Notes under the pieces: model-generated
What the model saw: only the letters and a program-made list of their open reading frames with translations
Database searches by the model: none
Told to the model about the DNA's origin: nothing
Position numbers and translations under genes: made by a program
In this document: positions 1 through 18,498 of the stretch, piece after piece
Position numbering within the stretch: the stretch's first letter is position 1
Layout: each line of letters opens with the position of its first letter
IMG/VR virus record: IMGVR_UViG_2660238061_000008
Strand: one strand, 5' to 3'
Source: a virus
Taxonomy: Duplodnaviria; Heunggongvirae; Uroviricota; Caudoviricetes
DNA length: 18,498 bases

Positions 1-174
1 TCAGAAAAAGATGATATTGAATCGCCCATTGAAAAACTGGAGGGCAGCGTCGCTGATCTGAATAAAAAATTGTCGGTGCTGATTCCTTCTGAAGATGAAA
101 AAAAACGCCGCGATGAGCAGTTTGCGGCGTTTTACGATTATTGCATTGAAGTTACTCTCGCAGGAATTTTGTGA
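1..174 (+). CDS. Hypothetical protein, C-terminal fragment (5' end lies outside the window)
   Basis: Frame 1 is open from position 1 to TGA at 172-174; codon usage is E. coli-like (CTG, GCG, CGC, GGC); the antisense frame gives poly-Phe junk, which favours this strand. Not a pinholin-like C-terminus. Confidence 0.4.
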   Translation, partial: SEKDDIESPIEKLEGSVADLNKKLSVLIPSEDEKKRRDEQFAAFYDYCIEVTLAGIL

Positions 175-414
175 AGATTTTTGAGGAGGGTAAATCTCTT
201 CAGTAAGCTTAATGGCGGACGCTGCAATTAATTCAGGAAGGTCCGCAAGGTCATCTGTCAGTGGATATGATGAAAAATCGGCGGCAGTTCTGTTAAGAAG
301 CGCTTTAACTAATTCCTTTTCCTTCTCCGGCAACAAGTTGATTAGAGCTACGACTGCTTGCCTGAGTGCGATTAAATCAGCAAAAGTTTGTTTAGGTAGA
401 TTTGTGTAATCCAT
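1..414 (-). CDS. Questionable hypothetical ORF (137 aa) in the AT-rich spacer upstream of the endolysin
   Basis: ATG at 412-414 (- strand) preceded by AGAGG about 5 nt upstream; N-terminal 80 aa look protein-like, but the C-terminal 50 aa overlap the + strand partial gene and are Phe-rich antisense-like; rare codons (CTA, AGG, TTA, AGA). Confidence 0.25.
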   Translation of the reverse strand: MDYTNLPKQTFADLIALRQAVVALINLLPEKEKELVKALLNRTAADFSSYPLTDDLADLPELIAASAIKLTEEIYPPQKSSQNSCESNFNAIIVKRRKLLIAAFFFIFRRNQHRQFFIQISDAALQFFNGRFNIIFF

Positions 415-527
415 AGTCGCCTCTGTGTTTATCAGATTGACATCCTCCTCCCGCCAGTGCCCATCACTGGTGAGGTAAGATTTAACATATCCGGGGATTT
501 GAAGCCGATAAATCCTGATAAATATCC

Positions 528-1555
<1,028 letters not shown>

Positions 1556-1679
1556 ATTAATATTAAATCGGATTATTTTTAGCGCTGAATGTGAAATTTA
1601 AATAAAAAGGACTCTTCCATGAGTCAAAATCCTTGAAATCTTAAGGGTAAGATAAAAGGTCATTAGACAGAATGACACG

Positions 1680-1915
1680 TTTTATTAATAAATAAAGCTA
1701 TTGTTTCATTCGTGTGTTTTTCTTTACAAAAGTAATCCTTGCTATGGTTGGTTAATCATGCGTTAATGGTGTTCTGGTTTGTTACAAAATTATCTGAAGC
1801 AGTCATTGTTATAATTTTATTATTTGTACCTCTTGAGATTTCCTTGTTGGTTTTTCTCTCTGATATTTTTTTTCGGACCATTCTGCCCAAGGGCTAACTT
1901 CTTCAAAAGGTAATA
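1680..1915 (+). promoter_or_regulatory. cspA-like promoter and long 5' UTR for the cold-shock gene
   Basis: AT-rich UP-like tract 1680-1735; -35 TTGCTA (1739-1744), 17-bp spacer, -10 GTTAAT (1762-1767), resembling cspA TTGCAT/CTTAAT; alternative extended -10 TGtTATAAT at 1807-1815; AAAGGTAATA just before the ATG resembles the cspA leader. Confidence 0.35.
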
Positions 1916-1918
1916 ATG

Positions 1919-2131
1919 ATGTCTAACAAAATGACTGGTTTAGTGAAATGGTTTAACCCTGAAAAAGGTTTTGGTTTCATCACGCCGAAAGATGGTAGCA
2001 AAGATGTGTTTGTCCATTTCTCAGCTATTCAGAGCAACGATTTCAAAACGTTAACTGAGAATCAGGAAGTCGAATTTGGTATTGAGAACGGACCTAAAGG
2101 CCCCGCGGCTGTTCATGTTGTGGCACTTTGA
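1919..2131 (+). CDS. cspI: Cold-shock protein, CspA family (CspI-like, prophage-encoded)
   Basis: Translation [38 protein letters not shown]... carries RNP1/RNP2 cold-shock-domain motifs and matches my recollection of E. coli CspI. Tandem ATGs at 1916 and 1919. Confidence 0.9.
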
Positions 2132-2330
2132 GGTAGAAAATATTACAAACCATATTCACTTTAGATGCCCGTGTTGCCATGGTTCTCAGTATAGAACATC
2201 ATCTTTTGATGTTTCTGACAGGAATCCTTTCGGGGCAAAATGTATCTTTTGTAAATCAATGATGATTACATTTGATAATATTTCACAATACTTAAATGTT
2301 AGCCGTCTATCGTTAGATTTAAGAAAGTGA
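2115..2330 (+). CDS. Putative small Cys-rich (zinc-ribbon-like) protein; very uncertain
   Basis: ORF overlapping the csp stop; contains HFRCPCCHG...AKCIFCK (two Cys pairs about 25 aa apart); ends 6 nt before a strong terminator; no clear SD, rare codons, start ambiguous (TTG 2076 or ATG 2115). Confidence 0.25.
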
Positions 2331-2335
2331 AAATG

Positions 2336-2358
2336 AAGGCTCCTTCGGGAGCTTTTTT
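2336..2358 (+). terminator. Rho-independent terminator closing the csp transcription unit
   Basis: GC-rich stem GGCTCC / GGAGC around a TTCG tetraloop, followed by TTTTTT (2353-2358). Confidence 0.6.
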
Positions 2359-2442
2359 GCTTAGTGTCTAGTCGATGGATACTCACATATTACGGTAACA
2401 TTATGAAAAAAAATAATAGTTTTTTTTAACTCTGAACCAGCA

Positions 2443-2634
2443 ATGGTAGTGCCAGTGATGACCGGAGTTAACACCATCATGCGTGAATATCCAAATGGCG
2501 AAACAACACACCTCACTGTAATGGCTGCAGGGTTTCCATCTCTGACCGGAGATCATAAAGTCATTTATGTAGCAGCGGATCGACATGTAACTTCAGAAGA
2601 AATTCTGGAAGCAGCAATGAGACTCTTGAATTGA
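2443..2634 (+). CDS. Hypothetical small protein (63 aa), moron region
   Basis: ATG-initiated ORF with protein-like composition (MTGVNTIMREYPNGETTHLTVMAAGFPSLTGDHKVIYVAADRHVTSEEILEAAMRLLN); no recognisable SD; antisense frame is junk. Confidence 0.4.
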   Translation: MVVPVMTGVNTIMREYPNGETTHLTVMAAGFPSLTGDHKVIYVAADRHVTSEEILEAAMRLLN

Positions 2635-2728
2635 TTTGATTCTAATGCATTGATAATAAATGATAATCATCTTTATCTGTTTGTGTGAAATTTAGACCGT
2701 CGTATGTTGATTATTGCGATGTTTCATC

Positions 2729-2757
2729 TTATCTTTTATACGTTTGCTCCATATAAT
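2729..2757 (+). promoter_or_regulatory. Candidate sigma70 promoter upstream of the gns gene
   Basis: Perfect -10 TATAAT at 2752-2757 with a weak -35 (TTATCT 2729-2734) at 17-bp spacing; lies about 50 nt upstream of the gns start. Confidence 0.3.
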
Positions 2758-2806
2758 TGACACTACTGTGTACCAGGAAAGTCATAACAGACTAAAAGAG
2801 GAAATG

Positions 2807-2980
2807 ATGAACATTGAAGAGTTAAAAACAAAAACAGAAGCAGATATTTCTGAATATATAACAAAAAAAATCATTGAGCTTAAGAAAAAGACCGGGAAAG
2901 AAGTTACCAGTATCCAGTTTACTGCACGGGAAAAAATGACTGGTCTTGAAAGCTATGATATCAAGATTGATTTAATCTAG
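2807..2980 (+). CDS. gnsB: GnsA/GnsB-family small protein
   Basis: Translation MNIEELKTKTEADISEYITKKIIELKKKTGKEVTSIQFTAREKMTGLESYDIKIDLI closely resembles E. coli GnsB/GnsA (57 aa); SD AAGAGGAA upstream; tandem ATGs at 2804/2807. Confidence 0.8.
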   Translation: MNIEELKTKTEADISEYITKKIIELKKKTGKEVTSIQFTAREKMTGLESYDIKIDLI

Positions 2981-3109
2981 TCTGTTTAGTATTAGCATCA
3001 ATTTCTCATCAGATGCTATTCAACAATACAAATTACCCATAAACCTCGTTTTTACGGGGTTTTGTTATATTTAAACATTACCGAATAGGTATAAATCTCG
3101 ATTGTCGAT

Positions 3110-3132
3110 GGTATTGGTTGTGTGACAATACC
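3110..3132. repeat. Inverted repeat GGTATTG-N9-CAATACC (possible operator or RNA hairpin)
   Basis: Perfect 7-bp arms at 3110-3116 and 3126-3132 in the intergenic region upstream of ORF 3274. Confidence 0.4.
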
Positions 3133-3273
3133 TAGTCTTTCCGGTATGCCTGAAGAGAATACAAACGACAGATTATGTAAGGGAAACGCGCTGAATCTTT
3201 AACTCTTTCATGCTGAGTGATTTGACGTTATATTTTTAGCCGTAAGTGAAGAGCAAACGCATGGAGCGACAAA

Positions 3274-3480
3274 ATGCATAAAGATCAATACACTGATGCC
3301 CCCTCCCAGGAGCAGGTTCGTGTAAAAACTATGCTTAATAGCACCATTTCGATGGGTTACCCGGATGTTGTAATTGCATGTATAGAACATCAAGTGTCTC
3401 TGGAAGCATTCAGGGCAATTGAGGCCGCGTTAGTAAAGCACGATAAGAATACGAAGGATTATTCCCTGGTGGTTGACTGA
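3274..3480 (+). CDS. Small hypothetical prophage protein (68 aa)
   Basis: ORF with GGAG 8 nt upstream of the ATG; protein-like sequence ...[40 protein letters not shown]...; I recall a similar ORF near the right end of lambda, which would imply a conserved moron gene. The true start may be internal (MLNSTIS...). Confidence 0.55.
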
Positions 3481-3515
3481 TCACCATAACTGCTAACCAT
3501 TCTGACCATTTCACA

Positions 3516-3546
3516 AGTGACAGAGTCAATATCGTATTCTGTCACT
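3516..3546. repeat. Inverted repeat AGTGACAGA-N13-TCTGTCACT
   Basis: 9-bp perfect arms (3516-3524 / 3538-3546); no following T-tract on either strand, so not a typical intrinsic terminator. Confidence 0.5.
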
Positions 3547-3837
3547 GTCAGGCTAATACAGCAATGCAATTCAACTACAGCAATGCCTCGTATTTAGGTG
3601 AATTTACAATATCGTCCAGTTCGGATGCCGGCTGCATTTCTGAAGATAAGGCATTTCGGTTCTCGTATTTTCCCCTCATGCTCGTCAGTCCTGCGCGTAG
3701 TAAGAAACAGGACACTCACACTAATTTGTGTGGGCATGCTGTGATGTCCTTCTGAATTATCCCCATGCCATTATGTAAAGCTCTGTTTCAGATGCTCGTC
3801 ACGGTTGTCAGGCTGTCGGGTCCTCCCAGTGGGGGTC

Positions 3838-3866
3838 CCTGCCACGGGGCGGGAGCGTCGCGGAAA
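3838..3866 (+). other. cos: Putative cos site (cosN-like nicking region) upstream of the terminase genes
   Basis: CACGGGGCGGGAGCGTCGCGG resembles lambda cosN ACGGGGCGGCGACCTCGCGG; located about 185 bp upstream of the small terminase start, as in lambda (cos to Nu1 about 190 bp); followed by an AT-rich cosB-like tract. Confidence 0.4.
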
Positions 3867-4030
3867 AAGGCTAGTTTTTGCATTTCCATGGCGGCGGCAG
3901 CATGTTTGGTAATTTATTGATAATTAAAAGTTATTTCTCTTTTCAGCTGTACAATATTTTTTTCTCCCTGTCATTAGACTAGTTTGCAATTAATTGAAAT
4001 ATATAAATAAACCTGATTTTCACCTGCCAG

Positions 4031-4570
4031 ATGGAGTTGCTTATGTCAAATGTGAGCGGGATCGGTGATGCTTATTACTGGAGTGTTTTTAAAATCGCCG
4101 AGGCCTTTGGGCTTCACTGGGACACAGTAAAAAAACGGCTCCTCGCGGCCAACACTCCTGTGGCTGCGACTGTCAGGGGGAACCCCGTTTACGCCCTGCA
4201 GCATGTCGGGCCTGCCCTGTTTAGTGTGAAGCATGAGGCAGCAGACTCTGTTCATGATCCATCCCGTATGGAGCCGAAAGAGAGAAAGGACTGGTACCAG
4301 TCGGAAAATGAAAGGATCAAGCTGGAAAAGGAGCAGCGAAAACTCATCCCCGTTGATGAAGTAGTCATCGTCTATTCGTCCATGAGAAAGGCTGTCGTCC
4401 AGGTTCTGGAGACAATTCCGGATGTTCTTGAACGCGATTGCGCCCTGACTCCTCAGGCCGTTGGCGTTGTACAGCAGGCCATTGATGACCTGCGATACAC
4501 TCTTCAGGAAAAATCCTACGAGGCTTGTGCTGCTGAATTAATTCCTGATGAGGAAGGAGAGAGTCTCTAG
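4031..4570 (+). CDS. Terminase small subunit (DNA-packaging protein, Nu1-position; sequence divergent from lambda Nu1)
   Basis: Immediately upstream of the large terminase; N-terminal HTH-like segment SVFKIAEAFGLHWDTVKKRL; acidic C-terminus. Likely true start is ATG 4043 (GGAG 4-5 nt upstream) rather than 4031. Confidence 0.75.
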   Translation: MELLMSNVSGIGDAYYWSVFKIAEAFGLHWDTVKKRLLAANTPVAATVRGNPVYALQHVGPALFSVKHEAADSVHDPSRMEPKERKDWYQSENERIKLEKEQRKLIPVDEVVIVYSSMRKAVVQVLETIPDVLERDCALTPQAVGVVQQAIDDLRYTLQEKSYEACAAELIPDEEGESL

Positions 4571-4578
4571 GAGGAATA

Positions 4579-6678
4579 ATGGGTTTTTCATCAGCCCGAA
4601 ATTTGGGAAGGGACATATCGGCAGGATTTTCCCCACCACGTCGCATGCCGATTTCGGAGGCTGTTAAAAAATTCATGCGTGTTCCCAAGGGGGCTGGTAA
4701 CTCGGTGCCATGGGATCCTGAACTGACACCCTACATCATTGAGCCCATGAACTGCCTGGCATCGCGTGAATACGATGCGGTGATTTTTGTTGGTCCTGCG
4801 CGAACAGGGAAGACCATTGGTCTGATCGATGGATGGATTGTCTATACCATCGTTTGCGATCCTTCGGACATGCTCGTTGTGCAGATGACCGAAGATAAGG
4901 CCCGCGAGCATTCAAAAAAGCGCCTCGACAGAACGTTCAGAAGCAGTGCGGCGGTAAAGAAAAGAATGAGTCCACGTCGTAATGACAATAATGTCCATGA
5001 TAAGACGTTCAGGGATGGCTCGTTCCTTAAAATTGGTTGGCCCTCGGTCAACATTATGTCGTCGTCGGATTACCGGTTTGTCGCCTTAACCGATTACGAC
5101 CGTTTTCCGGAGAATATCGACAGCGAGGGTGATGGTTTCTCCCTGGCCTCAAAACGTACCACCACATTTATGTCCGCCGGGATGACTCTGGTGGAGAGCT
5201 CGCCGGGACGTGACATCTGCGACAGCAAATGGCGACGTAAGTCGCCTCATGAAGCGCCACCGACGACTGGTATTCTTTCCCTTTACAATCGTGGTGACCG
5301 CCGCCGCTGGTACTGGCCATGTCCGCACTGCGGTGAATATTTTCAGCCAGCCATGGATGCCATGACCGGCTACCGTAATGAACCGGATCCCTTTAAAGCC
5401 AGTGAGGCGGCGTATCTACTTTGCCCGCACTGCAGCGGCATTATCACGGCGGAGAAAAAGCGTGAGCTCAATAGTGCAGGAGTCTGGTTGCGTGAAGGTC
5501 AGGTCATTGATTGTAACGGCAACGTTTCCGGTGAACCGCGCCGCTCCCGTATCGCCAGTTTCTGGATGGAAGGGCCAGCTGCTGCGTATCAGACCTGGGC
5601 GCAACTGGTTTACAAATTACTGACTGCAGAACAGGAGTATGAAGCGACAGGAAGTGAAGAAACACTCAGGGCGGTTATCAACACCGACTGGGGATTACCT
5701 TATCTTCCCCGCGCCAGCATGGAGCAACGAAAAAGTGAACTGCTTGAGCAGCGGGCAGAGCCAGTTCCTTCCCGCAGTGTGCCGGATGGCGTTAATTTTC
5801 TTGTGGCGACAGTGGATGTGCAGGCGGGACGTCATCGCCGTTTTGTGGTTCAGGTAACGGGCTATGGCAGCCGTGGCGAACGCTGGATTATTGATCGTTA
5901 CAACATCACGCAGTCATTGCGCGGTGACAGCGACGGGGAGAGCCAGCGAATTGATCCGGCCAGCTATCCGGAAGACTGGGATGTCCTGCTGACGGATGTT
6001 TTTCATAAAAGCTGGCCGCTGGCCTCCGATCCTTCTCAACAAATGCGACTGATGGCAATGGCGGTGGACTCCGGCGGTGAAGACGGGGTCACTGATAATG
6101 CCTATAAATTCTGGCGTCGTTGCCGTCGTGATGGCCTTGGTAAACGTATTTACCTGTTTAAGGGCGACAGCATCCGGCGCGCAAAACTGATCACCCGTAC
6201 ATTCCCTGATAACACCGGACGAACGGGCCGACGGGCGCAGGCCGCAGGTGATGTGCCGCTCTGGCTTCTTCAGACGGATGCACTGAAAGACCGGGTGAAT
6301 AACGCGTTATGGCGTGACTCGCCAGGTCCCGGCTATGTGCATTTCCCTGACTGGCTGGGGAGCTGGTTTTACGACGAACTGACGTATGAAGAGCGGAGCA
6401 GTGACGGGAAATGGAGTAAGCCGGGTCGCGGTGCCAACGAAGCTTTTGACCTGATGGTGTATGCCGAGGCTCTGGTCATTCTGCATGGATACGAAAAGAT
6501 CCGCTGGCCGGATGCACCGGAGTGGGCGAGCCGGGAAACCTGGCTGGAGTGTGTCCCGGACAGTACCGAACCGTCATCCTCACCGGAACCGGTATCCACG
6601 CCTGTTAAAAAACAAAAACGGAAGAAAACAGTAACTGACGATGTTAACCCCTGGCTGACTTCCGGAGGATGGTTATGA
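4579..6678 (+). CDS. A: Terminase large subunit (lambda gpA family)
   Basis: SD GGAGG before the ATG; Walker A-like GPARTGKT; CPHCGE zinc-binding-like motif and nuclease-domain segments (LVATVDVQ, WIIDRYNI) parallel lambda gpA. Confidence 0.95.
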   Translation: MGFSSARNLGRDISAGFSPPRRMPISEAVKKFMRVPKGAGNSVPWDPELTPYIIEPMNCLASREYDAVIFVGPARTGKTIGLIDGWIVYTIVCDPSDMLVVQMTEDKAREHSKKRLDRTFRSSAAVKKRMSPRRNDNNVHDKTFRDGSFLKIGWPSVNIMSSSDYRFVALTDYDRFPENIDSEGDGFSLASKRTTTFMSAGMTLVESSPGRDICDSKWRRKSPHEAPPTTGILSLYNRGDRRRWYWPCPHCGEYFQPAMDAMTGYRNEPDPFKASEAAYLLCPHCSGIITAEKKRELNSAGVWLREGQVIDCNGNVSGEPRRSRIASFWMEGPAAAYQTWAQLVYKLLTAEQEYEATGSEETLRAVINTDWGLPYLPRASMEQRKSELLEQRAEPVPSRSVPDGVNFLVATVDVQAGRHRRFVVQVTGYGSRGERWIIDRYNITQSLRGDSDGESQRIDPASYPEDWDVLLTDVFHKSWPLASDPSQQMRLMAMAVDSGGEDGVTDNAYKFWRRCRRDGLGKRIYLFKGDSIRRAKLITRTFPDNTGRTGRRAQAAGDVPLWLLQTDALKDRVNNALWRDSPGPGYVHFPDWLGSWFYDELTYEERSSDGKWSKPGRGANEAFDLMVYAEALVILHGYEKIRWPDAPEWASRETWLECVPDSTEPSSSPEPVSTPVKKQKRKKTVTDDVNPWLTSGGWL

Positions 6679-6887
6679 ACCAGAATGATATCGAAGCCAT
6701 GATTCAGCGTTATACGGAAGCTGAAATGGCGGTGCTGGACGGAAAATCCGTCACCTTTAATGGTCAGCAGATGACCATGGAAAACTTATCTGAGATCCGG
6801 CAGGGACGGCAGGAGTGGGAGCGCCGCCTTGCGGCTCTGATTACACGACGACGGGGGCATCCCGGGTATCGGCTGGCGAGGTTCTGA
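6669..6887 (+). CDS. W: Head completion / head-tail joining protein (gpW-like)
   Basis: About 70 aa in the lambda W position and size, with a C-terminal RRRG motif as in gpW; overlaps the terminase stop; start is ATG 6669 or 6675 (GGAGG upstream). Confidence 0.7.
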   Translation: MVMNQNDIEAMIQRYTEAEMAVLDGKSVTFNGQQMTMENLSEIRQGRQEWERRLAALITRRRGHPGYRLARF

Positions 6888-8395
6888 TGGCAATTCTTGA
6901 TGATGTGATTGGCGTTTTTTCACCAGGATGGAAAGCGGCAAGGCTGCGTTCCCGTGCGGTGATCCAGGCTTATGAGGCCGTAAAAACGACGCGGACACAC
7001 AAAGCCCGACGGGAGAACCGAACTGCCGACCAGTTAAGCCAGTACGGGGCCGTGTCGTTACGTGAGCAGGCCCGTTACCTTGATAACAACCACGATCTGG
7101 TTATTGGTGTATTTGACAAGCTGGAAGAACGGGTGGTGGGGAAAAACGGGATTATTGTCGAGCCACATCCGGTATTACGCAATGGGGCCATTGCCCGTGA
7201 CCTGGCTGCGGAGATTCGCACCCGATGGAGTGAATGGTCTGTCAGCCCGGAAGTCACCGGGCAGTTTACCCGTCCGATGCTGGAACGTCTGATGCTTCGT
7301 ACCTGGCTGCGCGATGGTGAGGTGTTTGCCCAGATGGTTTCCGGGCGCATAAACAGCCTGACGCCTTCTGCCGGTGTTCATTTCTGGCTGGAGGCGCTCG
7401 AGCCGGACTTTATTCCCATGACCAGTGATGAGAGCAACAGGCTGAATCAGGGCGTGTTTGTTGATGACTGGGGGCGTCCCGAAAAATATCTGGTGTATAA
7501 AAGCCGTCCCGTATCCGGACGGCAGATGGAAACCAAAGAAGTGGATGCAGAGCGAATGCTGCATCTTAAATTTGTTCGCCGTCTGCACCAGATGCGCGGG
7601 ACGTCTTTATTGTCCGGTGTGCTGATCCGCCTCAGTGCTCTGAAAGAGTATGAAGATTCTGAGCTGACTGCAGCAAGGATCGCCGCTGCTCTGGGGATGT
7701 ACATCCGGAAAGGCGACGGGCAGAGCTATGAAGCGGATGGTAATGGCAGCAAGGATAAGGAACGCGAGCTTACCATTCAGCCAGGCATTATTTACGATGA
7801 TCTGAAACCCGGCGAAGAAATCGGAATGGTGAAGTCGGATCGCCCCAATCCTAACCTTGAAACTTTTCGTAATGGTCAGTTGCGTGCCGTGGCGGCGGGC
7901 AGTCGTCTGAGTTTTTCCAGTACAGCGCGCAACTATAACGGCACTTACAGCGCCCAGCGTCAGGAGCTGGTTGAATCCACTGATGGCTACCTGATCCTGC
8001 AGGACTGGTTTATTGGTGCCGTCACCCGTCCGATGTATCGTGCCTGGCTGAAACAGGCTGTGGCATCCGGTGTTATCAGGCTACCCCGCGATCTTGACCG
8101 TTCTTCACTGTATACCGCGGTGTATTCCGGACCGGTGATGCCGTGGATTGACCCTGTTAAGGAGGCTGAGGCCTGGAAAATCCAGATTCGTGGTGGAGCG
8201 GCGACAGAATCAGACTGGGTACGTGCTGGTGGTCGTAATCCGGATGATGTCAAACGTCGGCGCAAGGCCGAAATTGATGAAAACCGCAAGCTGGATCTGG
8301 TATTTGATACCGATCCGGCCAGTGATAAAGGAGGCAGCAGTGCCGCAACGAAACGACATGAGCCGCAGCACACCGACGACCAGTCCGAAGAATAA
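6887..8395 (+). CDS. B: Portal protein (lambda gpB family)
   Basis: About 500 aa ORF after W with ATGA start/stop overlap at 6885-6889; position and size match the lambda-family portal; acidic C-terminus. Confidence 0.9.
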   Translation: MAILDDVIGVFSPGWKAARLRSRAVIQAYEAVKTTRTHKARRENRTADQLSQYGAVSLREQARYLDNNHDLVIGVFDKLEERVVGKNGIIVEPHPVLRNGAIARDLAAEIRTRWSEWSVSPEVTGQFTRPMLERLMLRTWLRDGEVFAQMVSGRINSLTPSAGVHFWLEALEPDFIPMTSDESNRLNQGVFVDDWGRPEKYLVYKSRPVSGRQMETKEVDAERMLHLKFVRRLHQMRGTSLLSGVLIRLSALKEYEDSELTAARIAAALGMYIRKGDGQSYEADGNGSKDKERELTIQPGIIYDDLKPGEEIGMVKSDRPNPNLETFRNGQLRAVAAGSRLSFSSTARNYNGTYSAQRQELVESTDGYLILQDWFIGAVTRPMYRAWLKQAVASGVIRLPRDLDRSSLYTAVYSGPVMPWIDPVKEAEAWKIQIRGGAATESDWVRAGGRNPDDVKRRRKAEIDENRKLDLVFDTDPASDKGGSSAATKRHEPQHTDDQSEE

Positions 8396-8408
8396 TTCCT
8401 GGTTCAGG

Positions 8409-10367
8409 ATGCAGGCTGGTCACCAGAGTGACGCGGATATTTATATTTATGACGAGATTGGTTTCTGGGGTGTTACAGCGAAGCAGTTTATCAGTGATCT
8501 GAATGCACTGGGCGATATCACCCACATTAATCTCCATATTAATTCACCGGGTGGCGATGTCTTTGAAGGCATCGCCATTTTTAATGCGCTGAAAACACAT
8601 GGTGCGTCCATTACCGTTTATGTCGACGGTGTGGCGGCGTCAATGGCGTCGGTCATTGCGATGGTGGGAAACCCGGTCATTATGCCGGAAAACACCTTCA
8701 TGATGATTCATAAACCATTTGGCTTTACGGGCGGTGATGCGGAGGACATGCGCACCTATGCCGACCTGCTCGATAAAGTTGAGGCGGTTCTGTTACCCGC
8801 TTATGCACAGAAAACCGGGAAAACCACCGATGAAATTGCTGCCATGCTGGCGGATGAGACCTGGATGTCCGGTGCCGAATGTCTGGCACATGGATTTGCT
8901 GATCAGGTAACGCCAGCCGTTAAGGCAATGGCATGTATTCAGTCAAAACGTACAGAGGAATTTAAAAAGATGCCGGAATCCATTCGAAACATGATTACTC
9001 CGCCACGCAACAGTGCTCCACGCGTACAGGATAATGAACCTGAAGCCTCCCGGACGCCAGTGCAGGCAGCAGCACCCGTGGTGGATGAAAACAGCATCCG
9101 TGCGCAGGTACTGGCAGAGCAAAAAGCGCGTGTAAACGGTATTAATGATCTGTTTGCCATGTTTGGCGGGCGTTATCAGACGCTGCAGGCTCAGTGTCTT
9201 GCCGATCCTGAATGTTCGCTGGAGCAGGCCCGCGAAAAGCTGTTGAACGAGATGGGGCGCGAGTCCACGCCATCCAATAAAAATACCCCGGCTCATATTT
9301 ATGCCGGTAACGGTAATTTTGTGGGGGACGGGATCCGCCAGGCGCTGATGGCGCGTGCCGGATTTGAAAAAACCGAACGTGATAATGTCTACAACGGGAT
9401 GACCCTGCGTGAATATGCCCGTATGTCACTGACTGAACGGGGTATTGGGGTTTCCAGTTATAACCCGATGCAGATGGTCGGTGCGGCGTTCACACACAGT
9501 ACGTCTGACTTCGGTAATATTCTGCTGGATGTTGCGAACAAAGCCATTCTGCAGGGCTGGGAAGATGCCCCTGAAACCTATGAACAGTGGACGCGGAAAG
9601 GTCAGTTGTCTGATTTTAAAATTGCCCATCGTGTGGGTATGGGTGGCTTCAGTGCTCTGCGTCAGGTGCGTGAAGGGGCGGAATATAAATACGTCACCAC
9701 CGGAGATAAACAGGCCACTATTGCACTGGCGACCTATGGCGAGCTGTTCAGTATCACCCGTCAGGCCATTATCAATGATGATCTGAATATGCTGACCGAT
9801 GTCCCGATGAAACTGGGCCGTGCGGCGAAATCCACTATTGCCGATCTGGTTTATGCCATTCTGACGTCTAACCCGAAAATCTCCACAGATAATGTAAGTC
9901 TGTTCGATAAAGCGAAACATGCAAACGTACTGGAGAGCGCTGCAATGGACGTGGCATCGCTGGATAAAGCCCGCCAGTTGATGCGCGTTCAGAAAGAGGG
10001 GGAGCGTCATCTGAATATTCGTCCTGCGTTCGTACTGGTACCGACGGCGATGGAGTCTGTTGCTAACCAGGTCATTCGCTCCTCAAGTGTCAAGGGGGCT
10101 GACATTAACGCCGGTATTATTAACCCGGTGAAAGATTTTGCGACCGTTATTGCAGAGCCTCGTCTTGATGATAACAGCCAGACCACCTTCTACCTGGCTG
10201 CGTCAAAAGGCTCCGATACGATTGAAGTGGCTTATCTCAACGGTGTGGATACGCCATATATTGATCAGATGGAGGGCTTCAGTGTGGATGGCGTGACAAC
10301 GAAAGTGCGTATTGACGCCGGTGTCGCGCCAGTTGATCACCGCGGTCTGGTGAAATGTACGGCGTAA
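8409..10367 (+). CDS. Fused prohead protease (ClpP/S49-like) - scaffold-like linker - major capsid protein (tripartite capsid gene, Gifsy-2-like)
   Basis: N-terminal domain has ClpP-like motifs (IYIYDEIGF, INSPGGDVFEG, GVAASMAS, MMIHKP); middle is Pro/Gln/Ala-rich; the C-terminal 400 aa is a large capsid-type domain. Alternative starts: GTG 8340 (AAGGAGG 5 nt upstream) or ATG 8358. Confidence 0.85.
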   Translation: MQAGHQSDADIYIYDEIGFWGVTAKQFISDLNALGDITHINLHINSPGGDVFEGIAIFNALKTHGASITVYVDGVAASMASVIAMVGNPVIMPENTFMMIHKPFGFTGGDAEDMRTYADLLDKVEAVLLPAYAQKTGKTTDEIAAMLADETWMSGAECLAHGFADQVTPAVKAMACIQSKRTEEFKKMPESIRNMITPPRNSAPRVQDNEPEASRTPVQAAAPVVDENSIRAQVLAEQKARVNGINDLFAMFGGRYQTLQAQCLADPECSLEQAREKLLNEMGRESTPSNKNTPAHIYAGNGNFVGDGIRQALMARAGFEKTERDNVYNGMTLREYARMSLTERGIGVSSYNPMQMVGAAFTHSTSDFGNILLDVANKAILQGWEDAPETYEQWTRKGQLSDFKIAHRVGMGGFSALRQVREGAEYKYVTTGDKQATIALATYGELFSITRQAIINDDLNMLTDVPMKLGRAAKSTIADLVYAILTSNPKISTDNVSLFDKAKHANVLESAAMDVASLDKARQLMRVQKEGERHLNIRPAFVLVPTAMESVANQVIRSSSVKGADINAGIINPVKDFATVIAEPRLDDNSQTTFYLAASKGSDTIEVAYLNGVDTPYIDQMEGFSVDGVTTKVRIDAGVAPVDHRGLVKCTA

Positions 10368-10389
10368 ACGTCGCAGACAACAACTCTGA

Positions 10390-10410
10390 TGGCCCGTAAG
10401 GGCTTTTTTT
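10390..10410 (+). terminator. Weak rho-independent terminator after the capsid gene
   Basis: Short stem GGCCC / GGGCC-like around a GTAA loop, followed by TTTTTTT (10404-10410). Confidence 0.4.
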
Positions 10411-10453
10411 GTACCTGAAATCAGCCCCTGAACGGGGCTGTGCGGAGACAGTT

Positions 10454-10777
10454 ATGGCAAAGAATTTTGTAGAAGAAGGAAAAACGGTGGCGATTGTTGC
10501 CAGTGCAGCCATCAGCAGCGGAGATCTGGTGCAGGTGGGTGATGTTTTTGCGGTGGCGCTGACCGATATTCCACAGGGTGAAACAGGCGACGGCATGACC
10601 GAAGGTGTGTTTATCCTGCCTAAACTGAAAACGGATGACATGAAAACGGGTAAGAAGGTTTATCTGAAGTCCGGAAAAGTTCAGCTGACTAACAGCGGCT
10701 CTGATCCGCTGGTCGGGGTTGTCTGGGCAGATGCCGGAACCAGTGCAGAAGAAGTGCCGGTAAAACTCAATGTCTGA
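10454..10777 (+). CDS. Small head protein, DUF2190-like (putative capsid decoration/cement protein)
   Basis: Translation MAKNFVEEGKTVAIVASAAISSGDLVQVGDVFAVALTDIPQGETGDGMTEGVFILPK... matches the about 110-aa family found right after major capsid genes; GGAGA SD 5 nt upstream. Confidence 0.6.
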   Translation: MAKNFVEEGKTVAIVASAAISSGDLVQVGDVFAVALTDIPQGETGDGMTEGVFILPKLKTDDMKTGKKVYLKSGKVQLTNSGSDPLVGVVWADAGTSAEEVPVKLNV

Positions 10778-11045
10778 TCCCTTTTCCCGGCTGGCAGCGC
10801 GTATGGATGCGATCACGGTCAGAAAGATGGGAAAGACAGCCTCGATTAATGATGTCGATATGGCTGTGATCCCGGGCGAAACACTGGCAGAGCTGAATGC
10901 TCTGTCCGGACCTGCGGTCTCTCTGGTGGTGTTTTCTTCGGGATACCGCCCACGGCGCGGGGATCGCGTTGTTTATGACGGACAACAATGGACGGTCACA
11001 CGGCATGAACGTTTTAACGGTAAGCCAATGATCTTTATTGAGTAA
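10770..11045 (+). CDS. FII: Head-tail joining protein (lambda gpFII-like)
   Basis: Pattern DPFSRLAARMDAITVRKMGKTASI...RRGDRVVYDGQQWTV parallels lambda FII FDAAIARADETIRGYMGTSATI...RRGDTLTIGEENFWV; overlaps the preceding stop. Confidence 0.7.
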   Translation: MSDPFSRLAARMDAITVRKMGKTASINDVDMAVIPGETLAELNALSGPAVSLVVFSSGYRPRRGDRVVYDGQQWTVTRHERFNGKPMIFIE

Positions 11046-11056
11046 AGAGGTGTGGG

Positions 11057-11635
11057 ATGAAGGGGCTTGAGAATGCCATCCGCAATCTGAACAGCCTTGA
11101 TACCCGTATGGTGCCACAGGCCAGCGCATGGGCGATAAACCGTGTGGCACAGAAAGCGGTCTCGGTTGCCACCCGGCAGGTTGCCGGGAATACCGTTGCG
11201 GGAGATAACCAGGTGAAAGGGATCCCCCTGAAACTGGTACGTCAGCGTGTCCGGGTGTTTAAAGCCAGTCCGTCAGGAAAAATGACGGCCAGGATCCGCG
11301 TTAACCGGGGCAATCTGCCCGCCATTAAGCTGGGGACAGCCCGGGTCAGACTGGCCCGGCGTGGTGGAAAACTGCAGTACCGTGGCAGTGTGCTGAAGGT
11401 GGGTAAATATCTTTTCCGGGATGCGTTTATTCAGCAACTGGCGAATGGTCGCTGGCATGTGATGCGGCGTATTGATGGCAAAAATCGTTACCCCATTGAT
11501 GTGGTGAAAATCCCGCTTTCCGGACCGCTGACACAGGCATTTGAAGATGCCCGCGACCGCATCATTGCTGCGGAAATGCCGAAACAGCTGGGGTATGCAC
11601 TGAAACAACAACTGAGGTTATGGCTGACCCGATGA
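11057..11635 (+). CDS. Z: Minor tail protein Z (tail completion)
   Basis: Strong similarity to lambda gpZ (KGLE...AINRVA...RIRVNRGNLPAIKLG...FIQQLANGRWHVMRRIDGKNRYPIDVVKIP...LGYALKQQLR). Confidence 0.9.
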   Translation: MKGLENAIRNLNSLDTRMVPQASAWAINRVAQKAVSVATRQVAGNTVAGDNQVKGIPLKLVRQRVRVFKASPSGKMTARIRVNRGNLPAIKLGTARVRLARRGGKLQYRGSVLKVGKYLFRDAFIQQLANGRWHVMRRIDGKNRYPIDVVKIPLSGPLTQAFEDARDRIIAAEMPKQLGYALKQQLRLWLTR

Positions 11636-12033
11636 ACCGACATACACAAATCCGCCAGGCCGTACTGGCACGCCTTCGGGAACAGTGTGGAGACAGCGCC
11701 ACGTTTTTTGACGGGCTTCCGGCATTTATTGATGCGCAGGAACTGCCTGCCGTGGCGGTGTGGCTGAGTGATGCTCAGTACACCGGAAAAATGACGGATG
11801 AAGATGACTGGCAGGCTGTTCTGCATATTGCTGTCTTCATCCGGGCACAGGCACCGGATTCAGAGCTGGATATGTGGATGGAGAGCACCATTTTCCCGGC
11901 TCTGAATGATATACCGGCACTTTCCGGACTCATCGACACCCTGATCCCTCTCGGTTTTAACTATCAACGTGATAATGAGATGGCCACCTGGGCGATGGCG
12001 GAAATCACGTACCAGATCACGTACACGAATTAA
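11620..12033 (+). CDS. U: Tail terminator protein U
   Basis: Similarity to lambda gpU (ATFFDG...PAVAVWL...YTG...WQAVLHIAVF...PDSELDMWMES...DIPALSGLI...ITYQITY). Confidence 0.9.
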   Translation: MADPMNRHTQIRQAVLARLREQCGDSATFFDGLPAFIDAQELPAVAVWLSDAQYTGKMTDEDDWQAVLHIAVFIRAQAPDSELDMWMESTIFPALNDIPALSGLIDTLIPLGFNYQRDNEMATWAMAEITYQITYTN

Positions 12034-12038
12034 AGGAG

Positions 12039-12788
12039 GTGGCAATGACCACACCAAATCCACTGGCAAAAACGAAAGGTGCGGGAACGACGTTCTGGAT
12101 GTACACCGGCAAGGGCGATGCGTTTGCGAACCCTTTATCGGACACTGACTGGCTGCGTCTTGCGATGGTGAAGGATCTGCAACCTGGCGAAATGACCGCT
12201 GATGCAGAAGATGACACTTATCTCGATGATGAAGATGCAGACTGGAAAACGACAACCCAGGGGCAGAAATCCGTCGGTGATACTTCGGCGACGCTGGCCT
12301 GGCGTCCGGGTGACAGCGGACAGAAAAAACTGGTTCAGTTGTTCGACTCCGGTGAAGTCTGCGCGTTTCGTATCAAATATCCCAACGGCACTGTTGATGT
12401 TTTCCGTGGCTGGCTGAGCTCACTGGGTAAAACCATTGCCTCAAAAGACGTGATGACCCACACAGTGAAAATCAGCGGTGTGGGGCGTCCGTATCTGGCA
12501 GAGGAAGGCACTGAAACAGTGAGCGTTACCGGGCTGACGGTGGCACCGGCATCTGCCAGTGTAAAAGTGGGAGCAACCACCACGCTGACCTTTACAGTAA
12601 AACCTGACGGAGCCAGTGACAAAGCGATCAGTGTGCATTCGACAGATCCACAGACTGCCACGGTGACCCTGAACGGGCTTGTGGCCACGGTGAAAGGCGT
12701 GAAGCAGGGCAGTGTCAGCATTGTGGGCATGACTTCTGACGGCGATTTTGTGGCAGTGGCTGCGGTGGCTGTCAGCGCCGCAGGTTAA
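12039..12788 (+). CDS. V: Major tail protein V with C-terminal Ig-like domain
   Basis: Similarity to lambda gpV along its length (KGAGTT.W.Y.G.GD..ANPLSD.DW.RLA.VKDL.PGE.TA...DD.YLDDEDADW...GQKS.GDTS.TLAW.PG...FRGW.SS.GK); SD GGAGGTGG. Confidence 0.95.
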   Translation: MAMTTPNPLAKTKGAGTTFWMYTGKGDAFANPLSDTDWLRLAMVKDLQPGEMTADAEDDTYLDDEDADWKTTTQGQKSVGDTSATLAWRPGDSGQKKLVQLFDSGEVCAFRIKYPNGTVDVFRGWLSSLGKTIASKDVMTHTVKISGVGRPYLAEEGTETVSVTGLTVAPASASVKVGATTTLTFTVKPDGASDKAISVHSTDPQTATVTLNGLVATVKGVKQGSVSIVGMTSDGDFVAVAAVAVSAAG

Positions 12789-12808
12789 CAGGACGATACT
12801 CATCATTT

Positions 12809-12832
12809 GCCCCGGTTATCCGGGGCTTTTTT
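12809..12832 (+). terminator. Rho-independent terminator between V and G
   Basis: Perfect 7-bp stem GCCCCGG / CCGGGGC around a TTAT loop, followed by TTTTTT. Confidence 0.6.
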
Positions 12833-12845
12833 GCAGGTGGAGAAC

Positions 12846-13235
12846 ATGATGTTTCTGAAACAGGGCACGTTTAATTATGAAAAGCAGTCCGTGGTGCTCA
12901 GTGAGCTGTCCGGGCTGCAGAGAATTGAATATCTGGCGTTTGTTCAGCAGCGAACGGCAAAGTTTGATGCCGAAGAGGGAGAACTGCCGGAGGCTGAACG
13001 ACAGATTGCTTTTCTGCGGATGGGGATGGATATCAATGCCTGGCTGGTTTCCCGCTCACTGTGGAATGCGGAACAGTCTCAGGATGTTGAGACGCTTTGC
13101 GCATCCGTTATTACAACATGGTCGTATGATGCCCTGGGAGCGGGGGCGGAGATGGTTCTGTCGCTGAGCGGTATGGGAGCCATTGAGAATGCCGGGGATT
13201 TGGAGCATGAGGTGCTGACGCCGGAAAAGTCCTGA
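12846..13235 (+). CDS. G: Tail assembly chaperone G
   Basis: Similarity to lambda gpG (MFLK...V.LSELS.LQRIE.LA...); tandem ATGs at 12846/12849 with GGTGGAG upstream; the T frame follows in -1. Confidence 0.85.
   Translation: MMFLKQGTFNYEKQSVVLSELSGLQRIEYLAFVQQRTAKFDAEEGELPEAERQIAFLRMGMDINAWLVSRSLWNAEQSQDVETLCASVITTWSYDALGAGAEMVLSLSGMGAIENAGDLEHEVLTPEKS
13223..13229 (+). promoter_or_regulatory. Putative -1 programmed ribosomal frameshift site (G GAA AAG) giving a G-T fusion
   Basis: T is in the -1 frame relative to G; that frame is open only from 13211 (stop at 13208-13210), and G stops at 13233-13235, so the shift must occur within 13211-13232; GGAAAAG is the only slippery-like motif there. 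Confidence 0.5.
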
Positions 13236-13243
13236 CGCGGGAA

Positions 13244-13573
13244 ATGCAGTTTGTCATGCGGCTTGCCCGGGAGTTCAGGCGGGCAGACTGGCGGCGGATG
13301 CTGTCGGAAATGTCGGCCACTGAGCTTGGTGAGTGGGGCGATTATTTCCGGATGCAGAGCTTCAGTGATGTGTGGATGGATGCGCAGTTTGCCTCGCTGA
13401 AGGCATTGATCGTGAGAATGGTGTCCGGCAGCAGTGATGCTGCGGTGGCTGATTTCAGCCTTTTACCGGAAGAGAACGGGATACCGGAGCGAACGGACGA
13501 AGAACTGATGCATCTTGGGGAAGGTATTTCCGGAGGTGTGCGTTATGGACCAGATAGCCAACCTGGTCATTGA
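13244..13573 (+). CDS. T: Tail assembly protein T (likely expressed only as the G-T frameshift fusion)
   Basis: ORF in the -1 frame of G, in the lambda T position, overlapping the start of H; the coding frame extends upstream to 13211, consistent with frameshift entry rather than independent initiation. Confidence 0.75.
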   Translation: MQFVMRLAREFRRADWRRMLSEMSATELGEWGDYFRMQSFSDVWMDAQFASLKALIVRMVSGSSDAAVADFSLLPEENGIPERTDEELMHLGEGISGGVRYGPDSQPGH

Positions 13574-16500
13574 TTTGGGGATTGATGCGGCAGAGTTTAA
13601 AAATGAAATTCCCCGTATCAAAAACCTTCTGAATGGTGCAGCCAGCGATGCAGAACGGTCTTCTGCCCGTATGCAGCGTTTTATGGAGCGTCAGACTCAG
13701 GCCGCCCGGCAGACAACGCAGGCGGCGTCTTCGGCTGCAACAGCCGCATCCGTCCATGCGCAGACGGTGGAGAAGAACGCACAGGCTCATGAACGCATGG
13801 CCCGCGAGGTGGAGAAAACCCGCCAGCGTATGGAGGCACTGAGCCAGAAAATGCGCGAGGAACAGGCGCAGGCCATGGCTCTGGCGGAGGCTCAGGATAA
13901 AGCAGCTGCTGCGTTTTATCGTCAGATTGACAGTGTGAAACAGGCCAGTGCGGGGCTGCAGGAATTACAGCGTATTCAGCAGCAGATCCGACAGGCCAGA
14001 AACAGTGGCGGGATTGGTCAGCAGGATTATCTGGCGCTGATTTCTGAGGTTACGGCGAAAACCCGTGTTCTTACGCAGGCTGAGGAAGAGGCTACCCGAC
14101 AGAAAGTGGCGTTTATCCGTCAGCTTAAAGAGCAGGCAACCCGCCAGAATCTTTCTTCTTCTGAGTTGCTTCGTGCTAAGGCTGCCCAGCTGGGGGTAAG
14201 CAGTGCTGCAGAAGTGTATATCCGCAAAATGGAGCAGGCAGGAAAAGCCACGCATTCGCTGGGTCTGAAAAGTGCAGCGGCCCGCCAGGAGATAGGCGTT
14301 CTGATAGGTGAACTGGCCCGCGGCAATTTAGGGGCGCTGAGGGGATCCGGGATAACGCTGGCTAACCGTGCCGGATGGATAGACACTCTGATGTCACCGA
14401 AAGGCATGATGCTTGGCGGGGTTATTGGCGGTATTGCCGCGTCCGTCTATGGTCTGGGTAAAGCCTGGTATGACGGTCAGAAGGAGGGGGAAGAATTTAA
14501 CCGCCAGTTGTCGCTGACGGGGCATTATGCCGGAGTCACTGCCGGGCAGCTGTGGACGCTCAGTCGTGCTATTTCCGGGAATGGTATCACGCAACATGCT
14601 GCAGCCGGTGTGCTGGCTCAGGTGGTGGGGAGTGGTGCATTTCGTGGAAACGATATCGGTATGGTGGCGAGAGCTGCCGCACAGATGGAGCGATCGGTTG
14701 GCCAGTCGGTCAGCGATACCATAAATCAGTTTAAGCGGCTGAAGGATGATCCTGTAAATGCCGCGAAGGCTCTGGACAATGAGCTGCATTTTCTTACTGC
14801 CACTCAGCTTGAGCAGATACGTGTCCTTGGGGATCAGGGACGGTCCAGTGATGCTGCACGGATAGCCATGTCTGCACTGGCAGAGGAAACCGGTCGGCGT
14901 ACTGCGGATATTGATAATAACCTCAATGCGCTTGGCAGTACGCTGAAGTATCTGTCTGATTTATGGAGTCGTTTCTGGGATGCGGCCATGAATATTGGTC
15001 GTGAAGACTCGCTGGATGAACAGATTGCCGCTTTACAGGAGAAAGTGTCGCGGGCGAAAAGACTCCCCTGGACGGCATCATCTTCTCAGGTTGAATACGA
15101 TCAGCAGCGTCTTAACGATCTTCAGGAGAAAAAACGCCAGAAGGATTTGCAGGATGCAAAAGAGCAGGCAGAGCGGAATTATCAGGAGCAACAGAAACGA
15201 CGTAATGCTGAAAATGCTGCACTGAACCGGATGAATGAAACGGAAGCAGCACGACATCAGCGTGAAATTGCGCGTATTAATGCCATGCAGTACGCCGATC
15301 AGGCTGTCAGGGATGCAGCGATACAACGTGAAAATGAACGTTACGAGAAAGCCCTGGCATCCGGTAAGAAAAAAACACGCGAAACCCGTAATGATGAGGC
15401 CACCCGGTTATTGCTGCAGTACAGTCAGCAACAGGCACAGGTGGAAGGACAGATTGCTGCTGCAAGACAGTCAGCAGGCATTGCCACTGAAAAGATGACA
15501 GAAGCGCATAAACAGCTTCTGGCTCTGCAGCAGCGCATCAGCGATCTGGACGGGAAAAAACTGACGGCAGATGAAAAGAGTGTGCTGGCCCGTAAAGATG
15601 AACTGATTCAGGCACTGACGCTGCTGGATGTAAAACAGCAGGAGCTTCAGAAACAGACGGCACTCAACGATCTGAAGAAAAAAACAATTCAGCTGACCAG
15701 TCAACTGGCTGAAGAAGAGCTCGCTCAGCGTCAGCAACATGACCTGGATATCGCCACGGTGGGTATGGGTGATCAGCAGCGGCAGCGATATCAGGTACAA
15801 CTGAGTCTTCGCCAGAAATACCAGCAACAGCTGGAGCAGTTGAGGCGGGATAGTGAGCAGAAAGGGACATATAACACGGATGACTACAGAAAGGCCGAGC
15901 AGGCGCTGACGGAGAGCCTGAACCGACAACTGAATGAGAATCGCCGTTACTGGCAACAGCTTGAAGTTGTGCAGGGTAACTGGAAAAACGGAGTCCTGCG
16001 TGCATTTCAGGATTTTACCGTGGATGCAGACAATACGGCAGGAACAGCAGAACAGGTGTTCTCGTCAGCCTTCAGCAACATGGGAAATGGCCTGGCAACT
16101 TTTGTCACTACCGGCAAACTCAACTTCAAATCCTTCACCTCTTCGGTGCTGTCAGATATGGCGAAAATCCTGGCGCAGGCAACCATGATGAAATCGATAA
16201 AAGGGATTGGCAGTGTACTGGGATTTGATCTCAGCAGCCTTTCCCTGAATGCCAATGGGGGGATTTATCAGTCTGCTGATTTGAGTCGTTACAGTGGCAC
16301 GGTGGTTAACCGTCCGACGTTTTTTGCTTTTGCAAAAGGCGCGGGTGTGATGGGGGAAGCGGGACCTGAAGCCATTCTGCCACTGCGTCGTGGTGCTGAC
16401 GGTAAGCTGGGGGTTGTGGCGGATATTGGTGGTTCAGGTATGGCGATGTTTGCCCCGCAGTACAACATCGAGATCAATAACGATGGCACGAACGGGCAGA

Positions 16501-16610
16501 TAGGTCCGGCTGCCCTGAAGGTGGTTTATGACCTTGGGAAAAAAGCGGCAGCGGACTTTATGCAACAGCAGGCCCGTGATGGTGGTCGGTTAAGTGGAGC
16601 ATATCGGTAA
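13545..16610 (+). CDS. H: Tail tape measure protein H
   Basis: N-terminus MDQIANLVIDLGIDAAEF aligns with lambda H MAEPVGDLVVDLSLDAARF; C-terminus NNDGTNGQIGPAALKVVYDLGKKAAADFMQQQARDGG is nearly the same as in lambda H; long Gln/Arg/Glu-rich coiled-coil centre; GGAGG SD before ATG 13545. Confidence 0.95.
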   Translation: MDQIANLVIDLGIDAAEFKNEIPRIKNLLNGAASDAERSSARMQRFMERQTQAARQTTQAASSAATAASVHAQTVEKNAQAHERMAREVEKTRQRMEALSQKMREEQAQAMALAEAQDKAAAAFYRQIDSVKQASAGLQELQRIQQQIRQARNSGGIGQQDYLALISEVTAKTRVLTQAEEEATRQKVAFIRQLKEQATRQNLSSSELLRAKAAQLGVSSAAEVYIRKMEQAGKATHSLGLKSAAARQEIGVLIGELARGNLGALRGSGITLANRAGWIDTLMSPKGMMLGGVIGGIAASVYGLGKAWYDGQKEGEEFNRQLSLTGHYAGVTAGQLWTLSRAISGNGITQHAAAGVLAQVVGSGAFRGNDIGMVARAAAQMERSVGQSVSDTINQFKRLKDDPVNAAKALDNELHFLTATQLEQIRVLGDQGRSSDAARIAMSALAEETGRRTADIDNNLNALGSTLKYLSDLWSRFWDAAMNIGREDSLDEQIAALQEKVSRAKRLPWTASSSQVEYDQQRLNDLQEKKRQKDLQDAKEQAERNYQEQQKRRNAENAALNRMNETEAARHQREIARINAMQYADQAVRDAAIQRENERYEKALASGKKKTRETRNDEATRLLLQYSQQQAQVEGQIAAARQSAGIATEKMTEAHKQLLALQQRISDLDGKKLTADEKSVLARKDELIQALTLLDVKQQELQKQTALNDLKKKTIQLTSQLAEEELAQRQQHDLDIATVGMGDQQRQRYQVQLSLRQKYQQQLEQLRRDSEQKGTYNTDDYRKAEQALTESLNRQLNENRRYWQQLEVVQGNWKNGVLRAFQDFTVDADNTAGTAEQVFSSAFSNMGNGLATFVTTGKLNFKSFTSSVLSDMAKILAQATMMKSIKGIGSVLGFDLSSLSLNANGGIYQSADLSRYSGTVVNRPTFFAFAKGAGVMGEAGPEAILPLRRGADGKLGVVADIGGSGMAMFAPQYNIEINNDGTNGQIGPAALKVVYDLGKKAAADFMQQQARDGGRLSGAYR

Positions 16611-16939
16611 TGGAGACGTTTCACTGGAAAGTGCGCCCGGATATGAATGTGGTATCAGAGCCGAAAGTGGTGACAGTGAAGCTGGGCGATGGTTATGAAC
16701 AGCGTCGTGCGGCGGGACTGAATAACCAGTTGTCGACTTACAGCGTGACGATACGTGTTCGTAAATGTGAACACCCATCTTTAAAAGCCTTTCTGGAACG
16801 GCACGGTGGCGTCCGCGCATTTCAGTGGACGCCACCTTATGACTGGAAGCCGATCAGGGTGGTTTGTCGTAAATGGTCGGCAAGCGTGGGGGCGTTGTGG
16901 GTAACCATAACGGCAGATTTTGAACAGGTCGTGGCATAG
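16610..16939 (+). CDS. M: Minor tail protein M
   Basis: Strong similarity to lambda gpM (FHWKV.P.M.V.S.P.V..V..GDGY.QR...GLN..L.TYSVT...FLE.HGG...F.WTPPY.W...V.C.KWS...EFEQVV); TAATG overlap with H. Confidence 0.9.
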   Translation: METFHWKVRPDMNVVSEPKVVTVKLGDGYEQRRAAGLNNQLSTYSVTIRVRKCEHPSLKAFLERHGGVRAFQWTPPYDWKPIRVVCRKWSASVGALWVTITADFEQVVA

Positions 16940-16948
16940 GAGTCTCTG

Positions 16949-17310
16949 ATGCAGGATATTCCACAGGAAACACATCATGAGACGACACGCCTCACTCAGT
17001 CAGCCCAGGTGGTGCTCTGGGAAATCGATCTGACAGTGGTCGGTGGAGAACGTTATTTTTTCTGTAATGAGCAGAACGAAAAAGGTGAGCCGATCACCTG
17101 GCAGGGGCGACAGTATCAGGCGTATCCCATTCAGGGGACGGGATTTGAACTGAACGGCAAGGGCAGTGCTGCCCGTCCGACACTGACGGTTTCTAACCTG
17201 CACGGCATGGTCACCGCGATGGCGGAAGACCTGCAGAGTCTGGTCGGAGGAACGGTGGTCCGGCGTAAGGTTTACGCCCGTTTTCTGGATGCGGTGAACT
17301 TCGTCAACGG
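16949..17310 (+). CDS. L: Minor tail protein L, N-terminal part only (truncated by the N gap)
   Basis: MQDIPQETHHETTRLTQSAQVVLWEIDLT.VGGERYFFCNEQNEKGEP.TWQGRQYQ.YPIQG.GFELNGKG...RPTLTVSNL.GMVT.MAED.QSLVGGTVVRRKVYARFLDAVNFVNG is nearly identical to the lambda gpL N-terminus; similarity ends exactly at the Ns. Confidence 0.9.
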
Positions 17311-17320
17311 NNNNNNNNNN
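17311..17320. other. Assembly gap (10 N): scaffold join between a prophage contig and a chromosomal contig
   Basis: Run of n characters; sequence character changes abruptly across it from phage tail gene L to REP elements and mhpE. Confidence 0.95.
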
Positions 17321-17440
17321 CACGCCGCATCCGGCTGTCGTGCGCAGATGCCTGATGCGACGCTAACACGTCTTATCAGGCCTACAAATTCTCACGCCAC
17401 CCGTAGGCCGGACAAGACGTTTACGCCGCATCCGGCAGTC
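17321..17440. repeat. REP/BIME cluster (repetitive extragenic palindromes)
   Basis: GCCTGATGCGACGCTAACACGTCTTATCAGGCCTAC (17350-17385) and inverted copy GTAGGCCGGACAAGACGTTTACGCCGCATCCGGCA (17403-17437) match the E. coli REP consensus; a partial copy abuts the gap. Confidence 0.8.
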
Positions 17441-17484
17441 GTGCTGGGATGGGCATACAAAATGCACGTTATCGGCAGTCATCA

Positions 17485-18498
17485 TTATTTGTTGTTGCGC
17501 AGATCCAGCGCCACGTCGACGATCATATCCTCCTGGCCGCCAACCATCCGGCGTTTGCCCAGCTCAACGAGAATATCCACCGCACTTAAGCCATAACGCG
17601 CCGCCGCCGTTTCACAGTGACGCAGGAAGCTCGAGTAAACACCAGCGTATCCCAGCGCCAGCGTTTCGCGATCGACTCGTACCGGTCGATCCTGCAACGG
17701 ACGCACCAGGTCGTCGGCGGCATCCATTAACGCATAGAGATCGGTCCCATGCTGCCAGCCCAGTTTATCCGCGGCGGCAATAAACACTTCCAGCGGTGCG
17801 TTACCTGCGCCCGCGCCCATTCCCGCGAGGCTGGCGTCGATTCGGTCGCAGCCCTCTTCCACCGCCGCGATAGAGTTCGCCACGCCAAGACTCAGGTTAT
17901 GGTGAGCGTGCATGCCAGTTTGCGTTTCTGGTTTCAGCTCTGCTTTCAGGGCGCGGAAACGGTCACGGATATCGCTCATGTTCATCGCACCGCCAGAATC
18001 CACCACATAAATACAGGTCGCACCGTAGCCTTCCATCAGCTTTGCCTGCTTGGCGAGATTCTCCGGCGTGGTCATATGGCTCATCATCAGAAAACCAACG
18101 GTGTCCATTCCGAGCTCGCGGGCATACTGAATATGCTGGGCGGAAACATCAGCTTCGGTACAGTGCGTTGCCACACTAACCACCCGCGCGCCAGCCTGCC
18201 AGGCATTTTTCAGATCGTGAATAGTGCCGATTCCTGGCAGCAACAACGTCGCGATTTTGGCGTGCTTCACCACATCCGCCGCCGCTTCAATCCATTCAAG
18301 GTCGCTATGTGCGCCGAAACCATAGTTAAAGCTGGAACCTTGCAAACCGTCGCCGTGGGCCACTTCAATCGAATCCACGCGGGCATCGTCCAGTGCTTTG
18401 GCAATCTGGCGAACGTTTTCCAGCGAATACTGATGACGAATGGCGTGCATACCGTCACGCAATGTGACGTCCGAGATATAAAGTTTTTTACCGTTCAT
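17485..18498 (-). CDS. mhpE: 4-hydroxy-2-oxovalerate aldolase (3-hydroxyphenylpropionate degradation)
   Basis: 337-aa translation [66 protein letters not shown]... is essentially E. coli MhpE; start codon sits at the window edge (18496-18498). Confidence 0.95.

Follow-up and report, generated by a model that had tools for sequence, protein, structure and literature searches.

A predicted reverse-strand accessory gene and a frameshifting CT duplication ahead of the SAR endolysin gene of a Qin-like Escherichia coli prophage

The window, i.e., the whole stretch of 18,498 nucleotides that was analysed (IMG/VR record IMGVR_UViG_2660238061_000008), is, as judged from its sequence, the late region of a Qin-like lambdoid prophage of Escherichia coli. 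E. coli chromosomes by the hundred match positions 1-1100 at 99.6% identity, and the rest of the window carries a lambda-like head and tail module, which is 98% identical to phages cdtI and Tritos. At the right end of the window, the tail gene L is broken at about position 17310 and fused to the host genes mhpF and mhpE, which is an unusual junction. Positions 1-527 have a G+C content of 42.5% compared to 51% for the whole window, and would belong to the variable interval between the pinholin gene S and the SAR endolysin gene R, of which they would make up the right-hand part. Based on relatives, the order of genes across this interval is expected to be an S21-type pinholin gene, a long YdfR-family gene, a small gene on the opposite strand (gene B), a conserved block of about 85 bp and R (Table 1). 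In E. coli HS, the antiterminator gene Q is followed by essQ (class II holin), a gene for a "YdfR family protein", an 86-aa - strand ORF and rrrQ, and the genes rzpQ, cspI, ynfQ, ynfN and gnsB are located 3' of the rrrQ lysozyme gene. The plaque-forming temperate phages 2H10, PhiR63_1 and PhiR12_2 share the layout of E. coli HS; in 2H10 and PhiR63_1, holin, YdfR family (183 aa), the position of the - strand ORF, lysozyme, RzpQ and cspI follow one another.

Table 1. Positions of genes and sequence features in the left part of the window.
Feature	Position	Strand	Basis or remark
YdfR-family gene, 3' end, coiled-coil "A-domain" extension	1..174	+	phrog_2091; homologues in HS and L071
137-aa ORF	414..1	-	ATG 414-412; TGA corresponds to window bases 3-1
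Gene B, canonical coding part, 86 codons (phrog_2572 / WP_001557934 family)	157..414	-	full-length PHROG match; remote homologues
Read-through tail, 51 extra codons plus TGA at 3-1	1..156	-	antisense to YdfR-family gene; not ancestral coding sequence
CT-to-CTCT tandem duplication (2-bp insertion)	155..156		alignment with HS and alleles
Shine-Dalgarno sequence AGAGG of gene B	420..424	-	5 nt before ATG 414-412; read from sequence
Inverted repeat CGCCAGTG-CCCAT-CACTGGTG, between endolysin gene and B	452..472		common to loci with different - strand cargo
Weak sigma-70-like promoter candidate for B: -35 TTTATC (512-507), 17 nt, -10 TATGTT (489-484)	484..512	-	inferred only
Pre-ATG region with direct repeat GATAAAT (507-513, 517-523), no Shine-Dalgarno sequence	507..527	+	conserved in all arrangements
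rrrQ-type SAR endolysin gene, 177 aa	528..1061	+	PF00959; R21/RrrD homology

The endolysin matches PF00959 (E=5e-25) and the solved structures of R21 and RrrD (3hde, 3hdf and 4zpu; E~1e-17). The triad E35-x8-D44-x5-T50 can be read from the translation, and residues ~7-24 are weakly hydrophobic and rich in Ala and Ser, as expected for the predicted SAR segment. As described in the initial annotation, the ATG at position 528 has no Shine-Dalgarno (SD) sequence within 20 nt and is preceded by an in-frame TGA (516-518) and TAA (519-521); these "stops" are part of the direct repeat GATAAAT-CCT-GATAAAT in the conserved pre-ATG region. The proposal that R is translationally coupled to an upstream reading frame is not supported here, since no conserved reading frame of the + strand terminates at the R ATG, the TTG codon at position 499, the sole candidate start, is allele-specific and the common alleles differ by a 1-nt indel in this region. 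A coupled mini-ORF from TTG 499 to the TGA at 531 is found only in the allele group of the window and was rejected. Translation of R would rather begin at a start region of its own, which is A/T-rich and lacks an SD sequence. Coupling does apply to the Qin prophage of K-12, in which the end of ydfR overlaps rrrQ by ATGA; the homology to K-12 resumes only about 12 nt before the R start, and these nucleotides form the end of ydfR there (...AAA TAT CTA TGA).

The + strand partial ORF is in frame 1, is open at the left edge of the window and ends with a TGA at 172-174. Its codon-usage score of +0.56 is strongly gene-like, and it matches positions 117-168 of the 183 positions of phrog_2091 (E=9.5e-27), i.e., the C-terminal extension only. 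The 183-aa homologue of HS consists of an N-terminal DUF1327 domain (PF07041, E=2.6e-42) and a C-terminal coiled-coil extension, the A-domain. The DUF1327 domain is present in HS and L071, a contig identical to the window over positions 1-560, and its position falls outside the window. Positions 1-171 had no match in Pfam, including Phage_holin_2_1, and encode a hydrophilic coiled coil. This agrees with the earlier statement that the partial ORF does not end like an S21-type pinholin: its product is hydrophilic and lacks PF04971, and the holin is encoded by a separate upstream gene in the relatives. It was also considered whether positions 175-527 are a remnant of the 3' part of a long YdfR gene such as phrog_1085, whose 296 aa would roughly fill the S-R distance. 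This reading was rejected; the C-terminal part of phrog_1085 is a different sequence in Stx phages (L007), and all three + strand frames of 175-527 are full of stops, the conserved frame being on the - strand instead.

The - strand contains the complete 137-aa ORF with an ATG at 412-414 and the SD sequence AGAGG that had been noted in the AT-rich region 1-527. It was suspected that only the first 80 residues or so are protein-like and that the tail is antisense junk, and both assumptions hold. Residues 1-86 match phrog_2572 from end to end (positions 1-86 of 86, E=5.2e-53), and residues 87-137 lie opposite the well-coded + strand gene, with a codon score of -0.05 for the read-through tail vs +0.54 for the opposing + strand frame. 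Residues 1-86 share 98-100% identity with the common allele, which has the same genomic position, and 97-99% with database members. A word-indexed search recovered only E. coli relatives with at least 77% identity and one weak partial match from Salmonella, and a scan of genome contigs found one E. coli locus only. When 1.8 billion representatives were searched exhaustively using phmmer, two remote homologues, P0019 (93 aa) and P0021 (89 aa), were found, which share 41-55% identity with B; together with phrog_2572, they provide the database homologues on which the initial annotation had made the status of the - strand product depend. The contigs encoding P0019 have a terminase region that is 90.6% identical to Salmonella phage Fels-1, and P0019 is located after Rz, not before R; P0021 adjoins the endolysin gene on another contig. 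In four contexts (HS, PhiR12_2, L008 and L011), a gene with the A-domain tail (..K-S/L-x-Q) at its C-terminus runs towards B and shares 53-59 bp with it, and for both remote homologues the overlap with the convergent gene is 59 bp. The A-domain was also found without B (L006, L007). The 86-aa ORF is annotated in HS and PhiR12_2; it is present without annotation in 2H10 and PhiR63_1, two plaque-forming phages that carry an intact B allele. In one allele group, the start codon is changed from ATG to ACG, and a nonsense codon occurs in one sequence; B is thus dispensable in at least some prophages.

In the normal allele, B and the YdfR-family gene overlap by the last 17 codons of each. The allele of the window differs by a duplication of CT within this 53-bp tail-to-tail overlap, and the 2-bp insertion affects both genes. 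On the - strand, GAG TAA is changed to GAG AGT AAC, thereby extending B by 51 codons from 86 to 137 aa. All collected alleles other than that of the window encode an 86-aa ORF ending in ...SQNSCE-TAA, as does the ORF of HS, in which the TAA is the complement of the site that is disrupted in the window. On the + strand, the frame is shifted from position 155 on, and the protein ends in ...CIEVTLAGIL* instead of ...CIEVTRRNFVKIFEEGKSLQ*; the conserved 17-residue tail (RRNFVKIFEEGKSLQ...) is replaced by LAGIL-stop and the long YdfR protein is shortened from 183 to 173 aa. The overlap of the two genes now comprises the whole of positions 1-174. The insertion is found in only one of 29 distinct alleles, that of the window, in an alignment of 84 sequences. 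In complete E. coli genomes, the identity is 99.4% at most, and full-length matches among those sampled cover no more than 525 bp vs 527 bp in the window. Damage to two genes at once by a 2-bp duplication fits a prophage that is defective elsewhere, its tail gene L being cut.

The block of about 85 bp upstream of R is conserved in phages that carry a small - strand gene, or cargo gene, at this position, and it contains the GATAAAT repeat, the promoter candidate of B and the inverted repeat. The promoter candidate agrees with the consensus at 7 of 12 positions, which is below the threshold of the scan, and the consensus promoter scan of the region returned nothing; the promoter-like hexamers and their spacing are kept in L002, L011 and L008, with TATTGT in the latter. 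The inverted repeat at 452-472 may form a hairpin in the 5' leader of B or in the late transcript, or may serve as a protein-binding site. It is absent from Qin of K-12 and from the cargo-less contig L186. In L008, a stable and stronger hairpin of a different sequence occupies the equivalent place, where the GATAAAT repeat and the hexamers are kept and no endolysin gene is adjacent. As the promoter scan was negative and the hairpin region has no match in Rfam, the roles of the promoter and the hairpin are inferences.

Is the - strand ORF a gene at all? It could be a chance ORF antisense to a region in which only the + strand is functional, an annotation trap, as had been considered from the outset. 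The codon-usage score of B is about 0, barely above that of the wobble-sharing antisense frame, and this partner frame, which corresponds to the only + strand ORF of the interval (212-409, 65 aa), is largely open. Within E. coli, B has a dN/dS of 0.3-0.55 and the antisense frame scores alike; within-species values are thus unable to separate the two frames, and distant homologues are needed. The missing annotation in 2H10 and PhiR63_1 and the alleles with a lost start or a nonsense codon also speak for a trap. However, the homologues with 41-55% identity keep the length, the start position and the SD position in three genomic contexts, with an SD-like AAGGA at the same distance in L008 and L011. 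When three lineages were compared, no stops were found in the B frame vs 4-5 in the antisense frame, the B frame had the highest mean BLOSUM62 score, and differences decreased from codon position 3 over 1 to 2, position 2 being the most conserved. The + strand ORF, on the other hand, lacks an SD sequence and starts with ATG or TTG depending on the allele. Because the open frame, the start, the SD position and the 3>1>2 pattern are kept in remote homologues, it is concluded from these sequence comparisons that B is a real protein-coding gene, and an annotation trap is considered unlikely. A related proposal would be that positions 175-527 work mainly as RNA or DNA, with the protein being secondary: an antisense transcript from the B promoter might damp leaky expression of S, ydfR and R in the lysogen, or the hairpin might process or stabilise the late mRNA. 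The conserved hairpin block is common to unrelated cargo genes, a hairpin of different sequence is found at the same place in L008, a G-C vs G-T variant in the stem keeps pairing only in the + strand RNA, and transcription coming from B would proceed into ydfR and S in the antisense direction. Against this, the stem shows no true compensatory change and belongs to no Rfam family, L186 has S and R without the hairpin, and the conservation of B at the protein level (40-55% identity) would be left unexplained by a role as RNA only. A predominantly nucleic acid-based function is therefore regarded as doubtful, albeit somewhat less so than an annotation trap.

Two further alternatives concern the integrity of the locus rather than the nature of B. 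The 2-bp insertion could be a sequencing or assembly error, the real gene being the normal 86-aa form. The change affects a dinucleotide repeat, it is absent from all sampled complete genomes, and the right end of the window has the unusual junction described above. Four independent IMG/VR contigs are, however, 100% identical to the window over positions 1-560, and the exact 137-aa product has a RefSeq accession (WP_159420128.1) and is found on 22 contigs from several sources, compared to at least 1000 contigs with the 86-aa form. With the 137-aa product on record, the allele is taken to be genuine, if rare, and not an obvious error, which makes an artefact very unlikely. Moreover, the cassette could truly have lost its holin, leaving the endolysin gene stranded behind a spacer in a decayed prophage. 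The window itself contains no holin, and, as stated in the initial annotation, the 353 bp before the endolysin gene (175-527) have no holin-like ORF on the + strand; in addition, the prophage has a defect at another place, where gene L is interrupted at ~17310 and joined to mhpF and mhpE, and the region is frameshifted. The claim that a holin is missing is nevertheless, judging from the relatives, an effect of the window edge. The left edge of the window falls on the stop codon of the 137-aa ORF and is located inside the YdfR-family gene, so that the holin would be out of view. In L071, which is one of the four identical contigs, the 173-aa YdfR-family ORF is preceded further upstream by an intact 71-aa pinholin gene, the product of which is nearly identical to S21, and the essQ product of HS is an S21-type pinholin as well (PF04971, E=3.3e-34). 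In both, the pinholin gene is one gene further upstream, about 0.88 kb before the endolysin ATG, and the holin of the window would accordingly be expected about 0.35 kb beyond the left edge. A sample of 79 IMG/VR contigs was drawn using a 19-nt motif located immediately before R, and an S21-type holin is present in every one of them. Between S and R, all 79 also carry a gene with a DUF1327 domain and/or an A-domain; an intervening gene is thus normal in this group of phages, and the expectation that the endolysin gene directly follows the pinholin gene does not apply here. A true loss of the holin seems even less probable than an artefact.

Taken together, the region is likely to be the S-R interval of a Qin-like prophage with a real accessory gene B and a lineage-specific CT duplication that hits both overlapping genes. 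Of the three options put forward earlier for the - strand ORF, the small moron gene and the decayed gene both apply, as a moron-like gene has lost its stop codon by the 2-bp duplication, and the annotation trap is unlikely in view of the remote homologues. B is absent from Qin of K-12, 22 of the 79 contigs have no cargo gene and 39 have another one, and the G+C content of B is 41.7% compared to 51% for the window. B would therefore behave as a moron, an additional AT-rich gene with its own SD sequence. It would probably be transcribed from the weak promoter overlapping the sequence just before the R start codon, and its transcription against the late operon implies that B could be made independently of the lysis genes, e.g., in the lysogen.

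The function of B was approached using profile and structure searches. No family match for B was found in Pfam, NCBIfam or PADLOC, and the PADLOC defence models likewise matched neither the long YdfR protein nor the alternative cargo ORFs of L006 and L007. Hits of B to DUF1823 (E=0.13) and GCIP_C (E=0.011) were far below the cut-off and were rejected; given the weakness of the former, the label "DUF1823 containing protein" used in the PhiR12 phages looks unfounded. The AlphaFold2 model, which is based on an alignment of seven sequences, has helices at residues 8-25, 30-48 and 56-74 and a disordered tail, with a mean pLDDT of 70. Foldseek hits of the model in PDB and BFVD had E-values of 1.6 at best, and among PDB sequences only designed helical repeats (E=0.003) were recovered by a profile search. 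By our own count, B has 13 acidic and 8 basic residues, and no hydrophobic segment was seen, which suggests a small acidic cytoplasmic protein, predicted to consist of three helices. As such, B would act as a small helical binding protein. The literature on ydfR, essQ and rrrQ and on a moron hotspot in the lysis cassette yielded nothing on the B ORF.

B is not the only gene that is found at this position. Behind the shared block, at least seven mutually unrelated families of - strand ORFs occupy the slot, and their start codons are located 103-128 nt from the motif. Most families encode 86-125 aa and one encodes about 210-233 aa, and hhalign detected no homology between the cargo families (probability of 3% at most). 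Among the 79 contigs, a 90-aa family is present in 22, the B family in 18 and all other families in 17, and the slot is without cargo in the remaining 22. It is tentatively proposed that the interval upstream of R in cassettes of the S21/R21 type is a hotspot dedicated to small accessory genes whose transcription opposes that of the late operon, and that B is exchanged together with the tail of its convergent neighbour between E. coli and Salmonella-type phages; on the present evidence, this is a possibility worth stating rather than a probable outcome. If the cargo genes are expressed in lysogens, they might take part in conflicts between phage and host or between phages, or adjust lysis, and the slot would then be an unrecognised accessory locus. 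The double frameshift of the window would in this case be a natural knock-out of one such gene pair.

Apart from this S-R interval with interchangeable small genes on the reverse strand behind a common block, which is the sole point of wider interest, the region is ordinary mosaic lambdoid prophage DNA and the finding is largely ordinary. For annotation, it follows that the 137-aa call represents a frameshifted allele of an 86-aa hypothetical gene, that the partial + strand ORF belongs to the YdfR family (C-terminal part) and that the lysis cassette should not be scored as holin-less.

B is a catalogued but uncharacterised hypothetical gene of the phrog_2572 and RefSeq WP_001557934 family. Members of this family have a length of about 86-93 aa and a stop codon inside the 3' end of the neighbouring gene; the form found in the window differs in that its TAA is destroyed and 51 residues are added (WP_159420128.1). 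Like the lambdoid morons bor and lom of phage lambda, which are additional genes in late operons equipped with expression signals of their own, B is present in some close phages and absent in others, is AT-richer and is located inside the late operon. Lambda bor is oriented against late transcription, as is B. In contrast to bor and lom, B overlaps the 3' end of its neighbour and is not a self-contained cassette, and neither a clear promoter nor a terminator after B was found in the searches of this region. In phage 21, R directly follows S.

According to a recent report (PMC13232886), the YdfR protein of K-12 binds to the catalytic half of RNase E and may also bind RNA. The N-terminal ~72-80 residues, which carry the reported RNase E interaction surface, are common to K-12 YdfR and the long YdfR protein. 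The part inside the window, however, is an unrelated coiled-coil extension, the RNase E-binding domain is encoded outside the window, and there is no link between RNase E and gene B. The closest known system is Qin of K-12 itself (essQ-ydfR-rrrQ-rzpQ/rzoQ), which has a pinholin of the same family (PF04971), a SAR endolysin of the same family, a DUF2514 Rz-like gene, a DUF1327 gene between S and R and the genes cspI-ynfN-gnsB downstream. It differs in that its ydfR encodes only 103 aa and runs into rrrQ, whereas the ydfR gene described here has a different and longer C-terminal domain and is separated from R by a - strand gene and the block of about 85 bp.

Gene B, the reverse-strand gene located between the S21-type pinholin gene S and the SAR endolysin gene R, can also be found outside the lysis cassette. 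In a contig resembling the Salmonella phage Fels-1, a B homologue and a convergent partner of 73 amino acids lie between Rz and the gene for the small terminase subunit (L008, 1335-1779). Next to the pair lies a duplicate of the stretch usually found ahead of the start codon of the endolysin gene; recombination thus seems to have transferred both genes together with it as one unit. Records of the PhiR12-series phages (L002, 2501-2761) name B "DUF1823 containing protein"; this name looks unjustified, as the Pfam match has an E-value of 0.13 and is far below the cut-off.

The interval between S and R is occupied by different reverse-strand ORFs in Stx-converting phages, two of which are listed in the table. 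In phage Stx1_499, an annotated forward-strand protein of 263 amino acids overlaps the reverse-strand ORF by approximately 250 bp, so that either this annotation or the reverse-strand ORF is probably erroneous. Allelic differences were also seen around B itself: two alleles carry an in-frame deletion of 21 bp (window 43-63) in YdfR-long, the forward-strand DUF1327 gene converging on B, and the start codon of B is lost in the same allele group by a change from ATG to ACG. A terminator-like hairpin followed by a T-run is located a short distance upstream of the candidate promoter of B. With approximately one hit per 800 bp expected from the terminator scan, this hairpin may have arisen by chance.

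Coordinates of features in the window and in loci of Stx phages
Feature	Location	Strand	Remarks
Terminator-like hairpin and T-run	547-562	-	within endolysin N-terminal coding region
rzpQ	1058-1555	+	i-spanin gene
ORF nested in rzpQ	1209-1505	+	+1 frame; lipobox-like LTSC motif, Pro-rich tail
Host mhpF and mhpE	~17321-18498	- (mhpE)	mhpE: 4-hydroxy-2-oxovalerate aldolase
ORF, L006	2041-2742	-	~210-233 aa; without family
ORF, L007	2121-2435	-	104 aa; phrog_1853

The window begins with the stop codon of the 137-amino-acid reverse-strand ORF (1-3) and ends with the start codon of mhpE (18496-18498), whose reverse-strand ATG takes up the last bases of the window. Both ends are ORF boundaries, and the window was apparently cut at called genes, leaving the holin gene just beyond it. 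At the right-hand side, homology to the cdtI and Tritos phages ends at approximately 17310, within minor tail protein L, whose match is limited to profile positions 1-92 of 206. None of the complete E. coli genomes carries the junction between phage and mhpF/mhpE, which stems either from truncation of the prophage by a deletion or from chimeric assembly.

Downstream of the endolysin gene, the ORF nested in rzpQ looks, judged by its sequence features, like an rzoQ-type o-spanin gene inside the i-spanin gene, an arrangement like that annotated in K-12, where rzoQ is nested in the i-spanin gene.

What the first reader, a model, noticed from the sequence alone, without database searches (positions are those of the whole stretch)
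2076..2358. Unannotated Cys-rich small ORF between csp and a strong terminator
An 84-aa frame (71 aa from ATG 2115) overlaps the csp stop and ends 6 nt before a GC-rich TTCG-loop terminator. It contains RCPCCHG...(about 25 aa)...CIFCK, which resembles a zinc-ribbon. It could be a translationally coupled small zinc-binding protein co-expressed with csp, or just the csp 3' UTR. The start is ambiguous and there is no SD, so this is speculative.
Basis: inference. Interest (0 to 1): 0.45.

Follow-up and report, generated by a model that had tools for sequence, protein, structure and literature searches.

The report
Known cold-shock small protein gene ynfQ
The Cys-rich frame after the cold-shock gene is real but already known: it is ynfQ, a 62-residue four-cysteine protein of the YmcF family that starts at an unusual ATT codon just after the cspI stop; its function is still untested.

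Summary
The ORF, the Cys motif and the hairpin are in the sequence as described. It is not unannotated. It is ynfQ of the Qin-type lambdoid prophage of E. coli (K-12 b4724; RefSeq "cold shock small protein YmcF"; Pfam PF23641, 112 bits against a cut-off of 27).

The gene is 2142-2330 (62 aa). It starts at ATT, not at ATG 2115 or TTG 2076. In K-12 and other relatives the ATG is followed directly by TAG.

There is a Shine-Dalgarno sequence. GAGG at 2130-2133 overlaps the cspI stop codon (TGA 2129-2131), 8 nt before the ATT.

The frame is under strong purifying selection: pN/pS is 0.13, against about 2 in the other two frames. Only C9, C12, C34 and C37 are universal, which makes a CxxC...CxxC site.

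In 80 genomes, all 47 copies lying 9-10 nt behind an intact, terminating csp start with ATT or ATC. Of the 33 others, 23 have ATG. This points to translation coupled to csp.

The gene lies on the cspI thermosensor mRNA (Rfam RF01766, 1761-2177) and is followed by an intrinsic terminator. Its biochemical role is still untested. Low interest as a discovery.

The parts
1761..2177 (+). cspI cold-shock mRNA: long 5' UTR plus coding region (cspA-type thermoregulator). ynfQ lies at the 3' end of this transcript.
   Evidence: Rfam RF01766 cspA thermoregulator, 109.8 bits (gathering score 78), full model 1-428.
1919..2131 (+). cspI coding sequence (70 aa), stop TGA at 2129-2131.
   Evidence: RefSeq annotation of the 99.8% identical locus. 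Pfam CSD at E=1.7e-31 and NCBIfam Csp models.
2076..2141 (+). It is open in this window by chance and is not part of the gene.
   Evidence: In K-12, Shigella, E. ruysiae and another E. coli the codon after the ATG is TAG. This is GTT to GTA, which is synonymous in cspI. The number of open upstream codons varies from 3 to 94 among homologues.
2129..2133 (+). TGAGG: the cspI stop codon fused to the Shine-Dalgarno sequence of ynfQ, 8 nt before the start codon.
   Evidence: T(A/G)AGG is found 7-8 nt before the ATT/ATC start in all 51 homologous loci that keep the csp 3' end, across 30 distinct upstream strings.
2142..2330 (+). ynfQ coding sequence: ATT start, 62 codons, stop TGA at 2328-2330. YmcF-family small protein.
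   Evidence: Same coordinates as RefSeq WP_071528545.1 and K-12 b4724. Pfam PF23641 at 112 bits. pN/pS 0.13; variable sites by codon position 18/14/44 of 45.
2166..2177 (+). First metal knuckle, C9-P-C11-C12. C9 and C12 are universal; C11 is lost in distant relatives.
   Evidence: Alignments of 36 and 33 family members and of divergent representatives.
2241..2252 (+). Second metal knuckle, C34-I-F-C37.
   Evidence: C37 is invariant and C34 at least 90% conserved. GAKCIFCK is the most conserved block.
2335..2358 (+). Intrinsic terminator: stem 2335-2343/2348-2356 with a GC core, UUCG loop 2344-2347, T-run 2353-2358.
   Evidence: Folding energy -12.4 to -14.5 kcal/mol, z = -2.8. A hairpin plus T-run follows the stop in most csp-linked homologues although its sequence differs.
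2333..2371 (+). Remnant of ynfR (12 codons, against 21 in K-12) lying over the terminator. Truncated by TAG at 2369-2371.
   Evidence: Alignment with K-12, which has TAT there. RefSeq flags it as a pseudo 'too short' CDS. YnfR-SPA is cold-shock induced in K-12 (PMC6001520).

Best explanation
The feature is ynfQ, the second cistron of the cspI cold-shock transcript of a Qin-type lambdoid prophage. It encodes a basic 62-residue protein of the YmcF family (calculated pI 9.0). An N-terminal core of about 43 residues carries two CxxC knuckles (C9/C12 and C34/C37). These most likely hold one metal ion in a zinc-ribbon or rubredoxin-like fold. A poorly conserved helix follows.

Shown here:
- It is a conserved coding gene.
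- It starts at ATT 2142.
- Its Shine-Dalgarno sequence is fused to the cspI stop codon.
- It ends at an intrinsic terminator.

Inferred:
- Ribosomes that finish cspI re-initiate 10 nt downstream on the weak AUU codon. YnfQ would then be made only when cspI is translated, that is after cold shock, and in a fixed sub-stoichiometric ratio to CspI.
- The protein acts on RNA, the ribosome or Csp itself during cold adaptation. The grounds are its positive charge, the conserved Arg, Lys and aromatic residues, and its near-exclusive linkage to an RNA chaperone gene.

The confidence given is for the whole statement. Identity as the coding gene ynfQ with the ATT start is close to certain; the coupling mechanism and the role of the protein are much less so.
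For: Identity:
- The locus is 99.8% identical to E. coli loci annotated cspI-ynfQ-ynfN-gnsB, and K-12 b4724 has the same boundaries.
- Pfam YmcF-like scores 112 bits against a cut-off of 27.

Coding:
- pN/pS is 0.13 in frame against 1.85 and 2.08 out of frame, at a median pS of 0.81.
- 19 columns are invariant.

Start and coupling:
- ATT or ATC sits at the homologous codon, with T(A/G)AGG 7-8 nt upstream, in every csp-linked locus.
- Start codons: 47 of 47 loci with an intact, terminating csp 9-10 nt upstream have ATT or ATC. Of the other 33, 23 have ATG at codon 1 or 2.
- The ATG cases fall in at least four lineages: Klebsiella/Raoultella (csp pseudogene), Enterobacter/Leclercia/Silvania (no csp), Atlantibacter (csp remnant), and C. 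sedlakii (csp stop deleted).

Cold-shock transcript:
- Rfam cspA thermoregulator at 1761-2177.
- ynfQ is listed as cold-shock induced and co-regulated with cspI and ynfN (PMC11228462).

Fold:
- AF2 mean pLDDT is 74.6, and 86-92 over residues 11-40.
- The calculated pI is 9.0.
Against: - No translation or expression data were analysed here, and the primary paper that defined ynfQ/ymcF was not found in the library.
- The link between start codon and csp is phylogenetically clustered, so the counts are not independent events.
- One lineage (Pseudescherichia, 8 loci) keeps ATT without any csp.
- The proposed RNA or ribosome role rests only on composition and gene linkage.
- The local mRNA fold around the start is no more stable than shuffled sequence (z = 0.16), so a structure-gated coupling mechanism is not supported.
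Confidence: 0.8

Rival explanations
1. The region is only the 3' UTR of cspI, and the ORF is a chance open frame.
For: The region is AT-rich, there is no canonical ATG/GTG/TTG start at the true 5' end, and 6 of 9 phage records leave it unannotated.
Against: pN/pS is 0.13 in this frame against about 2 in the others. Third-position variability is 44 of 45 codons, against 18 and 14 at positions 1 and 2. The Pfam family hit is E=1.5e-32. The protein is conserved at 50-76% identity across Enterobacterales genera while synonymous sites are nearly saturated.
Confidence: 0.01
2. The protein is the longer 71-aa (ATG 2115) or 84-aa (TTG 2076) form, which overlaps the end of cspI.
For: The frame is open back to 2076 in this window and in several Citrobacter loci (29 open codons). 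Some database entries are 70-71 aa long.
Against: K-12, Shigella, E. ruysiae and another E. coli have TAG directly after that ATG. Other genera have only 3-9 open codons upstream. The substitution that makes the stop is synonymous in cspI. No Shine-Dalgarno sequence precedes 2115. RefSeq and K-12 both start the gene at the ATT.
Confidence: 0.03
3. The four cysteines bind iron, either rubredoxin-like or in a Rieske-like cluster using CPCxHGSxY, and the protein is a small redox protein rather than a structural zinc ribbon.
For: There is a local match of [12 protein letters not shown] to Rieske box II, CPCHGSQY (E=0.04). A 2026 review modelled YnfQ with Fe2+ in a rubredoxin topology (PMC13348028).
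Against: H13 and C11 are replaced in Pantoea, Cedecea, Winslowiella, Mangrovibacter and Phytobacter relatives: Q, S, L or G at position 13, and K, T, H, R, S, Q or N at position 11. There is no Rieske box I. No rubredoxin appears in the PDB sequence or fold searches; the neighbours are zinc ribbons. A mononuclear Fe(Cys)4 site cannot be excluded by computation.
Confidence: 0.12
4. The main function of the segment is as RNA, for example a 3'-end-derived small RNA or a stabilising 3' element of the cspI mRNA, with coding only secondary.
For: In Salmonella enterica subsp. diarizonae the Rfam sRNA STnc220 (102 bits) covers the last 40 nt of ymcF plus its terminator (L020:2147-2226).
Against: No sRNA family reaches significance in window 1700-3100; the best is STnc130 at 24 bits against a gathering score of 55. 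The selection pattern is that of a protein. The terminator sequence is not conserved between genera.
Confidence: 0.05

Closest known systems
YnfQ (b4724, Qin prophage) of E. coli K-12 MG1655
   Same: Same gene at the same position (cspI-ynfQ-ynfR-ynfN-gnsB), with the same ATT start, 62 codons and terminator. Few nucleotide differences across 1900-2460.
   Different: A few substitutions. The window keeps the upstream frame open (GTT where K-12 has GTA, giving TAG). Here the prophage still has its packaging, head and tail genes, whereas K-12 Qin is defective.
YmcF (b4723), downstream of cspG in E. coli; Pfam PF23641 YmcF-like
   Same: A paralogue with 66% identity and the same layout: csp stop, 10 nt, ATT start, then a terminator, with gnsA further downstream (loci L047 and L056).
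   Different: It is a chromosomal cspG module rather than a prophage cspI module, and the C-terminal third differs.
Zinc-ribbon domains (TFIIE-alpha finger 1vd4, ribosomal zinc-ribbon proteins, RPB12, primase Zn finger)
   Same: Two CxxC knuckles about 20 residues apart on short beta-hairpins. These are the top structural neighbours, and there is a weak profile hit to the primase zinc-finger region.
AUU-initiated genes of E. coli (infC, pcnB), from my own knowledge
   Same: Use of the rare AUU start codon.
   Different: Here the AUU lies 10 nt behind the stop codon of a very highly translated gene, with the Shine-Dalgarno sequence fused to that stop. Whether IF3 controls it, as for infC, was not tested.
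YnfU (b4776), putative zinc-binding small protein next to cspB in Qin
   Same: A small CxxC...CxxC protein in the same prophage near a csp gene.
   Different: No detectable homology: hhalign probability 1.2%. It is on the strand opposite to cspB.

Membership tests
YmcF-like family (Pfam PF23641; RefSeq 'cold shock small protein YmcF') | Scores above the curated Pfam gathering threshold over the whole model. | tested here: met
   112 bits against 27, E=1.5e-32, model positions 1-61 of 62.
YmcF-like family (Pfam PF23641; RefSeq 'cold shock small protein YmcF') | The conserved core C-P-x-C-x-G-S-Q-Y-R ... N-P-x-G-A-x-C-I-F-C-K with four universal cysteines. | tested here: met
   All four are present: C9, C12, C34 and C37, at window 2166-2177 and 2241-2252.
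YmcF-like family (Pfam PF23641; RefSeq 'cold shock small protein YmcF') | Lies immediately downstream of a cold-shock csp gene on the same strand. | tested here: met
   10 nt after the cspI stop. The same holds in 47 of 80 genome loci.
YmcF-like family (Pfam PF23641; RefSeq 'cold shock small protein YmcF') | Induced by cold shock. | not testable with these tools
   Indirect only: it lies on the cspA-type thermoregulator transcript, ynfQ is described as cold-shock induced in PMC11228462, and the neighbouring YnfR is cold induced (PMC6001520).
Zinc ribbon fold | Two CxxC knuckles at the turns of beta-hairpins that come together at one site. | tested here: inconclusive
Zinc ribbon fold | Binds one Zn2+ per domain. 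| not testable with these tools
   Needs metal analysis of purified protein.
Rieske [2Fe-2S] proteins | Box I (C-x-H-x-G-C) together with box II (C-x-x-H), both conserved. | tested here: not met
   Only a box II-like string is present. There is no box I, and the His is replaced by Q, S, L or G in distant family members.
Translationally coupled gene pair (termination-reinitiation) | The stop of the upstream gene lies within a few nucleotides of the downstream Shine-Dalgarno sequence and start, and downstream translation depends on upstream translation. | tested here: inconclusive
   The geometry is met: the stop is fused to the Shine-Dalgarno sequence and the gap is 9-10 nt in 47 of 47 loci. 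Dependence is supported only by the comparative pattern, with ATT/ATC when coupled and ATG when csp is lost. It needs a reporter experiment.

The most novel reading that the evidence does not exclude
The weak AUU/AUC start is kept by selection only where ymcF/ynfQ sits 9-10 nt behind a terminating csp. It changes to AUG each time the csp is lost. Translation of this zinc-ribbon protein would then be obligately slaved to ribosomes finishing the cold-shock gene, and possibly tuned by IF3, itself a cold-shock factor that discriminates against AUU. This would set a fixed low YmcF:Csp ratio, and YmcF would be a so far uncharacterised partner of Csp RNA chaperones, or of the ribosome, in cold adaptation. 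I found no paper in the held library that describes this coupling or any function for the protein.
Probability: 0.35. Interest if true: 0.4.

Novelty: already known. Interest (0 to 1): 0.15.

Why it matters
As a discovery it does not matter much. The gene is named in E. coli K-12, has a Pfam family and is annotated by RefSeq.

Two points have some practical value:
- Gene callers miss it because it starts with ATT, and 6 of 9 phage GenBank records leave it blank. A sequence-only reader will therefore keep rediscovering it with the wrong start.
- YnfQ and YmcF are still listed among the uncharacterised E. coli genes (PMC11551758). The comparative pattern found here gives a concrete, cheap hypothesis about how the protein's dose is tied to Csp synthesis: a stop-SD fusion, a conserved AUU/AUC start, and AUG only where the csp is gone.

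Tried and rejected
- **Longer ORF forms (TTG 2076, ATG 2115).** Rejected because homologues carry stops there.
- **Rieske-like Fe-S motif.** Suggested by weak NCBIfam and PDB hits to CPCHGSQY. Rejected because H13 and C11 are not conserved in distant relatives and box I is absent.
- **Homology to YnfU, the neighbouring small CxxC protein of Qin.** hhalign probability is 1.2%; rejected.
- **NCBIfam ECs_2282_CxxC family.** 16.6 bits against a cut-off of 37; not a member.
- **An mRNA hairpin that hides the SD and AUU and would be opened by ribosomes on cspI.** The predicted pairing exists, but the fold is no better than shuffles (z = 0.16). It also involves codons constrained by the protein, so it is not supported.
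- **sRNA families in 1700-3100.** None is significant.
- **Functional link to ynfN or gnsB.** These are present in only part of the loci, whereas csp is the constant neighbour.
- **An 8-codon upstream ORF as a substitute coupling partner in Pseudescherichia.** It is present in most of that lineage, but L059 lacks its ATG, so the idea stays weak.
- **Literature.** Searches for ymcF and ynfQ found only lists and one structural mention. The primary description was not found; one DOI and one guessed PMC id failed. The 'ynfQ' of VanOrsdel 2018 is a different ORF, at the coordinates now annotated as ynfT.

Full report
**What is there.** The window is the late region of a Qin-type lambdoid prophage of E. 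coli:

| Gene or region | Window coordinates |
|---|---|
| lysozyme rrrQ | 528-1061 |
| rzpQ | 1058-1555 |
| cspI | 1919-2131 |
| the ORF in question | 2076-2330 as reported |
| ynfN | 2443-2634 |
| gnsB | 2807-2980 |
| terminase, portal, head and tail genes | downstream of gnsB |

**It is a known gene.** A 601-nt query around the finding matches 2,146 of 5,426 complete E. coli genomes. The features annotated under the match are cspI, ynfQ (or ymcF, 'cold shock small protein YmcF'), ynfN and a short pseudo-CDS. In the 99.8% identical strain CFSAN018748 the ynfQ CDS corresponds to window 2142-2330. K-12 MG1655 annotates ynfQ (b4724) with the same boundaries, 10 nt after cspI. The translation hits Pfam PF23641 'YmcF-like' with 112 bits against a cut-off of 27. 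Homologues named 'cold shock small protein YmcF' occur in Escherichia, Citrobacter, Salmonella, Klebsiella, Raoultella, Enterobacter, Kosakonia and other genera. More distant ones occur in Pantoea, Winslowiella, Cedecea, Mangrovibacter, Phytobacter and Dickeya. The family is narrow: 42 representatives at 50% identity, out of 1.84 billion proteins, reach E <= 0.001.

**It is coding.** I compared 69 distinct homologous sequences over codons 2-46. Variable sites by codon position are 18, 14 and 44 of 45. The median pN/pS is 0.13 in this frame, against 1.85 and 2.08 in the other two, and synonymous sites are nearly saturated (median pS 0.81). The reading 'just a 3' UTR' is therefore rejected.

**Where it starts.** The homologous first codon is:
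- ATT in Escherichia, Citrobacter, Kosakonia, Scandinavium, Trabulsiella, Yokenella and others;
- ATC in Salmonella and Siccibacter;
- ATG in Klebsiella, Raoultella, Enterobacter, Leclercia and Silvania.

The frame upstream of that codon is not conserved. K-12, Shigella, E. ruysiae and another E. coli read ATG-TAG where this window reads ATG-TTG. The substitution, GTT to GTA, is synonymous in cspI. The number of open codons upstream ranges from 3 to 94. The 71-aa and 84-aa forms are therefore accidents of this allele.

TGAGG at 2129-2133 is the cspI stop codon fused to a Shine-Dalgarno sequence, 8 nt before the ATT. T(A/G)AGG at 7-8 nt is present in all 51 ATT/ATC loci that keep the csp 3' end, although the surrounding 14 nt occur in 30 different versions.

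**How it is probably expressed.** Rfam's cspA thermoregulator model (5' UTR plus coding region) matches 1761-2177 at 109.8 bits. ynfQ therefore rides on the cold-shock cspI mRNA. The hairpin after its stop is a plausible intrinsic terminator at -12.4 to -14.5 kcal/mol, and most csp-linked homologues have a different hairpin plus T-run at the same place.

I classified the 80 genome loci by start codon and by what lies upstream:

| Context upstream of the gene | Loci | Start codon |
|---|---|---|
| Intact, terminating csp 9-10 nt upstream | 47 | ATT or ATC in all 47, never ATG |
| All other loci | 33 | ATG at codon 1 or 2 in 23; ATT in 10 |

The 23 ATG cases fall in at least four lineages:
- Klebsiella/Raoultella, where the csp upstream is a pseudogene full of stops;
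- Enterobacter/Leclercia/Silvania, with no csp;
- Atlantibacter, with a csp remnant;
- C. sedlakii, where a short deletion removed the csp stop so that csp runs in frame into ymcF.

ATT to ATG is a single change, and synonymous sites are saturated. Retention of the weak codon only in the coupled context therefore suggests selection. My inference is that ribosomes terminating on cspI re-initiate on AUU, which ties YnfQ output to CspI synthesis. This is an inference and not a result. The counts are phylogenetically clustered, and one lineage (Pseudescherichia, 8 loci) keeps ATT without a csp. A hairpin that would gate the start is not supported (z = 0.16).

**What the protein looks like.** F7, C9, P10, C12, G14, S15, Q16, R18, S20, D23, P29, G31, A32, K33, I35, F36, C37, K38 and M41 are invariant in 33 sequences. 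In the more distant relatives C11 and H13 are replaced, which leaves C9, C12, C34 and C37 as the only universal metal ligands. This rules out the Rieske-like reading suggested by weak hits to CPCHGSQY.

The constant gene neighbour is csp, while ynfN and gnsB are facultative. From this I infer a nucleic-acid-, ribosome- or Csp-associated role in the cold. This step is not shown.

**Literature.** In the held library:
- ynfQ is listed among uncharacterised Qin genes (PMC11551758).
- It is described as cold-shock induced, and it is induced together with cspI and ynfN after AZT treatment (PMC11228462).
- It was modelled as a rubredoxin-like miniprotein (PMC13348028).
- The adjacent YnfR was shown to be cold induced (PMC6001520). 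The 'ynfQ' in that paper's table is a different ORF, at the coordinates now annotated as ynfT.
- I did not find the paper that first defined ynfQ and ymcF.

**Verdict.** The gene is already known, so novelty is nil and interest is low. The only part that may be new is the comparative evidence for obligate AUU/AUC-based coupling to csp.

Noticed in passing
window 2333-2371 (+): The small gene ynfR is truncated here to 12 codons by TAG at 2369-2371. K-12 has TAT there and 21 codons. The ORF lies exactly over the ynfQ terminator hairpin. K-12 YnfR-SPA is cold-shock induced (PMC6001520), so transcription must read through this terminator in the cold.
   Followed up: partly
window 2403-2443 (+), A-run 2406-2413: The long (76-aa) form of ynfN annotated in near-identical strains starts at ATG 2403. 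This window has A8 instead of A7, which shifts the frame and ends it after 8 codons. Only the 63-aa ORF from ATG 2443 remains. K-12 has T7 instead of T8 in the next run and is annotated from a later ATG. This is homopolymer length variation at the 5' end of ynfN.
   Followed up: partly
window 1761-2177 (+): Full-length match to the Rfam cspA thermoregulator (RF01766, 109.8 bits). It places the cspI transcript start near 1761 and covers the first codons of ynfQ.
   Followed up: yes
L020:2147-2226 (Salmonella enterica subsp. diarizonae): The Rfam sRNA STnc220 (102 bits) overlaps the last 40 nt of the Salmonella ymcF homologue and its terminator. This raises the possibility of a 3'-end-derived sRNA there. 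There is no equivalent hit in the window.
   Followed up: partly
L009:1794-2186 (Citrobacter sedlakii): A short deletion removed the csp stop codon, so the csp frame runs directly into ymcF, giving a possible Csp-YmcF fusion. Here ymcF has ATG instead of ATT.
   Followed up: partly
L016, L018, L034, L037, L040, L048 (Klebsiella, Raoultella), about 300 nt upstream of position 2001: The csp directly upstream of ymcF has decayed into a pseudogene with many stops, although its C-terminal '...VVNVVA' is still recognisable. ymcF has ATG. An intact csp with thermoregulator lies about 500 nt further upstream in L040.
   Followed up: partly
L027, L028, L031-L033, L035, L061 (Pseudescherichia), positions about 1982-2008: ymcF keeps ATT without any csp. 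An 8-codon ORF (ATGAAAAAAGGATACTATTATTACTAA, MKKGYYYY) overlaps the start and could replace csp as the coupling partner, but L059 lacks its ATG.
   Followed up: partly
phage records H36-H38, H40, H42, H44: Several GenBank phage records, including phages 2H10, mEp460_ev081, PhiR63_1 and PhiR42_1, encode YnfQ at 95-98% identity with no annotated feature. The likely reason is that gene callers do not accept ATT starts.
   Followed up: no
L004, L053, L082: E. coli-like or Scandinavium-like csp-ymcF loci sit in assemblies labelled Veillonella parvula MAG, Mucilaginibacter MAG and Chryseobacterium sp. This is probably contamination of the bin or assembly.
   Followed up: no
window 17310-18498: The best-matching E. 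coli prophages align only up to about 17310 (93-94% coverage, in 2 pieces). The far end of the window is therefore a different mosaic segment of the tail region.
   Followed up: no

Follow-up and report, generated by a model that had tools for sequence, protein, structure and literature searches.

Results

One open reading frame joins protease, linker and capsid domains

The window, a stretch of 18,498 nucleotides of DNA from a virus of the Caudoviricetes (IMG/VR record IMGVR_UViG_2660238061_000008), carries on its + strand a frame that is open from position 8148 to a stop codon at 10365-10367. Counted from 8340, this frame comprises 675 codons with zero internal stops, so that a single frame spans all three parts of its product: a protease, a scaffold-like linker and a major capsid domain. 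The gene and its surroundings comprise the following features, with residues numbered from the start at 8340.

6887..8395, + strand: portal gene (Phage_portal_2, E 5.2e-82; a lambda-family portal by Pfam)
8327..8334, + strand: Shine-Dalgarno (SD) sequence AAAGGAGG, 5 nt 5' of the GTG start, read from the sequence
8340..10367, + strand: protease-scaffold-capsid fusion gene, encoding a precursor of 675 aa and 73.6 kDa
8400..8939, + strand: ClpP-fold (S14-like) prohead protease domain, aa ~21-200
8640-8642, 8709-8711 and 8856-8858, + strand: predicted catalytic codons S101, H124 and E173
8961..8975, + strand: boundary motif F208-K-K-M211-P212 (family consensus [FY]-x-[NHK]-x-P)
aa ~201-325: linker, in which three helices separate a disordered Pro/Ala-rich tether from a second disordered stretch
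9000..9086, + strand: Pro/Ala-rich tether, aa 221-249, disordered (pLDDT <50)
9087..9263, + strand: helical scaffold-like segment, aa 250-308, with AF2 helices at 250-273, 280-288 and 294-308
9264..9314, + strand: second disordered stretch (STPSNKNTPAHIYAGNG), aa 309-325 (pLDDT <50)
9315..10364, + strand: HK97-fold major capsid domain, aa ~326-675
10391..10411, + strand: terminator-like hairpin (GGCCCGTAAGGGCT followed by a T-run), 24 nt past the fusion gene stop
10454..10777, + strand: head decoration (cement) gene of the DUF2190 / Phage_cement_2 type (PF09956, E 2e-20), with its start as in RefSeq

The fusion protein scored 985.9 bits against the NCBIfam model NF045540 (cutoff 475), aligning over aa 32-674 with profile positions 2-651 of 652, and matched PHROG 133 over its full length; RefSeq names the product 'ClpP-like prohead protease/major capsid protein fusion protein' and places its start identically, at 8340. 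Membership of this Gifsy-2-type family is further borne out by the position of the gene between portal and decoration genes in the head module, by an N-terminal ClpP-fold domain with a catalytic Ser, His and acidic residue, and by a C-terminal HK97-fold major capsid domain. Against NF045541 the protein reached 400.6 bits, below the cutoff of 525, and only aa 223-672 (linker and capsid) aligned. Among models of cellular ClpP, TIGR00493 gave 59.6 bits (cutoff 308.6), and the others likewise stayed far under their cutoffs. Judged by these scores, the fusion protein shares a fold with cellular ClpP but is no ClpP orthologue, despite the many database entries that name it so.

Translation most likely starts within the portal gene

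The earlier note on this DNA had named three possible starts and left the choice between them ambiguous. All three are present, as GTG 8340, ATG 8358 and ATG 8409, and the SD, conservation and the RefSeq call together resolve the choice to GTG 8340; on sequence grounds this codon, inside the end of the portal gene, is most likely where translation of the fusion gene begins. Its SD is the strongest among all in-frame starts of the ORF, and SD, spacing and GTG are all kept in phage Eeyore (73% identity). ATG 8358 was rejected because the Met there is Arg or Ser in 99%-identical relatives, and ATG 8409 because it is missing from Gifsy-2 and a Pseudomonas phage; the latter is also disfavoured by a conserved (N/E)SW(F/Y) motif lying 5' of 8409 and 3' of the portal stop. 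RefSeq mEp460, like some further records, has the gene beginning at the equivalent of 8409, which the comparison, favouring GTG 8340, suggests is too late.

The fusion gene shares its first 56 nt, in a different frame, with the end of the portal gene, an arrangement paralleled, according to the record annotations, by B/C in lambda and by the Gifsy-2 portal. The portal itself is 64% identical to that of Gifsy-2 and 22% identical to lambda B. About ten database proteins of 1159 aa with portal, protease and capsid domains raised the idea of a programmed frameshift joining the two genes, which we rejected because the junction position differs in each protein examined; these proteins are the product of independent 1-nt indels or sequencing errors.

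A further in-frame start codon, ATG 8970 (M211), lies exactly at the protease/linker boundary. If it were also used, a 465-aa protease-less scaffold-capsid protein would be nested within the longer one, as lambda Nu3 is within C, with protease-bearing subunits in the minority. In close relatives this start looked promising: neither M211 nor P212 varies among 35 homologs with identities down to 54%, MP also stands at the equivalent boundary of a Ralstonia fusion that has a different protease, AGGA or AGGAG is found 9-10 nt 5' of the ATG in 5/5 DNA sequences examined, and lambda C/Nu3 offers a precedent. In 129 distant fused representatives, however, the Met column mostly holds A, V, P, T, I or L, and most cannot be starts, while the Pro is kept in 109/129; since the Met is not conserved across this set, ATG 8970 was rejected as a feature of the family. 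The SD-like AGGA upstream of ATG 8970 is also weak (4 nt, 10-nt spacing) compared with the SD at 8340, and it overlaps conserved Glu-Glu-Phe codons, so that conservation of its bases needs no ribosome-binding role. It is improbable, then, even for the enterobacterial and pseudomonad branch, that the invariant ATG 8970 works as an internal start to give two nested products, protease-scaffold-capsid and scaffold-capsid. Were it true, such a start would tune the number of proteases per procapsid, as lambda does with C and Nu3.

The N-terminal domain retains a predicted catalytic triad

The N-terminal domain matches CLP_protease (Pfam) over aa 31-191 (E 2.8e-36) and contains an SPGG motif at aa 69-72, a ClpP-type serine motif (G97-V-A-A-S101-M-A103) and a His motif (M-I-H124-K-P). 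The catalytic Ser and His scarcely vary across the 129 distant fused representatives, 121 of which have E or D at the third catalytic position. We considered whether the domain might instead be an inactive ClpP-like fold that acts only as extra scaffold, with maturation carried out by another protease or not at all, as might be suspected from the Glu at a position that is Asp in cellular ClpP. The near-invariant Ser and His, together with the acidic residue at the third position, form a pattern unexpected for a dead enzyme, and the head module showed no second gene for a prohead protease, all of which makes an inactive domain very unlikely.

A disordered tether and a helical segment lead to the capsid domain

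The structure of the fusion protein was modelled with AF2 from an 83-sequence alignment (pLDDT 80.4), 35 fairly similar sequences having given a pLDDT of only 42.8; at a pTM of 0.51, the relative placement of the three parts in this model is not reliable. The tether at aa 221-249 contains 6 Pro and 5 Ala in 29 residues, and its length varies among homologs (indel-rich alignment columns). It is followed by the helices of aa 250-308, with a mean pLDDT of ~72-89 per 10-residue block. The unfused capsid protein of Dulem virus 34 carries a homologous counterpart of this segment as an N-terminal extension, and fusions with an S78 protease have one in their linker; both NF045540 and NF045541 align this region in the Dulem virus 34 capsid gene and in the fusion of Ralstonia YO122_2. 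No named scaffold family among those in Pfam matched the linker or its helical segment, for which we infer a scaffold function by analogy.

Within the second disordered stretch, P311 is invariant across 83 sequences. By comparison with the removal of the HK97 delta domain, aa 309-325 would most likely be the zone of maturation cleavage, and a cut at about residue 325 would leave a capsid domain of 38 kDa. This domain matches Phage_capsid_4 (Pfam) over aa 377-672 (E 1.8e-54). The CLP_protease and Phage_capsid_4 matches are both far beyond chance and uphold the earlier note's reading of a ClpP-like N-terminus and a C-terminal capsid domain, with a Pro/Ala-rich stretch in the linker between; of the motifs the note had cited, SPGG and H are present as described, whilst the serine motif is there but only loosely rendered as 'GxSxA'.

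The head module is of the Gifsy-2 type

The tripartite capsid gene of Gifsy-2 (STM1033 region) has the same three parts in identical order, and alignment at 70% identity over aa 18-674 substantiates the match to it that had been proposed from the sequence. There, the gene likewise overlaps the portal end and is followed by a terminator-like hairpin and then by a DUF2190 cement gene. The two differ in details only: the Gifsy-2 protein has 696 aa against 675 here, where the N-terminal tail is shorter, its gene starts with ATG rather than GTG, and the Pro/Ala/Gln tether is different in length and sequence. The hairpin downstream of the fusion gene is annotated as a rho-independent terminator in mEp460, and a hairpin at this position also comes after the gene in both Gifsy-2 and Pseudomonas phage CF165a, with a different sequence in CF165a. 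The decoration protein is 60% identical to the product of the equally placed Gifsy-2 gene; it had no match to lambda gpD by BLAST or Pfam family, and a sequence search found no solved structure for it.

Gene order from TerS and TerL through a W-like gene and the portal, fusion and decoration genes to gp07 follows that of Gifsy-2, with identities of 39-72%. Identity of the head genes to lambda A and B is no more than 22-24%, though the Pfam families match, and the lambda-like module begins at tail gene Z (50-86% identity). The module mosaicism suggested earlier, in which the fusion gene was grafted onto a lambda-like terminase, portal and tail, needs correcting: terminase and portal belong with the fusion and decoration genes to one Gifsy-2-type module, and what is lambda-like is the part from tail gene Z onwards. 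Towards the end of the window an apparently truncated tail gene L runs into mhpE, a junction that reflects the assembly, as 10 Ns (17312-17321) show, and not biology.

The contrast that had been drawn with lambda stands: C, Nu3, D and E are four genes there, separate or nested, and here a single gene encodes protease, scaffold-like linker and capsid. The Pfam families of protease, capsid and decoration protein differ as well (S49, Phage_cap_E and HDPD in lambda; CLP_protease, Phage_capsid_4 and Phage_cement_2 here), and BLASTP found no similarity to the lambda proteins, placing the genes outside the lambda type. Fusions of the NF045541 group, such as that of Ralstonia phage YO122_2, share the fused layout, and their linker and HK97-fold capsid part are homologous, but their protease is of the HK97/S78 type rather than ClpP-like. 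In Dulem virus 34 the parts are unfused, and a protease of 185 aa and a linker-capsid protein of 513 aa are encoded by two genes.

HK97 gp5 carries a scaffold-like N-terminal delta domain fused to the capsid protein, which is cut off by the prohead protease, and HK97 has no separate scaffold gene. The fusion protein resembles it in joining a scaffold-like extension to an HK97-fold capsid, yet the HK97 protease gp4 is a separate gene of the S78 family, whereas here the protease is ClpP-like and fused; HK97 also forms covalent cross-links where the present module has a cement protein.

The fusion is widespread and intact

The fusion gene is present in 2125 of 5426 complete E. coli genomes (~39%), and its uninterrupted ORF is 100% identical in several of the complete genomes. 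In the phages mEp460, cdtI, Ayreon, HannyBb, phi458, Tritos and vB_EcoS-569R4 the gene has 99.1-99.9% DNA identity and the same context; the first six are viable isolates, and their >99% identity is evidence of a working gene. The fused architecture occurs in 80 phage records and in >100 separate 50%-identity clusters, over which it is conserved down to 35-50% protein identity. That separate protease-scaffold and capsid genes had been joined by a frameshift from sequencing or assembly, or by decay of the prophage, as the assembly join in the window and the plainly erroneous fusions of this gene with portal or tail genes in public databases might suggest, is already refuted by these identities, by this depth of conservation and by a curated NCBIfam model that spans the full length.

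Discussion

Taken as a whole, the evidence very probably marks 8340-10367 as the gene for a capsid precursor, part of a lambdoid head module of the Gifsy-2 type that an E. coli prophage carries, and none of the results contradicts this. Its 73.6-kDa product begins with a ClpP-fold serine protease whose catalytic residues would be Ser101, His124 and Glu173, continues through a flexible tether into a small helical segment and ends in an HK97-fold capsid domain. A protease-scaffold-capsid gene of this type is already known and ordinary, as it was described for Gifsy-2 in 2010 and is present in about 39% of complete E. coli genomes.

A 2010 study of Gifsy-2 by Effantin and colleagues (Virology 402:355) reportedly described self-processing to the mature capsid protein and a decorated T=7 shell; literature searches for processing data gave nothing usable, and one text named Gifsy-2 only in a strain table. 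What is established for HK97 and lambda, together with that Gifsy-2 study, suggests the following course. The capsid domains would come together on the portal as a T=7 procapsid, with the protease and helical segments facing inward and the helical segment serving as a scaffold built into the subunit, in the manner of the HK97 delta domain. Once assembly has taken place, the tethered proteases would remove all sequence N-terminal to the capsid domain, probably by cleavage within aa 309-325. The fragments would then exit, the shell would expand during DNA packaging, and the DUF2190 cement protein would bind and stabilise it. Fusion would set protease, scaffold and coat at 1:1:1 and ensure that the protease is enclosed in the procapsid.

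Little of this is new, as the architecture has been known since 2010, has its own NCBIfam and PHROG families and bears a correct RefSeq name in thousands of genomes. Phage records nevertheless annotate the gene in at least 5 different ways, amongst them 'head maturation protease', 'Major head protein', 'protease/scaffold' and 'preconnector Nu3', and often miss its identity as the major capsid protein. With one linker-capsid unit found joined to two unrelated protease types, and also unfused, the family offers a tidy example of gene fusion and part swapping in head assembly.

A single gene encodes protease, linker and major capsid protein

An open frame on the + strand runs from 8148 to a stop codon at 10365-10367, and translation from the GTG at 8340, from which residues are numbered here, gives 675 residues with no internal stops. 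Pfam searches matched a ClpP-type N-terminus and a capsid-family C-terminus, as well as a partial Mu-like_gpT match, and the protein covers the entire 668-position profile of PHROG 133. It scores 985.9 bits (cutoff 475) against NCBIfam NF045540, [quoted passage not shown], and 215.7 bits (cutoff 120) against NF045542, the "head maturation protease, ClpP-related" domain model. The protease motifs named in the earlier note were found at SPGG (69-72), G-V-A-A-S101-M-A and M-I-H124-K-P. Its observation of a single-gene fusion is therefore real and its interpretation correct. The gene is a textbook case of a family that is both curated and very common, and so is already known.

Features of the fusion gene and the region downstream (nucleotide positions in the window; aa, residues of the fusion protein)
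8340-10367, + strand: protease, linker and major capsid protein fusion gene
aa 31-191: CLP_protease (Pfam, E 2.8e-36)
aa ~21-200: ClpP-like α/β domain (AlphaFold model, confident)
8961-8975, aa 208-212: motif [FY]-x-[NHK]-x-P, end of protease domain
about aa 221-249: disordered stretch (AlphaFold model)
aa 250-273, 280-288 and 294-308: three helices (AlphaFold model)
aa 309-325: second disordered stretch (AlphaFold model)
aa 326-675: C-terminal α/β domain (AlphaFold model, confident)
aa 377-672: Phage_capsid_4 (Pfam, E 1.8e-54)
10391-10411: terminator-like hairpin and T-run, 24 nt past the fusion gene stop
10454-10777: DUF2190 / Phage_cement_2 cement protein gene, 107 aa from ATG 10454

The fused layout is present in 80 phage records (at least 80% of the query spanned) and recurs in over 100 distinct clusters at 50% identity; Pseudomonas has it in abundance. 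Complete E. coli genomes carry the gene in 2125 of 5426 cases, with up to 6 copies each. Isolated phages (mEp460, cdtI, Ayreon, HannyBb, phi458, Tritos and vB_EcoS-569R4, among others) match its DNA at 99.1-99.9% identity, and Stx-converting phages at about 78%; annotations of the gene disagree widely across phage records. The likeness to Salmonella phage Gifsy-2 proposed from the sequence also held, the two proteins being 70% identical. Cryo-EM of the Gifsy-2 capsid by Effantin in 2010 reportedly revealed a T=7 shell with gpD-like decoration. That study is cited in PMC8538268.

Translation most likely starts at GTG 8340

The earlier note had left the start ambiguous among 8340, 8358 and 8409, an ambiguity that does not persist. 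GTG 8340 is preceded by AAAGGAGG at a spacing of 5 nt, the best ribosome-binding site of all in-frame starts, and both GTG and Shine-Dalgarno sequence are kept at equal distance in phage Eeyore (73% identity). At 8358, proteins of 99% identity have Arg or Ser in place of the Met, and the 8409 position lacks a start codon in Gifsy-2 and Pseudomonas phage CF165a. A conserved (N/E)SW(F/Y) motif also lies upstream of 8409 and downstream of the portal stop (8393-8395), so portal coding does not explain its conservation. RefSeq genome annotation uses the equivalent of 8340; RefSeq mEp460 uses that of 8409, which we consider too late on these comparisons. The fusion gene and portal gene therefore overlap by 56 nt, as do the Gifsy-2 homologue and its portal gene and, in a similar way, lambda C and B.

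Around the overlap (8148-8395), about ten singleton 1159-aa database proteins fuse portal, protease and capsid. A programmed frameshift was rejected, since the junction position differs among the three examined; each is a separate case of a 1-nt indel or an error in sequencing, with no recoding signal. Fragments of terminase, tape measure, L or J are joined to the fusion gene in other database chimeras, which probably derive from deleted prophages.

Conserved catalytic residues and a putative built-in scaffold

S101, H124 and E173, the last aligned with the catalytic Asp of ClpP, are invariant in alignments of 28 and 35 homologues. Of 129 distant representatives (about 35-60% identity), 128 retain S101 and 127 retain H124, and 121 have an acidic residue (E or D) at position 173. 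The pattern is consistent with a catalytically active protease.

With 35 fairly similar sequences as input, AlphaFold reached a pLDDT of only 42.8. The distant-representative profile was used to gather homologues at 37-52% identity for a deeper alignment, and an 83-sequence alignment gave a usable model (mean pLDDT 80.4) of five segments, with a confident domain at each end, the N-terminal one ClpP-like. Residues 221-249 are enriched in Pro and Ala and differ in length among close relatives, as expected for a flexible tether. The helical part, aa 250-308, has no Pfam family match; it is homologous to the N-terminal extension carried by the Dulem virus 34 capsid protein, which has a gene of its own, and to the linker of NF045541 fusions. 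Its position, predicted structure and homology suggest a scaffold that forms part of the capsid protein, acting as the delta domain does in HK97. Maturation cleavage would most likely fall within aa 309-325.

The boundary motif at aa 208-212 is conserved throughout the fused family; it may cap the domain, serve in docking or be a point of self-cleavage. It also contains an internal ATG (8970): M211 and P212 are invariant among homologues down to 54% identity, and in 5 genomes, the Ralstonia fusion among them, AGGA or AGGAG precedes the ATG by 9-10 nt. An internal start was nevertheless dropped for the family, as the Met column of distant representatives holds mainly A, V, P, T, I or L, only the Pro being conserved (109 of 129), and the SD-like bases double as conserved Glu-Glu-Phe codons. 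For the window's own branch, a working internal start has a low probability.

The fusion gene sits in a Gifsy-2-type head module

The genes for TerS, TerL, a W-like protein, portal, fusion protein, decoration protein and gp07 follow the Gifsy-2 order, with identities of 39-72%. Terminase and portal fall in lambda families by Pfam; TerL is 24% identical to lambda A and the portal 22% to lambda B, so that "lambda-like" holds solely at family level. BLASTP of the fusion and decoration proteins against lambda C, Nu3, E and D gave no match. Tail proteins Z, U, V, M and L share 50-86% identity with lambda. Of the mosaicism proposed earlier, the lambda-like tail thus stands, and the graft onto a lambda-like terminase and portal does not: the fusion gene is native to a Gifsy-2-type head module, and the recombination joint lies between gp07 and Z, away from the capsid gene.

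Upstream of the terminase, positions 1-4000 match Qin-type lysis and cargo genes (rrrQ lysozyme, rzpQ, cspI, ynfQ, ynfN and gnsB), judged by how RefSeq annotates a locus of 99% identity. In this prophage a Gifsy-2-like head is thus combined with a lambda-like tail and a Qin-like lysis region.

Downstream of the fusion gene, the hairpin is conserved in position in Gifsy-2 (L002, 24590-24603) and in CF165a (L004, 5020-5042), where its sequence differs from the window's. This positional conservation suggests a role in capsid mRNA level, which the hairpin may raise relative to downstream late genes. For the cement gene, the mechanical ORF is 10409-10777 (TTG 10409, 122 aa), while RefSeq and the Gifsy-2 homologue support ATG 10454; the protein showed no sequence match to lambda gpD or any solved structure.

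The 91-aa ORF at 10770-11045 matches Pfam "Gifsy-2" (PF13856), described as "ATP-binding sugar transporter from pro-phage", and is named "DNA breaking-rejoining protein" by RefSeq and "minor tail protein" in mEp460. All three names look unreliable; its place after the decoration gene and ahead of tail gene Z makes a head-completion or connector protein more likely. Ten Ns (17312-17321) link a tail gene L interrupted after codon 121 with chromosomal mhpE and mhpF (minus strand, within 17322-18498). The N-run is a contig or scaffold join, making the L truncation and a 215-aa ORF (16949-17596) artefactual.

Proposed precursor processing and protease swaps

The analysis shows a single ORF, set in a head module, that combines a ClpP fold retaining its catalytic residues, a helix-bearing tether and an HK97 fold. 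We regard the protease-scaffold-capsid precursor mechanism proposed on this basis as very probable. Capsid domains would assemble on the portal with their N-terminal parts inside, the tethered proteases would remove all sequence N-terminal to the capsid domain, and the shell would expand upon packaging and be stabilised by the DUF2190 cement protein.

Ralstonia phage YO122_2 (L006, 3329-5422) encodes a 697-aa fusion that matches NF045541 at 744 bits and carries the shared linker-capsid part behind a different protease, HK97/S78-type where that of the window is ClpP-like. The NF045541 protease portion corresponds to the separate, HK97/S78-related protease of Dulem virus 34 (L007, 2763-4877). 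In that virus the parts are unfused, encoded by one gene of 185 aa and another of 513 aa, and the record mislabels the protease gene as "major capsid protein". As the linker-capsid unit is found with both protease types, fused (YO122_2 and the window) and unfused (Dulem virus 34), it is the stable element, preceded by proteases of two unrelated types, fused or separate. Between them, YO122_2 and Dulem virus 34 provide a short natural series in which proteases are swapped and fused.

What the first reader, a model, noticed from the sequence alone, without database searches (positions are those of the whole stretch)
13211..13244. G-T tail chaperone frameshift appears to use a non-canonical slippery site (G GAA AAG)
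T lies in the -1 frame of G and that frame is open only from 13211. The conserved G/T -1 programmed frameshift must therefore occur in the last 8 codons of G. Lambda uses G GGA AAG; here the only candidate is G GAA AAG (13223-13229), where the A-site Lys AAG to AAA slip is canonical but the P-site Glu GAA to GGA re-pairing needs a G:U pair. This predicts a lower or differently tuned G-T to G ratio.
Basis: partly seen in the sequence, partly recalled or inferred. Interest (0 to 1): 0.5.

Follow-up and report, generated by a model that had tools for sequence, protein, structure and literature searches.

The report
Non-canonical G-T tail chaperone frameshift site
This lambda-like prophage almost certainly joins its tail-assembly proteins G and T by a -1 ribosomal frameshift on G GAA AAG, one base different from lambda's textbook G GGA AAG, and in the relatives sampled here this "imperfect" site is the commonest, probably ancestral form, although no database record examined annotates it.

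Summary
G is 12846-13235 and T lies in its -1 frame. That frame is closed by TGA at 13208-13210, and the only slip-competent sequence before G's stop is G GAA AAG (13223-13229).

It is the positional homologue of lambda's G GGA AAG:
- It sits at the same ungapped distance from the conserved T motif.
- The post-slip peptide is similar (KVLTREMQF here, KVFDGELSF in lambda).

It is not peculiar to this window:
- In 440 related loci the heptamer reads G-G-N-A-A-A-R.
- Positions 1, 2, 4, 5 and 6 are invariant across 120 distinct junctions, while the flanks are nearly randomised.
- GGAAAAG is found in 347 loci and 18 of 24 T lineages; lambda's GGGAAAG is one nested lineage.

Independent initiation of T at ATG 13244, as public records annotate it, is poorly supported. 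That ATG has a weak, misplaced Shine-Dalgarno, is not conserved, and the -1 frame upstream of it is conserved.

I found no conserved stimulatory element: no downstream hairpin, no Rfam match, and an upstream SD-like GAGGTG explained by amino-acid composition.

Published E. coli experiments treat G GAA AAG as poorly slippery, so efficiency is probably below lambda's ~4%, but this is unmeasured.

Verdict: a real, conserved, unannotated variant of a known mechanism, of moderate interest.

The parts
12039..12788 (+). Major tail tube protein gene (lambda V-like). It marks the upstream boundary of the conserved V-G-T-H gene order.
   Evidence: ORF. Pfam Phage_TTP_12 at 2.7e-66 plus Big_2. Annotated as major tail protein in mEp460 and Ayreon.
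12846..13235 (+). Gene G, the tail assembly chaperone (129 aa). This is the 0-frame product, ending ...EVLTPEKS*.
   Evidence: Translation. Pfam Phage_TAC_2 (lambda G) at 1.8e-39. 33% identical to lambda G, E=4e-16. SD-like AGGUGGAGA lies 2-5 nt upstream of the start codon.
13208..13210 (+). TGA stop in the -1 (T) frame. It sets the 5' limit of the interval in which the shift can occur.
   Evidence: Listed as GAG>TGA.
13211..13232 (+). The interval where both frames are open (7 full 0-frame codons). The frameshift must happen here.
13223..13229 (+). Slippery heptamer G GAA AAG (0 frame GAA AAG; -1 frame GGA AAA). It is the positional homologue of lambda's G GGA AAG.
   Evidence: Sequence. It lies a fixed, ungapped 63 nt upstream of the conserved DWR codons in 440 relatives. 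Positions 1, 2, 4, 5 and 6 are invariant in 120 distinct junctions.
13226..13229 (+). A_AAG tetramer, the core Lys-tRNA slip element inside the heptamer.
   Evidence: A_AAG is the most shift-prone tetramer in E. coli (PMC4066793).
13233..13235 (+). G stop codon TGA, one codon after the heptamer.
   Evidence: In 336 of 347 GGAAAAG loci the stop is one codon after the heptamer, and in 5 it directly follows it.
13229..13573 (+). T portion, read in the -1 frame after the slip (114 aa plus stop). The predicted G-T fusion is G residues 1-128 plus these 114 aa, giving 242 aa with the junction ...LTPEK|VLTREMQF...
   Evidence: Translations. Pfam Phage_tail_T at 5.1e-15. 38% identical to lambda T, E=5e-27.
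13244..13246 (+). ATG used as the start of a standalone T CDS in RefSeq/GenBank annotations. Probably not the functional start.
   Evidence: Annotations. Only a weak SD-like GGGAA (-4.3 kcal/mol) at 0 nt spacing. The ATG is absent at this position in Proteus, Providencia, lambda and other relatives, while the -1-frame peptide upstream of it is conserved.
13209..13214 (+). SD-like GAGGTG ending 8 nt upstream of the heptamer. Tested as a possible dnaX-type upstream stimulator and not supported.
   Evidence: -6.9 kcal/mol to the anti-SD. It is GAGGCG in many close relatives. It is no stronger than synonymous recodings of the same peptide (p=0.29; most lineages 0.2-0.95).
13545..16610 (+). Tape measure protein gene (lambda H-like). 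It marks the downstream boundary of the module and overlaps the end of T.
   Evidence: ORF. Pfam TMP_2, Tape_meas_lam_C and TMP_4. Strong SD CCGGAGGUG (-10.8 kcal/mol) 6 nt upstream of the start.

Best explanation
A small fraction of ribosomes translating G shift -1 on G GAA AAG (13223-13229). They read on in the T frame and produce a 242-aa G-T fusion (...LTPEK-VLTREMQF...). The remaining ribosomes terminate two codons later and give the 129-aa G protein.

Favoured sub-mechanism (inferred): a tandem slip.
- tRNA-Lys re-pairs from AAG to AAA, which is fully cognate.
- tRNA-Glu (anticodon mnm5s2U-U-C) re-pairs from GAA to GGA. It keeps pairs at codon positions 1 and 3 and accepts a G:U pair at position 2.

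The family-wide rule is G_GNA_AAR. Lambda (N=G) is the only fully canonical case. No RNA stimulator appears to be conserved, so the efficiency is probably low.

By homology with lambda, the G part of the fusion would bind the tape measure protein and the T part would recruit the major tail protein. That function is inferred, not tested here.

Shown here: the frames, the homology, the positional identity with lambda's site, and the conservation. Inferred: that the shift occurs, its efficiency, and tandem versus single-tRNA slippage.
For: 1. Gene identity and order. The region reads major tail protein gene, then G (PF06894, 1.8e-39), T (PF06223, 5e-15) in G's -1 frame, then tape measure.
2. The site is the only one possible in the 7-codon interval.
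3. Positional homology. The heptamer lies an ungapped 63 nt upstream of the DWR codons in all 440 loci. It differs from lambda's heptamer by one base, and the post-slip peptides align residue for residue.
4. Conservation. In 120 distinct 118-nt junctions, heptamer positions 1, 2, 4, 5 and 6 have zero entropy and position 7 is G in 113 and A in 7. Most flanking positions show 1-1.9 bits.
5. Position 1 is a synonymous third-codon position. It is always G, although the preceding codon varies (CCG, CTG, TTG, GCG, ATG, AAG). The 0-frame codon is always GNA (Glu, Gly, Ala or Val).
6. Codon-usage products over 24 lineages are 10^-9.9, 10^-8.7 and 10^-11.8. These are upper bounds on significance because the lineages are treated as independent.
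7. Breadth. GGAAAAG occurs in 347 of 440 loci and in 18 of 24 T lineages separated by more than 10% distance. These include Citrobacter, Klebsiella, Proteus, Providencia and Sodalis genomes, down to 43% T identity.
8. It is present in 17 phage genome records, including mEp460, cdtI, Ayreon and phi458.
9. The -1-frame residues upstream of any ATG are conserved, so translation must enter from G.
10. Thermodynamic work on dnaX variants shows single mismatches, including A.U>G.U, are tolerated. It also shows the AAG>AAA change is favourable by -2.9 kJ/mol (PMC6787027).
Against: - There is no direct protein evidence for the fusion.
- In a reconstituted E. coli system, AUG GAA AAG gave mainly 0-frame product and was chosen as the 'less slippery' control against G GGA AAG (PMC6924986).
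- A_AAG without a stimulator is at near-background level in vivo, about 0.15% (PMC4066793).
- I found no conserved downstream structure. The RNAalifold consensus is essentially unstructured, and the window folds give z = -1.3 and -0.1.
- There is no Rfam frameshift element, and no SD-like signal beyond what the acidic peptide composition gives.
- In-frame G_GNA_AAR heptamers occur elsewhere in the window's genes with no apparent function.
- Second-position re-pairing has not been measured in the published thermodynamic model (PMC6787027).
Confidence: 0.8

Rival explanations
1. Same site and same product, but only one tRNA slips. Either tRNA-Lys alone slips on A_AAG, or it slips in the P site while the A site waits for the next codon (UCC here; CCC or a stop codon in relatives). 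tRNA-Glu re-pairing would play no role.
For: - A_AAG is the most shift-prone tetramer in E. coli (PMC4066793).
- Variants with N=C or T (GGCAAAA, GGTAAAG) cannot form a middle-position pair at all.
- In all 8 loci where the Lys codon is AAA, and in 5 GGAAAAG loci, the TAG stop directly follows the heptamer. This resembles a 'shifty stop' arrangement.
- In the window clade the stop is only one codon away.
Against: - Heptamer positions 1 and 2 are invariant G-G in 120 distinct junctions, although position 1 is a synonymous site and the amino acids on both sides vary. A pure tetramer mechanism does not require them.
- In this window the stop is not adjacent to the Lys codon.
- Tetramers alone are near background without a strong pseudoknot (PMC4066793).
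Confidence: 0.25
2. T is made mainly as a free protein from ATG 13244, as all public annotations imply. This could occur by termination-reinitiation after G's TGA, 8 nt upstream. No fusion would be needed.
For: - ATG 13244 is the first start codon in the T frame and lies 8 nt after G's stop.
- RefSeq/PGAP and the GenBank phage records examined annotate T as a standalone CDS starting there (Ayreon starts it at a later ATG).
Against: - The only SD-like element is GGGAA at -4.3 kcal/mol and 0 nt spacing. Most of the other genes checked in the window show -5.6 to -10.8 kcal/mol, several of them at 2-6 nt.
- The ATG is not conserved. The equivalent codon is CGG, CTG, ATT, CAT or CGC in relatives. 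Lambda and several of the relatives examined have no ATG at either conserved position, and lambda's first one lies further in.
- The -1-frame peptide K-[VAI]-x-x-x-[ES]-x-x-F upstream of the ATG is conserved.
- In lambda, both gpG and the frameshift product gpGT are required for tail assembly (PMC3296357, PMC5009743).
Confidence: 0.07
3. The heptamer is a decayed lambda site (G>A mutation) in a defective prophage and no longer works.
For: - It differs from lambda's site by one transition.
- The sequence was used experimentally as a poorly slippery control (PMC6924986).
Against: - It is identical in 347 loci and 18 divergent lineages, and in 17 phage genome records including mEp460, cdtI, Ayreon and phi458.
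- The G and T frames are intact and conserved.
- The tree places lambda's GGGAAAG as the derived state.
Confidence: 0.03

Closest known systems
Bacteriophage lambda G / G-T programmed -1 frameshift (G GGA AAG; about 4% efficiency; Levin et al. 1993 and Xu et al. 2004, as cited in PMC5009743 and PMC3296357)
   Same: - Homologous G (33% identity) and T (38% identity) proteins.
- The same position between the major tail protein gene (V-like) and the tape measure gene.
- The same -1 direction.
- The slip site is at the same nucleotide position relative to the T domain.
- The same Lys AAG>AAA A-site slip.
- No conserved RNA stimulator was detected here.
   Different: - Heptamer position 3 is A rather than G. 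The P-site codon is therefore GAA (tRNA-Glu) and re-pairs with GGA through a middle-position G:U, instead of GGA (tRNA-Gly) re-pairing cognately with GGG.
- G's stop is one codon after the heptamer rather than five.
- An ATG happens to lie in the T frame 15 nt downstream.
- Both slipping tRNAs (Glu and Lys) are ones that receive the 2-thiouridine modification at U34 (PMC3296357).
A_AAG tetranucleotide -1 shift sites of E. coli and IS3-family elements (Sharma et al. 2014, PMC4066793)
   Same: It contains an in-frame A_AAG, the most shift-prone tetramer, which relies on tRNA-Lys(UUU) pairing poorly with AAG.
   Different: - IS3-type tetramers depend on a strong downstream pseudoknot: about 0.15% without it and 5.6% with it. 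No conserved structure is found here.
- The two bases 5' of the codon before the tetramer (G-G) are invariant, which a pure tetramer site does not need.
dnaX A AAA AAG tripartite signal (SD-like element, heptamer, stem-loop)
   Same: - The same A-site AAG>AAA slip.
- An SD-like GAGGTG lies 8 nt upstream in this window, close to the dnaX spacing of about 10 nt.
   Different: - There is no downstream stem-loop.
- The SD-like element is not conserved as nucleotides and is explained by the Glu-rich peptide.
- The P-site codon is not AAA.
PRFect 'twofour' (XXYYYY) and G:U-dependent non-canonical motifs in tail-chaperone frameshifts of actinobacteriophages (McNair et al. 2024, PMC10885494)
   Same: - GGAAAA fits the XXYYYY pattern.
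- The same idea applies: tRNA-Glu re-pairing GAA>GGA becomes acceptable if G:U pairs are allowed.
   Different: - Those motifs were derived by inspecting annotated actinophage overlaps, without positional-homology or conservation tests.
- That paper does not discuss this motif for the lambda T family or for Enterobacterales prophages.
- No experimental support exists in either case.

Membership tests
Lambda-type G/G-T tail assembly chaperone frameshift module | Two overlapping ORFs lie between the major tail protein gene and the tape measure gene. | tested here: met
   Major tail protein gene 12039-12788, G 12846-13235, T frame 13211-13573, tape measure 13545-16610.
Lambda-type G/G-T tail assembly chaperone frameshift module | The upstream ORF is homologous to gpG and the downstream ORF to the T domain. 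| tested here: met
   PF06894 at 1.8e-39 and PF06223 at 5.1e-15. BLASTP to lambda G gives 4e-16 and to lambda T 5e-27.
Lambda-type G/G-T tail assembly chaperone frameshift module | The downstream ORF is in the -1 frame, lacks its own conserved start and RBS, and is conserved upstream of any start codon. | tested here: met
   -1 frame shown. ATG 13244 has a weak, misplaced SD and is not conserved. The K-[VAI]-x-x-x-[ES]-x-x-F peptide upstream of it is conserved.
Lambda-type G/G-T tail assembly chaperone frameshift module | A conserved slippery sequence lies in the overlap, at the position of lambda's. | tested here: met
   G-G-N-A-A-A-R lies a fixed 63 nt upstream of the DWR codons in 440 loci. 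Positions 1, 2, 4, 5 and 6 are invariant.
Lambda-type G/G-T tail assembly chaperone frameshift module | A G-T fusion protein is produced at a low percentage and is required for tail assembly. | not testable with these tools
   This needs a reporter assay, a western blot or mass spectrometry, plus genetics.
Canonical X_XXY_YYZ tandem-slip heptamer | Positions 1-3 are identical and positions 4-6 are identical, so both tRNAs keep two non-wobble pairs after the slip. | tested here: not met
   Positions 1-3 are G-G-A. After the slip the P-site tRNA-Glu would face GGA, with a G:U pair at the middle position.
Z_ZZN tetramer shift site (A_AAG class) | An in-frame Z_ZZN allowing cognate A-site re-pairing. 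| tested here: met
   A_AAG at 13226-13229, in frame.
Z_ZZN tetramer shift site (A_AAG class) | Dependence on a strong downstream stimulator (an IS3-type pseudoknot). | tested here: not met
   The RNAalifold consensus over 16 GGAAAAG lineages is essentially unstructured. The window folds give z = -1.3 and -0.1, and there is no Rfam hit.
dnaX-type signal | An upstream SD-like stimulator 6-17 nt from the motif, selected at the nucleotide level. | tested here: inconclusive
   SD-like strength upstream of non-canonical heptamers exceeds the G-ORF background. It does not exceed synonymous recodings of the same peptide. GAGGTG is GAGGCG in many close relatives.
PRFect 'twofour' XXYYYY motif | Two identical bases followed by four identical bases within the overlap. 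| tested here: met
   GGAAAA at 13223-13228. Motif definition is in PMC10885494.

The most novel reading that the evidence does not exclude
G_GNA_AAR, and specifically G GAA AAG, is a slippery-site class in its own right. It would support physiologically sufficient -1 frameshifting (about 1% or more) in Enterobacterales with no RNA stimulator. The mechanism would be a P-site tRNA-Glu that re-pairs with a second-position G:U. On this reading it is the ancestral state of the lambda G-T signal, and lambda's textbook heptamer is a derived 'improvement'. Because both slipping tRNAs carry mnm5s2U34, the G:G-T ratio of these very common prophages would be doubly sensitive to the host's 2-thiouridine pathway.
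Probability: 0.4. Interest if true: 0.55.

Novelty: new variant of a known kind. Interest (0 to 1): 0.4.

Why it matters
- **Annotation.** The same G/T region (at least about 95% identical) is present in 1846 of 5426 complete E. coli genomes. Every record inspected annotates T as a free-standing protein. The real product, a 242-aa G-T fusion, is missing from the records examined.
- **Motif searches.** The systematic search for -1 frameshift genes in Enterobacteriaceae (PMC4066793) considered only canonical X_XXZ_ZZN heptamers, so it could not have found this site.
- **Mechanism.** G GAA AAG has been used as the 'poorly slippery' control in ribosome kinetics (PMC6924986). The published thermodynamic model of -1 frameshifting has no data for second-position changes (PMC6787027). 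A natural, strongly conserved site of exactly this type is a ready-made test case.
- **Textbook view.** It changes how the lambda example should be read: among the T relatives sampled here, lambda's canonical heptamer is the exception.

Tried and rejected
1. **Downstream stimulatory RNA structure: rejected.**
   - The 101-nt MFE fold contains a hairpin whose inner stem starts 7 nt after the heptamer, but z is only -1.3.
   - The 61-nt fold is different, with z = -0.1.
   - RNAalifold over 16 GGAAAAG lineages and over all 28 representatives gives essentially no consensus structure. The Proteus versions fold at only -4.6 to -7 kcal/mol.
   - No Rfam family matches at E<=10, apart from noise hits to eukaryotic RNAs.
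2. **Upstream SD-like stimulator (GAGGTG 13209-13214): not supported.**
   - It looked promising at first. Non-canonical heptamers have stronger SD-like sequences than lambda's and than the G-ORF background (Mann-Whitney p=5e-15).
   - Synonymous recoding of the same 8 codons gives equal or stronger SD-like scores in nearly all lineages.
   - The signal therefore comes from the Glu-rich tail, not from nucleotide selection.
3. **Other slip sites in the overlap:** none exist.
4. **Transcriptional slippage:** the A run is only 4 bases, which from general knowledge is too short.
5. **Finding diversity in sequence collections.**
   - The first IMG/VR scan with the window's T returned 80 loci, all 100% identical at the T protein level.
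   - The genome-contig scan gave only 18 loci because a single peptide pattern was used.
   - Diversity came from re-querying with more distant T proteins.
6. **Literature.**
   - Xu, Hendrix & Duda 2004 (Mol Cell) and their 2014 JMB paper are not held. I could not check whether their tables already list GGAAAAG.
   - Full-text searches for GGAAAAG or 'G GAA AAG' together with frameshift, tail and phage found no paper describing it as a natural phage site.

Full report
**Observation**

- G starts at ATG 12846 and ends ...GAG GTG CTG ACG CCG GAA AAG TCC TGA (stop at 13233-13235; 129 aa).
- The -1 frame carries TGA at 13208-13210 and is then open to the stop at 13571-13573.
- I compared each 0-frame codon in the interval with the codon one base upstream. 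Only AAG>AAA (13227-13229) is a cognate re-pairing.
- The preceding GAA>GGA re-pairing keeps codon positions 1 and 3 and needs a G:U pair in the middle. The other five codons cannot re-pair.
- G GAA AAG (13223-13229) is therefore the only candidate.
- Lambda's site, read from NC_001416, is G GGA AAG.

**What the genes are**
- G matches Pfam Phage_TAC_2 (lambda G) at 1.8e-39, and the -1-frame ORF matches Phage_tail_T at 5.1e-15.
- The flanking genes are a lambda-type tail tube protein and a tape measure protein.
- BLASTP to lambda G and T gives 33% identity (4e-16) and 38% identity (5e-27).
- The region is 97.6-99.9% identical to phi458, Ayreon, mEp460, cdtI and 13 other phage records.
- The same G/T region is found in 1846 of 5426 complete E. 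coli genomes.
- Every record I opened annotates G and T as separate CDSs with no ribosomal slippage. These were mEp460, Ayreon, ATCC 25922 (PGAP), PhiR47_1 and Tritos. All but Ayreon start T at the ATG equivalent to 13244; Ayreon uses a later ATG.

**Positional homology with lambda**
- Downstream of the heptamer the -1 frame reads GKVLTREMQFVMRLAREF here and GKVFDGELSFALKLAREM in lambda, with identical spacing.
- I collected 440 loci encoding T relatives from IMG/VR, GTDB genomes and phage records.
- In all of them the heptamer lies an ungapped 63 nt upstream of the conserved DWR codons.

**Conservation**

The heptamer counts over the 440 loci are:

| Heptamer | Loci | Position of G's stop |
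|---|---|---|
| GGAAAAG | 347 | one codon later in 336, adjacent in 5, five codons later in 6 |
| GGGAAAG | 81 | five codons later; all lambda-like |
| GGCAAAA | 7 | adjacent |
| GGTAAAG | 4 | five codons later |
| GGGAAAA | 1 | adjacent |

- Among 120 distinct 118-nt junction sequences, heptamer positions 1, 2, 4, 5 and 6 are invariant.
- Position 7 is G in 113 and A in 7. Position 3 is A 81, G 29, C 6, T 4.
- Most flanking positions carry 1-1.9 bits of entropy.
- Position 1 is a synonymous third-codon position of a codon that varies (CCG, CTG, TTG, GCG, ATG, AAG) but always ends in G.
- The next codon encodes Glu, Gly, Ala or Val but is always GNA.
- With the window's own codon usage and 24 lineages treated as independent, the chance products are about 10^-10, 10^-9 and 10^-12. 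The true significance is lower because the lineages are related.
- Position 7 is also constrained by the Val/Ala/Ile residue of the T frame, so it is not clean evidence on its own.
- The pattern G_GNA_AAR fits selection for re-pairing of the P-site tRNA at its first position together with the Lys slip.

**Direction of evolution**
- A neighbour-joining tree of T-frame peptides was built from 24 representatives more than 10% apart.
- GGAAAAG appears in 18 lineages on both sides of the midpoint root.
- GGGAAAG (lambda), GGGAAAA and GGTAAAG each form one nested lineage, and GGCAAAA forms one two-member clade.
- By parsimony GGAAAAG is ancestral and lambda's canonical heptamer is derived.
- The sample is biased by my choice of queries, and the tree is a simple distance tree.

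**Rival: independent T**
- ATG 13244 has only GGGAA (-4.3 kcal/mol) immediately adjacent. Most of the other genes checked in the window show -5.6 to -10.8 kcal/mol, several of them at 2-6 nt.
- The ATG is replaced by CGG, CTG, ATT, CAT or CGC in relatives. Lambda and several of the relatives examined have no ATG at either conserved position, and lambda's first one lies further in.
- The residues encoded upstream of it in the -1 frame are conserved.
- Reinitiation after G's stop, 8 nt upstream, cannot be excluded as a minor extra route in this clade.

**Stimulators**
- I found none that is conserved.
- Folding the downstream 101 nt and 61 nt gives z = -1.3 and -0.1.
- RNAalifold over GGAAAAG lineages returns essentially no structure.
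- Rfam has no match.
- An SD-like GAGGTG 8 nt upstream looked like a dnaX-type stimulator. SD-like strength is higher before non-canonical heptamers than before lambda's.
- However, synonymous recoding of the same acidic peptide gives equal or stronger scores, and the element is GAGGCG in many close relatives.
- In-frame G_GNA_AAR heptamers also occur elsewhere in the window's genes, including G GAA AAG in the putative small terminase ORF (4031-4570) and a canonical G GGA AAG at 10829. The heptamer is therefore tolerated in ordinary genes.

**Literature context**
- Lambda shifts at about 4%. The gpG:gpGT ratio matters for assembly and responds to 2-thiolation of tRNA Lys/Glu/Gln (PMC3296357, PMC5009743).
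- Peng et al. [quoted passage not shown] They obtained mainly 0-frame product, though frameshifting rose with EF-G domain-4 mutants (PMC6924986).
- Sharma et al. 2014 found A_AAG to be the best tetramer, but near background without a pseudoknot. Their genome search covered only canonical heptamers (PMC4066793).
- Bock et al. 2019 showed that single mismatches, including A.U>G.U, are tolerated in dnaX variants and that AAG>AAA is favourable. They state that second-position changes were not sampled (PMC6787027).
- PRFect lists an XXYYYY 'twofour' motif and raises G:U pairing for GAA>GGA in actinophage chaperones (PMC10885494).
- I found no accessible paper naming G GAA AAG as a natural phage site. 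The key comparative paper, Xu et al. 2004, was not available.

**Mechanism and verdict**
- The best-supported reading is a -1 frameshift on G GAA AAG producing a 242-aa G-T fusion with the junction ...LTPEK|VLTREMQF....
- A tandem slip with a near-cognate tRNA-Glu is favoured over a Lys-only slip, because the two 5' G residues are invariant.
- Efficiency is probably below lambda's but is unmeasured.
- This is a conserved, widespread, unannotated variant of a well-known mechanism. It is not a new kind of system, and its interest is moderate.

Noticed in passing
window 12809-12836 (+): A GC-rich hairpin (GCCCCGG TTAT CCGGGGC) followed by TTTTTT lies between the major tail protein gene (12039-12788) and G. 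It resembles an intrinsic terminator. mEp460 and Ayreon annotate a terminator at the equivalent place. It could lower G/T/tape-measure transcription relative to the major tail protein.
   Followed up: partly
window 4324-4330 (+), in ORF 4031-4570 (probable small terminase, position only): The same heptamer G GAA AAG occurs in frame here. A -1 shift would terminate after 8 codons. If the heptamer is slippery at the percent level, this gene would lose that fraction of its product.
   Followed up: partly
window 10829-10835 (+), in ORF 10770-11045: A canonical lambda-type G GGA AAG lies in frame in a small head/tail-connector-region ORF. Other in-frame G_GNA_AAR heptamers are at 4507, 4953, 10456, 10759, 12065 and 12956. 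I did not check whether any is conserved or leads into an open -1 frame.
   Followed up: no
Loci L273-L277, L089, L100 (GGCAAAA/GGGAAAA) and L090-L093, L101 (GGAAAAG): Whenever the Lys codon is AAA rather than AAG, G's TAG stop directly follows the heptamer (8 of 8 loci). The Proteus/Providencia GGAAAAG sites also have an adjacent TAG. This suggests a stop-codon-assisted slip in those lineages.
   Followed up: partly
window 13209-13211, and the equivalent column in 120 junctions: A Glu/Asp codon (GAR/GAY) five codons upstream of the heptamer's GAA codon is almost invariant (G in 113 of 120, A in 116 of 120). The rest of the G tail is highly variable. In the window clade it also supplies the GA of the -1-frame TGA.
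   Followed up: no
RefSeq/GenBank records: NZ_CP009072.1, NC_019716.1, MF807953.1, PV340566.1, OV696610.1, NC_001416.1: T is annotated as a free-standing CDS in every record examined, starting at whichever ATG is available. In the lambda RefSeq record it is listed as 10115-10549 with no join to G. The G-T fusion protein is absent from these annotations.
   Followed up: yes
window 8148-10367 (+) versus 6815-8395 (+): A 739-aa ORF overlaps the end of the portal-sized ORF by about 250 nt. It is long enough to be a fused protease/scaffold-capsid gene, or it may have a later true start. I did not examine it.
   Followed up: no
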